From NCBI GenBank assembly GCA_051657705.1, contig JBOFLE010000037.1, forward strand, positions 22,033 through 86,032: a stretch of DNA of 64,000 bases, written 5' to 3'. Numbering within the stretch: position 1 is the stretch's first letter; each line of letters opens with the position of its first letter. The DNA comes from Nocardioides sp. GTDB lineage: Bacteria > Actinomycetota > Actinomycetes > Propionibacteriales > Nocardioidaceae. Below the pieces are notes generated by a model. That model was given only the letters and a program-made list of their open reading frames with translations. It made no database searches and had not been told where the DNA came from. Positions 1 through 64,000 of the stretch are shown here, one piece after another. Position numbers and translations under genes: made by a program.

Positions 1-1262
1 GGCTGCGAGAGGATCTCCCGGGCGAGGGTCGCCACCTCTGCGACGGTGACCTCGTCGATCCGGTCGATCACCTGGTCAAGGGACAGCAAGTCTTCCCGCA
101 TCAGCTCGGACTTACCGATCCGTGACATCCGGGAGCCGGAGTCTTCCATGCCCAGGACCAGGCCGCCGCGCAACTGGCCCTTGCCCCGCTCGAGTTCGTC
201 GGCGTCGATCCCCGTGGCGCGCACTCGCTCGAGTTCGGCTCGGATGGTGTCGAGCACCGCGTCCACCTTGGCCGGAAGGCATCCCGCGGCGACCCCGAGC
301 GTGCCGCTGTCGGCGTAGTGGCTGGTGAAGGAGTAGATCGAGTAGGCGAGCCCGCGCCGTTCGCGGACTTCTTGGAACAGTCGCGACGACGTTCCGCCGC
401 CGAGCGCGGTATTGAGTACACCGAGTGCGAAGCGACGGTCGTCGGTCCTGGCCATGCCCCCGACGCCAAGCACCAGGTTGACCTGCTCGGTGGGCCGGAC
501 CGCCGAGACCCGACCGCCTCGGAGCGAACGGAGCCGGCCGGTTCGGGCCCCGGCCGGCTCGGCCCTGCCGTCGAGGAAGCCCCGACGCCCGAACGCCCGC
601 CGAACCTCGCGGACCACCGCCGCGTGTTCGAGGTTGCCGGCTGCCGCGACCACCATCGTCTCGGGTCGATAGTGCCGGCGGTAGAAGCGGCTGACCTGCT
701 CGGGCGTCATCCGGGCGATGGACTCCGCGGTTCCGGCGATGGGCCGCCCGAGCGGCGCCGTGCCCCAGGCGTGGGCGGCGAACAGATTGTGCACCACGTC
801 GTCCGGATCGTCCTCGTGCATGGCGATCTCGTCCAGGATCACCTCGCGCTCGGCGTCCACGTCGTCGGTGGCAACCACCGAACTGGTCATCATGTCGCCC
901 AGCACGTCGATCGCGACGGGTAGGTCCTCGTCGATGACCCGCGCGTGGAAACAGGTGTACTCCTTGGCGGTGAAGGCGTTGAACTCCCCGCCCACCCCGT
1001 CGAGAGCCACCGAGATGTCCATCGCGGAGCGCTCCCGAGTGCCCTTGAACAAGACATGCTCGAGGAAATGGGAGCAACCGTGCAGGGCCGGCGTCTCGTC
1101 GCGCGAACCGACCCCGACCCACACCCCCACAGAGGCCGAGCGAACCCCGGCCATCTGCTCGGTGACGATGCGGAGGCCGCTCGGCAGGACGGTCCGGCGT
1201 ACCCGCGAGGTCACCTGACCGTCCACATCGCGGACGGTCTGTACCGTGCGGGTCTGACTCAC
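1..1262 (-). CDS. M16 (pitrilysin/insulinase) family zinc peptidase, 3' end outside window
   Basis: Manual translation from GTG 1262 (VSQTRTVQT...LPSGLRIVTEQMAGVRSASVGVWVGVGSRDE) contains the HXXEH motif HFLEH. It sits directly downstream of pnp, as is usual in actinobacteria. Confidence 0.9.
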   Translation of the reverse strand, partial: MSQTRTVQTVRDVDGQVTSRVRRTVLPSGLRIVTEQMAGVRSASVGVWVGVGSRDETPALHGCSHFLEHVLFKGTRERSAMDISVALDGVGGEFNAFTAKEYTCFHARVIDEDLPVAIDVLGDMMTSSVVATDDVDAEREVILDEIAMHEDDPDDVVHNLFAAHAWGTAPLGRPIAGTAESIARMTPEQVSRFYRRHYRPETMVVAAAGNLEHAAVVREVRRAFGRRGFLDGRAEPAGARTGRLRSLRGGRVSAVRPTEQVNLVLGVGGMARTDDRRFALGVLNTALGGGTSSRLFQEVRERRGLAYSIYSFTSHYADSGTLGVAAGCLPAKVDAVLDTIRAELERVRATGIDADELERGKGQLRGGLVLGMEDSGSRMSRIGKSELMREDLLSLDQVIDRIDEVTVAEVATLAREILSQ

Positions 1263-1270
1263 GACACGCG

Positions 1271-3502
1271 CTACTCGGCAGCGGCCCCGACCGAGGCGGG
1301 CGCGGCTTCACTCTCCTCGATGACCGGCAGCAGGGACAGCTTTCCGCGGTCGTCGATCTCGGCGATCTCGACCTGGACCTTCTGTCCGACCGTCAAGACA
1401 TCCTCCACGGCCTCCACTCGCTTGCCGCCCGCCAGGGCCCGCAGCTTGCTGATGTGCAACAGGCCGTCCTTGCCGGGCAGCAGGGACACGAAGGCACCGA
1501 AGTTGGTGGTCTTGACCACCGTGCCGAGGTACCGCTCACCGATCTCCGGCATCGTGGGGTTGGCGATCGCGTTGACCGCCTGCTTGGCGGCTTCGGCCGC
1601 TTCGCCACCGGTCGCCCCGATGTAGATCGTGCCGTCGTCCTCGATGGTCAGCTGAGCGCCGGTGTCGTCCTGGATCTGGTTGATGACCTTGCCCTTGGGC
1701 CCGATCACCTCACCGATCTTGTCGACCGGAATCTTGATCGTGATGATCCGGGGGGCGTGCAGCGACATCTCCTCGGGAGCGTCGATCGCCTCGGCCATCA
1801 CCTCCAGGATCGCCAGCCGAGCGCCGCGGGCCTGATCCAGCGCCGCGGCCAGCACCTCGGCCGGAATGCCGTCGAGCTTGGTGTCCAACTGCAGCGCGGT
1901 GATGAATTCCTTGGTGCCGGCGACCTTGAAGTCCATGTCGCCGTAGGCATCCTCGGCGCCCAGGATGTCGGTCAGCGTGACGTACTCCGTACGACCATCC
2001 ACCTCACCCGAGATCAAGCCCATGGCGATCCCGGCCACCGGGGCCCGGAGCGGAACGCCGGCTTGGAGCAAGGACATCGTCGAGGCACAGACCGAACCCA
2101 TCGATGTCGAACCGTTGGACCCCATCGCCTCGGAGAGCTGACGAATCGCGTAGGGGAACTCCTCGCGAGTCGGCAGGACCGGCAGCACGGCCCGGCGGGC
2201 CAACGCGCCGTGACCGACCTCGCGGCGCTTGGGCGAGCCCACCCGGCCGGTCTCACCGGTGGAGAACGGCGGGAAGACGTACTTGTGCATGTAGCGGCGG
2301 GTCTTCTCGGGCGACAGGGTGTCGAGCTTCTGCTCCAGGGTGAGCATGTTCAGCGTGGTCACCCCCAGGATCTGAGTCTCGCCGCGCTCGAACAGGGACG
2401 AGCCGTGCACCCTCGGTACCACCGCCACCTCGGCGTGCAGCGGCCGGATGTCGGCCAGTCCGCGGCCGTCGATGCGCACCTTCTCGCGAAGAACCCGCTC
2501 GCGGACCAACGACTTGTTCAGCGACCGGAAAGCGGCGCCGATCTCCTTCTCACGCCCTTCGAACTTCTCACCGAGCTGATCGAGCAGAGCCACCTTGATC
2601 TCGTCGAGTCTCTCCTCGCGCTCGGCCTTGCCGGCAATCGTGAGGGCCTGGGCCGTCGGCACCGCGACCGCGGCGGCCACAGCGTCGTAGACCTCATCCT
2701 CGTAGTCCACGAAGACCGGGAACTCCTCCACCGGCTTGGCGGCGACGGCGGCGAGCTCGCCCTGCGCGGCGCACAACTGCTTGATGAACGGCTTGGCGGC
2801 CTCCAGACCGCCTGCGACGACGGCCTCACTCGGCGCCTGCACCCCGCCTTGGACGAGGGTCCAAGTCCGCTCGGTGGCCTCCGCCTCGACCATCATGATC
2901 GCGACGTCGCCGGTCTCGGTGACCCGGCCTGCGACCACCATGTCGAAGACCGCGTCCGCGAGCTGCCCATGGGTGGGGAACGCCACCCACTGGTTCTCGA
3001 TCAGGGCTACCCGGACACCGCCGACCGGTCCCGAGAACGGCAGACCGGAGAGCTGCGTCGACATCGAGGCGGCGTTGATCGCGAGCACGTCGTAGGGCTG
3101 GTCGGGATCCAGCGCCATCACCGTGATGACGACCTGTACCTCGTTGCGGAGGCCCTTCTTGAAGGTCGGGCGCAGCGGCCGGTCGATCAGCCGGCAGGCC
3201 AGGATGGCGTCCTCTCCGGGTCGCCCCTCGCTACGGAAGAACGAGCCGGGGATCTGCCCGACGGCGTACATCCGCTCCTCGACATCGATGGTGAGCGGGA
3301 AGAAGTCGAACTGCTCCTTGGGCTGCCGGCCGGCCGTGGTGGCCGACAGCAGCATGGTGTCCTCGTCGAGATAGGCGGTCACTGAACCGGCGGCTTGCCG
3401 AGCCAACAGCCCGGTCTCGAATTTGATGGTGCGGGTGCCGAAACGACCATTGTCGATGGTGGTCTCGACCGCTGAAATGACGGGTCCCTCTGTCACGGGC
3501 AT
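1271..3502 (-). CDS. pnp: Polyribonucleotide nucleotidyltransferase (PNPase)
   Basis: Two RNase PH domains ([14 protein letters not shown]; [10 protein letters not shown]; DMDFKVAG) plus KH and S1 domains; downstream of rpsO. Confidence 0.98.
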
Positions 3503-3545
3503 CCCTTTCTCGTTCGCGAAGCGAGTCGACCGCGCGAGAAGGGCA

Positions 3546-3605
3546 GGTCTTCGATCGAGGCCCGCGGCAACATCTGATCCGCTCCGAAGGCCACTACCGA
3601 GGACC
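3546..3605 (-). promoter_or_regulatory. pnp 5' leader stem-loop (Actino-pnp-like motif, probable RNase III site)
   Basis: Imperfect inverted repeat GGTCTTCGATCGAGGCC...GGCCACTACCGAGGACC in the rpsO-pnp spacer. It resembles the known actinobacterial pnp leader hairpin (recognised from memory). Confidence 0.7.
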
Positions 3606-3660
3606 GTGCCGAACGTTTGCGGCCCGCTCCTGGTTTATTGACTTGGCTTGTCCCGCCGGC

Positions 3661-3936
3661 TCAGCGCCGCAGGCCCAGGCGCTCGATGATCGAGCGGTAG
3701 CGCTCGATGTCGGTCTTCTGCAGGTAGTTGAGCAGGCGCCGTCGCTGACCGACCAGCAGGAGCAGACCTCGCCGGCTGTGGTGGTCGTGCTTGTGCTGCT
3801 TGAGGTGCTCGGTGAGATGCGCGATCCGATGGCTCAGCAGGGCTACCTGAACCTCCGGCGAACCGGTGTCGCCCTCAGTGGTGGCGTACTTGGCGATGAT
3901 CTTCTTCTTGGTCTCGGCATCGGTTCCGACCGACAT
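3661..3936 (-). CDS. rpsO: 30S ribosomal protein S15
   Basis: [14 protein letters not shown]...[16 protein letters not shown]...[23 protein letters not shown]; ATG 3936 preceded by AAGGAG. Confidence 0.97.
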
Positions 3937-4020
3937 GGGGCTCCTTCGGTTGTGTCGTTGCGCGGCGCGCCGGGGCCTGTTCACCCGGGCACTCTCGATC
4001 CGCGGCCGTTCTACGGCAAC
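3937..4020 (-). promoter_or_regulatory. Putative S15 autoregulatory leader
   Basis: GC-rich ~85-nt leader between a TACCCT -10 candidate (4027-4032) and the rpsO RBS. S15 leaders are established in actinobacteria; the fold was not computed. Confidence 0.45.
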
Positions 4021-4081
4021 CTCGGGAGGGTACCAGCGCGCGATGTCCAGTCCCAAATAGACGGACGACGGCGGGGTTCGC

Positions 4082-5182
4082 CTAGTCCGCGCCGACCCCG
4101 GTCCCCTCCGGCCCCGGAGACTCCACGACCGGCTTCTCGGATTCCTCCGACGGCACCGGTGAGGTGACTGCCGGGACCTTCAAGACATTCGGCGTCTGGA
4201 ACACCGGCTCCGGATCCGACCGGGTCTTCGAACCGAACGGGAAGACGTTCCACCGTTCGACGTCACCGAGCATCCAGGGCCGCTGTCGGGGCAGCCCGTC
4301 ACACTGGGCGTCGATCGGCCTTCCTTCCCTCGTGAACAGCTGGACCCCCTGAAGGGGGTCACCGTCCGCGTCATAGGGCTGGAGGTCGCAGATCCGTTGA
4401 CCGTTGTAGGTGAGCCCGTCGCGGTTGAGGGCGGGCCCGTAGCGGTCGACCGCTAGTGACGAGTAGTCGTTGTAGTTCTGGACTTCCGCGACGGCGGTCG
4501 GCCCGAGGAGTACCGCAAGCGAATTGAGGCCGAGCAGGACCAGGCGCTGGAACGTCGGACTGGGCCCGGACGTGTGACCGGGCCAGATCCGCCCTTGACC
4601 GATCCTGACCGAGATCACCACCGCGGCGAGCAGCACGAGGATGCCGATGAGCTGCCCGCCGATGCTGGGGATGAAGGTGCGCGGCCAGTTCCCGAACATC
4701 AGGTCAGCCACCTGGACTGCCACCCATGCGCGACACACCCACCACACGGGGCGCAGGACGACCAGGAAACTCCAGATGCCGTTCACGACTCCGGGCCGTG
4801 CCACGACACGCTCCCACCGGGCCCGCGAGCGGTCCAGCATCCCGGCGACATCCGGCAGCGCACGAGACCGCTCCGCGGGCTCGACCGCTGGCGGCAACCC
4901 GGCCGCGGCGCGAAGCTCGTCGGCGTAGGCCTCCGGCGTACCCACGATCATCTCGATCGAGACCTCGCCCTGGTGCGCCTGGACCTCTCCGTACTGGACC
5001 TCTCCGTACTGGACCTCTCCGGGCGGTTGCTGACCCCCGTGTTCGGCAACCAGCTCGGAGAGGTCGGCTTCGAGACCCTCGGTGAGCTCGTCGCGCACCT
5101 CGGGATCCAGATCGGACAGCCGGGCACGGACCCCGGCGACGAATACGGCGATCTCGGGCATCACATCGACGCTGGTGTTCAT
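4082..5182 (-). CDS. Membrane protein with N-terminal HAAS/DUF1700-like domain
   Basis: N-terminal helical motif [26 protein letters not shown]...[15 protein letters not shown] followed by hydrophobic helices; ATGA overlap with the PadR stop. Confidence 0.6.
4980..5021. repeat. 15-bp in-frame tandem repeat (2.8 copies), encoding [14 protein letters not shown]
   Basis: TGGACCTCTCCGTAC at 4980 and 4995, partial copy at 5010. Confidence 0.9.
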
Positions 5183-5508
5183 GCGGCAGCTCCTTGAGTG
5201 AGTAGTGCGGAAACCGTGGCGGCGAAGTTTCGCCAGTCGTCCGCCTGTCGCTTCAGCTGGTCCTCCCCGGCCGGGGTGATCCCGTAGTACTTGCGGTGCG
5301 GGCCCTCATCCGAGGGCACCACATAGGAGGTCAGAGCGCCCGCGGCGTAGAGACGGCGCAGGGTGCCGTATACCGACGCGTCCCCGACGTCGGCGAGCCC
5401 GCCGTGCCGGAGCCGGCGCACGATGTCGTAGCCATAGCCGTCGTCCTCACTGACCACGGCCAGGACGGCCAGATCGAGCACGCCCTTCAGCAGTTGGGTG
5501 GTATCCAT
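5179..5508 (-). CDS. PadR family transcriptional regulator
   Basis: MDTTQLLKGVLDLAVL...GYGYDIV...SVYGTLRRL...GPHRKYYGITPAG. Confidence 0.92.
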   Translation of the reverse strand: MDTTQLLKGVLDLAVLAVVSEDDGYGYDIVRRLRHGGLADVGDASVYGTLRRLYAAGALTSYVVPSDEGPHRKYYGITPAGEDQLKRQADDWRNFAATVSALLTQGAAA

Positions 5509-5578
5509 GTTCACAGAGTATTACGTATTGCGCATTAGTTGGTCCAGCTGCCCGCCGGCGTGTCCTCGGACTGAATAG

Positions 5579-7027
<1,449 letters not shown>

Positions 7028-7048
7028 CCGGACGAGACGGGAGCCGCG

Positions 7049-8038
7049 TCACTGTCGGCGACGAACCGCCCGGTACGCCGCGCGGGCGCTGATCGCCTGG
7101 GTTAACTCGTCGAGGACGACGGTGAAGAACTGCCGCCGATACCCCTGGTCGCTGACCGCGTACACGGTGAAGTAGAGCCCCGAGAACGCGGCGAGAAAGG
7201 CCGACACCTGCAACAGCTCCTGACTCAGGAGAAGCTCCTGGCTCAGGTACTCCAGCCCGAACAGCGGGTGGAGCACATCGATTCCGCTGAGCCACGCTTG
7301 AATCACCGCGGGGTCGATGGCGAGCGCGCCGAAGACCACGAAGAATGCGAACACCGACAGCGACAGCAGCAGCACCTGGATCAGCTGAGCGATCAGCAGC
7401 ACCAGGATGAGATTGGCCTTCTCGAGTCCGGCGATATGGATGCCGTCGTGATCGAGGTCGGCCGCCGAGAGGTCACCGGCGGCCTCCGCCAGCGGCGTAC
7501 CCAGGCAGCCGGCGCGGATCCGGTCGGCGTCGAGTTGCTCGTCGAACACGGCGAGCTCCTCGGGCAACTTGACCAGCAGGAAAGCGACCGCGACCGCGAT
7601 GAAGAGCAGGATGGTGACCCACATTACGCCTCCGTCGAGTCGGGAGGCGACCTGCCAGACCTCGGTATTGATGAACAGGAAGGTAAGGAACAGCAGCAAC
7701 AAGGGCAGCGCCCGGGTGATCAGCGGGAACAAGAGCCCGAGACTGCCCAGTACCCGGCGCGCCGCCCATCCGGTGATCACTCCGGCCCGCAGCTTGCCTG
7801 CCGCGTAGAGCGCCAGCATGACCAGCGTGAGCTGGCTGCCGACGATGAAGCCGGCCTCCACGGACGAACCGGCGAGAGCCAGGAGCACGCCGGCACCGGT
7901 CCCGGCAGCCGCGGAGACCGCCGACGCCGTCGTCAGTTGGCGACGACCGAGGCCGCGGCGCACATTCACCCGGATATCGTCCACGAAGTACGGCAGGCCA
8001 CGAGCCACGAACCAGGCCTCTGGTTCGGTCAGGGACAC
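7049..8038 (-). CDS. Hypothetical integral membrane protein
   Basis: 329-aa ORF with about 6 hydrophobic segments (e.g. LPLLLLFLTFLFINTEVWQ); start overlaps the ribF stop. Confidence 0.75.
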   Translation of the reverse strand: MSLTEPEAWFVARGLPYFVDDIRVNVRRGLGRRQLTTASAVSAAAGTGAGVLLALAGSSVEAGFIVGSQLTLVMLALYAAGKLRAGVITGWAARRVLGSLGLLFPLITRALPLLLLFLTFLFINTEVWQVASRLDGGVMWVTILLFIAVAVAFLLVKLPEELAVFDEQLDADRIRAGCLGTPLAEAAGDLSAADLDHDGIHIAGLEKANLILVLLIAQLIQVLLLSLSVFAFFVVFGALAIDPAVIQAWLSGIDVLHPLFGLEYLSQELLLSQELLQVSAFLAAFSGLYFTVYAVSDQGYRRQFFTVVLDELTQAISARAAYRAVRRRQ

Positions 8039-8988
8039 AGTGCGTCTCTGGCACGGGTGACATCGTCCCGCATGGCCTTGATCAGGCTCTCGGCATCATC
8101 GAAGCGCACCATTCCACGCAAGCGGGCGATGAACTCGACCTCCACCGGAGTCTGGTAAAGCTCGAGATCAGAGCGATCCAGGACGTGGGCCTCGATCCGC
8201 CGTTCGCGATCGCCGTCGAAGGTCGGATTGGTGCCCACCGAGATCGCGGCCGGGTACCGCACCCCGCGGTCGAGAGTGCCGAACGTGCCCCCCCGGCTGC
8301 GCAGCCACCCGGCGTAGACCCCGTCGGCGGGAGCGGCCATGGCCGGTCCGATCGGAACGTTCGCGGTCGGGAAGCCGAGCTCTCGCCCGCGCTGCTCCCC
8401 GCGCATCACGGCGCCGCGCACCGCGAACGGGCGACCCAGAGCTTCGGCCGCGCCCTCGACGTCACCCGCCGCGAGGCACAACCGGATATAAGTCGAGGAC
8501 CATACCTGCGGTCCGCCGTCGAGTTCGACCGGCACCGCTCGGAAGCCCCACCGTTTGCCGAGTTGATGAAGCAACGCCACGTCACCGCCGGCCCGGTGCC
8601 CGAACCGGAAGTTCGCGCCCACCACCACCAGCCGGGCCCGCAATACCTCGGAGACCACCTGCCGGGCGAACTGCTCGGGCGACCAGCGAGCCATCTCGAG
8701 ATCGAACGGCAACACCAGGATCGCTGATGCTCCGGCCCGCTCGAGCAACTCGATCCGATCTTCGACCGTAGTGAGCATGCTGGGTGTGTGTTCGGGTCGC
8801 AGCACCGCCATCGGGTGTGGGTCGAAGATGACGGCGACCACGTTGCCGAGTCGGTGAGTCGCCGCCAACTCCCGGCACTGGGCGAAGACGTGTTGATGCC
8901 CTCGGTGGACGCCATCGAAGTTGCCGATCGTGACCACGCCGGGACTGAGGTCCTCGGACACCTCCCCCAGGGAACGCCACACCAGCAC
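8029..8988 (-). CDS. ribF: Bifunctional riboflavin kinase/FAD synthetase
   Basis: TIGNFDGVHRGHQ; VVGANFRFG; GRELGFPTAN; SVGTNPTF. Start GTG 8988 is inferred. Confidence 0.95.
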   Translation of the reverse strand: MLVWRSLGEVSEDLSPGVVTIGNFDGVHRGHQHVFAQCRELAATHRLGNVVAVIFDPHPMAVLRPEHTPSMLTTVEDRIELLERAGASAILVLPFDLEMARWSPEQFARQVVSEVLRARLVVVGANFRFGHRAGGDVALLHQLGKRWGFRAVPVELDGGPQVWSSTYIRLCLAAGDVEGAAEALGRPFAVRGAVMRGEQRGRELGFPTANVPIGPAMAAPADGVYAGWLRSRGGTFGTLDRGVRYPAAISVGTNPTFDGDRERRIEAHVLDRSDLELYQTPVEVEFIARLRGMVRFDDAESLIKAMRDDVTRARDALCP

Positions 8989-9006
8989 CCGGCAAGCCTC
9001 CCACAC

Positions 9007-9079
9007 GCCGGGGCGTCACAAAAACATGCCGAAGCGTCACAGAGTGTGACGCCTCGGCCTGCTTTTGTGACGCCTCGGC
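9007..9079. repeat. REP-like palindrome, family A (21-bp units GCCGAGRCGTCACAAA..., two forward and two reverse)
   Basis: GCCGGGGCGTCACAAAAACAT-GCCGAAGCGTCACA-GAG-TGTGACGCCTCGGC-CTGCTTTTGTGACGCCTCGGC in the truB-ribF gap; similar to 23871-23954 and 53549-53569. Confidence 0.85.
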
Positions 9080-9081
9080 GG

Positions 9082-10014
9082 TTAGCCGACGAAGACCGCG
9101 ACCGGTCGGGCCGAAGCACCGGGTGTCGCGGAGCGATACAACGCCAGGAATTCACCGCCTTCGGTGAGCACCGCGGTCAGCTCCGGTAGCGCGGCATCGA
9201 GTGGCCGACCCGTCCGGGCATCCGCTTCCCCAGCCCGATCGATGATCCGGACCGGGAATGCCGTCCGCGCCGCCTCGGCGATGTCGATCAGTGCGAATCG
9301 GTCGGCGAGGTCCTCGAGCGTGGCGGCCCGGTCCAAGCCGAACGCCCCGACCGCCGTACGCCGCAGGGCGGTGAGATGGCCGCCGACCCCCAGCGTTGCG
9401 CCGAGATCTCTGGCAATGGCTCGGACATAGGTACCGCTGGAGCATCGCACCTGGATATCCACATCGAGGAACTCGTTGTCGTGCGCGCTCCCGGACCGCA
9501 TGCCGCCGACCTCGAGCCGATGAATAGTCACCGGCCGGGGGGTGAGGGTCACGGACTCACCCGCGCGCACCCGGTCGTAGGCCCGGCGTCCGGCGACCTT
9601 GATCGCGGACACCGCGGTCGGAACCTGGTCGATGTCGCCGACGAATTCGGCGAGTGCGTCGGGTACTTGCGCCGGATCGATGGCGGCGGCCGAACGTCGT
9701 TCGACGACCTGGCCCTCGGCGTCGTCGGTAACGGTGGAGATCCCCAGCCGGATGGTGGCGTCGTACGATTTGTCGCGCGATGCCAGGTGCCCCAGGAGTC
9801 TGGTCGCCCGGTTCACGCCCAGCACTAGGACTCCGGTCGCCATCGGATCGAGGGTGCCGGCATGGCCCACCTTGCGGGTGCCGGCCAGCCGTCGGACCCG
9901 GTTGACGACGTCATGGGAGGTCAACCCAGCCGGCTTGTCGACCACAACCACACCAGAACTAGTCTCCTGGCTCGTCGAACTCAGCCTCCTCCCGCCTTCG
10001 GTACGGATCGACAT
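9082..10014 (-). CDS. truB: tRNA pseudouridine(55) synthase TruB (start uncertain)
   Basis: [15 protein letters not shown]; [16 protein letters not shown]; [15 protein letters not shown]. The ATG at 10014 overlaps rbfA, so the true start may be later. Confidence 0.93.
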
Positions 10015-10402
10015 CGCCGGCATACGAGGCGTTGGCCGCCGCCGCTGCCACGGCCTCGTCGGACGCGCGGGCCGCCGCGAGCACCTCGTCCAGATGGCGG
10101 GCGCTCTCAGGCAGGGCGTCTCGTACGAACGTCAACGACGGCACATGCCGCATTCCCAACTGCTTTCCTACCTCCGAACGCAACAAGCCCTTGGCCGACT
10201 CCAGGGCGGCAGCGCTCGTGGCCTCGGCGGCCTCGTCACCGAGGACGGTGTAGAAGACAGTTGCCTGCTGGCCGTCCCCGGTCACTCGGACCTCGGTGAT
10301 CGTGACGAAGCCGAGTCGCGGGTCCTTGACCCGTCGTTCCAGCATCTCCGCCACGATCACCTGGATCCGGTCGGCGATCTTGCGCACTCGTGGACTGGTC
10401 AT
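9959..10402 (-). CDS. rbfA: Ribosome-binding factor A
   Basis: [20 protein letters not shown]...[19 protein letters not shown]; ATGA overlap with the infB stop. Confidence 0.96.
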
Positions 10403-13233
10403 GCCTGCCGTGGGATCTCCTTCAGCTCGAACGCCTCGACCACGTCACCCTCCTTGATATCGGAGTAGTTGCGCAGCACCAGACCACATTCGAAGCCCTC
10501 GCGGACCTCGCTGGCGTCGTCCTTCTCACGCTTGAGCGAGGCGAGCTCGAGATTATCGGCAACCACGGCGCCGTCTCGAACCAAGCGCACCTTGGCGTTG
10601 CGGCGGAGGGCGCCGGAGGTGACCATGCAGCCGGCGATATTGCCGACCTTGGAGGAACGGAAGATCGCGCGGATCTCCGCTTGGCCCAGAGTGGCCTCCT
10701 CGAACTCCGGCTTGAGCATGCCCTTCAGCGCCGACTCGATCTCCTCGATCGCCTGGTAGATCACCGAGTAGTAGCGAATCTCGACGCCCTCCTTCTCGGC
10801 CAGCTCGGTCGCCTTGCCCTGGGGCCTGACGTTGAAGCCGATGATGATCGCGTCCGAGGCCGCGGCCAACATGACGTTGGTCTCGGTGATCGCGCCGACA
10901 CCGCGGTCGATCACCCGCAGGGATACCTCGTCGCCGACATCGATCTTGGCCAACGAGTCCTCCAGCGCTTCGACCGAGCCGGACACATCGCCCTTGAGGA
11001 TCAGATTGAGTTCCTGGCTCTCGCCCTGCTCCATCGATGCCATGAAATCCTCGAGCGTGCGCCGCACGCGACGCTGCGCCTGCATGGCCGCGCGCTCGCG
11101 GGCCTCTCGCTTCTCCGCGATCTGGCGCGCCGTCCGATCGTCGTCGACCACCAGGAAATTCTGACCGGCGCCCGGAACCGCGGTCAGGCCCAGCACCATG
11201 GCCGGGCGCGACGGGTCGGCCTCGGTGATGTTCCCGCCGTGCTCGTCGAGCATCGCCCGGACCCGGCCGTGCGCCGGCCCCGCCACGATCGTGTCGCCGA
11301 CCTTCAGCGTCCCGCGCTGGACCAACACGGTGGCCACCGGTCCGCGACCGCGGTCCAGATGCGCCTCGACGACCAGGCCCTGGGCGTCCTGGCGGGGGTT
11401 CGCCCGAAGATCCAGCGAAGCGTCCGCGGTGAGCACGATGGCTTCGAGAAGCTTGTCCAGGTTGAGCTCGGACTTGGCGGAGACGTCGACGAACATCGAG
11501 TCGCCGCCGTACTCCTCCGGAATGAGACCGTAGTCGGTGAGCTGGCCGCGCACCTTGGTCGGATCGGCATCCGGCTTGTCGATCTTGTTGACCGCGACGA
11601 CGATGGGGACCTCCGCCGCCTTGGCATGGTTGAGCGCCTCGATCGTCTGCGGCATCACGCCGTCGTCGGCGGCAACCACCAACACCGCGATGTCGGTCGC
11701 CTTCGCGCCACGAGCACGCATCGCCGTGAATGCCTCATGGCCCGGCGTGTCGATGAAGGTGATCTTGCGATCCGCGCCGTCGACATCGGTGTGCACCTGG
11801 TAGGCGCCGATGTGCTGAGTGATCCCACCGGCTTCGCGGTCGACGACATCGGCGTTGCGCAATGCGTCGAGCAGCTTGGTCTTGCCGTGATCGACGTGCC
11901 CCATCACCGTCACCACCGGCGGTCGCACCTCGAGGTCGTCCTCGACTCCGTCATCGGACCCGAACTCCAGGTCGAAAGACTCCAGCAGTTCGCGGTCTTC
12001 GTCCTCCGGGGAGACCACCTGGACCACGTAGTTGAGTTCGTCGCCCAGCAATTCGAGGGTCTCGTCGCCGACCGACTGAGTGGCGGTCACCATCTCGCCG
12101 AGATGGAACAACATCTGTACGAGCGACGCCGGATCCACGCCGATCTTGTCCGCGAAGTCGGTCAAGGACGCCCCGCGAGCGAGGCGAATCGTCTCGCCGC
12201 TGCCCTTGCGGACTCGCATCCCGCCGATCGTGGGAGCCTCCATGTTGTCGAACTCTTGACGACGCTGGCGCTTGGACTTGCGGCCACGCCTGGACGGTCC
12301 GCCCGGACGCCCGAACGCTCCCTGGGTCGACCCCCGGCCTCCCGGACGTCCCCCCCCAGGACGACCGCCGCCGGGCGGCGGCCCGAATCCGCCGGGGGCG
12401 CCACCGCGATTGGGCGCACCTCCGGCGCCGGACCGACCGGGGGCACCGCCGCGCGCGGGCGTGCCCGGACGTCCGGGCGCGCCGGGTCGCCCCGGCGCTC
12501 CGGGACGACCGGAGCCGAATGCCGCGGGAGACTTGGGCATCATCGCGGGGTTGGGGCGCGGCATCCCCTCACGGTTGGCGGCGGGCCGAGCATCGAGGTC
12601 TTCGTCGCGGTCCACCCGTGGCGCCGGGCGCCGGCCCATTCCCTGACTCGGCGCGAACGGATTGTTCCCGGGCCGCGGAGCGCCGGGCCGAGGAGTCGGC
12701 TTCGGCCCCGAACTCGATGTCGGGGTCGGGGTCGGTCCGGGGCTCACCGTCGGATCGCCGCCCGCCGGCGGCGGCTCGGGCTGCTTGGCGCGGGCGGCCG
12801 GAGCGAGGTCACCGCGATCGTCGGCCTCGCCCGGTCGAGCGGGTTCCGCGACAGCGGGCTTGGGCGCGCCCGGTACGACACGCGGTCCGGGCTTCGGTGA
12901 GGCCGGCCGGTCCGCGACCGGCACGTTCTCCGTGGGCTCCTGGAGCGTCGGCTTCTGCGGAGCCACCGGTTGAGGCCCGGATTCGTGAGGCACCGGCCGA
13001 TCCTGCGCTGCCTTCTCCACCGGCTTGCTCGGCACCGCCGGGGCGGGAGCGGCCGCATCGGCGGCGGCCTTGAGCTTCTCGCCGTATTCCTTCTTGAAGC
13101 GCATCTCGACGGGCAGTTCGACGGTCGAGGATGGCGACTTGACGAACTCGCCCATCTCTTTGAGCTTCTCGAGAACGAACTTGCTCTCGACTCCGTACTC
13201 TTTCGCGAGTTCGTGGACTCGGGTTTTGGCCAC
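10399..13233 (-). CDS. infB: Translation initiation factor IF-2
   Basis: [12 protein letters not shown]-terminus, Pro/Gly/Arg-rich linker, [16 protein letters not shown] and NKID GTPase motifs. Confidence 0.98.
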
Positions 13234-13272
13234 GGGTTCCTCGGGCTCCTTCTGGCCCGGGTCCCAGGCGAA

Positions 13273-13375
13273 CTAGGAGCGGACCGGTAGTGGTGAAGCG
13301 GTTGTCGACAGACTCATCGGTTAGTACTCATCGAGTGCTCATGAGCTGCTGCTCCAGTTTCTTTCGGTGCTGCAT
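13273..13375 (-). other. Chain of three overlapped mini-ORFs: MQHRKKLEQQLMSTR* (13375-13328), MSTNR* (13331-13314), MSLSTTASPLPVRS* (13317-13273)
   Basis: Read directly: TGATG overlap with the ylxR stop, then two ATGA overlaps. Translation is not demonstrated. Confidence 0.55.
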
Positions 13376-13689
13376 CAGGTCGGGTTGGGCGAACTGCCGA
13401 GATACCTCTCGACCTCGGCGCTCGCCGGGCTTACCTGCGCGCGCAGTGCGCGCGGGAGTGCCCGTCGCCGAGTGGCCAGCCGATAACAGCCGACACTCAG
13501 ATGAAGATAAGCGCCGCGGCCGTCCGCGATCCGAGTCGGATCCGGGACGGCGACCAGGTCTTGGCCAATGCCCATTCCAACCACGATTCGCAACAGCTCG
13601 CTCTTGGGGGCCCGCTCCCGGCAACCGACGCAGGTCCTGACCTGTGACAACGGTGTTGGATCGGGTATCGACTGACGTTCGCGGACCAC
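13375..13689 (-). CDS. ylxR: YlxR/RnpM family protein (DUF448)
   Basis: VRTCVGCRERAPKSELLRIV...GRGAYLH...RRRALPRALR; between nusA and infB. Start GTG 13689 is inferred from a TAGAGT -10 candidate. Confidence 0.85.
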   Translation of the reverse strand: MVRERQSIPDPTPLSQVRTCVGCRERAPKSELLRIVVGMGIGQDLVAVPDPTRIADGRGAYLHLSVGCYRLATRRRALPRALRAQVSPASAEVERYLGSSPNPT

Positions 13690-13750
13690 CAGCGAAAACT
13701 CTAGCGCCTCGTCGACGAATACCCGAATACCCACCCTCGGTCGGCGGAGG

Positions 13751-14722
13751 TCAGGATCCTTCCTCGTCGGACTTGATGTCGATCCGCCAGCCGGTCAGCC
13801 GAGCGGCCAGTCGTGCGTTCTGGCCCTCTTTCCCGATCGCGAGTGAGAGCTGGTAGTCAGGCACCACGACCTGTGCCGACTTGGTCTCCGGAGCCACGAT
13901 CCGCACCGAACTCACCCGAGCCGGCGAGAGCGCTTGCGCCACGAATTCCGCGGGGTCCGCCGACCAGTCGACGATATCGATCTTCTCGCCGTGCAGTTCG
14001 GCCATCACGTTGCGGACCCGTTGTCCCATCGGCCCGATGCAGGAGCCTTTCGCATTGACCCCCGACACCGTGCTGTGCACCGCGATCTTGGTCCGATGAC
14101 CGGCCTCACGGGCGATGGCCGCGATCTCCACCGTGCCGTCGGCGACCTCGGGCACCTCCAAGGCGAACAACGTCCGGACCAGGTTGGGATGCGTGCGCGA
14201 GAGCGTCACCTGGGGTCCGCGCATCCCCTTACGCACCGAGATGACCAGGCATTTGATCCGATCGCCGTGCCGGTAGACCTCCCCGGGAACCCGCTCACCG
14301 AGAGGTAGCAGTGCCTCGATCTTTCCCAGGTCGATCAACACGTCGTCGGGGTTGCGACCCTGCTGGATGACGCCGGAGACGATGTCGCCCTCCTTGCCGG
14401 AGAACTCCCCGAACCGAACCTCGTCCTCGGCGTCGCGCAGGCGCTGCAGCATGATCTGCTTGGCCGTGGTGGCGGCGATCCGGCCGAAACCTTCCGGAGT
14501 GTCGTCGTACTCACCGATCCGATTGCCTTCGTCGTCGATCTCGGCGGCCAGCACCGAGACATGGCCGGTCTTACGGTCCAGCTCGACCCGAGCCCGCTCC
14601 CGCGCTCCCGGAGTCTTGTGGTAGGCCGTCAGCAAGGCCTGCTCGATGGCGTCGACCAAGACGTCGAAGGAGATCTCCTTCTCCCTCTCCAGCATTCGCA
14701 GGATGCTCAGGTCGATGTCCAT
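13751..14722 (-). CDS. nusA: Transcription termination/antitermination factor NusA
   Basis: [12 protein letters not shown]; [12 protein letters not shown]; [24 protein letters not shown]. Confidence 0.98.
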
Positions 14723-15219
14723 CAGGCGCTACCTTCCGCAGTGAGCGCGGCCCTCGGGTCCGGCCGATTGAACTCCACCTGGACCAATGCCCGACGGATC
14801 TGGTCATAGCCGACCGTACGGGACTGCCCCGAGTCGTCGATCGTGGCCGCCCGCTCATCGGCCTTCAAGATCCGCCCGGTCAATCGGTCGGAGGTCACTG
14901 TCGTGACCTCGACCAACCGGCCGACATTGCGCCGCCAATGTCTCGGCGCGCTCAGCGGCCGGTCCACTCCGCGCGAAGTGACCTCCAACGTGTACGGACG
15001 CTCCCCCAGCAGATCTGCGTCGTCGAGCGTCGCCGAGATGACCGCGGTGGCGTCGGCGATGTCGTCCATGCTCGGGCCGGCATCGGAGTCGACCGCGATC
15101 CGAAGCACTCGGCGCGTGCCCGCCGTGGCGATTTCGACCGCCTCGAGGTCGAGGCCGAGATTTGTCAAGCGACCCTCGACCACGGAGGCGATCAGATCAG
15201 GATTAGGTGCCGGACTCAT
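14722..15219 (-). CDS. rimP: Ribosome maturation factor RimP
   Basis: [14 protein letters not shown]...[10 protein letters not shown]; first gene of the nusA-infB operon; AAGGAG RBS and TAGTAT -10 candidate at 15259-15264. Confidence 0.93.
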
Positions 15220-15331
15220 GGCTGATCGGCTCTCCTTGTGCTGTTGTTCGGGATACGAATACTAGTGCCTGAAGCGGATCGCACCCCGCCAGCCCGGCTC
15301 GAAGCCAACCGATGCCGGTATCCTCGCGCGT

Positions 15332-16396
15332 GTGCCCGACCGGTCTATGCCAGCGTCAGCCAGCCGTCGGTCCGTGATCGGCACTATCGCGATCGCCGCC
15401 GTGCATGCGGCGGCCGGCTGCACCCGGTCGCGTCCCGATCCGACCGGTCCGGACCCGACGTCGCCCGCGGGCCAGGTGACGACTCGGCCTGATCCGGCGC
15501 TGCGGCGCGCGATCGACCTGGTGACCGAGCAGTACGAACTGATCGAGGCAACCATCGCAGGAGTCCCGCGGATCCGCGGCCGACTCACCGCACTGGCCGG
15601 CACTTCTGGCGCCCACCAACGGTTCCTCGCGGATCTGTCGGAACCCGGGGAGGCCGCTGGGACTCGGACCGGGGCGGATCCGGCCGCCTCGTCCGCACAC
15701 TCCGGTACCCGGGAAACCCTGTCCCGGGCAGACGCGGTGCAGGCGGTCCAGCGATCCATCGACGACTATCGGCCGGCGCTGGCCGAACTCGTTCTCGTCG
15801 CACGGGACGGTTCCCTGGCTCGCGCCTTGGCGAGCATGCTGGCGGGTACGGCGCAGGCCGTCCGGATAGCCGCTCTGTCCTGGCCTCCGAAGCCCCAGTA
15901 CCCGCCAGGCGCTCCGGAGGGGGATATCGGAGCTTCGGAGCGGTCGGCCCTCCGCCGGACTCTGGAGGGCGAGCACGCCGCACTGTGGTGGCACGGCCTG
16001 ATCGGAAGCCGAACCTCGATCAGCCGACAACGAGAACTCTACGAGTCCATCGCTCGCGCCTATGCGACTCATCGCGCTCGCCGGGATCAGCTGGTCGTGC
16101 TCTTCGACCGGCTCGGGGAACCCCCTCCGGCCGCACAACCGGCCTACCCACTGACCTCCAAGCTGGCCACCGGTCTCAGCTCACGCGGAGAGCTCACGGC
16201 GGCGGCCGCGGAGGTTGCGCACGGTTGCGCCCGGACCTACGCCTGGCTGATCGCTCAGGCACCACCCGGAGTCGAAGCCCTGCCTGGGAGCCGGTGGTGG
16301 GCGCTGTCGGCGCTGGAGGAGATCTCACTCCGCGAACTCGCGCTCCAGGGAACCCCCGAGAACTTCCCTGGAGCAAGCGAGCTTGCGAACCCCTGA
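15332..16396 (+). CDS. Putative Tat-exported lipoprotein with C-terminal ferritin-like DUF4439 domain
   Basis: SRRSVIG twin-arginine-like motif, hydrophobic stretch and AAGC lipobox; C-terminal half has GEHAAL...HRARRDQL...AQPAYPL. Divergent from rimP. Confidence 0.65.
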   Translation: MPDRSMPASASRRSVIGTIAIAAVHAAAGCTRSRPDPTGPDPTSPAGQVTTRPDPALRRAIDLVTEQYELIEATIAGVPRIRGRLTALAGTSGAHQRFLADLSEPGEAAGTRTGADPAASSAHSGTRETLSRADAVQAVQRSIDDYRPALAELVLVARDGSLARALASMLAGTAQAVRIAALSWPPKPQYPPGAPEGDIGASERSALRRTLEGEHAALWWHGLIGSRTSISRQRELYESIARAYATHRARRDQLVVLFDRLGEPPPAAQPAYPLTSKLATGLSSRGELTAAAAEVAHGCARTYAWLIAQAPPGVEALPGSRWWALSALEEISLRELALQGTPENFPGASELANP

Positions 16397-16531
16397 CGAG
16401 CTGGTTTCATGCTCTCGCACAAAACTGCATCTGCGCTCCTCACGGCAGCCGCAAGTTCGTGCAATGCAAATTCTCGCAATACTTGCCGCCAGCACGGCCA
16501 CCAGCTGGCGTGCGATCTTGTCCGGGCCGAC

Positions 16532-17257
16532 TCAGGACCAACCCTCCAGGATCGCCGTGATCTCGCTCAGCCGGCCGATCGTCGCGTCCGGCACTCCCGT
16601 CGAGTGCCCGAGCTGCTCGGCCGGAATAGCACTGTGCGGCACGTGGATCGCCCGCATCCCGACTGCCTGTGCCCCCCAGATGTCCTCGAATAGCCGGTCC
16701 CCGACGTAGACACAGCGACCGGGCTCATGCACGCCGACCGTGCTCATCGCCGCGGCGAAAGCTCGCGGCGAGGGCTTGGCATGTCCGAGTTCGCTGCTGT
16801 ACACGGCGCCGTCGATCAGTTCCGCCACGCCGTCGCGTTCGAAGATCCGGGTATGCGCCGCGGCCGGCCAGACGGTGTTGGAGAGCACACCGACTTTGAG
16901 TCCCCGATGCCGCAAGTCCTCAAAGAGTGGTCCTACCTCGGGATCGGTGTAGGTGTGCGATTCCCAGAACTCGTAGTACTCGGCCAGTAGGTCGACGTCG
17001 TGAGCCAGGCCGGCCTCGGCGAAGATGTCGCCGATCGTCGCGCTTCGCTGATGATCGCGGGACCGCGCCCACACTACCGAGTTCGCGGCTGCCAGCGCCT
17101 CCGCGTGACCGGACCGGGTCCGGCGATCCGTACCGGGCACGGCCGCGGCCAGCGCGTGTGCTTCGGCGGCGAAGTCGATGTCGTGCCACGGCGTCAGCGT
17201 GCCACCCCAGTCGAACAGCACCGCCGCGATCGCGCTGCCGGGATCAGCCGACGCCAC
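16532..17257 (-). CDS. HAD-superfamily hydrolase
   Basis: AVLFDWGGTLT (motif I variant), VLSNT, AKPSP, YVGDRLFEDI. Confidence 0.9.
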   Translation of the reverse strand: MASADPGSAIAAVLFDWGGTLTPWHDIDFAAEAHALAAAVPGTDRRTRSGHAEALAAANSVVWARSRDHQRSATIGDIFAEAGLAHDVDLLAEYYEFWESHTYTDPEVGPLFEDLRHRGLKVGVLSNTVWPAAAHTRIFERDGVAELIDGAVYSSELGHAKPSPRAFAAAMSTVGVHEPGRCVYVGDRLFEDIWGAQAVGMRAIHVPHSAIPAEQLGHSTGVPDATIGRLSEITAILEGWS

Positions 17258-17267
17258 CGGTCCGACT

Positions 17268-17528
17268 CGCTTCGCTCATCGTTGTTCTCTCGCTCGCAGT
17301 TCGAGCGCCGGGTCACGGTCGGTGGGAACGTGCAGACCGACGCGCTCTCTCGCGTCGCTCAGCCTCATTTTCTCGCTCGCAGTTCGAGCGGACCCTTGCC
17401 GTCGGCGTTCGGGTGCGGGCCGCCGCGCTCTCTCGCGTCGCTCAGCCTCATTTTCTCGCTCGCAGTTCGAGCGGACCCTTGCCGTCGGCGTTCGGGTGCG
17501 GGCCGCCGCGCTCTCTCGCGTCGCTCAG
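17268..17528 (-). repeat. 83-bp MIRU-like tandem repeat (2.3 identical copies plus one diverged copy); each unit is a mini-ORF
   Basis: Units start at 17341, 17424 and 17507 with identical sequence; a diverged unit covers ~17268-17340. Minus-strand ORFs: [28 protein letters not shown] (17451-17365), [30 protein letters not shown] (17368-17276), MSEASRTGGVG* (17279-17244). Confidence 0.9.
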
Positions 17529-19298
17529 GCCGACCTCGTTGAGCAGGCGCTGCACCGCGCTGGCCACCTCGATTTCGACACGCGTTCCGGAACGGCGGTC
17601 CTTGACATCGATCTTCCCCGCGGCCAGACCCCGTCCGACGGTGACGATCGTGGGCACCCCGATGAGTTCGGCGTCCTTGAACTTGACCCCGGGGCTGACC
17701 TTGCGTCGGTCGTCGTAGAGCACCACCACCCCATGCCGGCTCAACTCCGCGGCCAGGAGTTCCGCGGCCGCGAATACCGCGTCCTGCTTCCCGGTGGCTA
17801 CGATGATCAAGTCTGCCGGCGCGACCTCACGCGGCCAGCACAGCCCCCACTGGTCGTGAGTGTTCTCGGCGATCGCGGCTACCGCGCGAGAGGGCCCGAT
17901 GCCGTACGAGCCCATGGTGACCGTGACCAGCCGGCCGTTCTCGTCGAGGACCTGGAGACCGAGCGCCTCGGCGTACTTGGTCCCGAGCTGGAAGATGTGG
18001 CCCATCTCGATGCCGCGGGCGGTCTCCAGGAGCCCCTGGTCGCATTGCGGACACGGATCGCCGTCGCGCACCTCGGCTGCCTCGATGGTTCCGTCCGGCG
18101 CGAAGTCGCGACCGGCCACGAGATCGAGCACGTGGCTGCCGGCCAGATCCGCTCCGGTCACCCAGCTGGTCCCGGTCGCGACACGGGGGTCGACCAGATA
18201 GCGAATACCGGTCAAGCCCGACTCCCCCAGCGTTGCCGGGCCGATGTACCCCTTCACGAGCGCCGGATGCCGGTCGAACTCCACGTCGCCCATCGGTTCG
18301 ACCTCGATCGGCTCGAGCCGACCCTCGAGTCGCTTCTGATCCACTTCCCGATCGCCGGGAAGGCCGATCGCGAGCGGCACCCTGGTGCCGTCGGGGTGCT
18401 TCAACATCACCAGGACGTTCTTCAGGGTGTCACCGGCGACCCAGTCACGGTCGGCGCGCGGGAAATGCTCGTTCAGGTGGCCTACCAGGGTGTCGATGGT
18501 GGGAGTATCCGGCGTCTTCTCTACCCGGGCTTCCGGCAGGGATGCGATCTCGACGGCCGACAATGCCGCCGGTGGCCGGACCCGCACCGCCTCCACGTTG
18601 GCGGCATAGTCACAGTTCCCGCACCGGACATAGGTGTCTTCGCCCGCGTCCGCTCGGGCGAGGAACTCCTCGCTCCCGGATCCTCCCATGGCGCCCGAGG
18701 TCGCCTTGACGATCGTGTAGTCGAAACCGAGCCGGTCGAAGATCCTGATGTAGGCGGCACGATGGGCCGCGTACGACTTCTGCAGCCCCGCGTCGTCGAT
18801 GTCGAACGAGTAGGAGTCCTTCATCACGAACTCCCGGCCTCGCAGGAGACCTGCGCGGGGCCGCGCCTCGTCGCGGTACTTGGTCTGAATCTGATAGATC
18901 GACAGCGGCAGGTCCTTGTACGACGAGTAGAGGTCCTTCACCAGCAAGGTGAACATCTCCTCGTGCGTGGGCCCCAGCAGGTAGTCGTTGTCCTTGCGAT
19001 CGGTGAGCCGGAACAACCCCGAGCCGTACTCGGTCCAGCGCCCGGTGGCCTCATAGGGCTCGCGAGGCAGAAGCGCCGGGAAGTGAACCTCCTGAGCACC
19101 CATCGCGTCCATCTCGTCACGAATGATCTGCTCGATCCTGCGGAGCACTCGATAGCCGAGCGGCAGCCAGGAGTACAGACCCGGCGCGACCCGCCGGATG
19201 TATCCGGCACGGACCAGCAGGCGGTGACTCGGCACCTCGGCATCGGCCGGGTCATCGCGCAGCGTACGGACGAACAAGGTCGACATGCGCAAGATCAT
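17448..19298 (-). CDS. proS: Proline--tRNA ligase (with editing domain)
   Basis: [25 protein letters not shown]; LGPTHEE; FRDEARPR-like [17 protein letters not shown]; [11 protein letters not shown]; MGSYGIG. The start was corrected from the ORF track to ATG 19298. Confidence 0.97.
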
Positions 19299-19312
19299 GC
19301 GGGCAAGGCTAC

Positions 19313-20161
19313 TTACTGAAACATCACCGTGCCGAACCTGGCCGACTCGAGGAATCCGCAGCGCGCGTAGGCACGTCGCGCCGCGAGGTTCCAATCGTTG
19401 ACGTAAAGCGACGCGACCGGAGCGATGTGGTCGTGGATATGCCGGACCACCGAGGCGATCGCCGGTGCGGCAAGGCCGTGACCCCGATACCGCGGGCTGA
19501 CGTAGACGCCCTGGATCTGGGCGGCCGAGGGTGTCGCGCACGCTACTTCGGCCTTGAACACGACCTGCCCCTCCTCGATCCGGACGAACGACCACTGCCG
19601 TTCCACGAGTTGCCCGATGCGTACCCGATAGTGCTCCCCACCGGGACCGCTCTCCGGCGAGATCCCGACCTCCTCGGTGTACATCGCGACACACGCGGGG
19701 TACAGCAGACCCAAGTCCGCCGGCGTACTCAGCCGAACCGCCGGATCCGCCGCGATCGCCGGGCTGCTGCTGATCTCGAGGTGCGGCTGCCCCATCCGCA
19801 GATCCCGCGGGGCACGTCGTCGCTCGCCCATCACGTCGAACAACGTCCGCACCGCCGCCTGTGGACCGAAGATCGTCGAGATCGGACTGTGCTTCTCGTT
19901 GGCACGCCGACCGAATGCCTCGGCGTCCGCGACGGTCGCCTGAACCGGCACCAGGTTGGCCCCGACATGGCAGGCGGCCACCAGTCCGCCGCCCTCGAAC
20001 CGACCCCAGATCTCGCCACCCAGCCACCGAGGCTCGAGCTTGCTGGACCGTGCCCGGTATTCCGTGAAGACATTGACGACCGGGTCCTGGCCACTGAGTT
20101 CGACGAACGAGTCGAGGTCTGCTGGCCCCAGAGGTCGGATGTCAGCGGTCGCGACACTCAT
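19313..20161 (-). CDS. GNAT family N-acetyltransferase (DUF4081-type)
   Basis: [17 protein letters not shown]...[20 protein letters not shown]; usual position between ispG and proS. Confidence 0.88.
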
Positions 20162-20194
20162 TCACGGAACTGCCATCTTCAGGAGACCGCCATG

Positions 20195-21343
20195 TCACGA
20201 CACCGTCACTGCGGGTGCCGCACCGTCGACCGGCTCCATGTTCGCCGCCAGCCGCATCGCCTCATCGATCAACGTCTCGACGATCTGCGCCTCCGGGACG
20301 GTCTTGATCACCTCGCCCTTGACGAAGATCTGCCCCTTGCCGTTGCCCGACGCCACCCCGAGATCGGCTTCGCGCGCTTCTCCCGGGCCGTTCACCACGC
20401 ATCCCATGACCGCGACCCGCAGCGGCACCTCCAGCCCGTCGAGACCGGCGGTCACCCGCTCGGCGAGGGTGTAGACGTCGACCTGCGCCCTGCCACACGA
20501 CGGGCACGAGACGATCTCCAGTCGCCGCGGCCGCAGGTTGAGCGACTCCAGGATCTGCAGTCCGACCTTCACTTCCTCCACCGGAGGGGCCGACAGCGAC
20601 ACCCGGATGGTGTCACCGATTCCCTGGCTCAACAAGGCCCCGAAGGCGACCGAGGACTTGATGGTTCCTTGAAAGGCCGGCCCGGCCTCCGTGACACCCA
20701 GGTGCAGGGGCCAGTCTCCGGCCTCGGCAAGCAGTTCGTAGGCCCGCACCATCACCACCGGGTCGTTGTGCTTGACCGAGATCTTGAAGTCCTCGAATCC
20801 GTGCTCCTCGAAGAGCCCGGCCTCCCAGACCGCGGACTCGACCAACGCTTCCGGAGTTGCCTTGCCGTACTTCTCCAGGAGCCGCTTGTCCAGCGAGCCG
20901 GCGTTCACCCCGATCCGGAGAGACGTCCCCCTGGCCTTGGCCGCCGCCGCGATCTGTCCGACCTGGTCGTCGAACTGCCGGATGTTACCGGGATTGACAC
21001 GGACCGCCGCGCACCCGGCGTCGATCGCGGCGAACACGTACTTGGGCTGGAAGTGGATGTCGGCGATCACCGGTATCTGCGACTTGCCGGCGATCGCGGC
21101 CAGCGCGTCGGCGTCGTCCTGGCTGGGGCAGGCCACCCGCACGATGTCGCAGCCTGCCGCGGTCAGTTCGGCGATCTGCTGCAGAGTGGAGTTCACGTCC
21201 GCGGTCACGGTGGTGGTCATCGACTGCACCGAGATCGGATGGTCGCTGCCTACGCCGACCTTGCCGAGAGTGATCTGCCTGGTCCTTCGGCGCGGCGCCA
21301 GCACCGGCGCCGGCAATCCCGGCATCCCCAGACCTACTGTCAC
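20195..21343 (-). CDS. ispG: (E)-4-hydroxy-3-methylbut-2-enyl-diphosphate synthase
   Basis: ISVQSMTTT; ADIHF; VRVNPGNI; SCPSCGR...[10 protein letters not shown] Fe-S cysteines. Confidence 0.98.
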
Positions 21344-21363
21344 GACGACTAGCCTACGCGCGG

Positions 21364-22713
21364 CTACGAGGGCAGGTGAACCGGCACCACGAGATCGCCG
21401 ACGATCAAGATCATCCCCATCAGCAGCAGCGCTCCCGCCACCACGTAGGCAACGGGCAACAACTTGGCGACATCCGCGTATCCCGGGTCGGGTCGTCGGG
21501 TCAGCCTCGCGAAGCCACGTCGCCCGGCTTCGTACAGGGCACCGGCGACGTGCCCGCCATCGAGCGGCAACAGCGGGATGAAGTTGAACATGCCGATGAA
21601 CAGGTTGAAACCGGCGACGATCAGCATCAGGAAGACGACCTTCTCCTGGGTGGTGAACGCGTCACTCGACGCGGTCTCGCCGGCCAGCCGACCACCGCCG
21701 ACGACGCTGACCGGACCTTCCGGATCGCGCTCCTCCAGACCCAGGATCGCCAGGCCCACATGCCCGACCTTGGCCGGCAAGCTGACCAACGCCTCGATCG
21801 TGTCGAGCGTCATCGACCCCATCTGCTCGGCGGTGTACCAGGGGCCGCCGGTAGCCGGTTCAGCCACCGGCGAGACGCCGAGAAAGCCGACCTGCACCAA
21901 CGTGTCGTCGGCCGCGGACGCCGGTCGCGCCTCGACCGTGGTGTTGGTCCGGGCCGTGAGTACTTCACCGTCGCGAACGAACCTAATCTCGGCGGCGCCG
22001 TCTTCGTTGCCGCGGATCAGCCGCTGCAGGTCGGCCCACCGGGAGACCTGCTGCTCGTTGAACCCGACGATCCGATCCCCGGCCTGCAGGCCGGCCTGGA
22101 CCGCCGGGGTCACCGGATCCGACCCGGTGCACTCACGACCGTCCTCGGCGTAGGGAACCACGCACTGGGAGACGTAGCCGATGCTCATCGTGGCCCGTGC
22201 GTCCGCCGGATTGCCGAAGGTCGCGAACACCGCCCAGAAGACGAGGAAGGCAATCGCCAGGTTCACCACCGGACCGCCCGCCATCACGACGACCTTCTTC
22301 CACCAGGCCATCTTGTAGAACAGCCGGTCGGAGTCCTCAGGACCGATCAGATCCCACTCGGCGGCGCGGGCGTCGGAGATGATCTGGGTGAAGAGCCCGG
22401 TGCTGGACCTGCGGACCCGCAGCGTCCCGGCCGACTCGGCGCGGTGCTGATCGGGCTGCTTGTCGGCGTCCCGGGCCGGCGGCAGCATGCCGACGATCTT
22501 GACGAAGCCGCCGAGCGGGATCGCCTTGATGCCGTACTCCGTCTCTCCGCGTTGCCGCGACCAGACCGTCGGGCCGAAGCCGACGAAGTACTGAGTGACC
22601 TTGCCGCCGAACCGTTTGGCGGGAATCATGTGGCCGAGTTCGTGCAGGCCGATGGAGATCAGGATCGAAATGAAGAACACCAGGACCCCGAGGGTGTAGA
22701 GCAGGGTGGTCAT
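21364..22713 (-). CDS. RseP/Rip1-like M50 membrane zinc metalloprotease with PDZ domain
   Basis: HELGH motif, [18 protein letters not shown]; ATGA overlap with the dxr stop. Confidence 0.93.
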
Positions 22714-23849
22714 CGAGTGGCCAAACCTTTCGCGATCAGCCGAGTTGCCCCGGCACGAGCCCGGCGATCCGCGTCGAGTACGTCGGTCACGGTGAGCCCC
22801 TTCGAGGGTACGCCACCGGTGGTGGCCGGCGGCGAGTCGGCAGGCGTCGAGAACTCGGCGAGTACGGCGGCGATCGTGGGCACGATGTCGGTGAAGCGGA
22901 TGCGACCGGCTCGGAACTCCGCCACGCACACCTCGTTCGCGGCGTTGTAGACCGCGGGGGCTGTTCCGCCGGACTCACCGGCACGGCGCGCCAACCCGAC
23001 CGCCGGGAATGCCTGGTCGTCGAGCGGGAAGAACTCCCACGACTGCGGCCGCGTCCAGTCGACCGCCGCCGCGGCATCGGGCACCCGGTCCGGCCAGGAC
23101 AGACCGAGGCTGATCGGGATCAGCATGCTCGGTGGGCTGGCCTGGACCATCGTGGAACCATCGGTGAACTCCACCATCGAGTGCACCACCGATGACGGAT
23201 GGACGACAACCTCGATGCTGTCGAACGGTACCCCGAAGAGCAGGTGCGCCTCGATCACTTCCAGTCCCTTGTTGACCAGAGTCGCCGAGTTGATGGTGAC
23301 CACCGGCCCCATGTCCCAGGTCGGATGAGCCAGCGCCTCGGTCGGAGTCACGTCATCGAGTTCGGCACGTGAGCGACCACGGAACGGGCCACCGCTCGCG
23401 GTGAGTATCAATCGCCGCACCTCGCCGGCCACCCCCGCCCGCAAGCACTGCGCGAGAGCCGAATGCTCGCTGTCGACCGGCACGATCTGGCCCGGTCCGG
23501 CCAACGCGGTTACCAACGGGCCGCCGATGATCAGCGACTCCTTGTTGGCCAGGGCCAGCGTGTTGCCGGCCTCGATGGCGGCGAGCGTGGGCCGGAGTCC
23601 GACCGCGCCGGTGATCCCGTTGAGCACGACGTCCGCTTGCCGGCCCGCCGCCTCTACGCTGGCGTCCTCGCCCAGTCCGGAGAACGCCGGCCCGAACTCG
23701 CCCACCTGGGCATCGAAGAGGTCCCGGCGAGCACCGCCCGCGGTCAGGCCGACGACCCGGAACCGGTCCGGGTTCGCCCGAACGATCTGCAATGCCTGAG
23801 TCCCGATCGAACCCGTGGACCCCAGGATCACGACGTCGCGGCGACTCAC
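22710..23849 (-). CDS. dxr: 1-deoxy-D-xylulose-5-phosphate reductoisomerase
   Basis: [13 protein letters not shown]; LANKESL; PVDSEH; HPTWDMG; NKGLEVIEA. Confidence 0.97.
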
Positions 23850-23870
23850 CCTCCATTGTCCCCACACCAC

Positions 23871-23954
23871 GCCGAGACGTCACAAATGCAGGCCGAGGGG
23901 TCACAAAAGCACGTGTTTTTGTGACCCCTCGGCCTGCATTTGTGACATCTCGGC
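23871..23954. repeat. REP-like palindrome, family A (84 bp, 38-bp arms with one mismatch)
   Basis: GCCGAGACGTCACAAATGCAGGCCGAGGGGTCACAAAA-GCACGTGT-TTTTGTGACCCCTCGGCCTGCATTTGTGACATCTCGGC. Confidence 0.92.
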
Positions 23955-25886
23955 CTAGCGGCGGAGCACCGGGGTCAGGGTCGTGAGCACGTCCGGGTCC
24001 TCGATGGTCGAGGGGACGACGGGATCGGAGCCGTCGGCGATCTCCCGCATGGTCTTGCGCAGGATCTTGCCGGACCGCGTCTTCGGCAACGCCGCCACCA
24101 CCGAAACCCGTCTGAACGCCGCCACCGGTCCGATCTGCTCGCGAACCATCGCCACCAATTCTGCCTGGAGCACGTCAGAGTCGGTCTCCACGCCGGCCTT
24201 GAGCACCACGAGGCCGCGCGGCACCTGGCCCTTGAGGTCGTCCGCAACCCCGATCACGGCGCATTCGGCAACCACCGGATGCTGAGCGATCACCGCTTCC
24301 ATCGACCCCGTGGACAACCGGTGGCCGGCCACGTTGATCACGTCGTCGGTACGGCCCATGACATAGAGGTACCCGTCGTCGTCGAGGTAGCCGCCGTCGC
24401 CGGACACGTAGTGGCCGGGATAGGCCTCGAGGTACGACGCCACGAACCGGTCGTCGTCACCCCACAGCGTGGGCAGGGTTCCCGGCGGCATCGGCAGCTT
24501 GAGGCACAACGCCCCCTCGGTGCCGGCTGGCACGGGTTCGCCGTCCTCGTCGAGCACCCGGACGTCGTACCCGGGCACCGGCACCGAGGGCGAGCCGGGC
24601 TTGATCGGCATCGGAGCCAGACCGCGCAGGTTGGCCGCGATCGGCCACCCGGTCTCGGTCTGCCACCAGTTGTCGATCACCGGCACGCCCAGTCGCTCGG
24701 TCGCCCAGTGATAGGTGGCCGGGTCGAGTCTCTCGCCGGCCAGGAACAGGTGGCGCAGCGAACTCAGGTCACGCCCGGCGAGCAGCGTGCCGGCCGGATC
24801 CTCCTTCTTGATCGCCCGGATCGCGGTCGGCGCCGTGAACAGCCCGGTCACGCCGTACTCCTCGATCACCCGCCAGAAGGCGCCGGCATCGGGCGTGCCG
24901 ACCGGCTTTCCCTCGTACAACACGGTGGTGGCGCCGGCGATCAACGGCGCGTAGACGATGTAGGAATGCCCGACCACCCAGCCGACGTCGGAGGCCGACC
25001 ACCAGACATCGCCGGCTCGGGCGTCGTAGATGGCGGGCAACGACCAGGCCATGGCCACCGCGTGACCTCCGTTGTCACGGACGATGCCCTTCGGCTTCCC
25101 GGTCGTTCCGGAGGTGTAGAGGATATAGAGCGGATCGCCGGAAGCGACCTCGACGCAGGGAGCCGGGTCTGCCTTCCCGATCGCCATCATCGCGTCCCAG
25201 TCGAGGTCGCGGCCGGGGACCAGTTCCGCGGTCGACTGTGCCCGCTGCTTCAGTACGACGGCCGCCGGCTGGTGCTCGGCCAACTCCAGCGCGCGGTCGA
25301 GCATCGGCTTGTACTCGACAATCCGGCCCGGCTCGATCCCGCACGAACCGGTCACCACCACCCTGGGCCGCGCGTCGTCGATGCGCACCGCGAGTTCGGC
25401 GGGCGCGAACCCGCCGAAGACCACCGAGTGCACGGCTCCGATCCGGGCACACGCCAACATCGCCACCACGGCCTCGGGAATCATCGGCAGGTAGATGATG
25501 ACCCGGTCACCGGCACCGACACCCAGTGAGGTGAGTACCCCGCCGAAGGCGGCGACCTCGGCGAGCAGGTCGGCGTAGCTGATCCGGCGCTTGGTCTGGG
25601 TCACCGGAGAGTCGTAGATCAGCGCGATCTGGTCGCCCCGCCCGCTGACGACGTGTCGGTCGAGGGCGTTGAAGCAGGTGTTGAGTGTCGCGCCCGGGAA
25701 CCATCGGTAGTGCGGCGGCGCCGAGTCGTCCAGTGCCCGGATCGGCTTCTTGATCCAGTGCACCGACCCGGCCTGCTCGCTCCAGAACCGATCCGGGTCG
25801 TCCAGCGAGGAACGGTGTGTCTCGAGGTACTGGTTCCGGGCGCCCGTCACATGACCGTCCACCGCGCCATCCTCGCCGGTCGACAC
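23955..25886 (-). CDS. prpE: Propionyl-/acetyl-CoA synthetase (PrpE-like)
   Basis: YILYTSGTTGKPKG; DNWWQTETG; GRTDDVINVAGHRL; LPKTRSGKILR. Substrate assignment is inferred. Confidence 0.85.
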   Translation of the reverse strand: MSTGEDGAVDGHVTGARNQYLETHRSSLDDPDRFWSEQAGSVHWIKKPIRALDDSAPPHYRWFPGATLNTCFNALDRHVVSGRGDQIALIYDSPVTQTKRRISYADLLAEVAAFGGVLTSLGVGAGDRVIIYLPMIPEAVVAMLACARIGAVHSVVFGGFAPAELAVRIDDARPRVVVTGSCGIEPGRIVEYKPMLDRALELAEHQPAAVVLKQRAQSTAELVPGRDLDWDAMMAIGKADPAPCVEVASGDPLYILYTSGTTGKPKGIVRDNGGHAVAMAWSLPAIYDARAGDVWWSASDVGWVVGHSYIVYAPLIAGATTVLYEGKPVGTPDAGAFWRVIEEYGVTGLFTAPTAIRAIKKEDPAGTLLAGRDLSSLRHLFLAGERLDPATYHWATERLGVPVIDNWWQTETGWPIAANLRGLAPMPIKPGSPSVPVPGYDVRVLDEDGEPVPAGTEGALCLKLPMPPGTLPTLWGDDDRFVASYLEAYPGHYVSGDGGYLDDDGYLYVMGRTDDVINVAGHRLSTGSMEAVIAQHPVVAECAVIGVADDLKGQVPRGLVVLKAGVETDSDVLQAELVAMVREQIGPVAAFRRVSVVAALPKTRSGKILRKTMREIADGSDPVVPSTIEDPDVLTTLTPVLRR

Positions 25887-25979
25887 CGACCTGGTCCAGT
25901 GGCAGCGTGACCGGAAAGCGGTCTATCCACGACCGCAACCGGTTAGCAAGCGATCTGGCTTGGGAATACTGTGGAGAGC

Positions 25980-27329
25980 ATGACTGAGTTGGCCACAGGT
26001 GGTCCGAACATCCCGCAGGTCCGCAATCTCGTTACGGTGATTCCCGGCCCCAAGTCGAGTGAACGCCTGGCGCGGAAGAAGGCGTACGTCGCCGACGGAG
26101 TCGGTACCGCGCTACCGGTATTCGTCACCGCGGCCGGCGGCGGGATCGTCCAGGATGTCGACGGCAACTCGCTGATCGACCTGGGCTCCGGGATCGCGGT
26201 GACGACGGTCGGCAACGCGGCCCCGGAGGTTGTCCGCCGGGTGCAGGACCAGGTGGCCAGGTTCACCCACACGTGTTTCATGGTCACCCCGTACGACCTC
26301 TACGTCGATGTCGCGGAGGCGCTCAGCGACCTCGCCCCCGGAGACCACGCCACGAAGTCGGCGCTGTTCAACTCCGGCGCCGAAGCCGTCGAGAACGCGG
26401 TCAAGGTGGCTCGTTCCTTCACCGGCCGCAACGGAGTCGCGGTGTTCGATCACGCCTACCACGGCCGCACCAACCTGACCATGGGGATGACCGCGAAGAA
26501 CATGCCCTATAAGCATCGCTTCGGTCCGTTTGCCGGTGAGATCTACCGCGCCCCGATGTCCTATCCACTTCGGGACCCCCATGGCATGAAGGGCGAGGAG
26601 GCCGCCGCACGGGCGATCGATGTCCTCGACAAACAGGCCGGCGCCGACAACCTGGCCTGCCTGGTGCTGGAGCCGATCCTCGGCGAGGGCGGTTTCGTGG
26701 TGCCGGCCGAGGGTTTCGCCGCGGCACTGTCGGCATGGTGTGCCGCCAACGGCATCGTGTTCGTGGCAGACGAGATCCAGTCGGGCTTCTGTCGCACCGG
26801 GGAATGGTTCGCGGTCGACCACGAGGGCGTGGTCCCGGATCTGATGACGACGGCCAAGGGCATGGCCGGCGGCATGCCGCTGGCCGCGGTCACCGGCCGC
26901 GCCGAGATCATGGACTCGGTACACGCCGGCGGCCTCGGCGGGACCTACGGCGGCAACCCGGTGGCCTGCGCCGGCGCGCTGGGATCGATCGAGGCCATGA
27001 AGTCCCATGATCTCGCGGCTCGGGCCCGCGCCATCGAGGCGCTGATCCGGCGCCGGCTCGAAGCGATCAGCGCTGAGCACCCGGTGATCGCGGACATCCG
27101 AGGACGGGGCGCGATGATGGCGATCGAACTGTGCGAGCCCGGCTCGATCCGCCCCGACGCGGTCCGCGCGGCCGCCGTCAACGCGCATTGCCACGCCAGC
27201 GGCGTGATCACGCTGACCTGCGGCACCTGGGGGAACGTGTTCCGCTTCCTCCCGTCGCTGGCGATCTCCGACGATTTGCTGGAGGAGGCGTTCGACGTGG
27301 TCGCGGAGGCATTCGCGGCCACCGCCTGA
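25980..27329 (+). CDS. gabT: 4-aminobutyrate--2-oxoglutarate aminotransferase
   Basis: FNSGAEAVENAVK; HAYHGRT; ADEIQSGFCRTG; TTAKG (PLP Lys); GGTYGGNP. Confidence 0.93.
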   Translation: MTELATGGPNIPQVRNLVTVIPGPKSSERLARKKAYVADGVGTALPVFVTAAGGGIVQDVDGNSLIDLGSGIAVTTVGNAAPEVVRRVQDQVARFTHTCFMVTPYDLYVDVAEALSDLAPGDHATKSALFNSGAEAVENAVKVARSFTGRNGVAVFDHAYHGRTNLTMGMTAKNMPYKHRFGPFAGEIYRAPMSYPLRDPHGMKGEEAAARAIDVLDKQAGADNLACLVLEPILGEGGFVVPAEGFAAALSAWCAANGIVFVADEIQSGFCRTGEWFAVDHEGVVPDLMTTAKGMAGGMPLAAVTGRAEIMDSVHAGGLGGTYGGNPVACAGALGSIEAMKSHDLAARARAIEALIRRRLEAISAEHPVIADIRGRGAMMAIELCEPGSIRPDAVRAAAVNAHCHASGVITLTCGTWGNVFRFLPSLAISDDLLEEAFDVVAEAFAATA

Positions 27330-27393
27330 GCTATCGCGAGCATCGCCGGGCGATCCTCCTCAGGTGAGCAGAGTGAGGAGAGCACGCGCATCG

Positions 27394-27750
27394 TCAGGGG
27401 AGATCGAGGAGAGTAGCAATCGTCTCGCGGATCTGAGTCAGTGTAGTGGGCCCGGCATTTCCGCGGATCTGTTGGATGCGACGAGTCGAAACCGCCCGCA
27501 GATGTTGGCACTGGGCTGCCGAAGTCACGGACAGCCCGTTGTCCCGATCCGCGTCGACGGTGACCTCGGAGCCGAACGCTCGAAGAGTGGATGTGAGCGG
27601 CACCACGTGGACGACCACGGGACCCGCATCCAGAATCCGTTGCGCCGTCACCAGCACCGCGGGGTGCCGGAATCCGGCCTCCCGGCCTTGCGGCGCCCCG
27701 AGGTCGAGGTCGACGACATCGCCGGCGGTCAGGTCACCCGAGTTCGGCAT
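27394..27750 (-). CDS. PemK/MazF family toxin
   Basis: GDVVDLDLGAPQGREAGFRHPAVLV...VVPLTS...SAAQCQHLRAVSTRR; overlaps the upstream small ORF by 17 nt. Confidence 0.85.
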   Translation of the reverse strand: MPNSGDLTAGDVVDLDLGAPQGREAGFRHPAVLVTAQRILDAGPVVVHVVPLTSTLRAFGSEVTVDADRDNGLSVTSAAQCQHLRAVSTRRIQQIRGNAGPTTLTQIRETIATLLDLP

Positions 27751-27928
27751 CGAGCCACGCGGTCTCGTCTTCGCGCAGCGCTGATCCGAGGTCGACGCCG
27801 ATCCGATCCTGGCGGAGAGCGCGGACGGCCAGGGTCACGGTATGGCCCACTGTCGTATTCAACGCGACGGAGAGCCGCTTCAGATCCTCATGGGTGGCAG
27901 CGTCGATGCGAACACTCGTACTCTGCAT
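27734..27928 (-). CDS. Putative ribbon-helix-helix antitoxin
   Basis: 64 aa; N-terminal beta-strand/helix pattern TSVRIDAATHEDLKRLS; acidic C-terminus; immediately upstream of the toxin. Confidence 0.7.
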   Translation of the reverse strand: MQSTSVRIDAATHEDLKRLSVALNTTVGHTVTLAVRALRQDRIGVDLGSALREDETAWLDAELG

Positions 27929-27935
27929 GCAGATC

Positions 27936-27958
27936 AGCATACACTGGGCGTCGAGTGT
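27936..27958 (-). promoter_or_regulatory. TA promoter (-10 TATGCT, 7 nt before ATG) and ACACT-N8-AGTGT inverted repeat
   Basis: Read directly in the 30-bp gap between the ALDH stop and the antitoxin ATG. Confidence 0.55.
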
Positions 27959-29404
27959 CTAGACCCCGATGTAGCTCATCACGTGCTTGACCCGGGTGTA
28001 GTCCTCCAGGCCGTACATGGAGAGGTCCTTGCCGTAGCCGGACTTCTTGAATCCGCCGTGGGGCATCTCCGCGATGAACGGGATGTGCGTGTTGATCCAC
28101 ACGACACCGAAGTCGAGCGCGGCCGACATCCGCATCGCGCGTCCGTGGTCGCGCGTCCACACCGAGGAGGAGAGGCCGTACTCCACGCCGTTGCCGAGCC
28201 GGATCGCTTCGGCTTCGCCGGAGAACCTCTGCACGGTGATGACCGGGCCGAAGATCTCGGTCTGGATCTGTTCGTCGTCCTGCCGTAGCCCGGACAGCAC
28301 GGTCGGGGCATAGAAGTAGCCGGTCTCGCCCTGCCGGCTCCCGCCGGTCTCCAGCCTCGCGTGGTCCGGGAGCCGGTCGACCATGCCGGCGACGTGGGCC
28401 AGCTGGCCGGCGTTGTTGACCGGGCCGTAGAGCACCCCGTCGTCGTCGGGCAGACCGGTCTTGATGCCGCCGGCCTGCTCGGTGATCGCGGCCACGAAGT
28501 CGTCGTACACCCCGTCCTCGGCCAGCACCCGCGTGGCGGCCGTGCAGTCTTGGCCGGCGTTGAAGTATCCGGCGGCGGCGATGCCTTCCGCGGCCCTCGC
28601 GACCTCGGCATCGTCGAAGACGATCACCGGCGCCTTGCCGCCGAGCTCGAGGTGAACCCGCTTGAGCTGGGTGGCCGCCGACTGGGCGACCTGCATGCCG
28701 GCGCGCACCGAACCGGTGATCGCGACCAGTTGCGGTGTGGGGTGCTCGACCACCGCGCGGCCGGTGTTCCGGTCGCCGGTCACCACGTTGAGCACCCCTG
28801 GGGGCAGGAACTCCTGACACAGCTCTGCCATCGCCACCGAGGAGGCCGGTGTGGTGTCGCTGGGCTTGAGTACCAGGGTGTTCCCGGCCGCCAGCGCCGG
28901 CGCGATCTTCCAGATCATCATCATCAGCGGGTAGTTCCACGGCGTCACCTGCCCGACTACCCCGATCGGCTCGCGGCGAATGATCGAGGTGTGGTCCTCG
29001 AGATACTCCCCCGACGCCTTGCCCTCGAGCACTCGAGCCGCGCCGGCGAAGAAGCGCAGCTGATCGACACAGGGCGGGATCTCCTCGGCTCGGGTGAAGC
29101 CGATCGGCTTCCCGGTGTCCTTGGATTCGATGGCGACGAAGTCGTCGGCCCGGCGTTCGAGCTCGTCGGCGATCTTGAGCATCGCGAGCTGACGCTGCCT
29201 GGGCGTGGTCCGCCCCCAGCCGACGAATGCCGCCGCCGCCGCCGCGTACGCCGCATCGACATCCGCCGGACCGGACCGCTGCGCCTGGGCATAGGCCACA
29301 CCCGTCGTCGGATCGATCACGTCGTAGGTCTCGCCCGAGCCCGCGGCGACCAGTCTGCCGCCAACGACGTTCTGAAAGGTCCGGCCGGTCGTCTGTTGAG
29401 TCAT
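27959..29404 (-). CDS. Gamma-aminobutyraldehyde dehydrogenase (PatD-like ALDH)
   Basis: TPWNYP; LELGGK; YFNAGQDCTA; EIFGPV; EMPHGGFKKSGYGKDLS. Confidence 0.9.
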   Translation of the reverse strand: MTQQTTGRTFQNVVGGRLVAAGSGETYDVIDPTTGVAYAQAQRSGPADVDAAYAAAAAAFVGWGRTTPRQRQLAMLKIADELERRADDFVAIESKDTGKPIGFTRAEEIPPCVDQLRFFAGAARVLEGKASGEYLEDHTSIIRREPIGVVGQVTPWNYPLMMMIWKIAPALAAGNTLVLKPSDTTPASSVAMAELCQEFLPPGVLNVVTGDRNTGRAVVEHPTPQLVAITGSVRAGMQVAQSAATQLKRVHLELGGKAPVIVFDDAEVARAAEGIAAAGYFNAGQDCTAATRVLAEDGVYDDFVAAITEQAGGIKTGLPDDDGVLYGPVNNAGQLAHVAGMVDRLPDHARLETGGSRQGETGYFYAPTVLSGLRQDDEQIQTEIFGPVITVQRFSGEAEAIRLGNGVEYGLSSSVWTRDHGRAMRMSAALDFGVVWINTHIPFIAEMPHGGFKKSGYGKDLSMYGLEDYTRVKHVMSYIGV

Positions 29405-29408
29405 CTGC

Positions 29409-31037
29409 TCAGGATCGCGCAAAGACCGGGTTGCCAGCTACCCAGGTCGAGACCACCGACGTCGCGCCGATCTCGCCCCGCGGGCCGGCGAACGGATCCC
29501 GATCCAGCACGACCAGGTCGGCGATCGCACCGGGCTCGAGGCGACCAGCGCTATCCCGGTGATTGATCCGAGCCGAACCCGAGGTGTACGCCGCCATCGC
29601 GGTCTCGAGATTCAGCGCCTGTTCGGGCAGGAAGGCCGGTTGCTCGTCGCCGTACCCGATCCGGTTGACCGCCACATGAATGGCCGCCAGCGGATCGCAC
29701 GTGCTCACCGGCCAGTCGCTGCCGGCGCACAGGGCCGCACCGGAACGGTGGAGCGCGCCGAACGGGTACTGCCAGCTCGCGCGCTCAGGGCCCAGGAACG
29801 GAAGGGTGAGCTCGGTCATCTGGTCGTCGTAGCTGGCCCACAGCGCCTGCATGTTGGCGGTGACCGCGAGCGCCGCGAAACGCGGGACATCGACGGGGTC
29901 CACGACCTGCAGGTGGGCGATGTGGTGACGCAGATCGGCGCCGTCGGGGCCGGCGAACTCGAAGGCATCGAGAGCCTCTCGCACCCCGCGGTCCCCGATG
30001 GCGTGCACGTGCACCTGGAAGCCCTCCGCGACCAGCGCCGCGACGTAGGTCTTGAGCGCCTCGCCCTCGACGAACGAATGGCCCCGATTGTCGGTCGCGT
30101 GACCACACCGGTCCAGGTACGGCGTGTTCATCGCCGCCGTGAAGTTCTCCGCGACGCCGTCCTGCATCACCTTGACGCTGCGGGCCGCCAGCCGGCCATG
30201 GGTATAGCGCGTGCGCCGTTCGATGAGTTCCGGAATCTGATCGAGTCCGCGCTCCCGGTCCCACCAGAGCGCTCCGGTAACGGTTGCGGTCAGGTCTCCG
30301 GACTGTGCGGCCCGGAGATAGGTGTCGGAGGGGTCGTTGATTCCCACGTACGCGCCGAGAATCGCGTCCTGCCAGCCGGTCACACCGCATGAGTGCAGGT
30401 GCGCCTGGCCCGCCAGGAACCCCTGATAGCACTCGCCCTCACTGGTGACCGGGATGTGCCGGGCGACCACCGACATCGCTCCTTCATGGAGCGTGCCGGT
30501 CGGCATGCCGCGGGCGTCGCGCTCGAAGTAGCCGTCCGGTGGATCGGGAGTGTCGGCATCCACCCTGGCGACTTCGAGCGCCTTGGAATTGACCCAGGCT
30601 CCGTGATGATCCCGGTTCGGAAGGAATACCGGTCGGTCGGCGACCGACGCGTCCAGGTCGGCGGCGACCGGAGCACCTCCCGGGAATGCCGACATCCCCC
30701 AGCCGCCGCCGAGGATCCACTCGCGATCGGGATGGGCGGCGGCGTAGGAGGCGATCTCGGCCAGATGGCCGGCGCGGGTGGTCACTTCGGAGAGATCACA
30801 CCGGATTCGCTCGAGACCCCCCTGTACGGCATGCACGTGCGAGTCGATGAAACCGGGCGCGATCAGCCCTCCCGCCACCTCGACGACTTCGTCGATGTGG
30901 CCTATCCCCTCGGGTGGACCGGCGCCATCGAGGTCGGTGTACACGCCGTCGATCCGGTCGTCACTGGTCACTACCGAACCGGCACCGCGATACCGCATGC
31001 CGTCGAAGATGTATCCGCCGCGAAAGAGCAGTCGCAT
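29409..31037 (-). CDS. Amidohydrolase 3 family (YtcJ/NfdA-like) metallo-hydrolase
   Basis: PGFIDSHVH; RDHHGAWVNSKAL; VHAIGDR; HHIAHLQ; GSDWPV. Confidence 0.88.
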   Translation of the reverse strand: MRLLFRGGYIFDGMRYRGAGSVVTSDDRIDGVYTDLDGAGPPEGIGHIDEVVEVAGGLIAPGFIDSHVHAVQGGLERIRCDLSEVTTRAGHLAEIASYAAAHPDREWILGGGWGMSAFPGGAPVAADLDASVADRPVFLPNRDHHGAWVNSKALEVARVDADTPDPPDGYFERDARGMPTGTLHEGAMSVVARHIPVTSEGECYQGFLAGQAHLHSCGVTGWQDAILGAYVGINDPSDTYLRAAQSGDLTATVTGALWWDRERGLDQIPELIERRTRYTHGRLAARSVKVMQDGVAENFTAAMNTPYLDRCGHATDNRGHSFVEGEALKTYVAALVAEGFQVHVHAIGDRGVREALDAFEFAGPDGADLRHHIAHLQVVDPVDVPRFAALAVTANMQALWASYDDQMTELTLPFLGPERASWQYPFGALHRSGAALCAGSDWPVSTCDPLAAIHVAVNRIGYGDEQPAFLPEQALNLETAMAAYTSGSARINHRDSAGRLEPGAIADLVVLDRDPFAGPRGEIGATSVVSTWVAGNPVFARS

Positions 31038-31210
31038 CGCCGCACCCTATCGGCTGCATCCGGGACGCGCTATGTGCGGAATTCGTCCCCACAGCACTAG
31101 TCACCTACGGATTCCCTTGCTACTCACCCCAGCATGCGGGCAAGATGGTCCGAAGATCTCCTCGGGCGGATCCACGCAAGCCAGTTCTCCCCCTAGTCGA
31201 AGGATTCTCG

Positions 31211-32617
31211 ATGTCTGCTAAGCACGCCCCAAGCGAGTATTCATTGACCGACCAGGACAACTCACGGCTCCAGGCCGCCGCCCGCGACCACCTGTGGATG
31301 CACTTCTCCCGGCACTCCGACGATGCCTCGCACGAGATCCCGGTGATCGTCCGAGGCGAGGGCCCCTACATCTGGGACTCCCACGGACGGCGCTACCTGG
31401 ACGGCCTGGCCGGCTTGTTCGTCGGCCAGATCGGACATGGCCGCACCGAGTTGGCCGACGCCGCGGCGAAACAGATGAGCACGCTGGCGTTCCATCCTCT
31501 GTGGTCCTACGCTCACCCGGCCGCGATCGAACTCGCCGAACGCGTCGCGGGATATGCGCCCGGTGATCTCAACCGAGTGTTCTTCACCACTGGCGGCGGC
31601 GACGCGGTGGAATCGGCATGGAAGCTGGCCAAGCACTACTTCAAGCTGACCGGCAAGCCGACCAAACACAAGGTCCTCAGCCGCCACATCGCCTACCACG
31701 GCACCCCGCACGGCGCGCTGTCCATTACCGGTATCCCGGATGTGAAAGCACCGTACGAGCCGCTGGTCCCGTCGACCTTCCGGGTGCCGAACACCAACTT
31801 CTACCGCGCTCCCGAGCACGGCGACGACCTGGAGGCGTTCGGCCGGTGGGCCGCCGACCGGGTCGGCGAGGCGATCGAGTTCGAGGGCCCCGATACCGTG
31901 GCTGCGATCTTCCTCGAGCCGGTGCAGAACGCCGGCGGTTGTTTCCCGCCGCCGCCGGGGTACTTCCAGCGAATTCGCGAGATCTGCGACACCTACGACG
32001 TGCTGCTGGTCTCCGACGAGGTGATCTGCGCCTACGGCAGGCTCGGCTCCATGTTCGGGGCCGAACGCTACGGTTACCAGCCCGACATCATCACCTGCGC
32101 CAAAGGCCTGACCTCGGGCTATTCACCACTTGGCGCGATGATCGCGACCGATCGCCTGATGGAGCCGTTCGTCGGTGGCGCGGAGGTGTTCCTCCACGGC
32201 TACACGTTCGGCGGGCACCCGGTCTCGTGTGCGGTGGCGATGGCCAACCTCGACATCTTCGAGAACGAGGGCCTCAACCAACACGTTCGTGCCAACGAGG
32301 CCGCCTTCCGGGCCACGCTCGAGAAGTTGAAGGATCTGCCGATCGTCGGCGACGTGCGCGGCGACGGCTACTTCTACGGCATCGAGATGGTCAAGGACAA
32401 GGCCACCAAGGAGACCTTCGACGAGGACGAGTCGGAGCGGCTGCTACGCGGGTTCCTCTCGAAGGCGCTCTACGACAACGGGCTCTACTGCCGAGCGGAC
32501 GACCGCGGCGACCCGGTGGTACAGCTCGCACCGCCACTGATCTGCGAGCAGAAACAGTTCGACGAGATGGAGGACATTCTCCGCGTCGTCCTCGACAAGG
32601 CCTGGACGCTACTCTGA
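31211..32617 (+). CDS. Class III (omega-amine/putrescine) aminotransferase
   Basis: HLWMHF; YLDGLAGLF; SDEVICAYGRLG; TCAKGLTSGY; HGYTFGGHPV. Start ATG 31211 with AAGGA RBS. Confidence 0.9.
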   Translation: MSAKHAPSEYSLTDQDNSRLQAAARDHLWMHFSRHSDDASHEIPVIVRGEGPYIWDSHGRRYLDGLAGLFVGQIGHGRTELADAAAKQMSTLAFHPLWSYAHPAAIELAERVAGYAPGDLNRVFFTTGGGDAVESAWKLAKHYFKLTGKPTKHKVLSRHIAYHGTPHGALSITGIPDVKAPYEPLVPSTFRVPNTNFYRAPEHGDDLEAFGRWAADRVGEAIEFEGPDTVAAIFLEPVQNAGGCFPPPPGYFQRIREICDTYDVLLVSDEVICAYGRLGSMFGAERYGYQPDIITCAKGLTSGYSPLGAMIATDRLMEPFVGGAEVFLHGYTFGGHPVSCAVAMANLDIFENEGLNQHVRANEAAFRATLEKLKDLPIVGDVRGDGYFYGIEMVKDKATKETFDEDESERLLRGFLSKALYDNGLYCRADDRGDPVVQLAPPLICEQKQFDEMEDILRVVLDKAWTLL

Positions 32618-32645
32618 GGCTCTTCCGCTAGATCGCCCGAGTAGG

Positions 32646-32680
32646 TCGTCCGGAGATTGCTCAAGAGATCGTCCGGACGA
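32646..32680. terminator. Hairpin between convergent genes
   Basis: TCGTCCGGA...TCCGGACGA, 9-bp arms. Confidence 0.5.
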
Positions 32681-32688
32681 TTGCACAG

Positions 32689-32901
32689 TCAGCTCCGCAA
32701 GAGTTCGGAGGCCGGCGCGGACTCGAACTCGTCACTCCGGTCATCGATCACCTCGGGCCACACCTCGACTCCCTTGCGCAGCGCCCCGGACAACCACGGC
32801 GCGGCCGCCAACTCCGCACCCCGGTGCGGATAGGCCACGTAGGTGACCACGATGCCGGCGAGGGAAAGGATCAGGCACATGAGCATGACGAGCGTTAACA
32901 A
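32689..32901 (-). CDS. Small single-pass membrane protein
   Basis: TTG start after GGGGGACAGG; LLTLVMLMCLILSLAGIVVTYVAYPHRG hydrophobic helix followed by an acidic tail. Confidence 0.6.
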   Translation of the reverse strand: MLTLVMLMCLILSLAGIVVTYVAYPHRGAELAAAPWLSGALRKGVEVWPEVIDDRSDEFESAPASELLRS

Positions 32902-33063
32902 GAACCTGTCCCCCAATGAGACGAGATAGAAGGCCGAAAGGAACGGAGGAGTCCGAGAGATCGAGGGGATTCCTACGACGTGGGCCAAGCTTGACACAGC
33001 GGCCCAGACCGCCTCAAGTCGTGGCCCTGTCGCGTCGGTCACATGAGGTTGGCGATCGGCGGC

Positions 33064-36000
33064 TCAGCCGACCGGCACCGGCTCGGACTCCCGGAGCCGC
33101 TGGGAGATCACCGTCGACACCCCGTCGCCCCGCATCGTCACGCCGTAGAGGGCGTCACCGACCTCCATGGTGCGCTTCTGATGGGTGATCACGACCAGTT
33201 GGGAATTCTCGCGTAGCTCCTCATAGATCTCCAAGAGCCGGCCCAGGTTGGTGTCGTCGAGCGCGGCCTCGACCTCGTCGAGGATGTAGAACGGCGACGG
33301 ACGCGCCTTGAACAGCGACACCAGGAAGGCCACGGCGACCAGCGATCGTTCGCCTCCGGACAACAAGGACAGCCGCTTGATCTTCTTACCTGCCGGTCGC
33401 GCCTCGACCTCGATCCCGGTGGTCAGCATGTCGCCGGGATCGGTCAGCACCAAACGGCCTTCACCGCCGGGAAACAGCCGGGCGAAAGTCTCCGTGAACG
33501 CCGCCTCTACGTCGGAGTAGGCGTCGGCGAAGACCCGGAGAACCTGCTCGTCGACCTCCCGGATGATCTCCCACAGGTCCCGCCGAGTCAGCTTGAGATC
33601 CTCGATCTGCTCGGTCAGGAAGGCGTGCCGCTCCTCCATCGCGGTGAATTCCTCCAGCGCCAGCGGATTGACCCGGCCGAGCATGGCCAGCTTCCGCTCG
33701 GCGGCACGCAGCCGTTTGGCCTGCTCGTCCCGGTCGTACGCCGTCGGCGCGGGCGTTTCCTCCCCCTCGGCGAGGAGACCTGAGAAGGGAATCAACTGGT
33801 CCGGCCCGTAGTCGCTCATCAAGGTCTCCGGGTCCAGACCGAGTTCTTCTCGCGCGCGTTCCTCCAGTTGTTCCAAACGCATCCGCTGCTGAGTACGGGC
33901 CATCTCGTCGCGGTGAACCGAACTCACCAGTTCTTCGTGTTGCCGGGTGAGTTCTCTCATGGTCTCCCGGACCGAGAGCAGGTCTCGCTCGCGCACCGCT
34001 CGGCCGCGCTCGACCTCCGCGCGCTCGCCGGTGGCAAGCCCGATGGACGACTCCAGGTGATACAGCACGCGCTCGACCACCGCGGCGACCGCGGCGGCCA
34101 CCGCGCCCTCGCGGATCAGCCGCATTCGGCGTTCAGCCGCCTTCGCGCGACTCTCCCGCTCGACGGCCGCGGTTCGACGGACGGTCTCCGCACGCCCCTG
34201 GAGTGCCCGGGCCCGCTCTTCGAGCGTTCGCAGCCCCAGCCGGGCGTCCATCTCGTTCTGCCGGGCCGCGCGTGCGTCCTCAGCGGTGCGTTCCCGGTCG
34301 CCGGTATCGGGCTCGTCCTCCACGACGTCCTGGGCGGCCGCCAGTCGGGCCTCCCACTCGCTCAGCCCCGTCAGGTCGACATCGCGAGCCGCGATCGCCT
34401 GCTCGATCGCGGTCGCCAACCGGTCTGCCTCACCCCGCGCCGCACGGGCCAGCGATCCCAGATGCCCGAGTTCCTCGGCGACGGCCGCGAGTGTGGCGTC
34501 GGACTCGTGTAGGCGGGCCAGCGCGGATTCGGTCCGAGCGGCCGCGTCCAGGCGCTTGCCCTCCAGCTCGGCCGCGGCGAAGGTGAGCCGCTCGATGTCC
34601 GCCGACATCGAGCGCACACTCTCGGCCGTGTCGTCGTAGGCGACCTGCGCTTCGAGCAGCGTCTGTCGATTCGAGGACCCGCCGGCGACAACGTGCCGGG
34701 CCCATATCTCGCCTGCTTTGGTGACCGCGATCAGCTCCGGATGCGCCGCGACGAACTCGCGAGCTTGATCGACGGTGTCCACGATCACCGTGCTGCCGAG
34801 CACGGCGTCGAGTGCCGGTCGCACGGACGTCGAGGCATCGACCACGGCCGGTGCATGGACGGCCCACTCGGGCAACTCGGTCGGGACTTCGACGCTCTCA
34901 CCGGAGTGGGCGACCAGCAACGCCGCATGGCCGAGGTCGGCGCCGTGAAGGTGGCGCAGCGCACCGATAGCGGCCTCGTCGTCGCTGACGACCACGGCAT
35001 CGGCCACCGGACCGAGCGCGGCCGCGACCGCCGTCTGGAAACCGGACCGAACCCGAAGCAGGCCCGCCACCGATCCGAGCAGGCCGGACAGCTCCGGCAC
35101 CGACCCGGATCCGGCCAGCAACGCGCTGGCGCCGTCCTTCCGGTTGAGCGCGAGTTCCAGCGCGTCGAGGCGGCCACGCAGGGCGCCGCGCTCACGTTCG
35201 GCGGCGGCGAGCTCCTCCTTCAGGGCAATGCCTCGCTCGGTCAACTCGTCGAGATCCAGGCTGGCGGTCTCGTGCTCGGCGTCCAGTCCCTCCTCGCCCG
35301 CGTCCAGGCCCGCGATCTTGGTCTCCAGAGACGTGAAGTCCTTCTCGGCGCGTTCGGCTCGTGCCGACGCGTCCGCCTGCGCGAGTCTCAGGCGGCCGAC
35401 CTCGTCCTCGGCCGCGGCTGCCCGAGACTTCAGCGCGTTCACCTCTCCGTGCAGCCGGGCCAGGCCTTCCCTACGGTCGGCGGCGGCCCGCTGCAGGCTC
35501 GCCACCCGGCGGTCTTCGGCATCCGCCGCGTCCTCGGCGACCCGGCGAGCCACCACCGTGGCTTCGAGATCCGCCCGGTACTCTCGCACCTCGCCGGCGA
35601 TCGCGGCCTCCTGTTCGGCGAGCCGTTCCGCCTCCGCCTCCAGCTCCGCCGGGTCCGGCCCGGACGGCCCCGCTTCGGCTTCGACGCCGTGCGCGTTGCG
35701 CATCCTCTCAGCGGCCAGCGAACCGGTGCCGAGGAGGCGCTCACGGAGGCCGGACAGGCCGAACCAGGTCTCCTGTGCCTTGGCCAACGCCGGCAAGTCG
35801 TCACGGAGGGCAACCTCGAGCTCGGCCTCCGCGGCGCGAGCCTCCGCCAGCGCCTGCTCCACCTCGGCGCGCCGCTCGATCAGGATCGTCTCGTCGGCGA
35901 GTTCCTGCGACATGACCGCGTGCACCCCGACGATGTCGTCGGCGAGCAATCGGGCCCTGGCGTCCCGTAGGTCGGCTTGCACCACCGACGCCTGCCGGGC

Positions 36001-36633
36001 GACCTCCGCCTGCCTGCCCAGCGGCTTGAGCTGGCGCCGAATCTCCCCGAGCAGGTCGCTCAAGCGAGTCAGGTTCCCGTCCGTCGACTCCAGCTTGCGA
36101 AGCGCCTTCTCCTTGCGCTTGCGATGCTTGAGCACACCGGCGGCCTCTTCGATGAATCCGCGCCGATCCTCGGCGGTGGCATGCAAGACGCTGTCCAGCT
36201 GCCCCTGCCCCACCACGACGTGCATCTCCCGGCCGATCCCCGAGTCGCTGAGCAGCTCTTGAACGTCGAGCAGTCGGCACTGCGTACCGTTGATCGCATA
36301 CTCCGAACCGCCGCTGCGGAACATGGTCCGGCTGATCGTCACTTCGGCGTACTCGATCGGCAAGGCGCCGTCGGTGTTGTCGATGGTCAGCGACACCTCG
36401 GCCCGTCCGAGCGGTGGACGACCGGCCGTACCGGCGAAGATGACATCCTCCATCTTGCCGCCGCGCAGTGACTTGGCACCCTGCTCGCCCATCACCCACG
36501 CCAGCGCGTCGACGACGTTGGACTTGCCCGAACCGTTCGGGCCGACCACACAGGTGATTCCCGGCTCCAGATGCAAGGTGGTGGCCGAGGCAAAGGACTT
36601 GAAGCCCTTCAGCGTCAGGCTCTTGAGATACAA
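33064..36633 (-). CDS. smc: Chromosome segregation protein SMC
   Basis: LKGFKSF; GPNGSGKSN Walker A; coiled coils and hinge; LSGGERS signature; LDEVEAALD. Confidence 0.98.
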   Translation of the reverse strand: MYLKSLTLKGFKSFASATTLHLEPGITCVVGPNGSGKSNVVDALAWVMGEQGAKSLRGGKMEDVIFAGTAGRPPLGRAEVSLTIDNTDGALPIEYAEVTISRTMFRSGGSEYAINGTQCRLLDVQELLSDSGIGREMHVVVGQGQLDSVLHATAEDRRGFIEEAAGVLKHRKRKEKALRKLESTDGNLTRLSDLLGEIRRQLKPLGRQAEVARQASVVQADLRDARARLLADDIVGVHAVMSQELADETILIERRAEVEQALAEARAAEAELEVALRDDLPALAKAQETWFGLSGLRERLLGTGSLAAERMRNAHGVEAEAGPSGPDPAELEAEAERLAEQEAAIAGEVREYRADLEATVVARRVAEDAADAEDRRVASLQRAAADRREGLARLHGEVNALKSRAAAAEDEVGRLRLAQADASARAERAEKDFTSLETKIAGLDAGEEGLDAEHETASLDLDELTERGIALKEELAAAERERGALRGRLDALELALNRKDGASALLAGSGSVPELSGLLGSVAGLLRVRSGFQTAVAAALGPVADAVVVSDDEAAIGALRHLHGADLGHAALLVAHSGESVEVPTELPEWAVHAPAVVDASTSVRPALDAVLGSTVIVDTVDQAREFVAAHPELIAVTKAGEIWARHVVAGGSSNRQTLLEAQVAYDDTAESVRSMSADIERLTFAAAELEGKRLDAAARTESALARLHESDATLAAVAEELGHLGSLARAARGEADRLATAIEQAIAARDVDLTGLSEWEARLAAAQDVVEDEPDTGDRERTAEDARAARQNEMDARLGLRTLEERARALQGRAETVRRTAAVERESRAKAAERRMRLIREGAVAAAVAAVVERVLYHLESSIGLATGERAEVERGRAVRERDLLSVRETMRELTRQHEELVSSVHRDEMARTQQRMRLEQLEERAREELGLDPETLMSDYGPDQLIPFSGLLAEGEETPAPTAYDRDEQAKRLRAAERKLAMLGRVNPLALEEFTAMEERHAFLTEQIEDLKLTRRDLWEIIREVDEQVLRVFADAYSDVEAAFTETFARLFPGGEGRLVLTDPGDMLTTGIEVEARPAGKKIKRLSLLSGGERSLVAVAFLVSLFKARPSPFYILDEVEAALDDTNLGRLLEIYEELRENSQLVVITHQKRTMEVGDALYGVTMRGDGVSTVISQRLRESEPVPVG

Positions 36634-36837
36634 CGCGACTCCTTAGGCGCAGGCGACGCGGAACAGCCTAAGCCTGGATCCGCCGAATCGCCGTTTGCCG
36701 CGCACCGCCGGGCGGGTGTTGGCACCGTGTCGACGCTGTGTTTGCAAGGGAGCACAGCCACGGACTCGCCGTCCCACCAATGTTCCACGGTCTAACGGGC
36801 ATGCCGGATCGGCTCAGGACCGTGTCGTGCGGGACCC

Positions 36838-36857
36838 GCCTCGGAGCGCTCCGAGGC
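36838..36857. terminator. Perfect 20-bp palindrome GCCTCGGAGCGCTCCGAGGC
   Basis: Lies 20 bp past the stop of the 67-aa gene. Confidence 0.5.
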
Positions 36858-36876
36858 AAGATTGATTCAGCGTGAC

Positions 36877-37080
36877 TCAGGCAGGTTGCATCTCGGGGTG
36901 GTGAACCGCGGCGATCTCCGCCTCGGTCAACCGGCCGGCGAGGCGATCGTTCTCCTCTGCCAGGCGCAGCACCACCGTCTCCAGATCGCTGATCCTTGCC
37001 CGCAACCGCCGGTTCTCATTCACCAGAGTGGAGGCCACGGGGCCATCGGTGGTGAGGTGACCGAGCAGTGCTTTGGCCAT
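36877..37080 (-). CDS. Conserved actinobacterial small coiled-coil protein
   Basis: MAKALLGHL...ENRRLRARISDLETVVLRLAEENDRL; AAGGG RBS. I recall similar proteins between fpg and smc in other actinobacteria. Confidence 0.75.
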   Translation of the reverse strand: MAKALLGHLTTDGPVASTLVNENRRLRARISDLETVVLRLAEENDRLAGRLTEAEIAAVHHPEMQPA

Positions 37081-37180
37081 GGGACAGCCCTTTCCGACGT
37101 TTGTTGATTTGGAATCTGCGTTTCGGCCACGAGCGGTGCGCTAGGACCGTCTCTAAGCGTCCCACCAGATCTCCCCTGGG

Positions 37181-38047
37181 TCAATTCTCCACCCGGCTCT
37201 TGCGCGGCGCGCGCTGGCAAATCGGGCAGAAGTACGACGAGCGGTTCATGAAGGCTCGACGTCGGATCGCCGAGCCACAACGGGGGCACGGGAGTCCTTC
37301 CTGGCCATAGGCGTTGAGCGATCGATCGAAGTACCCGGACTGCCCGTTGACGTCCACATAGAGCGCGTCGAACGACGTGCCTCCCTGCCCCAGAGCATCG
37401 GACATCACCGCTCTGGCCTGACCGAGCAAGCCCCGGACCGCAGTACCGGAAAGCCGGCTGCCGGCCCGTTCGTAGTGGATCCGGGCGCGCCACAGGGCCT
37501 CGTCCGCGTAGATGTTGCCGATGCCGGAGACCAGTGTCTGATCAAGCAGCAGCCGCTTGATACCCGAGGACCGCCGCCGAACCCGCCGGACGAAGTCGTC
37601 CTCGTCGAACTCCGGATCCAGCGGGTCCCGGGCGATGTGGGCGATCTCGGCCGGCAGTTCGGCGCCACCGCTGGAGACCAGCAGTGCCCCGAACATGCGT
37701 TGATCGACGAATCTGAGCTCGCGGTCGGCCGAGCCCCGGCGAAGCTCGAACCTGACCCGCAGATGGCGCTCGTCGGCAGCGCCGGGGGCAGCGATCAGCA
37801 ACTGCCCGCTCATCCCCAAGTGACCCAGGAGCGCGTCACCGTTGTCGAGTCCCAGCCAGAGATACTTGCCGCGCCGCCGGACGGCCTCGATCCGGCGTCC
37901 CACCAACGTCGCTCGGAAGCCGGCCGGGCCGCGCGGATCGCGGCGAGTCGAGCGCGGATGGAGCACCGCGACATCCCGCACCGACCAGGTCACGATGTGG
38001 CGCTCCAGGCCCGCGCGCACCACCTCGACCTCGGGCAGCTCAGGCAT
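37181..38047 (-). CDS. mutM: Formamidopyrimidine-DNA glycosylase
   Basis: MPELPEVE; RRGKYL; HLGMSGQ; GIGNIYADE; CPRC...CPIC zinc finger. Confidence 0.97.
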
Positions 38048-38077
38048 TGCCGGGACTCCGGCGGACACCCGGCGAAC

Positions 38078-38770
38078 TCAACGAACCGACGCTGTTTCCA
38101 GCTCGCCGTAGGCGGTCTCGGCGGCGAACTGCTCGGCCTCCTTCTTCGAGCGGCCGATGCCGTGGCCGTAGAGCGTGTCGCCGACGCGCACTTGTGCCGT
38201 GAACGTCTTCATGTGATCGGGACCTTTGTCGGTGATCACGTACTCGGGAACTCCCAGGGACCGAGCCGCCGCCAGTTCCTGTAGTGAGGTCTTCCAGTCC
38301 AACCCCGCTCCGAGCGCGGCAGCCGCCTCCATCCGGGCATCGAACAAGAGGTGGACGACCTCCGCGGCAGTCGTGATTCCCGCGGACACGTGCACCGCGC
38401 CGATCAGTGCCTCGACCGTGTCGGAGAGGATCGATGCCTTGTCCCGACCACCGGTGGACTCTTCCCCACGACCCAGCTTGATGTGCTTGCCCAGCCCGAT
38501 CTTGCGTCCGACATCGGCAAGTGCTCGAGCGTTGACGACCGCCGCGCGAAGCTTGGCCAGCCGCCCTTCGGAGAGGTCCGGATGCGCCCGGTAGAGAGTC
38601 TCGGTGACGATGACGCCGAGCACGGAGTCGCCCAGGAACTCAAGGCGCTCGTTGGTCGGCAGGCCGCCGTTCTCATAGGCGAATGACCGATGGGTCAAGG
38701 CGCGTTCGAGAAGCTCGGGATCCAGGTCCGGGTTCCCCAGGCGATCGCGGAGGTCGGGGTAGGTGCTCAG
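38078..38770 (-). CDS. rnc: Ribonuclease III (apparent CTG start)
   Basis: ALTHRS; [13 protein letters not shown]; DTVEALIGA; ds[11 protein letters not shown]. There is no ATG/GTG/TTG between the rpmF stop and the conserved region. Confidence 0.93.
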
Positions 38771-38793
38771 GAGACGGCGCTCGGAGTCGGCGG

Positions 38794-38979
38794 CTAGAGG
38801 ACCTGGCGCCGCTCGGACCTGGCGCCGTACTGACCGCACTGACCGCACGCACGATGCGGCAGGTGCTTGGCACCACAGGCCGGGTTGGCACACGTGGTCA
38901 GCGTCGGCACCACTGCCTTCCACTGCGAGCGACGGTGTCGCGTGTTGCTGCGCGACATCTTTCGCTTGGGTACTGCCAC
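38794..38979 (-). CDS. rpmF: 50S ribosomal protein L32 (zinc-binding form)
   Basis: [20 protein letters not shown]...CANPAC...PHRACGQCG. Confidence 0.96.
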
Positions 38980-39029
38980 GGTCTTCTCCTCATCGATCGT
39001 CTGTCACTCGGGCCGTTCGGTCATTCAGG

Positions 39030-39614
39030 TCACGCGGGTCGTTCAGGACCGGATCTCGACTCATGCAGGCTCACGAGCGAGGCCCACCGTGGGTCGATGG
39101 CCGCTTCATGCGCATGACCTTGATCCTCGGCGAGCCGAGTCCCGCACTCGGGACACAGCCCGGGGCAGTCATCCGCGCAAAGCGGTTGGAACGGCAGCGC
39201 AAGCACCACCGAGTCCCGGATCAGGGGTTCGAGATCGATCAGATCGCCCTCGAGCCGCCGAACATCGAGGCCGTCGTCGGCGTGGTTCTCGGGTGCGTCA
39301 TACGCATAGAACTCCCGGAGCTCGATCGCAACGCTCTCATCGACCGGCGCCAGGCATCGCACACACTCACCCACGGCGTCGGCAGCCGCCGAGCCGCTGA
39401 CCAGGACACCTTCCATGACCGCTTCGAGCAGCAGATCCAACCGAATCGGCGCGCTCTCCGGGACACGGAGTACCTCGATACCCAGACCTGCTGGAGCCGG
39501 GGCCGATCGAGAAACGTTGCGCGAGGACCCCGGGCGGCGGCCGAGCTCGCGAGTGTCGAGCACGAGCGGCGCTCTCGGGTCCAGGCTGATCAACGTGTCA
39601 CTTCCGGTCCACAA
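39030..39614 (-). CDS. yceD: YceD/DUF177 family protein
   Basis: ECVRCL...IDLEPLIRDSVVLALPFQPLCADDCPGLCPECG...IDPRWASL. Confidence 0.9.
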   Translation of the reverse strand: MWTGSDTLISLDPRAPLVLDTRELGRRPGSSRNVSRSAPAPAGLGIEVLRVPESAPIRLDLLLEAVMEGVLVSGSAAADAVGECVRCLAPVDESVAIELREFYAYDAPENHADDGLDVRRLEGDLIDLEPLIRDSVVLALPFQPLCADDCPGLCPECGTRLAEDQGHAHEAAIDPRWASLVSLHESRSGPERPA

Positions 39615-39683
39615 GCACAGCAGATTCGCGAAATCCTAACGCGCTGCGGCCGGAGCGGCAAACCGCCTCGGCCGGTGGCGGAT

Positions 39684-40160
39684 CTAGGCGACGTCGAACT
39701 TGGCCAGGAGTCGTCGGTGCACCGACGGCGAGAGGAACTCGGATACGTCGCCGCCCAGCGAGGCAACTTCCTTGATCAGGCTCGAGGACACGAACCCGTA
39801 GGTCGGACTGGCCGGCACCAAGATGGTCTCTACTCCGGTCAGGTGCGCGTTCATGTGAGCCATCTGACGCTCGAAGTCCACATCGCTGGCGCTCCGGACG
39901 CCCTTGAGTAGAGCGACCGCTCCCCGTTCCCGGCAGAAGTCGGTCAACAAGCCGACGAAGCCGACCACTTCGACCGTAGGCATCGGGGCGCATGCCTCGA
40001 TCAGCATCTCGATCCGCTCGTCCGCCGAGAACAGCCGCGCCTTGGCGGGGTTGGTGCCGACAGCCACCACGACCTGATCGAACAGTGCGGTGGCCCGCTC
40101 GATCACATCGAGATGACCCAATGTCACCGGGTCGAAGGACCCCGGGCAGACCACTCGCAT
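39684..40160 (-). CDS. coaD: Phosphopantetheine adenylyltransferase
   Basis: MRVVCPGSFDPVTLGHLDVI; KGVRSASDVDFE; VSSSLIKEVA. Start corrected to 40160. Confidence 0.96.
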   Translation of the reverse strand: MRVVCPGSFDPVTLGHLDVIERATALFDQVVVAVGTNPAKARLFSADERIEMLIEACAPMPTVEVVGFVGLLTDFCRERGAVALLKGVRSASDVDFERQMAHMNAHLTGVETILVPASPTYGFVSSSLIKEVASLGGDVSEFLSPSVHRRLLAKFDVA

Positions 40161-40170
40161 CTCCTGCTCC

Positions 40171-40731
40171 TCAGATAGTCTCGCCGAACCAGAGCGCGGT
40201 CTCACCGTAACGCCTGTGCCAGGTCGCCCGGATGCCCGCCGGCCAGTCGGGAGCCCGGCTCCGGCTGGACCGTTCGAGCACGACCAGCGAATCATCGGCC
40301 AACCAACCCCCGGTGACGACGAGTTCGAGCAGACCGTCGACATCGTCGTCACCGTGTGCGTACGGCGGGTCGCCGAACACCACGTCGTACGGCGCGACCG
40401 GCCGGCGCCGCAGCACGGACCCGACGTCGAGCGGCCACACGTCGGGCGCGGCGAAGCCGATCTGGGTGGCGTTGCCCTGGAGCAGCGTCGCGGTACGACG
40501 GTCGCGCTCGACGAAGGTGACGAAGTCCGCGCCGCGCGACCATGCCTCGAGACCGACCGCACCCGAGCCGGCAAACAGATCCAGAAAGCGCTGGCCGGCG
40601 AGCGAGCCGTGCCGCGACTCGATCGCGGAGAACAGGGCCTCCCGCACTCGATCGGTGGTCGGCCTCGTCGAGTCGCCGCTCGGGGTCTTGAGCCGGCGCC
40701 CCCGCGCCCGGCCGGCGATGATCCGGGTCAT
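40171..40731 (-). CDS. rsmD: 16S rRNA (guanine966-N2)-methyltransferase
   Basis: MTRIIAG...TRPTTDRVREALF; LDLFAGSGAVGLEA; DPPY; RYGET. Confidence 0.95.
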   Translation of the reverse strand: MTRIIAGRARGRRLKTPSGDSTRPTTDRVREALFSAIESRHGSLAGQRFLDLFAGSGAVGLEAWSRGADFVTFVERDRRTATLLQGNATQIGFAAPDVWPLDVGSVLRRRPVAPYDVVFGDPPYAHGDDDVDGLLELVVTGGWLADDSLVVLERSSRSRAPDWPAGIRATWHRRYGETALWFGETI

Positions 40732-43007
40732 GACTTCTCGATGAACTCGCCGGCCTGGGACTGTTCGAGCGCCACCACCGCTTCGCGCAGTTCCAGTGCC
40801 GAGTCGAGCATGGGATCCACCATCAGCAGTCCCTCGGCGGCCTCCCTGGCTCGGACGATCGTCTCCTCGTCGCGCAGCACGCGAAGCGTGTGCAGACTGG
40901 AACGGCGGCCGGACTGGGAAGCGCCCAGGACATCGCCCTCGCGACGCTGCTCCAGGTCGATCCTGCTGAGTGCGAACCCGTCGTTGGTCGCCGCTACGGC
41001 CTCGAGCCGCTCGCGAGCGGGTTGGGCCGGGTCGGTCCGGGTCACCAGCAGACACAACCCGGGCAAGCCGCCGCGACCCACCCGGCCCCGCAGTTGATGC
41101 AACTGGGAGACACCGAACCGATCCGCGTCCAAGATCACCATCGTCGTGGCATTCGGGACATCGACGCCGACCTCGATCACGGTCGTGCTGATCACGACGT
41201 CGAGCTCCCCTCCGGCGAACGCCCGCATGGTCCGGTCCTTGTCGTCGGCAGGCATCCGCCCGTGCAGCATGGCGATCCGCAAGCCGGACAACGCCCCGGC
41301 GGACACATCGGCGTACACCTCCTCGACGGCGGCGAGGTCCTTGTCGGCGAGCGGCGACCGGGCCACCGGCCCGGGATCCGATTCTGTGCCCGGTCCCCCG
41401 TCCGCACCGGACGCCGCCGGTCGATCCGACGGGTCCATGGCGTCCTGCTCACCGAGGTCGCCGCTGATCCGCGGGCATACTACGTACACCTGGTGCCCGC
41501 CGGCCGCCTCTTCGCGCACCCGCTGCCAGACTCGATCCATCCAGTGCGGGTGCTCCGCCAGCGGGACCACGTTGCTCTGTACGGCGCCCCGGCCCGCCGG
41601 TAACTCGCTCAGCGTCGAGACCTCCAAGTCCCCGAAGATGGTCATCGCCACGCTGCGTGGAATCGGGGTCGCGGTCATCACCAGGACGTGCGGCGGGGAA
41701 CCCGCCTTGTCGGTCAGAGTGGCCCGTTGCTCCACGCCGAACCGATGCTGCTCATCGACGACGACCAGGCCTAGGTCGGCGAAGTCCACCCGGTCCTGGA
41801 GCAGCGCATGGGTGCCGATCACCAGACCGGCGTCCCCCCCGGCCAGCGCCGACAACGACCGCCGCTTGGCGGCCGCGCTCATCGAACCCGTCAGCAAGGC
41901 CACCGTGGTCCCGTCGCCGTGTCCGCCGAGCATGCCGCCGTGACCCAGGTCCCCGAGCAACGCGGTGATCGACCGGAAGTGCTGCTGCGCCAAGACCTCG
42001 GTCGGCGCGAGCAGTGCCGCCTGAGCCCCCGAGTCGACCACCCGCAGCATCGCGCCGAGGGCCACTACGGTCTTCCCGGAACCGACCTCGCCCTGGAGCA
42101 GCCGGTTCATCGGGTGCGGTCGCGCGAGGTCGGCGAAGATCTGGTCCCGGACCGATGCCTGTCCGGCGGTCAGGGTGAACGGCAACCTGCGATCGAACTC
42201 GGCCAGCAGGCCGTCGTCCCGGCCGACCCGTGCCGCCGCTCCCACCGCGCGGAGCGCGATCCGCCGGCGCGCCAACACCACCTGGGTGATCAGCGCCTCC
42301 TCGAACCGATAGCGCCGGCGCGCCTGGGCCACCTGGTGGTCGTTGTTCGGCTCATGGATGTACTCCAGCGCCTGGCGGGCGTCGGGGAGGCCGTGGACCT
42401 TGCGCACGGATTCGGGAAGCAGTTCGGGGATCTCGTCGACCATCGAACGGGCGAAGGCGACCGCACGTCGTACGTCGATCGAGTCGAGGCCCTTGGTCAG
42501 CGGATAGAGCGGAAAGAGCGGAGGAAGCTCGGCCAGAGTCGCGATCTCGGAGACCTGCGAGTCGTCGGACCCGAACATCACCAGCGACGGGTTGGTCAGT
42601 TGCCATTCGCCGCGGAATCTCCCCACCAGACCGGTGAAGATTCCCCGCGCTCTCTCGGGCACCCGGCGGGCGTGCCGCTCGGCCATGTTCTTTCGCTTGG
42701 CGAAGAACGAGATCCGCAGCGGCGGACCGTCCGTCCGAACGGTGATGTCGTGCCGGTAGGCCGTCCGTCCGGTGCGCCGGTCCCGGTAGGTATTCGTCGC
42801 GATGTCGGAGACCTCGCCGACCACACTGATCAGCTGCCCCACCTCCAGTCGCGCGATCCTGGAGAGTTCTCCGGTCTTCAGATAACGTCGCGGGTGATGA
42901 GCCAGCAGGTCTCCCACGGTGCGCAGACCCAGGCCGTCGATGAACTTGCCGCGTTTGGCGGACGCATCACCGAGGACCGTCTCGATGGGGGAATCGATGT
43001 CGATCAC
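40728..43007 (-). CDS. recG: ATP-dependent DNA helicase RecG
   Basis: LQGEVGSGKT; DEQHRFGV; MTATPIPRS; QLHQLRGRVGRG. Confidence 0.97.
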   Translation of the reverse strand: MIDIDSPIETVLGDASAKRGKFIDGLGLRTVGDLLAHHPRRYLKTGELSRIARLEVGQLISVVGEVSDIATNTYRDRRTGRTAYRHDITVRTDGPPLRISFFAKRKNMAERHARRVPERARGIFTGLVGRFRGEWQLTNPSLVMFGSDDSQVSEIATLAELPPLFPLYPLTKGLDSIDVRRAVAFARSMVDEIPELLPESVRKVHGLPDARQALEYIHEPNNDHQVAQARRRYRFEEALITQVVLARRRIALRAVGAAARVGRDDGLLAEFDRRLPFTLTAGQASVRDQIFADLARPHPMNRLLQGEVGSGKTVVALGAMLRVVDSGAQAALLAPTEVLAQQHFRSITALLGDLGHGGMLGGHGDGTTVALLTGSMSAAAKRRSLSALAGGDAGLVIGTHALLQDRVDFADLGLVVVDEQHRFGVEQRATLTDKAGSPPHVLVMTATPIPRSVAMTIFGDLEVSTLSELPAGRGAVQSNVVPLAEHPHWMDRVWQRVREEAAGGHQVYVVCPRISGDLGEQDAMDPSDRPAASGADGGPGTESDPGPVARSPLADKDLAAVEEVYADVSAGALSGLRIAMLHGRMPADDKDRTMRAFAGGELDVVISTTVIEVGVDVPNATTMVILDADRFGVSQLHQLRGRVGRGGLPGLCLLVTRTDPAQPARERLEAVAATNDGFALSRIDLEQRREGDVLGASQSGRRSSLHTLRVLRDEETIVRAREAAEGLLMVDPMLDSALELREAVVALEQSQAGEFIEKS

Positions 43008-43014
43008 GGTTTCC

Positions 43015-44649
43015 TCACTCGACGCCGATCAGCAGTGCGTAACGCTGCTGTCCACCGTCGTAGACGGCGACATCGACATGACGGTAGGAGGCTGCGGCGT
43101 AGACCTCGCACCGAGCGGCGAGGCCGCCGGGACCACCGTCCGACTCACCGGCCACCAGGGTGAGCAACTCCCCGCCGGCACCGAGCAACCGGTCGATGAC
43201 CGTTCGGGCCACGATGTCCAGGTCGTCGCCGATCACGGCGAAGTCGCCCGCGATCACACCGAGCACATCGCCGGGTTCACACGGTCCCGCCATGGTCATC
43301 GCCCGCCGCGACGCGACCGTGACGGCACCGTCGCGGGCATGGCGCGCCGTCGCGGTCATCTCGAGGACATCGGCATCGAACGGTCGGCCCGGCTCGTGGA
43401 CCGCCATCGCCGCGAGCCCTTGCACCTGAGTACTGGTGTGGATGACCACCACTCTGATTCCGCCCGACTCTTCGACCAGCCGGGCGGCGAGTTCTGCCAC
43501 CCTGATCGAGTCGAGATCGTTGGGCAGCACCACGACCTGCGCTCCGCCTGAAGCCCTGATCGCGGCGGCGACTTCATCGGTCGACGGCCGCCGACCGGTA
43601 CCGCTCGACAACACATGAGCGCCGGCTTCTTCGAAGAGCCGCGCCAGGCCCGGCCCCGCCGCAACCGCGACCACGGCCCGCTCGGCCGACGGTACGGCGG
43701 GTTCGTCCACCGTTGAATCGGCAAAGTGAGTGACGCGGATCCGGTGCGGGCGCCCGGCGGCGATACCAGCTTCGATGGCGGCGCCGACATCGGCGGTGTG
43801 CACGTGCACGTTCCACAATCCGCGGCCACCCACCACAACGACCGAGTCGCCGCACGCCAGGAGGGCCGCGCGCAGGTCCGGGATCGTCTCGTCGGTGGCG
43901 TCGTCGAGAAGGTACATCACCTCGAAGGGCAGGCCGTCCGCGCTCCGATCCGGACCGGTCTCCGAAGGCCCAGCGGGAATCGGCCGGGGAATCGGTCGGG
44001 CGAGGGGCATTCTCCGACCGGTCACCACCTGTTCGGCCGCGTCGAAGACGATGCTCAGGCCCCGGCCGCCCGCATCCACCACGCCGGCATCGCGGAGCAC
44101 CTGGAGTTGCTCGGGCGTCCGGCACACCGCCTCTCGGGCGGCCGCGGCCGCCGCGGCGATGACGTCGCGCAGCTGGGCGCCGTCGCGTTCACCCGCCCGG
44201 GTCGCGGCGGTCGCGGCGACCCGGGCGACGGTCAGCATGGTCCCTTCGACCGGTCGGCCGACCGCGGCATATCCGGCGTCGGCGGCGTCCCGGACGGCTT
44301 CCGCGATGACCCGCGGGTCGCATGGGTCCGCCTCCGCACTCATGAGGCGTTCGACCCATGCGCCGAGCATCTGGCTCACGATGACACCCGAGTTGCCCCG
44401 GGCGCCCATCAGCATCCCTCGCGCGAACGCGCGCAACGCGACGGCCGCCTCGCCGCTGTTCGAACCGACGATCGCCTCCCGGCCCGCGGACATGGTCAAG
44501 AACATGTTGGTGCCGGTGTCACCGTCCGGAATCGGGTAGACGTTCAGGGCGTCGATCTCCTCGCGCGCGGACGCGAGGGCGTCCGTCGAGACCTCTACGA
44601 ATCGCCGCACCATCGACAGCGAGAAGTGACCCCGGGGAACCGTCTCCAT
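43015..44649 (-). CDS. DAK2 domain fatty-acid-kinase-like protein (FakA/YloV)
   Basis: LNVYPIPDGDTGTNM; GARGNSGVI; VDAGGRG; GGQQRYALLIGVE; divergent from rpmB. Confidence 0.92.
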   Translation of the reverse strand: METVPRGHFSLSMVRRFVEVSTDALASAREEIDALNVYPIPDGDTGTNMFLTMSAGREAIVGSNSGEAAVALRAFARGMLMGARGNSGVIVSQMLGAWVERLMSAEADPCDPRVIAEAVRDAADAGYAAVGRPVEGTMLTVARVAATAATRAGERDGAQLRDVIAAAAAAAREAVCRTPEQLQVLRDAGVVDAGGRGLSIVFDAAEQVVTGRRMPLARPIPRPIPAGPSETGPDRSADGLPFEVMYLLDDATDETIPDLRAALLACGDSVVVVGGRGLWNVHVHTADVGAAIEAGIAAGRPHRIRVTHFADSTVDEPAVPSAERAVVAVAAGPGLARLFEEAGAHVLSSGTGRRPSTDEVAAAIRASGGAQVVVLPNDLDSIRVAELAARLVEESGGIRVVVIHTSTQVQGLAAMAVHEPGRPFDADVLEMTATARHARDGAVTVASRRAMTMAGPCEPGDVLGVIAGDFAVIGDDLDIVARTVIDRLLGAGGELLTLVAGESDGGPGGLAARCEVYAAASYRHVDVAVYDGGQQRYALLIGVE

Positions 44650-44811
44650 CGCCTGCCTCTCTGAGGAACCGGACCAAGACTAGTCGGGTCCGGCGCGAGA
44701 CCTCGCCGGCGTTTCGTTCGGCGGTTCCTTGGCGATTCGTTGGGTGAGCGGGTATCGGATACTCTTCTCAGGTTGTCCATATTTCAGTTCGACCCGATCA
44801 GGAGTGACCTC

Positions 44812-44997
44812 GTGGCCGCCGTATGCGACATCTGCGCCAAGAAGCCGGGCTTCGGCAACAACCGGCCCTGGTCGCGCAAGATCACCAAACGTCGCTTCAA
44901 CCCGAACATCCAGCGCGTGCGGGCCAAGGTTGACGGGACCCCGAAGCGCCTCAACGTCTGCACGAGCTGCATCAAGGCCGGCAAAGTCACCCGCTAA
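44812..44997 (+). CDS. rpmB: 50S ribosomal protein L28 (zinc-binding form)
   Basis: VAAVCDICAKKPGFGNN...RRFNPNIQ...NVCTSCIKAGKV; AGGAG RBS. Confidence 0.96.
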   Translation: MAAVCDICAKKPGFGNNRPWSRKITKRRFNPNIQRVRAKVDGTPKRLNVCTSCIKAGKVTR

Positions 44998-45002
44998 CTC
45001 GC

Positions 45003-45059
45003 CGACCCGGCAGTTATCTGGCCAAATCTGCGGCGTGTCGACGGCTAAGTGCCGGGTCG
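45003..45059. repeat. REP-like element, family B (CGACCCGGCA...TGCCGGGTCG)
   Basis: 10-bp terminal inverted repeats between convergent rpmB and thiL; both arms recur at 46897-47031. Confidence 0.75.
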
Positions 45060-45061
45060 AC

Positions 45062-46042
45062 TCAGAAGTGAGACCAACCCGTCGGACCGTCGTACACCGA
45101 ACCGTCTACGGTCACCGCTCGAAAGCCGTCGTCGAGTGGACCCTGCGGTGCCGGTGGACCCACCTTGCCGATGATCCGCCAGCCGTCAGGCAGCGAGACA
45201 TCGGCGGGAAAGGTCGCCAGCAGCGGGTGGTCATCCCCGCCAGTCAAGACGTAGCCGATCGGATCCGTGCCGACCGCGCCGGCCACCGCGACCAGTGGCT
45301 CGGCCACCTCCAGAGCCGCAGACGTGATGTCGATAGAGACATTCGAGGCCCGGGCCACGTGACCCGCCTCGGCCAACAGCCCGTCGGAGACGTCGATCAT
45401 CGAGGTAGCGCCGGCCGCCGCACCGATCGGTCCGGCGTCATACGGCGGCGCCGGGTGTCGCACGGCTTCCACCAGCACGCGAGGTGACCGGAAGCCGCGG
45501 GACAGCACCGCCAGTCCCCCGGCCGCCCAGCCCTGCCGCCCGCACAGCGCGAGAACGTCTCCCGGCCGAGCCCCGGTGCGCAAGACAGGCGTCCGGGCAC
45601 ACGAACCGAAGACAGTGCCGGCAATCACGATCTGATCTGCTCGGCTGATATCGCCACCAACGAGAACCGCGCCGACCAGCGAGAGCTCGTCGGTGAGTCC
45701 TTTGGCGAAGTCGAGTACCCATTGCACAGGCAGCTCCGCCGGCGCCGCAAACCCCACGGTCATCGAGTGCGCGCGGCCACCCATCGCGTTGACGTCGGAG
45801 AGGTTGGCCGCGGCGGCTCGGTGGCCGACTTCCTCCGCGCTCAGCCAATCGCGCCGAAAATGGCGGCCCTCGACCAGCAGATCGGTCGACACCACGACAT
45901 GAGCCCTGGTGACCCGCAACACCGCGGCGTCGTCCCCCGGTCCCAGGTGCACATGGTCCGCCGGGAGGAAGTACGGCGCCAGGCTCTCGATCAGGCCGAA
46001 CTCGCCGACGTCGGCAAGCGTTGCTTCGGTGGTGCGTCCCAT
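45062..46042 (-). CDS. thiL: Thiamine-monophosphate kinase
   Basis: GEFGLI; GPGDDAAV; STDLLVEGRHF; NLSDVNAMG; IDVSDGL; GGDDHPL. Confidence 0.95.
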   Translation of the reverse strand: MGRTTEATLADVGEFGLIESLAPYFLPADHVHLGPGDDAAVLRVTRAHVVVSTDLLVEGRHFRRDWLSAEEVGHRAAAANLSDVNAMGGRAHSMTVGFAAPAELPVQWVLDFAKGLTDELSLVGAVLVGGDISRADQIVIAGTVFGSCARTPVLRTGARPGDVLALCGRQGWAAGGLAVLSRGFRSPRVLVEAVRHPAPPYDAGPIGAAAGATSMIDVSDGLLAEAGHVARASNVSIDITSAALEVAEPLVAVAGAVGTDPIGYVLTGGDDHPLLATFPADVSLPDGWRIIGKVGPPAPQGPLDDGFRAVTVDGSVYDGPTGWSHF

Positions 46043-46156
46043 CGGCCCATCCCATCAGAGCCCATGGTTCGGCCCAAGTCGACTCGCGCGCGGTAGATTT
46101 GAGACTTGCGCCCGGTCCGGCGTACGTCGAGAAGAAGTGAACGAGGGAGCCTCCGC

Positions 46157-46393
46157 ATGGTCGTCCAGGCCTATATCTTGATCCAGACCGATGTCGGGAA
46201 GGCGTCGGAGGTCGCGCGAGCGATCACTCGGATCAAGGGCGTGACGCTGTCCGAAGATGTCACCGGACCGTACGACGTGATAGCGCGCGCGGAGGCGCGC
46301 ACCGTGGACGAACTCGGGAAGCTCGTCGTTGCCAAACTGCAAGCGGTGGAGGGCATCACCCGTACGCTGACCTGTCCGGTGGTGCACATCTGA
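46157..46393 (+). CDS. Stand-alone Lrp/AsnC ligand-binding domain protein
   Basis: MVVQAYILIQT...VTGPYDVIAR...GITRTLTCPVVHI; 78 aa with no HTH. Confidence 0.9.
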   Translation: MVVQAYILIQTDVGKASEVARAITRIKGVTLSEDVTGPYDVIARAEARTVDELGKLVVAKLQAVEGITRTLTCPVVHI

Positions 46394-46443
46394 CCCGTCT
46401 CCTCGGCTCCGCGCCCCTCACTCGCGCCCACCCCCGCGGCATC

Positions 46444-46896
46444 GTGGTCGGGCTCTGCCTGGCACTGCTGGGAACGGCGACCGCATGCTCGGTCACCGTT
46501 ACCGAACCGTACGACGCCAACCCGGATCGTGCCTGCCGCAACCTCCTGGCAAGCCTGCCGACGACGTTGTCGGAGCAGGACCGCCGCTCGGTCGACCCCC
46601 CGAACGCACCGGCGGTGGCCTGGGGCCGGCCACCGGTGGTGGTGCGGTGTCTGGCACAGATGCCTGCCGGTTTCGATGACGAGTCGTCCTGCGAACTGAT
46701 CGACGAGGTCGGATGGTACGTGCCTCAGCGGCAATCGGAGGACCCCGCACTCGATGCGACCGCGACGACCATCGGCACAGAGCCGATCGTCTCGGTCGAC
46801 ATCCCCGCCGAGCGACGTGGCGACGCCGCCGCGATCCTGACGGAACTCGCCAGAGCGGTTCGCGAGGAACTGACCACCGTCAAGCCCTGCGTGTGA
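46444..46896 (+). CDS. DUF3515 family lipoprotein
   Basis: LLGTATAC lipobox; ACRNLLASLP...AWGRPPVVVRC...CELIDEVGW. Confidence 0.8.
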   Translation: MVGLCLALLGTATACSVTVTEPYDANPDRACRNLLASLPTTLSEQDRRSVDPPNAPAVAWGRPPVVVRCLAQMPAGFDDESSCELIDEVGWYVPQRQSEDPALDATATTIGTEPIVSVDIPAERRGDAAAILTELARAVREELTTVKPCV

Positions 46897-47031
46897 CCGA
46901 CCCGGCACCGACGCCTCGACACACCGCTCTGCCCTTTGCTGCGCCTCGCGGTTCGGTCCGCCTAGCGCGACGATGTTCATCCCAGGCGGACCTTTCGAGT
47001 CGGCGAGTCTGGCCAGACAACTGCCGGGTGG
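46897..47031. repeat. REP-like element, family B, inverted, with ~75-bp insert containing a hairpin
   Basis: Ends match the arms of 45003-45059; inner inverted repeat GGTCCGCCT (46955) / AGGCGGACC (46984). Confidence 0.7.
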
Positions 47032-47042
47032 GCGGGGTGGAC

Positions 47043-48182
47043 CTAGCGCAACCCGGTATCTCGTGCCAACGCGAGCTGGATCAGCCGGTCGATGAGCGCT
47101 GGATAGTCCACCCCGGAGGCAGCCCACATCCGCGGGAACATCGACACCGGCGTGAATCCGGGCATGGTGTTGAGTTCGTTGATGATCAGCTCGTCGTCCG
47201 GCATCACGAAGAAGTCCACTCGGACCAGGCCCTCGCAGTCAACCGCCTCGAACGCCCGGGCGGCCATCTCCCGGAGCCGGTCCTCGACGTCCGGCTTGAG
47301 TTCCGCGGGCACGTCGAGCTGAGTGTGTTCGCCCGGGATGTACTTCGCGGCGAAGTCGTAGAACTCGTGATCGCCGCCGACCCGGATCTCGGCCGGGACA
47401 CTGGTCCGCGGAGTTCCGTCGATATCCTGGAGAACCCCGCACTCGATCTCGCGCGCCCCTTGTGCGGCCGCCTCCACGAGCACCTTGGGATCGTGCTCCA
47501 TCGCGATCTCCAGGGCGGCACCCAGGTCGCCCGGGCCATGCACCTTGGTGATGCCGAGGCTGGAACCGCCGCGAGCGGGCTTGACGAAGACCGGATAGCC
47601 CAAAGCCTCGACGCCGGCGAGGTGACCGGCCGGGTCGCGCCGCCAGCTCTGCGCCGTGATCACCACCGATCCCATCACCGGCAACCCGGCCGCCCGGAGT
47701 GCGATCTTCATGAATGCCTTGTCCATGCTGATCGCCGAGGCGAGCACGCCGGCTCCCACGTACCTGATCCCGGCCATCTCCAGCATGCCCTGGATGGTGC
47801 CGTCCTCACCCCACGGCCCGTGCAGCAACGGGAACACCACGTCGACCTCGCCGAGCGCCCGGGGCGGCGCACTCGGGTCGCTTGTCACCAGGGCCACGCC
47901 ACCCGGAGTTCGCTCGAGAGTCACCGAGGGCAGTCCGACGTCGACGCTCGGGAGCTGCCCTGCCCCCGTGATCCGCAGCCGCTCCGGATCGGCCGACTCC
48001 AGGACCCAGCGGCCATCGGTCGCGATACCGATCGGAATGACGTCGTACTTGTCCTGATCGATCGCCGCCAGCACATTGCCCGCGGTGACACAGGAGATCG
48101 CATGTTCGCCGGACCGCCCACCGAAGACGACCGCGACTCGGGGCTTGCGCGAAGCGCCGGTCGAAAAAGTCGGTTCACTCAT
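47043..48182 (-). CDS. ddl: D-alanine--D-alanine ligase
   Basis: FGGRSGEHAIS; PLLHGPWGEDG; VKPARGGSS; YDFAAKY; NELNTMPGFT. Confidence 0.96.
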   Translation of the reverse strand: MSEPTFSTGASRKPRVAVVFGGRSGEHAISCVTAGNVLAAIDQDKYDVIPIGIATDGRWVLESADPERLRITGAGQLPSVDVGLPSVTLERTPGGVALVTSDPSAPPRALGEVDVVFPLLHGPWGEDGTIQGMLEMAGIRYVGAGVLASAISMDKAFMKIALRAAGLPVMGSVVITAQSWRRDPAGHLAGVEALGYPVFVKPARGGSSLGITKVHGPGDLGAALEIAMEHDPKVLVEAAAQGAREIECGVLQDIDGTPRTSVPAEIRVGGDHEFYDFAAKYIPGEHTQLDVPAELKPDVEDRLREMAARAFEAVDCEGLVRVDFFVMPDDELIINELNTMPGFTPVSMFPRMWAASGVDYPALIDRLIQLALARDTGLR

Positions 48183-48254
48183 CGCGCCCGACCCTAGCTC
48201 ACCAGGACCCGGAGGCGGGCCGGCCCCAGCCAGAGTCTTCGGAGTAAGTCGGCG

Positions 48255-49256
48255 TCAGTCCGCCTCGTCCTTGGTGTCACGCGAGATGAAGCTCTCCATC
48301 ATCTCCGGGGCGGTCATCCCGCCCGCCACCACCGCGTCCACGTGATCGGCGATCGGGGCATAGACGCCGCACCTCTCGGCAAGCTCGCGCAACGACGCGC
48401 TGGACTTGGCTCCCTCGGCGACCTGCCGGGTAGAACCGAAGATCTCCAGTGCGCCCTCACCTCGCCCCAGGCGCTCACCGAACGTGCGATTGCGTGAGAG
48501 CGGTGAGGAACACGTCGCGACCAGATCCCCCATGCCGGCCAGGCCCATCAACGTGAGCGGATTGGCGCCGAGGGCAGCGGCGAGCCTGGCGGTCTCGGCG
48601 AGGCCGCGAGTGATGACCGACGCCGTGGTGTTGTCGCCGAAACCCAGGCCGACGGCCATCCCGACGGCGATCGCGACGACGTTCTTGTACGCTCCGCCGA
48701 GCTCGCACCCGATGACGTCCGAACTGCTGTAGGGCCGGAAGGCCCGCGTGTGCAGCATCGTACGCAACCTGCGCGCCATGTCCTCGTCCGCGCAGGCCAC
48801 CACCGATGCGGCCGGCTCCCGCCGCGCGATCTCGCTGGACAGGTTCGGCCCGCTGAGCACCGCGATCCGGTCCGGTCCGGCTTCGGTGAGTTCCGCGATG
48901 ACCTCGCTCATCCTCTTGAGGCTGCCGAGTTCGACGCCTTTCATCAGCGAGACCAGCACCGCGCGCTCGGGTATGGTCGCGACCCAATCGGCAAGGTTCG
49001 CCCGCAAGGTCTGCGACGGAACCGCGAAGATGACCAGATCCGCCCGACTGGCGGCCAGTTCGTGATCGTGGGTGGCGGTGATGGTCGGCGGCAGTGTGAT
49101 CCCCGGCAGGTAGTCCGGATTCTCCTGCGTCGCGTTGATCGCCGCGCACAACTCGCCGCGACGCGCCCAGATCGTGACGTCGTGGCCGGCGTCGGCCGCG
49201 ACGATCGAGAACGCCGTACCCCAGGATCCGGCACCGAATACCGCGATCTTCGTCAC
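48255..49256 (-). CDS. gpsA: NAD(P)H-dependent glycerol-3-phosphate dehydrogenase
   Basis: VFGAGSWGTA; SGPNL; GAYKNV; GMGDLVATC; SRNR. Confidence 0.96.
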   Translation of the reverse strand: MTKIAVFGAGSWGTAFSIVAADAGHDVTIWARRGELCAAINATQENPDYLPGITLPPTITATHDHELAASRADLVIFAVPSQTLRANLADWVATIPERAVLVSLMKGVELGSLKRMSEVIAELTEAGPDRIAVLSGPNLSSEIARREPAASVVACADEDMARRLRTMLHTRAFRPYSSSDVIGCELGGAYKNVVAIAVGMAVGLGFGDNTTASVITRGLAETARLAAALGANPLTLMGLAGMGDLVATCSSPLSRNRTFGERLGRGEGALEIFGSTRQVAEGAKSSASLRELAERCGVYAPIADHVDAVVAGGMTAPEMMESFISRDTKDEAD

Positions 49257-49257
49257 C

Positions 49258-49989
49258 TTACGGAACGTCCTTTCCGGGATGATCTCTGAGATCGAGACGC
49301 CGCGGCGGAGGAGCCTCATCCCGAATGTCGGCCACGAGCGCGGTCAATGCTGCCATGAGCCGGTCGGTGGCCTCGGCGAGCACCGCCGCGGTGCGCGGCC
49401 GGTCGCGCAGATCGTCGAGTCGCACCGGATCCCCCACCCGCATCGTCACCCGCTTCCGTGGCCAGAAATTCGGCTTCTTGGCGTACGGCGCCAGCAGGGC
49501 CTGCGCACCCCACTGACCCACCGGGATCAGCGGGCATCCGGCCTCCAGCGCGATCCGGGCCGCTCCGGTACGGCCCGCCATCGGCCACAGGCCCGGATCC
49601 CGAGTGAGAGTGCCCTCGGGATAGACCACGACGCACTCGCCCTCGAGTACCGCGGCCACCGCCAGGCCTACCGAGTCGCCGGCCGAGGCGCTGTGGCGTT
49701 GCACGGGGATCTGTTCGGCGGAGGTCAGCACCCGGCGCAGGAACGGGTTCCGGAACAATTCGGCCTTGGCCAGCGTGCGCGGCAGCCGGCCGCGGTCGTA
49801 GATCAGATGTGCCGACATGAGGGGATCCAGATGGGAGATGTGGTTGAAGGCCAGCACGCATCCTCCGGCGGCGGGGATCTTGTCGGCCCCGATCCAGGCA
49901 TGGGTGGTGGTCGCCCGGAGCAAGGGCTTGAGCAGCGCCGCACCGATGGCGAACGCCCAGCCCTGGCCTTTCGGCACGCCCTTTCTCAC
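49258..49989 (-). CDS. Lysophospholipid (1-acyl-G3P) acyltransferase
   Basis: NHISHLD (HX4D), AKAELF, YPEGT; start GTG 49989 is inferred. Confidence 0.92.
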   Translation of the reverse strand: MRKGVPKGQGWAFAIGAALLKPLLRATTTHAWIGADKIPAAGGCVLAFNHISHLDPLMSAHLIYDRGRLPRTLAKAELFRNPFLRRVLTSAEQIPVQRHSASAGDSVGLAVAAVLEGECVVVYPEGTLTRDPGLWPMAGRTGAARIALEAGCPLIPVGQWGAQALLAPYAKKPNFWPRKRVTMRVGDPVRLDDLRDRPRTAAVLAEATDRLMAALTALVADIRDEAPPPRRLDLRDHPGKDVP

Positions 49990-50007
49990 CGTGCCAGGAT
50001 TCCAGAT

Positions 50008-50652
50008 GTGAGCGCACCCGACCCAGGAACCTCGTTCGTCGCGCTGATTCCGGTCAAGCCGCCACACCTCGGAAAGCGGCGCCTCGGCTCGATGGCGCCG
50101 GCCTTCCGGACGGCCCTGGCCTCGGCGTTCGCCCTGGACACCATGACAGCGGTCAGCGAGTGCGCCCTGGTGGACCAGGTGGTGTTGGTGACCACGGACC
50201 CGGGTCTTGCGGCCCGGGCCGGACGATCCGGCCTGAGCGTGCTTCCCGACCCACCCGCGGACGACCTGAACGCGATGCTCGTCTCGGTCGTGGAGTCGCT
50301 GGACATGGCCGCCCGTCGGGCGATCCTGGTGACTCCGGCCGACCTCCCCGCGATGACGCCGGAGGACTTGGCCCAGACCCTGTCGCTGTGGGACGAGGGC
50401 GGACCCGCATTCGTCGCCGACGCCCAGGGCACGGGCACGACCCTGTACCTTGCTCGCGCCGCCGACTTCGCCCCGCGCTACGGGCCGACATCGCGAGCCG
50501 ATCACCTGGCGGCAGGCGCAGTCGAGTTGCCGGTCTATCTCAGTACGGTTCAACACGACGTCGACCAGATAGCCGATCTGGATGCCGCCGTCGGCCTGGG
50601 ACTTGGACGCCACACCCGCGCGGTGCTGGCCCAGACCGGCATCGGCCGATAG
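50008..50652 (+). CDS. cofC: 2-phospho-L-lactate/PEP guanylyltransferase (F420 biosynthesis)
   Basis: ALIPVKPPHLGKRRL; ADLPA; DAQGTGTT; FAPRYG; DVDQIADL. Confidence 0.85.
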   Translation: MSAPDPGTSFVALIPVKPPHLGKRRLGSMAPAFRTALASAFALDTMTAVSECALVDQVVLVTTDPGLAARAGRSGLSVLPDPPADDLNAMLVSVVESLDMAARRAILVTPADLPAMTPEDLAQTLSLWDEGGPAFVADAQGTGTTLYLARAADFAPRYGPTSRADHLAAGAVELPVYLSTVQHDVDQIADLDAAVGLGLGRHTRAVLAQTGIGR

Positions 50653-50670
50653 CGGACAGACACGGCCGGT

Positions 50671-51279
50671 TCAGAGAGTCACGGGCTTCCAGGAGGGCCG
50701 GGTTCGCTCGAAGGCCGAGATGTCCGCCTCGTGACCGAGGGTGATACCGATGTCGTCGAGGCCCTCGAGGAGCCGCCACCGGGTGTAGTCGTCGATATCG
50801 AAGGACTCGGAGATGACGTCCCAGCTCTGTCCCGGAGCACCGGCGGAGATCGTCCGTGCCGCCAGGTCGACGGTGATCGGAACGTCGGGTTGTTCCTCGA
50901 TTCGGTCCCACAACCGTTGCACGACCTTCTCGTCCACCTGGGCCGCGAGCAGGCCGGCCTTGCCGGAGTTGCCACGGAAGATGTCGGCGAATCGCGAGGA
51001 GATCACAACTCTGAATCCGTAGTCCATCAGCGCCCACACGGCATGTTCGCGCGACGAACCGGTGCCGAAGTCGGGCCCGGCGACCAGGACCGTGCTGCCG
51101 GCATGGGCCGGGTTGTTGAGCACGAAACCCGGATCCGCTCGCCAGGCCGAGAACAGCCCGTCTTCGAAGCCGGTGCGGGTGACCCGCTTGAGGTACACCG
51201 CCGGGATGATCTGATCGGTGTCGACGTTGCTCCGGCGCAATGGCAGGCCGGTTCCGGTGTGTGTGGTGAACGGATTCAT
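50671..51279 (-). CDS. leuD: 3-isopropylmalate dehydratase small subunit
   Basis: [10 protein letters not shown]; [14 protein letters not shown]; LLEGLDDI. Confidence 0.97.
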
Positions 51280-51280
51280 C

Positions 51281-52711
51281 TCATACCTCCGAGCCGACGA
51301 GCGCGGCTCGTTGCCCCAGGTCGGTGGGCGCGGACAAGGTGCCGCGTACGGCGGTAGCCGCCGCGACCGGTACCGAAACCAGATGCGTCCGGCCGCCTTT
51401 GCCTTGCCGGCCCTCGAAGTTGCGATTCGATGTCGACGCGCTGCGTTCGGCCGGAGCGAGCTGATCCGGATTCATCCCGAGACACATCGAGCAGCCCGCG
51501 CCGCGCCACTCCGCACCGGCGTCGATGAAGATCCGGTCCAGGCCCTCCTCCTGGGCCTGCAAGCGCACCCGCACCGATCCCGGCACGACCAGCATTCGAG
51601 TGCCGTCCGCCACCCGACGGCCTCGCAGGATTCCCGCGGCCAGCCGGAGATCCTCGATCCGGCCATTCGTGCACGAGCCGAGGAACACTGTGTCGACGGC
51701 GACCTCGCGCAGCGGCGTGCCGGCATCCAGGCCCATGTACTCCAGCGCCTGGCGAGCGGCCGCCCGGTCGACCTCGGTCTCGAAGTCTTCCGGATCGGGT
51801 ACCGAGGAACCCAGCGGCGCGCCTTGGCCGGGATTGGTCCCCCACGTGACGAACGGAGTCATCGCGCTCGCGTCGAGCACGATCTCGGCGTCGAAGGCCG
51901 CATCATCATCGGTGACCAGCCTCCGCCAGTCGGCGACCGCCGCGTCCCAGTCGGCGCCGGTGGGCGCCTCGGGTTTGCCCGCGATGTAGTCGAAGGTGGT
52001 CTGGTCGGGCGCGATCAAGCCGGCCTTGGCGCCCCACTCGATGGACATGTTGCAAATGGTCATTCGAGCTTCCATCGAGAGCTCCTCGATCGCTTGGCCG
52101 CGGTACTCCACGATGTATCCCTGACCGCCGCCGGTACCGACGTGAGCGATCAGGGTCAGCACCAGGTCCTTCGCGGTGACGCCTTCGGGAAGGCTGCCGT
52201 CGACGGTGACCGCCATCATCTTGGGCTTCGACTGCGGGAGCGTCTGCGTGGCCAGCACATGCTCGACCTCGGAGGTGCCGATGCCGAACGCCAGCGCGCC
52301 GAACGCTCCGTGCGTGGAGGTATGGGAGTCGCCGCACACGATGGTCGCGCCGGGCTGAGTAAGCCCGAGTTGGGGACCCACGACGTGCACGATGCCCTGG
52401 TCCGGGTCGCCGAGCGCATGGAGCCGTACCCCGAACTCGGCGCAGTTCTTGCGCAGCGTATCGACCTGGGTCTTAGACACCGGATCGGCGATCGGCCGAT
52501 CCCAGTCGATGGTCGGGACGTTGTGGTCTTCGGTCGCCAGCGTCAGGTCCGGGCGGCGCACGGTTCGATTGCTCAGCCGCAGTCCGTCGAAGGCCTGTGG
52601 CGAGGTCACCTCGTGAACAAGATGAAGATCGATATAGAGCAGATCGGGCTCTCCGTCAGCGCGTCTGACGACGTGTTGGTCCCAGACTTTCTCGGCAAGC
52701 GTCTTGCCCAT
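51281..52711 (-). CDS. leuC: 3-isopropylmalate dehydratase large subunit
   Basis: [10 protein letters not shown]; HEVTSPQAF; CGDSHT; GSCTNGR; CSMCLGMN; [11 protein letters not shown]. Confidence 0.98.
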
Positions 52712-52819
52712 ACCGAAATCCTCCTGCATCGTGGGCTCTATCGACCCATCGACTGGGTCTTTCGGCCAAGGAAGACTATAGCCCTTGCATCCCATGATCT
52801 GAGACGGCAGTATTGCCAT

Positions 52820-53539
52820 ATGGACAACTCCAGCGGGGTCGGCGTCCTGGACAAGGCCGCCCTCGTGTTGTCGGCCCTCGAAGCCGGCCCGGCAACCCTT
52901 GCCGGTCTGGTCGCCGGCACCGGGCTCGCCCGACCCACCGCCCATCGTTTGGCCGTCGCCCTGGAACACCACCGATTGGTCTCTCGCGACATACAGGGCC
53001 GGTTCGTGCTCGGACCGCGCCTCTCCGAACTGGCCGCCGCCGCCGGCGAGGACCGGCTGCTTGCCGCCGCCGGCCCGATCCTGGCCAGACTGCGCGACAT
53101 CACCGGCGAATCCGCGCAACTGTGGCGACGGCAGGGCGACCACCGGGTGTGCGTCGCCGCCGCGGAACGGCCCTCGGGTCTTCGTGACACCATCCCGGTC
53201 GGGTCACAACTGACCATGCGGGCCGGCTCGGCGGCGCAGGTGCTCCTGGCTTGGGAGGATCCCGAGCGAATGCACCGCGGCCTGCAGAACGCCGCGTACT
53301 CCGCGACCGCGCTCTCCGGGATCCGCCGCCGCGGCTGGGCGCAGTCTATCGGCGAGCGAGAACAAGGCGTCGCCTCGGTTTCCGCGCCGGTGCGCTCTCC
53401 CAGTGGCAAGATCCTTGCCGCCGTGTCGGTGTCCGGGCCGCTGGAAAGACTCACCCGGCAGCCCGGGCGCATGCACGCCCCGGCCGTTCTCGCCGCCGCC
53501 GAGAGGCTGTCCGAGTCACTGCGCAGATCCACCCAGTAG
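52820..53539 (+). CDS. IclR family regulator (NdgR/LtbR-like), divergent from leuCD
   Basis: [13 protein letters not shown]...ARPTAHRLA...[11 protein letters not shown]...SVSGPLERL. Confidence 0.93.
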
Positions 53540-53548
53540 CAGGCTCAG

Positions 53549-53569
53549 CGTGCTTTGTGACGTCTCGGC
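53549..53569. repeat. Single family A REP unit
   Basis: Reverse complement GCCGAGACGTCACAAAGCACG; the first 16 nt are identical to 23871-23886. Confidence 0.75.
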
Positions 53570-54501
53570 TAGGGGGTCACGGTGATCTTGTTCCCGCCGG
53601 CCCGGCGGGCCGCCGCGAAGGCATCCCCCACTTTGGAGAAGTCGTAGGACGCCCCACGACGGGCGACGATCGTCCCGTCGGCGACCAGACCGACGAGGGT
53701 GGCCAGCCGAGGGCTATCCGGTTGAAGGCCAATGACATGACCGCTCGCGGCATCCGGCAGCGGCGGCAGGTCACCGGGCACCGTGGTGACATAGCGACCG
53801 GTCTCGGCAAGAGCAGCCAGAGCACCGTCCCTTGCCTTCGGTCCCACCAGGTCGATCACCGCCGCGACCGGGCCGACCGCGGCTTTCGCCGCGGTCGCGA
53901 CGTCGGTGTCGTAGTCAACGACATGAGCGGCCCCCAGCCGACGCGCCTCCTCGGAGTCGGACGCGTTCACCGAGGCGACCACCCGCACCCCGTTATGCCG
54001 CGCCAACTGAGTGAGGAAACCGCCGACCGCGCCCACCGCACCCAGGACCAGGATCGAGTCGCCCGCTGAGACCTCCGCGGTGCGCAACGTGAGATCGGCC
54101 GTCAGCAGCGCGACCGGCAAGGTCGCGGCCGTCACCAGGTCCACCCCGGCCGGCACCGGCGCGAGCAGCTCGGCCGGAATGTCCACGAGCTCGGCGAAGC
54201 TGCCGACGCCCATCCACGGCTGCGCGGAGAATCCGAGCACCCGGTCGCCGACCGCCACGCCGGTCACGCCGTCCCCGATCTCGCTGACGGTGCCTGCAAG
54301 GTCCCAGCCGATGGTCTGCGGCAACACCGCGCTTCCTCCCACGGCCGTGAAGAAGCCCTGGCTGGACAGGACGTCCCAAGGCCCGATCGATGCGGCGGCG
54401 AGTTCGACCACGGCCATGCCTGGTCCGGCGTCGGGCGGCTCGATCTCCGCCACCTGTAACGCCGACGGGCCCTCGAACGAGGTCAATCGAATGGCTCGCA
54501 T
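53569..54501 (-). CDS. NADP-dependent MDR (quinone) oxidoreductase
   Basis: MRAIRLTSFEGP; GWDLAGTV; GDRV; LGAVGAVGGFLTQLA. Confidence 0.88.
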   Translation of the reverse strand: MRAIRLTSFEGPSALQVAEIEPPDAGPGMAVVELAAASIGPWDVLSSQGFFTAVGGSAVLPQTIGWDLAGTVSEIGDGVTGVAVGDRVLGFSAQPWMGVGSFAELVDIPAELLAPVPAGVDLVTAATLPVALLTADLTLRTAEVSAGDSILVLGAVGAVGGFLTQLARHNGVRVVASVNASDSEEARRLGAAHVVDYDTDVATAAKAAVGPVAAVIDLVGPKARDGALAALAETGRYVTTVPGDLPPLPDAASGHVIGLQPDSPRLATLVGLVADGTIVARRGASYDFSKVGDAFAAARRAGGNKITVTP

Positions 54502-54614
54502 GCAGTGCTCCTCACATCGTGATCGCCGTTGCCGTCGATAGCCAACCGGAGTAGGGTCAGATCGACAAGTACGCACTTTCTTGTCCCTATCTCCTGAACG
54601 AGAGATGCATAGAG

Positions 54615-54980
54615 ATGACCGGAGCCGAGTCGTGGCCGGACCCGTACCAGGCCAACTGCCCCTCACGGCAACTGCTCGACCTGATCGCCGACAAGTGGTC
54701 GGTGCTCGTGCTGTCGGCTATCGCGGACGGGATCGAACGAAACGGCGGGCTTCTGCGATCTGTCGGCGGAATCTCGCAGAAGTCGCTGACCCGCACGCTA
54801 CGGGACCTCGAACGTAACGGCCTGGTGGCGCGGCGGGACTACCAGGAGATCCCACCACGAGTGGAGTACACGCTGACCGAGGTGGGCGAGAGCATGCGGC
54901 CGGTCCTGCGGGCGATGTGTCAATGGTCGATCGAGCACATCGATGCGGTGTACGCCGCCCGGGCACGCTACGCCGGCTAG
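54615..54980 (+). CDS. HxlR family winged-helix regulator
   Basis: CPSRQLLDLIADKWSVLVL...ISQKSLTRTLRDLERNGLV...PPRVEYTLT. Confidence 0.93.
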   Translation: MTGAESWPDPYQANCPSRQLLDLIADKWSVLVLSAIADGIERNGGLLRSVGGISQKSLTRTLRDLERNGLVARRDYQEIPPRVEYTLTEVGESMRPVLRAMCQWSIEHIDAVYAARARYAG

Positions 54981-55213
54981 ATGATCTATTCCTGCCGGTG
55001 TGACTGGTATGTGGAACGGGGCCGATGGCGCCTCGGAGTCGGTGTTGCTAAGCCAACCAAAGCTCTGGAGGCCTGGTGGGCACCGATCTGGACCCCAGAG
55101 GGACGCGTTTTCGCTCTAGAGCTCCCGTGGTAGCGGGCGTCGCCAAACCAATCTTGGCCGCGCCGGCGGATAATGAACCTTGCCGTCACGTAGGCAGTTG
55201 TGGGGCCGTCTAC

Positions 55214-55260
55214 TCACTCCGATGAAGACCGGCGTCACCATCGAGAGGGGTTTTTTCTTT
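55214..55260 (+). terminator. Putative intrinsic terminator
   Basis: CTC-CGATG...CATCG-AGAG stem followed by GGG and TTTTTTCTTT. Confidence 0.5.
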
Positions 55261-56036
55261 CAGCTTGCGTCGGCCCGAACGAGCCGGGCGCCGCCGGCGA
55301 GCACGGCGCCCAGGCCCCAGAGCGCGAGGGAGACCCGGGCATCGGTGGCGGTGAGTCCAGCCGGTCCCTCCTCGATGATGAGCCTGCGCACGCTCGTGCC
55401 CGGCAGCATCGCGACGAGATCACCGGCCCAGGCGACCGGGAGGTTTCCTACCAGGAGCGGCAAGACCAGCAGCAAGCCGATCACAGCGACCAAGGCGCCG
55501 GCGGTGCTACGGGTGAGCAGACCGAGCCCCACCGCTAAGAGCGCAACCAGGGGGTACACCACGCCGAGGGCGCCGATCATGGCCGATGCCTCGGCCCACG
55601 GAAGAACGCCAACTGGGGCGACTCGGGTGACGAGCACGATACCGAGAAGCATCGGCGCCAGGCCGCACGCTGTCACTGTCAGAACCACCGCGACGGTGCG
55701 AGAGAGAAGGAGGATCCCGCGGCGAGGGCTCCATTGCATGGTCGGCATGATGCTGCCGGTGGCGTAGTCTGCGGTCGCACCCGTCGCGGCCAGAGGAATC
55801 AGGCCCAGCAGTGCGAACATCCCCACTCGTCGGAGGGGGATCCAGGCCGCTTCCCCGTCCCGGGCCGGCCCGCTGGTATCGGAGGTGAAGCCCACGAGCA
55901 GGCAGATGCCGATGACCCCGAGCGCCAAACACGACGTGACGATCCAGGTCGACCGCAAGGTCCAGAGTCGGGCCCGTTCGGCTCGGATCGTGCGCCCGAG
56001 GACGGCCAGAGTGGAAGGCTCGGCAATCGTGGTCAT
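55260..56036 (-). CDS. ABC-2 type exporter permease
   Basis: IRAERARLWTLRSTW; DYATGSI...PRR; LGLLTRSTAGA; about 6 TM segments. Confidence 0.85.
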   Translation of the reverse strand: MTTIAEPSTLAVLGRTIRAERARLWTLRSTWIVTSCLALGVIGICLLVGFTSDTSGPARDGEAAWIPLRRVGMFALLGLIPLAATGATADYATGSIMPTMQWSPRRGILLLSRTVAVVLTVTACGLAPMLLGIVLVTRVAPVGVLPWAEASAMIGALGVVYPLVALLAVGLGLLTRSTAGALVAVIGLLLVLPLLVGNLPVAWAGDLVAMLPGTSVRRLIIEEGPAGLTATDARVSLALWGLGAVLAGGARLVRADAS

Positions 56037-56950
56037 GCGCGCCGCTCCTTCGTCGTGCCCTGAACCTCGACGTCGTGCTCGGTGAGCCGCAGGTAGGCAT
56101 CTTCGAGAGATCGATCCACATTGCCCAGGCTGTGGACGGCGACCCCCAGCGCGCGGGCTCGGTCGCCGACCTCAGCCGCCGTGAGTCCCTCGACGTCCAA
56201 CTCCTCCGGGCCAACACGTTCGAGCGTGGCACTGCCCGACAGAGCGCGCGCGAGCTCGTCCGCGGCCGGCGTCTGCACGCGAACTCGTGCACCCCCTGCT
56301 CCACGGAGCATCTCCTCGATCGTCACGTCCGCGACCAGCCGCCCACGCGCGATCACTATCAGGCGGTCAGTGATCGTCTGCATCTCGCTCATGAGGTGAC
56401 TGGAGACGAACACCGTGCGACCTTGGTCCGCCAGGCCACGCAGCAGCGCCCGGATCCACCGCACGCCATCGAGATCAAGGCCATTCATCGGCTCGTCGAA
56501 GATCAACACCTCCGGCTTCGCGAGGATTGCCGCGGCGATGCCGAGCCGCTGACGCATGCCGAGGGAATACCCCTTGATTCGGCGGCCGGCGGATTCGCGC
56601 AGGCCTACCTGCTCGATCACCTCCTCGACCCTGACGCCGGCTATCGCGTGGGTGCGGGCAGCGATCCGCAGATGGGCCCGACCGGTCCGGCCGGGGTGCA
56701 TCGCACCAGCGTCGAGCATCGCGCCAACATGGTAGAGCGGAGCACCCATCCGCGCGTAGGAGCGTCCGTTCACCAAAGCGACACCGCAAGTCGGCCGGTC
56801 GATGCCCAACACCAGCCGCATCGTCGTCGACTTACCGGCTCCGTTGGGTCCGAGGAAGCCAGTCACAATTCCCGGCTCGACGTCAAAGGAGACGTCGTCA
56901 ACGGCCCGGACACCGCGATAGTCCTTGGTCAGGCCCCGGACACTGATCAT
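56033..56950 (-). CDS. ABC exporter ATP-binding protein
   Basis: GPNGAGKSTT; YSLGMRQRLG; FDEPMNGLD; SSHLMSE. Confidence 0.95.
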   Translation of the reverse strand: MISVRGLTKDYRGVRAVDDVSFDVEPGIVTGFLGPNGAGKSTTMRLVLGIDRPTCGVALVNGRSYARMGAPLYHVGAMLDAGAMHPGRTGRAHLRIAARTHAIAGVRVEEVIEQVGLRESAGRRIKGYSLGMRQRLGIAAAILAKPEVLIFDEPMNGLDLDGVRWIRALLRGLADQGRTVFVSSHLMSEMQTITDRLIVIARGRLVADVTIEEMLRGAGGARVRVQTPAADELARALSGSATLERVGPEELDVEGLTAAEVGDRARALGVAVHSLGNVDRSLEDAYLRLTEHDVEVQGTTKERRA

Positions 56951-57192
56951 GCCGACACCGCACCCCCTCTCAGGGAGTCGCTTGTGTGGTCAGGCTCCCA
57001 GCGCAGGATGTCCCCAGGCTGACACTCCAGCACGGAACACAGGGCGTCCAGCGTGGAGAACCGCACCGCCTTTGCCCGCCCGTTCTTGAGAACGGCCAAG
57101 TTGGCGGGTGTGATGCCAATCCGCTCGGCCAGGGCACCGACCGGCATCTTGCGTCGCGCGAGCATCACGTCGATGTCGACCACGATCGGCAT
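56947..57192 (-). CDS. XRE/Cro family regulator (YozG-like)
   Basis: MPIVVDIDVMLARRKM...GITPANLAVLKNGRAKAVRFSTLDALC...CQPGDIL. Confidence 0.92.
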   Translation of the reverse strand: MPIVVDIDVMLARRKMPVGALAERIGITPANLAVLKNGRAKAVRFSTLDALCSVLECQPGDILRWEPDHTSDSLRGGAVSA

Positions 57193-57698
57193 CAGATGAC
57201 CTCATCGAGCTCGGACCGCAGGTGCCTGGTCTCCAAATCGAGGGCGACCGCCTGGGCAAGGAGCATCCGCATCACCAGCACCACCAACGCGACGCCGGCC
57301 AAAACCAGAGCAAGCCCGCCGACAAGGACAACCAGGCCCGGCGCGTCGTCACCGCCCGGAGGCGTCTCGCGATTCTCGAACCAGACCCCACCCGCAGCAA
57401 CCAACACGAGCATCGCCGCAACCGCAAGTGAACCGATGACTCCATCGACAAAGGGAAACGCACGATGCGAAAACACCGTGCCTAGCCGGACCATCGTCAA
57501 GAGTCGCCAGATGCACCCACCGATCACCTGCAAACAGCCCACACCCAACACTCCAACGACGGCGAGCGCCACACCCACCGCCGTTGTCGTGTCCTGATCG
57601 AACGGCAGGAGAGCAGCCATCGCCACCTGCACGATCACAGACCCCACCAATGCCACGGCGATGACCACGCGTAAGACCAGCACCACACCTCGACCCAT
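57192..57698 (-). CDS. DUF2975 family membrane protein
   Basis: CIWRLLTMVRLGTVFS...RMLLAQAVAL...LRSELDEVI C-terminus; TGATG overlap with the XRE gene. Confidence 0.85.
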   Translation of the reverse strand: MGRGVVLVLRVVIAVALVGSVIVQVAMAALLPFDQDTTTAVGVALAVVGVLGVGCLQVIGGCIWRLLTMVRLGTVFSHRAFPFVDGVIGSLAVAAMLVLVAAGGVWFENRETPPGGDDAPGLVVLVGGLALVLAGVALVVLVMRMLLAQAVALDLETRHLRSELDEVI

Positions 57699-57745
57699 AT
57701 CCGCCCCCAGCACACTTGAACTACTCTATCGAATAACAACCTATA

Positions 57746-57764
57746 TCTACCGATAAACGGTAGA
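57746..57764. promoter_or_regulatory. Putative XRE operator TCTACCG-ATAAA-CGGTAGA
   Basis: Perfect 7-bp inverted repeat 17 bp upstream of a TAGAGT -10 candidate (57723-57728), in an AT-rich stretch. Confidence 0.55.
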
Positions 57765-57954
57765 CACATTGACGACCTGGCGCAAGACCGGACCAGCCGG
57801 AGCAGATCGACCCGGACGAAGCCGCGGGTAACCACCTTGTGTGCCGCGAGGCGCGGATCGCCGACACGGACCAGATCGAGTCGGTGAAGCAGGCGAGAGG
57901 TCGAGAATGACGGTAACCACGCGAGCGACCCGCCTGGCTACCGTCGTTCTCGGA

Positions 57955-58491
57955 TTAGAAGAGCGCGTCCTGCTCCAGCGAGAGCAGTGCTTGTTTCCGC
58001 CTCAGCCCCCCGGCGTAACCGGTCAGGCTGCCGTCGGCACCCACGATTCGATGACACGGGATGACGATCGGGATCGGGTTGGCGCCGTTGGCGGTGCCCA
58101 CCGCGCGCGAAGCCGCGTTCGACTTCCCCAAACGCCGGGCCAGCTCGCCGTACGAGACGGTGTGCCCGTAGCCGACCTTGCGCAGCTCGGACCACACCCT
58201 CGACTGAAACTCGCTGCCCGACGGCGCGAGCGGCAGGTCGAACTCCCGGAGCTCCCCGGCGAAGTACGCGGCAAGTTGCTCTCGCCCCGCGACCAGTACC
58301 GGGTCGTCGTCAGTGCGGTCGCCGGCCGGCCGGCCGGCCGAGCGGATCAGCGCCTTGACCGCGGACGCCGTGCCTGGTCCGGCTTCCGGAGCGTTCCAGG
58401 TGGCCGAGTCGTCGAACTCGATCGCGATGATCGCCCCCCGGTTGGCGACGATCCGAAGGTCGCCGATCGGTGAATCCACGATGCTCCACAT
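57955..58491 (-). CDS. ogt: Methylated-DNA--protein-cysteine methyltransferase
   Basis: SPIGDL; QLAAYFAG; VSYGELA; SRAVG; NPIPIVIPCHRIVG active site. Confidence 0.96.
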   Translation of the reverse strand: MWSIVDSPIGDLRIVANRGAIIAIEFDDSATWNAPEAGPGTASAVKALIRSAGRPAGDRTDDDPVLVAGREQLAAYFAGELREFDLPLAPSGSEFQSRVWSELRKVGYGHTVSYGELARRLGKSNAASRAVGTANGANPIPIVIPCHRIVGADGSLTGYAGGLRRKQALLSLEQDALF

Positions 58492-58493
58492 GC

Positions 58494-60044
58494 TCAGATC
58501 CTCTCAAGTGTCGCCGACTCGGGGTCGATGGTCAGTGAGTTCCACAGGTACATCAGCGCATAGGAACGCCAGGGGCTCCACCGCTCGGCGACCGATGCGG
58601 CCGAGCCCGGGGCAATCCCCTTGGCCGCGAGCGCGTGCCTGACTCCTAGATCGGTGGTCAAGAACACGTCAGGATGCCCGAGGGCTCGCATCGAGACGTA
58701 GTCCGCGGTCCACGGACCGATGCCCGGCAGCGCCAGCAATCCACGACGCACCTCTTCCCGGTCCGCTCCGCGGTCCAACGTCAGGTCTCCCGAGGCCAGC
58801 GCCGTACACAACCCCACCAGGGCGCGTCCCCGGGCGGACGGCATCGGCAGGCCCGACGGATCCAGTCCGGCCAGCACCTCGACCGAAGGGAACAGCCGAG
58901 TGGGTCCCGGCACCGACTCGCCGGGCGGTACGGCGGAGCCCGCGGCCGGGTCGACGAGTTCGCCGTGCTCTGCCGTGAGCCTGCCGGCCAGGGTCCGCGC
59001 CGCGGCCACGCTGACCTGCTGTCCCAATACCGCACGCACGGCGATCTCGTTGCCGTCGACATGTCCGGGCACCCGGAGGCCGGGCGTCCCCACGATGTCG
59101 CCGGCCAGCACCGGGTCGGCCGCCAGTGACTCGGCCACCGCCACCGGATCGCAGTCGGCGTCCAGCAGACGGCGAACTCGTTCGACCGCCGCCGCGGTAT
59201 CGCGAAGATCAGTGAGCCGGAAGCGCGCCCGGACGAAGGCCGTGTCCCGCATCGTGGCCTCATGCGGCATCACCAGGCGCACCACACCCGAACCATGCGG
59301 CAGGCGCAGGGTACGCGAGTACGCCGCCCGTTCGACGGCGCCGACAGACTCGACGTCTACCGACTCGACCCCCGGAATAGCGCGCGAGGCCAGGAACCGG
59401 AACAACGCGTCGCCGGCGTACGGCGTGCGGACAGCGAGTCTCAAGTCGAGCGTGCCGGTGGCATTCGCGGCCCCCCGCCGACCACGCAGGTCACGTGGCG
59501 CGGCCGCGTACACCTCGCGAATGGTGTCGTTGAACTGTCGTACGCTGGAGAATCCGGCCGCGAACGCGACATCCACGAAGGCCATCGCGGTCGACTCGAT
59601 CAGCGTGCGCGCCGTCTGCGCGCGGCGTGCCCTCGCCAGCGCGAGCGGACCCGCGCCCAACTCGTCGGTCAGGACCCGGGTCAGGTGGCGCGAGGTATAC
59701 CCCACGCGGCCGGCCAGTCCCTCGACCCCTTCCCGGTCCACGATCCCGTCCGCGATCAGTCGCATCGCCCGGCCCGCCGCGTCGGCCGCCACATCCCAGT
59801 CCGGACTGCCCGGCGTGGCGTCGGGAGAGCACTTCTTGCAGGCCCGGAAGCCGGCGGCCTGAGCCGAGGCCGCACTCCGGTGGAAGATCACGTTGTGTCG
59901 AGCCGGCGTCCGTGCCGAACACGACGGCCGACAGTAGATCCCGGTCGTCTTGACGGCAGTGTAGAACATGCCGTCGAACCTCGAGTCGCGGCTCGACATC
60001 GCCTCGTAACAGGAGTCGGGATCCAGTGTCCGAGCGAGCGCCAT
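58494..60044 (-). CDS. alkA: Ada-AlkA fusion (Ada zinc domain, AraC HTH, 3-methyladenine glycosylase II)
   Basis: GIYCRPSC...FRACKKC; FSSVRQFNDT; AVRAVLGQQVSV; LPGIGPWTADY HhH motif; PWRSYA. Confidence 0.94.
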   Translation of the reverse strand: MALARTLDPDSCYEAMSSRDSRFDGMFYTAVKTTGIYCRPSCSARTPARHNVIFHRSAASAQAAGFRACKKCSPDATPGSPDWDVAADAAGRAMRLIADGIVDREGVEGLAGRVGYTSRHLTRVLTDELGAGPLALARARRAQTARTLIESTAMAFVDVAFAAGFSSVRQFNDTIREVYAAAPRDLRGRRGAANATGTLDLRLAVRTPYAGDALFRFLASRAIPGVESVDVESVGAVERAAYSRTLRLPHGSGVVRLVMPHEATMRDTAFVRARFRLTDLRDTAAAVERVRRLLDADCDPVAVAESLAADPVLAGDIVGTPGLRVPGHVDGNEIAVRAVLGQQVSVAAARTLAGRLTAEHGELVDPAAGSAVPPGESVPGPTRLFPSVEVLAGLDPSGLPMPSARGRALVGLCTALASGDLTLDRGADREEVRRGLLALPGIGPWTADYVSMRALGHPDVFLTTDLGVRHALAAKGIAPGSAASVAERWSPWRSYALMYLWNSLTIDPESATLERI

Positions 60045-60093
60045 GTCCCAATTCTGACCATGTGACCCGGCCCTGGCTAGCGGAAATCAGACA

Positions 60094-60825
60094 TCACGAT
60101 CGGCTCGACCGAGTATTCGCGGTCTTCGCGCCCGCGCGATAGGCACCGGGAGTCAGACCGGTCTGGGCGCGAAACACGCGGGTCAGCTGGCTCTGGTCGT
60201 AGAAGCCGCACGCGGTCGCTATCTCGGCAAGCAGCTGATCCGTGGTCGCCAACAACGTCGCCGCGTGATCGATGCGCAGCCGTTGCACGAACTGCTTCGG
60301 ACTGACCCCCAGGGTGCGCCGCACGACCCGCTCGAGCCCTTGTGTCGACATCGAGGCGATGACCGCTAGTTCCTCGACGCGAATCGGGGTGGCGAAGTGG
60401 GCTCGGGCGTAGTCGATCGCACGGCGCACCCCAGGACCCTCGTCACCGCTGCGCGACAGGTTGGCCTCGACCGACACCACCGACAAGACCGTGCCGACCT
60501 GTTCGCCGGCCGATCCCACCAGTCGCTTGCTGGTCAGGAACCACCTCTCGCCGCCGTCCGGTGAGGCGATGATCTCGAACTGGAACCGCACCGGCCGGCC
60601 GGTGGTGAATACCGCTCGGTCCTGGGCGACGTAAGCCGCGGCGAGCGGCGCCGGGAACAGGTCCGTCGCGCGCCGGCCCACCACCTCCGCCGCCGAACGC
60701 ACACCGGCGCGGCGCACGAAGCTGGCGTTGGCCGCCAGATAGCGACCGTCGGAGGCCTTGAGACAGAACATCACGTGCGGGAGGTCGGCGAACACCGCGA
60801 CCAGGTCCCGGGTCGAGGAGTCCAC
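60094..60825 (-). CDS. AraC family regulator with N-terminal PAS domain
   Basis: VMFCLKASDGRYLAAN...VVGRRATDLFP...YVAQDRAV (PAS); IATACGFYDQSQLTRVF (AraC). Confidence 0.88.
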   Translation of the reverse strand: MDSSTRDLVAVFADLPHVMFCLKASDGRYLAANASFVRRAGVRSAAEVVGRRATDLFPAPLAAAYVAQDRAVFTTGRPVRFQFEIIASPDGGERWFLTSKRLVGSAGEQVGTVLSVVSVEANLSRSGDEGPGVRRAIDYARAHFATPIRVEELAVIASMSTQGLERVVRRTLGVSPKQFVQRLRIDHAATLLATTDQLLAEIATACGFYDQSQLTRVFRAQTGLTPGAYRAGAKTANTRSSRS

Positions 60826-60953
60826 TCCCCTATTGTGCGCCGGGCTGCCCACCTCGTCCGGACCGGCGGCATCCCGGCGGATTGGACGAATACCCCACCC
60901 GAACGGATCGCTTCGTGCAAGACCCAGAGAGCACGGCGCGGGTTTGATGAATC

Positions 60954-63900
60954 ATGGAGATCACGGAACAACCTGTCGACCCCGCCGTTGACCCTACTGT
61001 TGACCCCGCCGCCGAACGGGCCGTCGAGCGGGCGGTCGAGTGTGCCGAGCGGCTGTTGCGGCGAGCGATCCAACTCGATCGCGAAACCGGCCTCCGGCAG
61101 CGGCGCCGGCGCTCTCGGCTGGCGTCCCTGATCGGCAGTCCGCGGACGGCCGCGCTGGCCCGTGGCCTCACCGACCAGGTGCTTCGGATCGACGATCCGG
61201 CCGTGGCCGCGACCCGCTTCTCATCGGTGGTGCGGGACGCCTCCCTGACCGACCTGGGCACCACCGATCGCCTCCTGCTCCGCGCCGCGGCCGGGCTGGC
61301 CCCGGCGGCTCCCCGGGTGGTGATGCCGCTGGTGCTCAGACGGTTGCGCGACGAGTCGGCCGACGCCGTCGTGCTGGATCGCGAGCCCGAAATCGGCCGG
61401 TACCTGGCCCGCCGGCGAGCCGCAGAGGATGGCTTGCGGGGCAACGTCAACGTGCTGGGCGAAGCCATCCTCGGCCCGGCCGAAGCCGAGCGCCGACTGA
61501 CCCAGATCGAGACCGTCATCGCACGGCCCGAAGTCGACTACGTGTCGGTCAAGATCTCCGCGATCTGCTCCCGGATCAACGTCCTTGCCTTCGACGCCAC
61601 CGTCGAGACGGCCGGCGACGCATTGCGCCGGATCTATCGCGCCGCCATGGCGGCACGTCCCCGGGTCTTCGTCAACGTCGACATGGAGGAGTACCGGGAT
61701 CTCGAGCTGACCGTGGCGGCCTACCTCCGGGTACTGTCCGAGCCGGAGTTCCTCCGGCTCCCGACCGGGATCGTGATCCAGGCCTACCTGCCGGACGCAC
61801 ACGGGGTCGCCCGCGAACTCTGCGAGTTCGCCAGGGTCCGGGCCGGGCGTGGCGGCGCGCCGATCAAGGTGCGGTTGGTCAAGGGCGCGAACCTGGCCAT
61901 GGAACTGGTCGAAGCGGAGATGCATGGCTGGCTGTCGGCGCCGTACCCGACGAAGGCACAGGTCGATGCCAGCTACAAGCTCCTGCTGGAGACCCTGCTC
62001 GACGAACGCTACGACGACTCCGTGCGGGTCGGCGTCGCCAGCCAGAATCTCTTCGACGTGGCCTGGGCGATCGGTCTGCGAGAAGAACTGGCCGGCCGCG
62101 GTCAGGCGGATCGGATGGGCTTCGAGATGCTCGAAGGCATGGCACCCGGGCAAGCCCGAGCGATCGCCGAGGCCGTGGGCGAGGTGGTGCTCTACACCCC
62201 CGTGGTGCGGCCCGACGACTTCACCGCCGCGATCGCCTATCTGGTGCGGCGGCTGGACGAGAACACCGCTCCGGACAACTACCTGAGGTCGGTGTTCGAG
62301 ATCGCCCCGGGCAACGAGGTCTTCCGCCGTGAGGCCGCGCGTTTCCGGACCGCCGTCCGCGATCGACGGTCGGTCTCGACCGACCCGCGGCGTGGTCTCG
62401 ATCTCGTCGTGGCGCCGGGCGCCGCCGACCACCTGGTCACCTTCGACAGCTTCCGCAACGCGGCCGACACCGACCTCACCTCGGCTGCCGGCCGAGCGCG
62501 GATCGCCGCCGCCATCGACACCGCCATCGACACCATCCGGGATCGCGAACCCGGGTCGACGCAACGCCGTGTCGGCATCGCCGAGGTGAACGCGGCCGTC
62601 CACGCCGGCCGGACGGCACAACCGGCATGGGCGGCGTTGCCGCTCCCGGAGCGAGCGCGCCTGGTGGCAGCCGTCGGCGACGTGGTTGCCCGGCGTCGAC
62701 CGGAGATCATCGCGACGATGGCCCATGAGGCGGGAAAGATCGTCGCCGAAGGCGACCCCGAGGTGTCGGAGGCGATCGACTTCGCGCGGTGGTACGCCGC
62801 CGCGGTGCGCCAGTTGGAGCATCGCCGTTCGACCGGCGCACCGGGCCGGTCCGGCGAGGCTCCCACCGATAGCGGGATCGGCGTGGTCGTGATCGCGCCT
62901 CCGTGGAACTTCCCGTTCGCGATTGCCCTGGGCGGCGCCCTGGCGGCCCTGGCGGCGGGCAATGCGGTGGTGTTGAAGCCGGCCCCGCAGACGCCGCTGA
63001 CCGGGCGCCTGGTGGCCGAGTGCTGTTGGGAGGCGGGCATCCCTCGCGACGCGATCCAGTTCCTGCGCTGTGCCGAGGACGAGGCCGGCCGGGCCCTGAT
63101 CACCCATGACGACGTATCCGCGGTGGTGCTCACCGGCGCACGTGCCACCGCCGACCTGTTCCACTCCTGGAAGCCCTCGCTCAGGCTCCTGGGCGAGACC
63201 AGCGGCAAGAACTCGATGGTGATCACCGCAGCGGCCGACCTCGAACTGGCGGTCAAGGACCTCGTGCGCTCCGCCTTCGGGCACGCCGGCCAGAAGTGTT
63301 CGGCCGCCAGCCTGGCCATCGTCGAGGAGTCCGTCCTCACCGGCACCACATTCCTCGACCGGCTGGCGGACGCGACCAGGAACCTGGTCACCGGTCCGGC
63401 CCGTCTGGCGACGACCGATATCGGGCCGCTGATCGAACCGCCGTCGGATCAGCTCCGCCGCGCGCTCGGCGTCCTGGGTGCCGGCGAATCCTGGTTGGTG
63501 CGGCCACAGTGCCTGAACGAGGATGAGACGCTCTGGTCTCCCGGCATCCGGACGGGTGTGCGACCCGGCTCCTGGTTCCACCTCACCGAGTGCTTCGGCC
63601 CGGTCCTCGGCATCCTCGCGGCAGACGACCTCGACCATGCGATCGAGTTGCAGAACGCGCCGGCTTACGGCCTGACCGCCGGGCTACACAGCCTGGACCC
63701 AGGCCAGATCCGGCAGTGGGTCGACCGGGCCGAGGCCGGGAACCTCTACGTCAACCGGACCACCACCGGCGCGATCGTCGGCCGGCAGCCGTTCGGCGGT
63801 TGGAAGCGGTCAGCGGTCGGCCCGACCGCGAAAGCGGGCGGCCGGCACTATGTGGATGCCCTCTGCACATGGGGGGAGGGCGCATGGGGGGAGGGCGCAT

Positions 63901-64000
63901 GGAGGGAGGGCGCATGGGAGGCCGACGGGGCCGTTCAATCGGTCGGGGCCGGCTACCGGGCCTGGGCGACCGAACACCTCGATACCGAGAGCGACGCGCA
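60954..64000 (+). CDS. putA: Bifunctional proline dehydrogenase/glutamate-semialdehyde dehydrogenase PutA, 3' end outside window
   Basis: Manual translation from ATG 60954: NVNVLGEAILG, DMEEYRDL, VRLVKGANL, LYTPVV, AYLVRRLDEN, PWNFP, ETSGKN, GHAGQKCSA, ECFGPV, QPFGGWKRS. Confidence 0.93.
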   Translation, partial: MEITEQPVDPAVDPTVDPAAERAVERAVECAERLLRRAIQLDRETGLRQRRRRSRLASLIGSPRTAALARGLTDQVLRIDDPAVAATRFSSVVRDASLTDLGTTDRLLLRAAAGLAPAAPRVVMPLVLRRLRDESADAVVLDREPEIGRYLARRRAAEDGLRGNVNVLGEAILGPAEAERRLTQIETVIARPEVDYVSVKISAICSRINVLAFDATVETAGDALRRIYRAAMAARPRVFVNVDMEEYRDLELTVAAYLRVLSEPEFLRLPTGIVIQAYLPDAHGVARELCEFARVRAGRGGAPIKVRLVKGANLAMELVEAEMHGWLSAPYPTKAQVDASYKLLLETLLDERYDDSVRVGVASQNLFDVAWAIGLREELAGRGQADRMGFEMLEGMAPGQARAIAEAVGEVVLYTPVVRPDDFTAAIAYLVRRLDENTAPDNYLRSVFEIAPGNEVFRREAARFRTAVRDRRSVSTDPRRGLDLVVAPGAADHLVTFDSFRNAADTDLTSAAGRARIAAAIDTAIDTIRDREPGSTQRRVGIAEVNAAVHAGRTAQPAWAALPLPERARLVAAVGDVVARRRPEIIATMAHEAGKIVAEGDPEVSEAIDFARWYAAAVRQLEHRRSTGAPGRSGEAPTDSGIGVVVIAPPWNFPFAIALGGALAALAAGNAVVLKPAPQTPLTGRLVAECCWEAGIPRDAIQFLRCAEDEAGRALITHDDVSAVVLTGARATADLFHSWKPSLRLLGETSGKNSMVITAAADLELAVKDLVRSAFGHAGQKCSAASLAIVEESVLTGTTFLDRLADATRNLVTGPARLATTDIGPLIEPPSDQLRRALGVLGAGESWLVRPQCLNEDETLWSPGIRTGVRPGSWFHLTECFGPVLGILAADDLDHAIELQNAPAYGLTAGLHSLDPGQIRQWVDRAEAGNLYVNRTTTGAIVGRQPFGGWKRSAVGPTAKAGGRHYVDALCTWGEGAWGEGAWREGAWEADGAVQSVGAGYRAWATEHLDTESDA
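63868..63920 (+). repeat. 15-bp G-rich in-frame repeat (3.5 copies), encoding WGEGA-WGEGA-WREGA-WE
   Basis: CATGGGGGGAGGGCG at 63868 and 63883, variant at 63898, partial at 63913. Confidence 0.9.

Follow-up and report, generated by a model that had tools for sequence, protein, structure and literature searches.

A conserved chain of overlapping mini-ORFs between ylxR and infB in Actinomycetes and its possible role as a termination-reinitiation relay

Introduction

Translational coupling via termination-reinitiation (TeRe) at NUGA and URRUG overlaps was reportedly described by Huber et al. in 2019, and D'Halluin et al. are said to have taken a census of NUGA overlaps in mycobacteria. Among the genes for translation factors, infC (IF3), which begins with an AUU start codon, and prfB (RF2), which depends on a UGA-dependent +1 frameshift, are both autoregulated. 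IF2, which is encoded by infB, is essential, and, to our knowledge, neither a translational control of its synthesis that is comparable to that of IF3 or RF2 nor an IF2 autoregulation of the kind considered here is known. In the bypassing of T4 gene 60, a take-off hairpin takes part and the peptidyl-tRNA is retained. In mycobacteria, termination-reinitiation at an AUGA overlap was demonstrated experimentally in the uPPE2-PPE2 AUGA relay by Kipkorir et al. 2024 (PMC11260477). Another form of coupling is based on RNA unfolding, as in the MS2 coat, lysis and replicase genes and the f1 genes VII and IX (reviewed in PMC12548453). In the part of Yoo & RajBhandary 2008 that is relayed by the same review (PMC12548453), overexpression of IF2 in E. 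coli led to more reinitiation and that of IF3 to less. Finally, in the ribosome shunt of plant pararetroviruses, a short ORF ends a few nucleotides before a stable stem and the ribosome lands just after it (PMC5902531).

In this study, we analysed the ylxR-infB leader in a 64,000-nt stretch of DNA from Nocardioides sp., which is referred to below as the window, together with related actinobacterial loci. With the TeRe coupling of uPPE2-PPE2, this leader shares the 4-nt AUGA/GUGA and 1-nt overlaps, the downstream starts that have no Shine-Dalgarno sequence (SD), a non-coding uORF as a putative landing pad and the same phylum. Unlike the TeRe cases, it carries at least three tiny ORFs in series, the last of which ends at a hairpin and has no overlap with the main gene; infB is preceded by its own strong SD, and the element stands class-wide before this one gene. 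Termination-reinitiation itself is already known, and the serial mini-ORF chain before infB is a variant of which our literature search found no description.

Results

The features of the leader are collected in Table 1. All of the coordinates that were given by a first-pass annotation, which had been made from the sequence alone, proved to be correct on the minus strand. In the window, three minus-strand ORFs are linked by TGATG (13377) and by ATGA at 13331 and 13317, and neither strand of the 64 kb has another ATG-only chain of at least three overlapped short ORFs.

Table 1. Features of the ylxR-infB leader in the window (positions are those of the whole stretch)
Feature	Position	Strand	Remarks
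ylxR (YlxR/RnpM family)	13375..13734	-	Pfam PF04296 and NCBIfam RnpM, residues 32-104
ylxR stop TGA	13377-13375	-	shares bases with ATG 13375-13373 as TGATG
GGAG, SD of conserved mini-ORF1	13352..13355	-	9 nt upstream of ATG 13342
uORF1, long form MQHRKKLEQQLMSTR	13328..13375	-	TGATG overlap with ylxR; stop TGA 13330-13328
Fourth ATGA	13342	-	in-frame internal start inside uORF1; gives MSTR followed by the stop
uORF2, MSTNR	13314..13331	-	ATGA 13331-13328 joins uORF1 stop; stop 13316-13314; without SD
uORF3, MSLSTTASPLPVRS	13273..13317	-	ATGA 13317-13314 joins uORF2 stop; stop TAG 13275-13273; without SD
GCTCCT	13280-13275	-	anti-SD candidate at the end of uORF3
AGGAGC	13250-13245	-	complement of GCTCCT; infB SD candidate
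CTGG / CCAG	13267-13264 / 13255-13252	-	inner stem proposed by the first-pass annotation
Homologue of the conserved hairpin	13254..13285	-	foot GGUCCG 13285-13280 : CGGGCC 13259-13254
AAGGAG	13246..13251	-	homologue of the conserved infB SD (alignment A1)
GAGGA	13238..13242	-	second, proximal infB SD candidate; 4 nt from GTG
Window-specific alternative fold (predicted)	13230..13290	-	3' part of uORF3, 13290-13275, paired with 13250-13230
infB (IF2, 944 aa)	10399..13233	-	GTG start 13233-13231; TIGR00487, 765 bits

The real start of ylxR probably lies downstream of 13734; the ylxR homologues are 77-127 aa long. The long form of uORF1 is restricted to the window and a few relatives. An MSTR-type core of mini-ORF1 is found class-wide, and the four codons at 13342-13328 are, by homology, this conserved core; the block ctGGAGcagcagctcATGA at its SD is conserved in alignment A1. 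The word CGATGAGT is present in two copies on the minus strand (13333-13326 and 13319-13312). In the window, uORF3 is unusually long as it spans the 5' arm of the hairpin and the anti-SD GCUCCU before it ends at TAG; in the relatives, the last ORF mostly has 5-7 codons and its stop lies 0-2 nt ahead of the hairpin. In the window, an insertion of approximately 9 nt has moved AAGGAG to a distance of 12 nt from the GTG, and the 4-nt distance at which GAGGA is placed is the usual SD-to-GTG spacing among the relatives. GTG is the start codon of infB in 114 of the 116 loci.

The same architecture was present between ylxR and infB in 116 of the 117 actinobacterial loci that were examined, i.e., in all 69 genome loci (window included) and in 47 of the 48 further non-redundant loci (44 metagenomic and four from Mycobacteriales). 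Many of the loci are related, and these counts therefore overstate the number of independent events. One extra Streptomyces-like locus (L168) also has the chain. The loci span Propionibacteriales, Streptomyces, Mycobacteriales, Nanopelagicales, a Bifidobacteriaceae MAG and metagenomes of 47-76% GC, with the chain seen in Mycobacterium, Mycolicibacterium, Rhodococcus and a Corynebacteriales MAG. This comparison verified the remark of the first-pass annotation that similar words precede infB in other actinobacteria. The chain was absent from a low-GC outgroup (L166/L167), whose spacer is of equal length, and from E. coli. The actinobacterial spacers are 90-230 nt long and contain 3-6 chained mini-ORFs, of which the internal ones have 4-5 codons in 195 of 255 cases. 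The chain begins on the ylxR stop in approximately 30% of the loci; most loci have a chain that carries an SD of its own and has no link to ylxR. The Mycobacteriales show a fusion of the ylxR frame with ORF1. Overlaps are also found at other junctions of the operon.

What is conserved in the leader is its geometry and not its sequence. In alignment A1 (66 sequences), the sole invariant leader columns are the ATGA/TGA links and the infB GTG. Of the 246 ATGA-to-ATGA spacings of up to 30 nt, 228 equal 2 mod 3 (8, 11, 14, 17, 20, 23, 26 and 29 nt). Pooled over the 116 loci, there were 286 4-nt NTGA links (262 ATGA, 21 GTGA and three TTGA) and 11 one-nt links (TAATG/TGATG), which means that the 4-nt NUGA and 1-nt URRUG overlaps that are typical of TeRe coupling occur both in the window and across the loci; CTGA was never found, and the A of the ATG was swapped only for G or T (GTG, TTG). 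Insertions leave the chain intact, as in L006, where 15 nt were inserted, and in L056, where the insertion is bridged by TGATG. Among 115 loci, 32 distinct peptides were counted for ORF1, 58 for ORF2 and 85 for ORF3. The pattern that the first-pass annotation had proposed to look for in aligned spacers, i.e., overlaps that are kept while the peptides vary, was thus observed, and the comparison supports the view that the serial stop/start overlaps are under selection in a manner dependent on the reading frame.

The mean SD/anti-SD energies were -5.9 kcal/mol for ORF1, -2.5 for ORF2, -2.2 for ORF3 and -9.2 for infB (averaged over 115 loci) compared to a background of -4.0. Mini-ORF1 therefore has an SD, ORF2 and ORF3 are without one, and that of infB is strong. 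As the starts of ORF2 and ORF3 lack an SD, reinitiation is the only evident route to their translation, which agrees with the successive reinitiation that had been suggested for them. The GAG of each AUGAG was considered as an SD for the next start and was rejected since the ORF2 and ORF3 starts pair with the anti-SD below the background. The absence of an SD, by which TeRe coupling is recognised, holds for ORF2 and ORF3 but not for infB, which, because of its own strong SD, could be translated independently of the relay.

Between the last stop and the infB SD, the loci share a hairpin with the foot GGUCCG/CGGRCC that begins 0-2 nt after the stop of the last mini-ORF; its 3' foot abuts the infB SD, which is not inside the hairpin. 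The mean MFE z-score of the hairpin was -2.85, and, with the covariation counted on a hand-set structure, seven of its nine pairs vary on both sides in A1. The number of cells with changes on both sides was 56 versus 30.1 +/- 4.8 in shuffles (0 of 500 reached 56), and slid controls were lower. RNAalifold predicted zero pairs on the gappy alignment A1. In the window, the foot of the conserved hairpin is outcompeted (P=0.01), and an alternative fold is predicted (MFE -27.4 kcal/mol, pair probability 0.94), which pairs both infB SD candidates and the GUG start and includes GCUCCU with AGGAGC. The inner CUGG/CCAG stem, which the first-pass annotation had placed within this pairing, is missing from the predicted ensemble (P=0.0). 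A sigma-70 and intrinsic-terminator scan of the spacer, which covers actinobacterial promoters poorly, found no internal promoter and no terminator, and no T-run follows the hairpin. Rfam 15 gave no match in the window spacer even at E<=10; at the gathering score, neither the window nor any of 12 diverse loci had a match.

Data from other organisms bear on this leader. In M. tuberculosis, a Ribo-seq peak with a coverage of 34,366 (threshold 250) lies at -63 to -144 of infB (bioRxiv 10.1101/2022.06.01.494293, Suppl. Tables 5 and 6 for the positions of the peak and of the terminator below); this peak, which was set against the spacing of M. intracellulare, extends over the 3' end of ylxR as well and does not distinguish the individual mini-ORFs. 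The same study placed a Rho-dependent conditional terminator 160 nt inside infB. A Streptomyces RNA-seq contig of 2,357 nt spans ylxR, the spacer and infB, which indicates co-transcription at best. When public sequencing runs were compared with the words of the window organism, the best runs contained 5-6% of them.

Discussion

On balance, we lean towards reading the infB leader as a translated termination-reinitiation relay that gates infB, which would probably tie IF2 synthesis to the success of ribosomes in restarting. Both the translation of the mini-ORFs and the control of infB by the relay are what we infer from the arrangement of the sequence. A ribosome would be recruited by the SD of the 4-codon mini-ORF, or would come from ylxR where the stops overlap, would terminate at the UGA of an AUGA and would restart on the AUG of that same AUGA for mini-ORF2; a second such restart would be needed for mini-ORF3, as neither ORF has an SD. 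The last mini-ORF would end at the 5' foot of the hairpin, the 3' foot of which abuts the strong SD of the GUG-initiated infB. With the stop at this place, a ribosome that completes the relay would unwind the hairpin and be released beside the infB ribosome-binding site; in the window, where uORF3 reads through the anti-SD strand, completion of the relay would also unmask the SD and the start codon. The ribosomes that arrive would be the product of at least two reinitiation steps, and given the effects of IF2 and IF3 on reinitiation, such serial steps would make the expression of infB dependent on the reinitiation capacity of the cell. The effect could be on infB initiation directly or could come from a cover of ribosomes that shields early infB from Rho. 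A loop in which IF2 promotes reinitiation and a completed relay activates infB would be a positive feedback, which is unusual for homeostasis. A further reading, drawn by analogy and offered only tentatively, is that Actinomycetes possess in this leader a dedicated sensor, through which they would adjust IF2 synthesis to the initiation capacity of the cell in a GCN4/ATF4-like manner, with a steep response and a shunt-like transfer at the hairpin. Such a sensor would use serial SD-less reinitiation, or IF1/IF2-driven drop-off on the 4-5-codon ORFs, would respond steeply to IF2, IF3 and fMet-tRNA, and would have the hairpin pass the post-termination ribosome across its base to the infB SD.

That ATGA words cluster by chance in an AT-richer spacer has a vanishingly small probability. 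A rough Poisson estimate gives approximately 0.03 ATGA triple chains per 64 kb, and a few per genome could therefore arise by chance, but the position of the chain is conserved across orders, and ATG-only chains of at least three ORFs were found in 64 of the 69 ylxR-infB spacers of related loci versus 0 of 7251 equal-length background windows and 0.46% of the dinucleotide shuffles of the spacers. A chance cluster was therefore refuted by the conservation of the chain, and the impression of the first-pass annotation that the chained overlaps were non-random proved to be right. It is also highly improbable that the (C)GAUGAG words act independently of translation by binding YlxR/RnpM, NusA or an RNase or by folding into a structured RNA (a kink-turn-like GA motif or a hammerhead-like CUGAUGA, for example). 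The CGATGAG word with a CGA codon before the stop is found in 181 of 297 links and a G follows the UGA in 202 of 297, which goes beyond what a start and a stop need. However, only ATGA is invariant, the spacing follows the mod-3 rule, G and T are the only substitutes for the first base of a link and each yields a start codon, and TGATG/TAATG links stand in for ATGA, while the chain is retained with other words in divergent lineages (such as Bifidobacteriaceae, Nanopelagicales and Mycobacteriales). There is, moreover, no Rfam match and no consensus helix in the region, and the folding energy of the whole spacer is ordinary (z=0.13). Kink-turn, C/D-box-like and hammerhead-like interpretations of (C)GAUGA were rejected as no conserved partner strand was found and the spacing rule points to the frame. 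A hairpin that generally hides the infB SD and is melted by ribosomes on the last uORF, as the first-pass annotation had envisaged, is very unlikely according to the modelling. In the window, the pairing of GCUCCU with AGGAGC that it had described is indeed predicted, and a ribosome on the uORF3 stop raises the modelled unpaired probability of the SD from 0.08 to 0.72; an increase is predicted in eight other loci. Across the 116 loci, however, the modelled accessibility of the SD with a ribosome on the last stop went up in nine, down in five (the L017/L019/L022/L025 clade and L046) and was unchanged in 102, with a mean unpaired probability of 0.57 when free and 0.58 with the ribosome. The pairing is not conserved either: of the 116 loci, 25 (21.6%) have a CTCC word in the region from the last stop to the SD compared to 20.8% in shuffles, and the conserved hairpin stops short of the SD. 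By these models, the anti-SD is lineage-specific, and general unmasking by a terminating ribosome was rejected.

Two further alternatives accept that the chain is translated. In one of them, which we consider rather unlikely, the overlaps provide constitutive coupling and insulation without any sensing: they would keep ribosomes on the 90-230-nt spacer and pass on a fixed fraction of the flow from ylxR or SD1, which would protect both the leader and the early part of infB against Rho and RNases and set a fixed IF2:YlxR ratio. Such insulation would suit the chains that start on the ylxR stop, the fusion of the ylxR frame to ORF1 in Mycobacteriales, the overlaps at other operon junctions and the Rho-dependent conditional terminators that flank the M. 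tuberculosis leader; moreover, non-overlapping ORFs of M. tuberculosis are reportedly more prone to Rho termination. However, a short spacer or a single overlap would suffice for this purpose, the at least three links that are found class-wide, the 4-5-codon ORFs and the placement of the stop at the hairpin are left unexplained, and in most loci, the chain is unlinked to ylxR and has its own SD. The other alternative, a negative feedback by drop-off, appears quite improbable. IF1 and IF2 were reportedly observed by Karimi et al. in 1998 to eject peptidyl-tRNAs that bear very short peptides in an E. coli in vitro system, and a high level of IF2 would accordingly abort the 4-6-codon mini-ORFs, fewer ribosomes would finish the relay and less IF2 would be made. 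The lengths of the internal and last ORFs fit such a mechanism, which, in contrast to a simple dependence on reinitiation, would also give a sign suited to homeostasis. Conversely, knowledge of the activity is limited to E. coli in vitro, and the mechanism needs relay completion to activate infB, for which the modelling gives support in nine of the 116 loci.

Should the sensor reading be true, the leader would be the first known IF2 autoregulation and the first bacterial multi-uORF reinitiation sensor. The element is found class-wide (Mycobacterium, Streptomyces, Corynebacterium-type) directly before infB, and its geometry is sensible only if it is read by ribosomes. It could thus offer a handle on how initiation-factor levels are set in bacteria with many leaderless and overlapped ORFs, on the efficiency of serial reinitiation in vivo and on the role of a hairpin that is located exactly between a stop codon and an SD. 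It also signifies that gene callers and Rfam overlook a strongly conserved class of elements since these ORF chains are too short to annotate.

Comparison with Known Systems

With the leader-peptide attenuators (trpL, ermCL and the mycobacterial Cys-rich uORFs), the infB leader shares short 5'-leader ORFs next to an RNA structure. Unlike these, it has several overlapped ORFs, no regulatory codon runs and no intrinsic terminator; no terminator-like site was found in the spacer, and the peptides have 4-7 residues and are variable. Similarly to RNA-unfolding coupling, an upstream ORF ends in or beside a hairpin near the downstream ribosome-binding site, and in the window, the predicted hairpin covers the SD and the start codon as well. 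In most lineages, by contrast, the hairpin does not include the SD, and the prediction is that the SD is accessible whether or not a ribosome is present; among the 116 loci, sequestration of the SD was not general and was characteristic of the window only. The likeness to the ribosome shunt and to gene 60 is one of geometry only, in which a stop at the 5' foot of a hairpin is followed by the next initiation signal at the 3' foot; the shunt is eukaryotic and gene 60 retains the peptidyl-tRNA, and for the infB leader, we regard this as a resemblance.

The GCN4/ATF4 leaders also contain several very short uORFs, as do the infB leaders with their 3-6 mini-ORFs, and by analogy, the output in both cases may result from successive reinitiation and depend on a factor that delivers the initiator tRNA, with a target in the translation/stress circuit. 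GCN4/ATF4 control relies on scanning by the 40S subunit, on uORFs that are spaced and on a timing that is set by distance, whereas the ORFs of the infB leader overlap and leave no scanning distance between them. As in infC and prfB, the start or leader of the mRNA for a translation factor would carry the step that its own factor catalyses or proofreads; the infB leader would differ from both in that the device proposed from its sequence is one of serial reinitiation.

Results

The leader sits within a minus-strand operon of rimP, nusA, ylxR, infB, rbfA and truB, and, when the window sequence was re-read, all of the leader elements listed in the first-pass annotation were found in place. Across both strands of the 64 kb (GC content 68%), this was the sole ATG-only chain of at least three overlapped short ORFs. 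The closest relatives of the window IF2 belong to Nocardioides/Marmoricola; together with the GC content and the presence of an Actino-pnp RNA, this identifies the source as a Nocardioidaceae-like actinobacterium, which was found in no public sequencing run. The ylxR ORF exceeds its closest set of homologues (77-111 aa) and the family profile matched only residues 32-104, so its real start is probably further downstream. A terminator-like site within ylxR is probably not meaningful because 0.5 such sites were expected by chance in the scan. The Actino-pnp RNA, a known pnp gene leader, was also found downstream in two compared loci (L071 and L075).

Features of the window around the ylxR-infB leader
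Feature	Position	Strand	Remark
rimP	14722-15219	-	operon gene
rimP/nusA junction	14724-14720	-	also overlapped, common TGATG
nusA	13751-14722	-	operon gene
ylxR	13375-13734	-	ORF as listed: 119 aa, GTG start
Stem with T-rich tail	13529-13514	-	terminator-like, within ylxR
ylxR-infB spacer	between ylxR and infB	-	141 nt
TGATG	ylxR stop	-	stop/start overlap
ATGA	13342, 13331, 13317	-	chain starts/links
Three chained ORFs	leader	-	MQHRKKLEQQLMSTR, MSTNR, MSLSTTASPLPVRS, each ending on a stop
CGATGAGT	leader	-	recurring word, two copies
GCTCCT, AGGAGC	leader	-	anti-SD/SD pair
GAGGA	leader	-	second SD candidate
infB	GTG 13233 to 10399	-	operon gene
infB/rbfA junction	10402-10399	-	also overlapped, common ATGA
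rbfA, truB	after infB	-	operon genes
Actino-pnp RNA	3543-3608	-	Rfam RF01688, 53.2 bits

An IF2-based scan with one genome per GTDB species gave 80 loci, 68 of which had both ylxR and the infB start, and a chain of at least three stop/start-overlapped ORFs was present in the spacer of all 68 as well as in the window. Among these 69 loci, the chain comprised three ORFs in 43, four in 17, five in seven and six in two. The chain was found in Nocardioidaceae, Kribbella, Propionibacteriaceae, Aeromicrobium, Streptomyces and Nanopelagicales, as well as in Bifidobacteriaceae and Actinomycetales MAGs, and targeted look-ups also revealed it in M. intracellulare, a Mycolicibacterium, a Rhodococcus and a Corynebacteriales MAG (4/4). 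When the hits of a metagenome scan that used a Nanopelagicales IF2 as seed were pooled with the four Mycobacteriales loci, a further 48 non-redundant leaders with a GC content of 47% to 76% were obtained; 47 of them had a chain of at least three, the exception having a 2-nt gap at one junction. No mini-ORF chain was present in the spacers of two low-GC (44%) loci, L166:2780-2930 and L167:2828-2976, a lineage with a 593-aa IF2, a long NusA and a 150-nt spacer, which is similar in length to those of the chain-bearing loci. Their spacers share a conserved block of their own (…ttgctcgctca…caccgaaggggaataa…tggaggtt…ATG), which could represent another kind of infB leader. In E. coli, the nusA-infB gap is just 24 nt.

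The first-pass annotation had proposed to test whether the overlaps are kept while the peptides vary, and this is what was observed. In 116 non-redundant loci, successive ATGA distances of up to 30 nt had eight different lengths (8 to 29 nt); 228 of these distances were 2 mod 3, 14 were 0 mod 3 and four were 1 mod 3. The links were ATGA (262), GTGA (21), TTGA (three) and TAATG/TGATG (11), and no link in these loci had a first base that destroyed the start. The change from ATGA to GTGA occurred independently in Propionibacteriaceae and Mycobacteriales (first link in L081:2447-2488, L083:1871-1912 and L085:2889-2936) with the chain kept. It was also kept with a 15-nt insertion (L006), with TAATGA (L019-22) and in a Kribbella locus (L056), where a new ORF spans an insertion via TGATG; extra links were found in Kribbella, L043, L075 and L117. 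In Mycobacterium and Mycolicibacterium, the ylxR frame runs on through mini-ORF1, so that the annotated YlxR ends with MSTP. The three core ORFs encode 32, 58 and 85 distinct peptides (115 loci), and the internal ORFs mostly have 4-5 codons and the last one 5-7 (116 loci). In the 66-sequence leader alignment, no columns were invariant except those of the second ATGA, of the third-link TGA and of the GTG that starts infB; the infB start is GTG in 114 of 116 loci and ATG in the other two.

The mean anti-SD pairing energy at the mini-ORF1 start was -5.9 kcal/mol (-4 or stronger in 87% of the loci) and therefore de novo initiation of this ORF is possible, while the ORF2 and ORF3 starts averaged only -2.5 and -2.2 kcal/mol, and both would therefore be reachable only from the preceding stop. 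The infB start averaged -9.2 kcal/mol, with all loci at -6 or stronger, and infB thus has a strong ribosome-binding site of its own. For comparison, the mean at randomly chosen positions of these loci was -4.0 kcal/mol. The chain additionally starts on the ylxR stop in some 30% of the loci.

A hairpin begins 0-2 nt 3' of the last mini-ORF stop in nearly all loci (the stop lies inside it in the window and a Nocardioides subgroup) and ends 0-7 nt upstream of the infB SD, with a mean MFE z-score of -2.85 against shuffles. In its foot, which was set by hand in the alignment, 7 of 9 base pairs changed on both sides, with 56 such cells vs 30.1 +/- 4.8 in shuffles (0/500 reached 56) and a covariation score of 0.245 vs 0.146 in shuffles and at most 0.111 in all slid controls. 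Neither the leader sequence nor a terminator scan revealed a T-run after it. A soil metagenome clade (L064, L066, L068, L078, L112-L164) has two tandem hairpins between the last stop and the SD and a stop-to-start distance of 70-89 nt.

It had also been proposed that the end of uORF3 sequesters the infB SD. In the window, the GCUCCU:AGGAGC pairing was predicted (P=0.94; 13300-13222, MFE -27.4 kcal/mol) in a fold that reaches over the proximal SD and GUG, with GCCUGG/CCCGGG in place of the proposed inner CUGG/CCAG stem. The window uORF3 is unusually long (14 codons) and lacks the usual stop before CGGUCC; it therefore reads through the anti-SD strand. Placing a ribosome on the uORF3 stop raised modelled SD accessibility from 0.08 to 0.72, and this structure is credible for the window genome. 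The pairing is not a conserved principle among the 116 loci, where anti-SD words were no commoner than in shuffles (21.6% vs 20.8%). In six loci (L017, L019, L021, L022, L025 and L032; SD-to-GTG distance 11-13 nt), the hairpin loop contains CUCCUUCUGG, which is perfectly complementary to CCAGAAGGAG in the SD region, and in L017, L019, L022 and L025 a ribosome on the last stop lowered modelled accessibility (e.g., 0.48 to 0.004), the opposite of the window. Where control is predicted at all, its modelled sign differs between lineages.

Discussion

These results show a leader that is present throughout the class and whose reading frames are under constraint. In it, an SD, mini-ORF1, at least two SD-less overlap-linked mini-ORFs and a stop are followed by a hairpin and then by a strong SD and GUG-infB. 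Its best explanation, towards which we lean slightly, is a regulatory relay. Ribosomes would cross the leader by serial termination-reinitiation, and their arrival at the hairpin would then modulate infB, either at initiation or via protection from Rho.

A constitutive coupling or insulation device is rather unlikely. Short peptidyl-tRNAs are reportedly ejected by IF1 and IF2 together (Karimi et al. 1998), and a negative feedback based on drop-off seems improbable. A general unmasking of the SD appears somewhat less probable still; modelled accessibility rose by more than 0.3 in nine of the 116 loci, fell by more than 0.3 in five and was unchanged in 102. A protein-binding or structural RNA repeat is strongly argued against by the conserved frame geometry and variable peptides, and we give little credence to a translation-independent motif. 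Chance is hardly conceivable: ATG-only chains of at least three were present in 64 of 69 spacers vs 0.46% of their dinucleotide shuffles and 0/7251 same-length background windows from the same loci.

For M. tuberculosis H37Rv, the supplementary tables of D'Halluin et al. (bioRxiv 10.1101/2022.06.01.494293) place an infB 5' end at 3147962, which precedes the infB start by 89 nt, and a Ribo-seq peak at 3147936-3148017 with a coverage of 34,366 (threshold 250); in the part of the tables considered, coverage exceeded 30,000 in only 3 of about 95 rows. No uORF peptide is mapped to infB in these tables. Since the M. intracellulare chain spans -90 to -49 from infB, the peak plausibly covers the first links, a placement based on the M. 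intracellulare spacing; it also covers the ylxR end. Because the first mini-ORF AUG of M. intracellulare lies 90 nt upstream, mini-ORF1 of M. tuberculosis might, by analogy, be leaderless on one transcript, or 3147962 may be a processing site. Another TSS lies inside Rv2840c at -278 (Shell et al.), and a Rho-dependent conditional terminator was mapped at 3147713, 160 nt inside infB (D'Halluin et al.).

What appears to be new is the conservation, before the IF2 gene, of a chain of three or more mini-ORFs; this chain is absent from Rfam (no family matched the spacers of the window and of 12 diverse loci), and no description of it was found in the searched literature. Its ingredients, AUGA reinitiation, uORFs and hairpin-adjacent coupling, are already known. 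Termination-reinitiation at an AUGA overlap was demonstrated in mycobacteria (PMC11260477), and for M. tuberculosis D'Halluin et al. note that uORFs overlap one another and that NUGA overlaps number in the hundreds. In E. coli, according to the summary in PMC12548453 of Yoo & RajBhandary (2008), reinitiation increased with IF2 overexpression and decreased with IF3 overexpression.

Follow-up and report, generated by a model that had tools for sequence, protein, structure and literature searches.

How does a tandem repeat come to occupy the junction of two genes that, in related genomes, are joined by overlapping stop and start codons, and how might translation pass across it? The question is raised by the proS/HAD junction of the window, by which we mean the whole 64-kb stretch of DNA that was analysed. 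Tandem Repeats Finder reports there, on the minus strand, a repeat at 17266-17528 with a period of 83, 3.2 copies and a score of 288. The features of the junction, listed in the direction of transcription, are the following.

17448..19298, minus strand: proS, prolyl-tRNA synthetase, 616 aa (ORF and translation); start at 19298, stop TGA at 17450-17448
17525..17534, minus strand: left flanking direct repeat, GTCGGC(C)TGA, at the proS/array boundary (read from the sequence)
17446..17528, minus strand: repeat unit 1, beginning CTGAGCGAC; fused in frame to proS, the stop of which lies inside ...AAAATGA (Tandem Repeats Finder; nhmmer E=4e-15 against the family model)
17365..17451, minus strand: relay ORF 1, 28 codons; its ATG (17451-17449) overlaps the proS TGA as ATGA
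17363..17445, minus strand: repeat unit 2, differing from unit 1 by a single base, at the junction (Tandem Repeats Finder, nhmmer, alignment)
17280..17362, minus strand: repeat unit 3, with boxes as in units 1 and 2 and a core of another subtype, the VGLHV type (nhmmer, alignment)
17276..17368, minus strand: relay ORF 2, 30 codons; ATGA overlap at either end
17266..17279, minus strand: truncated unit 4, a 14-nt stub, ATGAGCGAAGCGAG, which is the start of consensus box A and the canonical 5' end of the family, in register with the array
17244..17279, minus strand: relay ORF 3, 11 codons, MSEASRTGGVG, beginning with truncated unit 4 (read from the sequence)
17244..17252, minus strand: right flanking direct repeat, GTCGGCTGA, directly before the HAD coding body (read from the sequence)
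16532..17257, minus strand: HAD-IA family hydrolase, 241 aa, GTG start (ORF; NCBIfam HAD matches)

The initial annotation had explained the period of 83 as an 87-nt ORF less a 4-nt ATGA overlap, and had traced a chain from the proS stop through peptides of 28, 30 and 11 residues to the GTG of the HAD gene. Both descriptions are accurate: the arithmetic holds (87 - 4 = 83) and the chain consists of the three minus-strand relay ORFs, with ATGA overlaps at 17451-17448, 17368-17365 and 17279-17276. The downstream end of the array is imperfect, in that the TGA of relay ORF 3 (17246-17244) lies 11 nt past the HAD GTG (17257-17255), so that the two ORFs share 14 nt in different frames and not an ATGA. 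Each of the two 20-mers picked out in the initial annotation matches exactly three times, at a spacing of 83 nt, whereas three matches were obtained in 0/100 shuffles, and neither has a further match in the 64-kb window at up to three mismatches. A search of the window with nhmmer for diverged copies beyond the array was likewise negative (best E 0.22), so that there is one array only.

Copies 1 and 2 differ at just 1/83 positions, and the copy number of these two virtually identical units could be an assembly estimate. Between copies 2 and 3 there are 20 differences in 83 positions, 17 of them in a 33-nt core and three in the tail. It had been said that about half of the core was changed in the diverged unit, and the count of 17/33 agrees with this. 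What does not hold is the idea that the third copy is a diverged variant of the second. The cores of units 2 and 3 are different subtypes, each shared with other loci (see below), and unit 3 is thus not a variant of unit 2 that arose in place.

The closest relatives, in which ProS is about 83% identical, have no spacer at this point: the proS stop and the HAD start overlap by 4 nt, as ATGA or GTGA. Because of this spacer-free overlap the array is, by comparison with these genomes, an insertion into a coupled proS/HAD junction within an operon, as the initial annotation had proposed; the ancestral state is judged here from nearest relatives that are only about 83% identical in ProS. The best ProS homologues, from organisms named Nocardioides, Marmoricola or Nocardioidaceae, are 83-84% identical, have 588-592 residues and end about where the repeat begins; in the window it is repeat unit 1 that encodes the last 24 or so codons of proS, starting at about 17522 and running down. 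A scan of 16400-18000 for promoter-like and terminator-like sites was negative, which is consistent with co-transcription. The right flanking direct repeat contains the TGA at which relay ORF 3 stops, and this TGA lines up with the ancestral stop/start overlap seen in the relatives. The flanking direct repeats may represent a target-site duplication, though not a clear one.

The array proves to belong to a family. The family unit is of 84 nt (28 codons), with the peptide form MSEARERGG..ALELRAHQEE, and about five independent loci are available with DNA context. One metagenome locus has a lone full unit between rmuC and a DUF6542 gene; this unit starts as GTGA over the rmuC stop, and its frame is open into the downstream DUF6542 gene. 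At the nuoD/nuoE junction, unit dimers are found in six metagenome contigs with 4-nt overlaps at both sides. At the proS/HAD, rmuC/DUF6542 and nuoD/nuoE junctions alike, the repeat is co-oriented with both of its neighbours. A different dimer overlaps its upstream gene by 4 nt, as judged from gene layout alone. In a further one the 4-nt overlap is with the downstream gene, and the gene before it is divergently oriented, so that not every copy of the family sits inside an operon. Other junctions that hold the family combine co-oriented genes with 4-nt overlaps in the reading phase of the array, which supports the notion of a MIRU-like element at operon junctions, first suggested for the window. 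One Nocardioides sp. MAG carries the family at four loci on four contigs, and family dimers were assembled independently in four samples.

At protein level, 25 clusters among 1.84 billion representatives carry the unit, as singles, as dimers or as N- or C-terminal fusions, the dimers being called as hypothetical proteins by gene callers. Most members of the family come from this peptide search, which covers copies in this frame and inside called genes, and frame statistics for the family are biased for that reason. Copies were seen fused at protein termini, and none as an internal in-frame insertion inside a protein. The nuoD/nuoE arrays of three close relatives contain two units each, with the subtype compositions [X,Y], [Y,Y] and [X',X'], a pattern that would be typical of minisatellite turnover. 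Short direct repeats are present at other insertions too, CTTGTG at the rmuC/DUF6542 locus and ATGAGC at nuoD/nuoE, although their lengths differ and they may be due to chance or be part of the unit.

The two 20-mers of the initial annotation, offered there as probes for a genome-wide census, turned out to be specific to the window. Among 185,579 species genomes, the box B 20-mer in its window version matched once, on the antisense strand of an aldehyde dehydrogenase gene of Actinomadura; we rejected this as a family copy and attribute it to chance. The box A 20-mer gave 14 matches in the JGI metagenomes, of which only that at the rmuC/DUF6542 locus belongs to a full unit, the rest being box A alone. 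The family-wide box GCGCTCGAACTGCGAGCTC would be a better pattern for genome scans than the box B 20-mer of the window. Viral contigs scanned with the family boxes yielded one chance match in a phage portal gene and nothing else.

When 11 DNA units are aligned, which requires no gaps, the boxes prove invariant and the core variable, the total length being 84 nt or, in the window, 83 nt plus ATGA. The unit has four parts.

Box A: the start codon followed by TGAGCGAAGCGAGAGAGCGCGGCGG
Variable core: about 28-33 nt, of fixed length, in a few subtypes common to different loci
Box B: GCGCTCGAACTGCGAGCTCA, partly complementary to box A
Tail: purine-rich; in canonical copies a strong Shine-Dalgarno site ending in ATGA

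Because a canonical unit measures exactly 28 codons, arrays are usually read through as one ORF of 55-57 aa. Save for the ATGA stop particular to the window, no unit has a stop in the family frame, and frame +2 holds the TGA of the ATGA; at about 70% GC, however, a 28-codon frame would by our estimate be free of stops by chance more than half of the time, and several other frames of the unit are open as well. Variability of the core at codon positions 1, 2 and 3 is 0.32, 0.28 and 0.23, with no third-position excess, and GC3 of the units is 0.65-0.78, compared with 0.86 for proS and 0.81 for HAD. The lack of a third-position excess and the lower GC3 argue that the ORF is kept open as a relay, the peptide itself probably being free of selection. 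Pairing with the anti-Shine-Dalgarno sequence is strong for the canonical tail, at -10.3 kcal/mol (top 5% of background); the starts in the window array give values of -4.9 to -5.5, the mean of the background being -4.2.

We consider, with a probability of roughly 0.6, that the array is a member of a dispersed 84-nt Nocardioidaceae repeat family which resides in the stop/start junctions of operons and behaves like the MIRUs of mycobacteria. The latter (Supply et al. 1997, as summarised in PMC12548453 and PMC4128351) are there described as units of 53-77 bp, often in tandem, between co-oriented genes. According to the same two summaries, the start of the MIRU ORF overlaps the preceding stop, and its stop the next start, by 4 nt. 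We found no relevant description in the literature of a MIRU-like element outside mycobacteria, and the family is apparently an undescribed, sequence-distinct analogue of the MIRUs.

Several other accounts of the array deserve to be weighed against this one. One might take the array for something confined to this locus and unconnected with any family, whether a tandem duplication of the proS 3' end in place or an artefact of assembly, given the identity of two of its copies, the lack of a second array in the window and the absence of the window's box B 20-mer, one chance match aside, from the species genomes searched. As regards the family, this account is contradicted by related units whose boxes are the same, at different loci and in different organisms; the independent assembly of dimers in separate samples also speaks against it, as does the fact that the relatives lack any spacer from which a local duplication could start, and we regard it as scarcely tenable. 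It also seems to us very improbable that the units encode functional small proteins or terminal extensions, in the shape of a 28-residue SEARER...ALELRAH module. A consensus is indeed recognisable over about 40 units, with the core [GVIF]-G-[LPR]-H-[PV]-x-[AT]-[HD]-[RG]-E-G-A, and there are the dimers annotated as hypothetical proteins. Against this, the pattern of core variation and the GC3, which falls below that of real genes, are not those of a constrained peptide; there is no Pfam or NCBIfam match; the module occurs at either terminus of unrelated proteins or standing alone; and the boxes are conserved at the nucleotide level. A true, if distant, homology with mycobacterial MIRUs, inherited or transferred within Actinomycetota, is a further alternative that we judge improbable. 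The lifestyle is the same, with tandem units of 53-87 nt, ATGA overlaps and an ORF 4 nt longer than the period, and the short motif GAGCG(A/C)AGCGA(T)GAG is common to the family and to MIRU292 of M. avium subsp. paratuberculosis, in the same orientation. Yet the peptides are unrelated, the host is from a different order, and local alignments to the MIRU292 53-mer score within or near the shuffled range (p about 0.01-0.13 in the matching orientation, depending on the unit, for the one MIRU sequence compared). Relative to this one published MIRU the similarity is not significant, and the earlier description of the element as sequence-distinct therefore stands.

More weight attaches to the possibility that the unit is primarily a palindromic nucleic-acid element of the REP/BIME, ERIC, Correia or MITE type, its boxes pairing into a long imperfect hairpin. 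Such a hairpin might be an mRNA stabiliser or a processing site for RNase III/E that sets the proS:HAD ratio, or else, in single-stranded DNA, a recognition site for a transposase; the open frame and ATGA ends would then merely filter for those operon insertions that survive, so that this account overlaps with the relay and does not exclude it. The RNAalifold consensus does contain a helix between box A and box B, of 15 pairs, with 95% of cells paired compared with 14-53% when the partner is slid, and several family units have the box hairpin as their minimum-free-energy fold, one of them with a z-score of -2.3. Furthermore, not even third codon positions vary in the boxes: at nuoD/nuoE the boxes differ at no more than 1/41 positions although the flanking genes diverge by 6-13% at third positions, which points to constraint at the nucleotide level. 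On the other side, the helix exhibits no covariation or compensatory change, its paired columns never varying, and the fold energies of most units resemble those of shuffled sequence (z from +0.5 to -1.2), as does that of the whole window array (z -0.35). The window units have lost the outer stem, with GAG instead of TCA, and the box hairpin is not their fold; the inverted-repeat arms formed by box A and box B match at only 11/20 positions; and Rfam gives no match at the array, whether at the gathering threshold or at E<=1. A compensated stem within the core, to which the initial annotation had drawn attention, did not survive scrutiny, pairing in 56% of cells across the 11 family units, which is the value of shuffled controls. 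On balance we think it rather unlikely that the unit is first and foremost a palindromic element of this kind.

If the array is, as we favour, a MIRU-like occupant of operon junctions, the path of a ribosome across it can be proposed. Ribosomes ending the upstream gene would terminate on a unit or read into it; from the ATG or GTG of the overlap they would start anew, translate across the unit and stop at an ATGA that holds the next start. By virtue of such an ATGA relay, the inserted DNA would neither break translational coupling nor cause polarity. In the window, an ancestral 4-nt proS/HAD overlap would have been split by three units and a 14-nt stub. Unit 1 would extend ProS by about 24 residues. 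The tail of the window units being 1 nt shorter, at a unit length of 83 nt, each unit ends in ATGA and the next ORF would restart in the family frame, with no in-frame read-through, and the stub gives the ORF of 11 codons that has its stop 11 nt beyond the HAD GTG. Since Shine-Dalgarno pairing at the array starts is only at background level, translation of HAD should depend on the relay, and its expression may then vary with the number of copies.

A broader proposal can be offered tentatively, at rather less than even odds. The family would consist of independently evolved, translation-phased mobile minisatellites that specifically colonise ATGA/GTGA overlaps in operons, the boxes would be the recognition sites of a trans-acting enzyme, and the ratio in which the two flanking genes are translated would depend on the length or subtype of an array. 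Were this true, the MIRU lifestyle would be that of a general 'operon-junction' class of selfish DNA in Actinomycetota, and not a mycobacterial curiosity.

Work on MIRUs has dealt almost exclusively with their use as typing markers in slow-growing pathogens, and we know of no settled explanation, since 1997, of how they spread and why they are placed so precisely at start codons. A second, sequence-unrelated family of junction-phased repeats, in soil Nocardioides, offers a comparative handle on them, with its sharply defined invariant boxes, its core subtypes and its own ribosome-binding tail. Phase, ATGA ends and co-orientation are common to both families and are hence likely to be the part that is selected. 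For annotation, the arrays matter as a source of 55-57-aa "hypothetical proteins" that are spurious and of false extensions at the N- or C-terminus, as in the 616-aa ProS. They also represent natural chains of relay ORFs for the study of termination and reinitiation.

Comparison with other known systems brings out what is particular to the family. The Rickettsia palindromic elements are reportedly selfish palindromic repeats of about 100-150 bp that lie inside coding regions and keep the frame open. The Nocardioides units resemble them as selfish palindromic repeats that would survive in translated sequence by means of an open frame, with copies fused in frame to the C-terminus of ProS and to other proteins at either terminus. 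They differ in being found at gene termini and junctions, where they provide a ribosome-binding site and the overlaps of stop and start. REP/BIME, ERIC, Correia and MITE-like repeats are short, dispersed and co-transcribed in operons, and have inverted arms capable of forming hairpins. The Nocardioides unit is likewise short and dispersed, with inverted arms able to form a hairpin, but its arms match poorly, as noted above, and it is phased with the flanking stop and start and contains a relay ORF, neither of which is known for those repeats.

In relay upstream ORFs, or 'bicistronic design', as presented in PMC12548453, a short ORF serves solely to deliver a terminating ribosome to an overlapping start. 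The relay ORF of the Nocardioides unit would likewise serve only to hand the ribosome to the overlapping start; it differs in being carried by a repeated, apparently mobile element and in that it can be chained several times. The closest parallel, finally, is with the MIRUs. Both are short tandem units between co-oriented genes (53-77 bp in MIRUs, 83-84 in the Nocardioides family), in both the period equals the ORF length minus 4, the 53-bp MIRU292 having a 57-nt ORF where the window unit has one of 87 nt, and both are presumed to enter at start codons and to affect expression little. The differences lie in the host, which is Nocardioidaceae and not Mycobacterium, and in the canonical Nocardioides unit being exactly 28 codons long, the ATGA chain of the window being a variant 1 nt shorter. 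They lie also in the two invariant, dyad-symmetric boxes that surround a subtyped variable core, and in the strong Shine-Dalgarno tail that the Nocardioides family carries as its own.

The array at the proS/HAD junction (17266-17528) is returned by Tandem Repeats Finder as a single repeat of period 83 with 3.2 copies and a score of 288. Two 20-mers taken from it in the initial annotation occur three times each at a spacing of 83 nt, and nowhere else in the window at up to three mismatches; none of 100 shuffled controls reached three occurrences, and no second copy of the element was found elsewhere in the 64-kb window. With the sequence itself, these results bear out the earlier description of a tandem 83-nt repeat carrying a chain of ATGA-linked ORFs from proS through 28, 30 and 11 codons to HAD:

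17450-17448, minus strand: proS stop codon TGA, within ATGA
17451-17365, minus strand: 28-codon ORF, by sequence reading
17368-17276, minus strand: 30-codon ORF, preceded by ATGA
17279-17244, minus strand: 11-codon ORF, preceded by ATGA
17257, minus strand: GTG start of the HAD hydrolase gene, in a 14-nt overlap with the end of the 11-codon ORF

Absent from that description were two features: repeat unit 1 encodes the C-terminal ~24 residues of ProS, and a truncated fourth unit opens the 11-codon ORF, its stub ATGAGCGAAGCGAG (17279-17266) matching the canonical family start. A single base separates units 1 and 2, the copy number being that of the assembly. Of the 20 differences between units 2 and 3 (over 83 positions), 17 fall within the 33-nt core.

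The best homologues of the window ProS, from Nocardioides, Marmoricola and Nocardioidaceae MAGs and genomes, are 83-84% identical to it. They have 588-592 residues, compared with 616 in the window, and stop at about the start of the repeat. The gene order ispG, GNAT/DUF4081, proS, HAD, DUF4439 (opposite strand), rimP, nusA is kept in contigs of two relatives (L002 and L003), where proS runs 4 nt into HAD (tcATGAgt and cgGTGAgc) with zero spacer. Relative to this spacer-free overlap, the array is an insertion of ~280 nt in a translationally coupled junction. The pairing of proS with HAD is not universal in the group, since a third close relative (L004; GCA_021731205.1, contig JAKFXV010000135.1) lacks HAD downstream of proS, where a spacer of 160 nt (4780-4941) leads to a convergent DUF4439 gene. 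Another ProS homologue (P0002, 681 aa, on a 2.6-kb ENA contig) has ~90 residues duplicated internally, with YSWLPLGLRVLR...FTLVVKDLY present twice, probably because the assembly has joined two strains or because the tandem duplication is real.

A direct repeat, GTCGGC(C)TGA, lies on either side of the array, at 17525-17534 and 17244-17252 (minus strand), and its right-hand TGA lines up with the stop/start overlap of the relatives. Comparable short repeats flank the unit on metagenome contig L013 (CTTGTG) and a dimer between nuoD and nuoE (ATGAGC). Such flanking repeats may represent target-site duplication or microhomology. No promoter-like or terminator-like sites were found in 16400-18000.

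Eleven distinct DNA units, from the window and elsewhere, could be aligned with zero internal gaps:

Columns 1-26: box A, nTGAGCGAAGCGAGAGAGCGCGGCGG, essentially invariant
Between the boxes: core, variable in sequence and constant in length
Columns 55-74: box B, GCGCTCGAACTGCGAGCTCA, essentially invariant
After box B: purine-rich tail

The canonical unit of 84 nt is 28 codons long, so that arrays elsewhere read through as one ORF. In the window the tail is shorter by 1 nt (GAGAAAATGAGG), which produces the stop/restart ATGA and puts the next ORF back in the family frame. Box A has GAC in place of GAA in the window units and in L013.

In 185,579 species genomes the window box B 20-mer had no true match and one chance match only. 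The box A 20-mer retrieved one full related unit, that of L013, lying between rmuC and a DUF6542 membrane-protein gene; its GTGA start sits over the rmuC stop and the same frame is open into the downstream gene. Comparison of translated units with protein collections brought to light a family whose module is 28 residues long, MSEARER[G/V/F/I]G-(variable)-ALELRAH(Q)EE, and occurs as 55-59-aa dimers, 29-32-aa singles, C-terminal fusions and N-terminal fusions, the last for example to permease-like and amidohydrolase fragments. Among 1.84 billion representatives, 25 protein clusters contain the module at E<=0.001, and none of the 25 has a Pfam or NCBIfam family. One Nocardioides sp. MAG carries four members on four different contigs; a single genome can thus contain several copies. 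Members were ascertained through the peptide search, and the few loci with DNA context show, at sequence level, the same phasing with neighbouring genes. The dimer between nuoD and nuoE (six contigs, six samples) overlaps by 4 nt on both sides, another ends in ATGA on its downstream gene and a third (in P0125) is overlapped by 4 nt by the upstream gene.

Gene annotation is systematically distorted by the element. The ProS gene call (17448-19298, 616 aa) takes in the repeat-encoded tail, and units elsewhere appear in annotations either as hypothetical proteins of 55-57 aa or as extra N-terminal sequence on unrelated proteins. On contig L025, whose array is preceded by a divergently oriented gene and is not inside an operon, a called 78-aa ORF upstream of the first full unit has a box B-like stretch (ACGCTCGAACCGTGAGC) 63 nt past its own ATGAGC, which looks like a decayed third unit (373-435).

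The nuoD/nuoE contigs are of three kinds, with flanks 94-98% identical (third-position divergence 6-13%) and boxes that show at most 1 difference in 41 positions. Two core types are present, in the arrangements [X,Y], [Y,Y] and [X',X']; whole units have been duplicated, lost or converted in minisatellite-like fashion. Unit 3 of the window had been taken for a copy diverged in place. This fails, as its core is nearer that of the L019a unit (11/33 differences) than that of unit 2 (16/33), which is itself nearer the L025 units (10/33). Unit 3 is therefore a separate subtype; the same subtypes recur in the peptide data at many loci (GGPHP..., xGLH[VP]..., GGR[DN]...).

Boxes A and B can pair. In the RNAalifold consensus their 15 pairs are 95% paired, against 14-53% with slid partners. 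Covariation in this helix is nil, the paired columns never varying, and the outer stem is lost in the window units. Fold energies mostly equal those of shuffled sequences: z lies between +0.5 and -1.2 apart from one unit at -2.3, and is -0.35 for the array as a whole. The compensated stem proposed within the core would join columns 23-27 to columns 40-44; the 56% of cells that pair there equal the figure for shuffles, and the stem is not upheld. Core variability at codon positions 1, 2 and 3 is 0.32, 0.28 and 0.23, with no third-position excess, and GC3 is 0.65-0.78 in the units against 0.86 in proS and 0.81 in HAD; the frame is thus kept open without protein-like evolution of the peptide.

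The canonical tail that precedes nuoE (CAGGAGGAAAAATGA) pairs with the anti-Shine-Dalgarno sequence at -10.3 kcal/mol, a value among the strongest 5% of the window background. The array starts and HAD GTG of the window lie between -4.9 and -5.5, where the background averages -4.2, and the native HAD starts of the relatives are likewise weak (-4.2 and -6.6). Since pairing in the window array is background-like, HAD initiation there should depend mostly on ribosomes that come from upstream.

We suggest that the element survives in operons by being phased with translation. It would supply a start codon atop the upstream stop, or fuse to the upstream gene; keep its frame open throughout each unit; and place a ribosome-binding tail and ATGA over the downstream start. 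In the window, ribosomes would pass by termination-reinitiation from proS, with its unit 1 extension, through ORFs 28, 30 and 11 to HAD, using three ATGA sites and one 14-nt overlap. Every added link should hand on somewhat fewer ribosomes, so that array length could set the HAD:ProS ratio. The sequences show the anatomy of the element, its insertion site and its phasing across the family; that it is translated, coupled, mobile and capable of tuning is inferred.

Other features of the window include an Actino-pnp RNA (RF01688; 3543-3608, minus strand; 53.2 bits, gathering score 47.7), as expected for the leader of the polynucleotide phosphorylase gene. At 4979-5021 a 15-nt sequence is repeated perfectly in tandem (2.9 copies) within an ORF for a 366-aa membrane protein (4082-5182, minus strand), forming an in-frame coding minisatellite. 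The G runs of a further 15-nt tandem repeat at 63868-63918 (CATGGGGGGAGGGCG; 3.4 copies, 94% identity) could form a G-quadruplex.

Searches of Rfam, Pfam and NCBIfam gave no match to the element, and those of the searchable literature, which is incomplete, turned up no comparable element described beyond the mycobacteria. Rickettsia palindromic elements stay open in frame, a property common to the Nocardioides family, which has dyad symmetry in common with REP/MITE-type repeats. Among known systems the nearest is the mycobacterial MIRU. Published accounts present it as a mobile repeat whose insertion at start codons couples its ORF to the gene at -4 spacing, and as common in 5' UTRs or operon spacers (PMC12548453, PMC4128351). 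The published MIRU292 of M. avium subsp. paratuberculosis, a 53-bp unit corresponding to a 57-nt ORF with ATGA ends, follows the same period arithmetic as the window units. Unit size, tandem arrangement, co-orientation with flanking genes and overlapping ORFs are all shared; sequence similarity (to MIRU292) and host genus are not. By this analogy the Nocardioides element appears MIRU-like in its working, but we do not class it as a MIRU.
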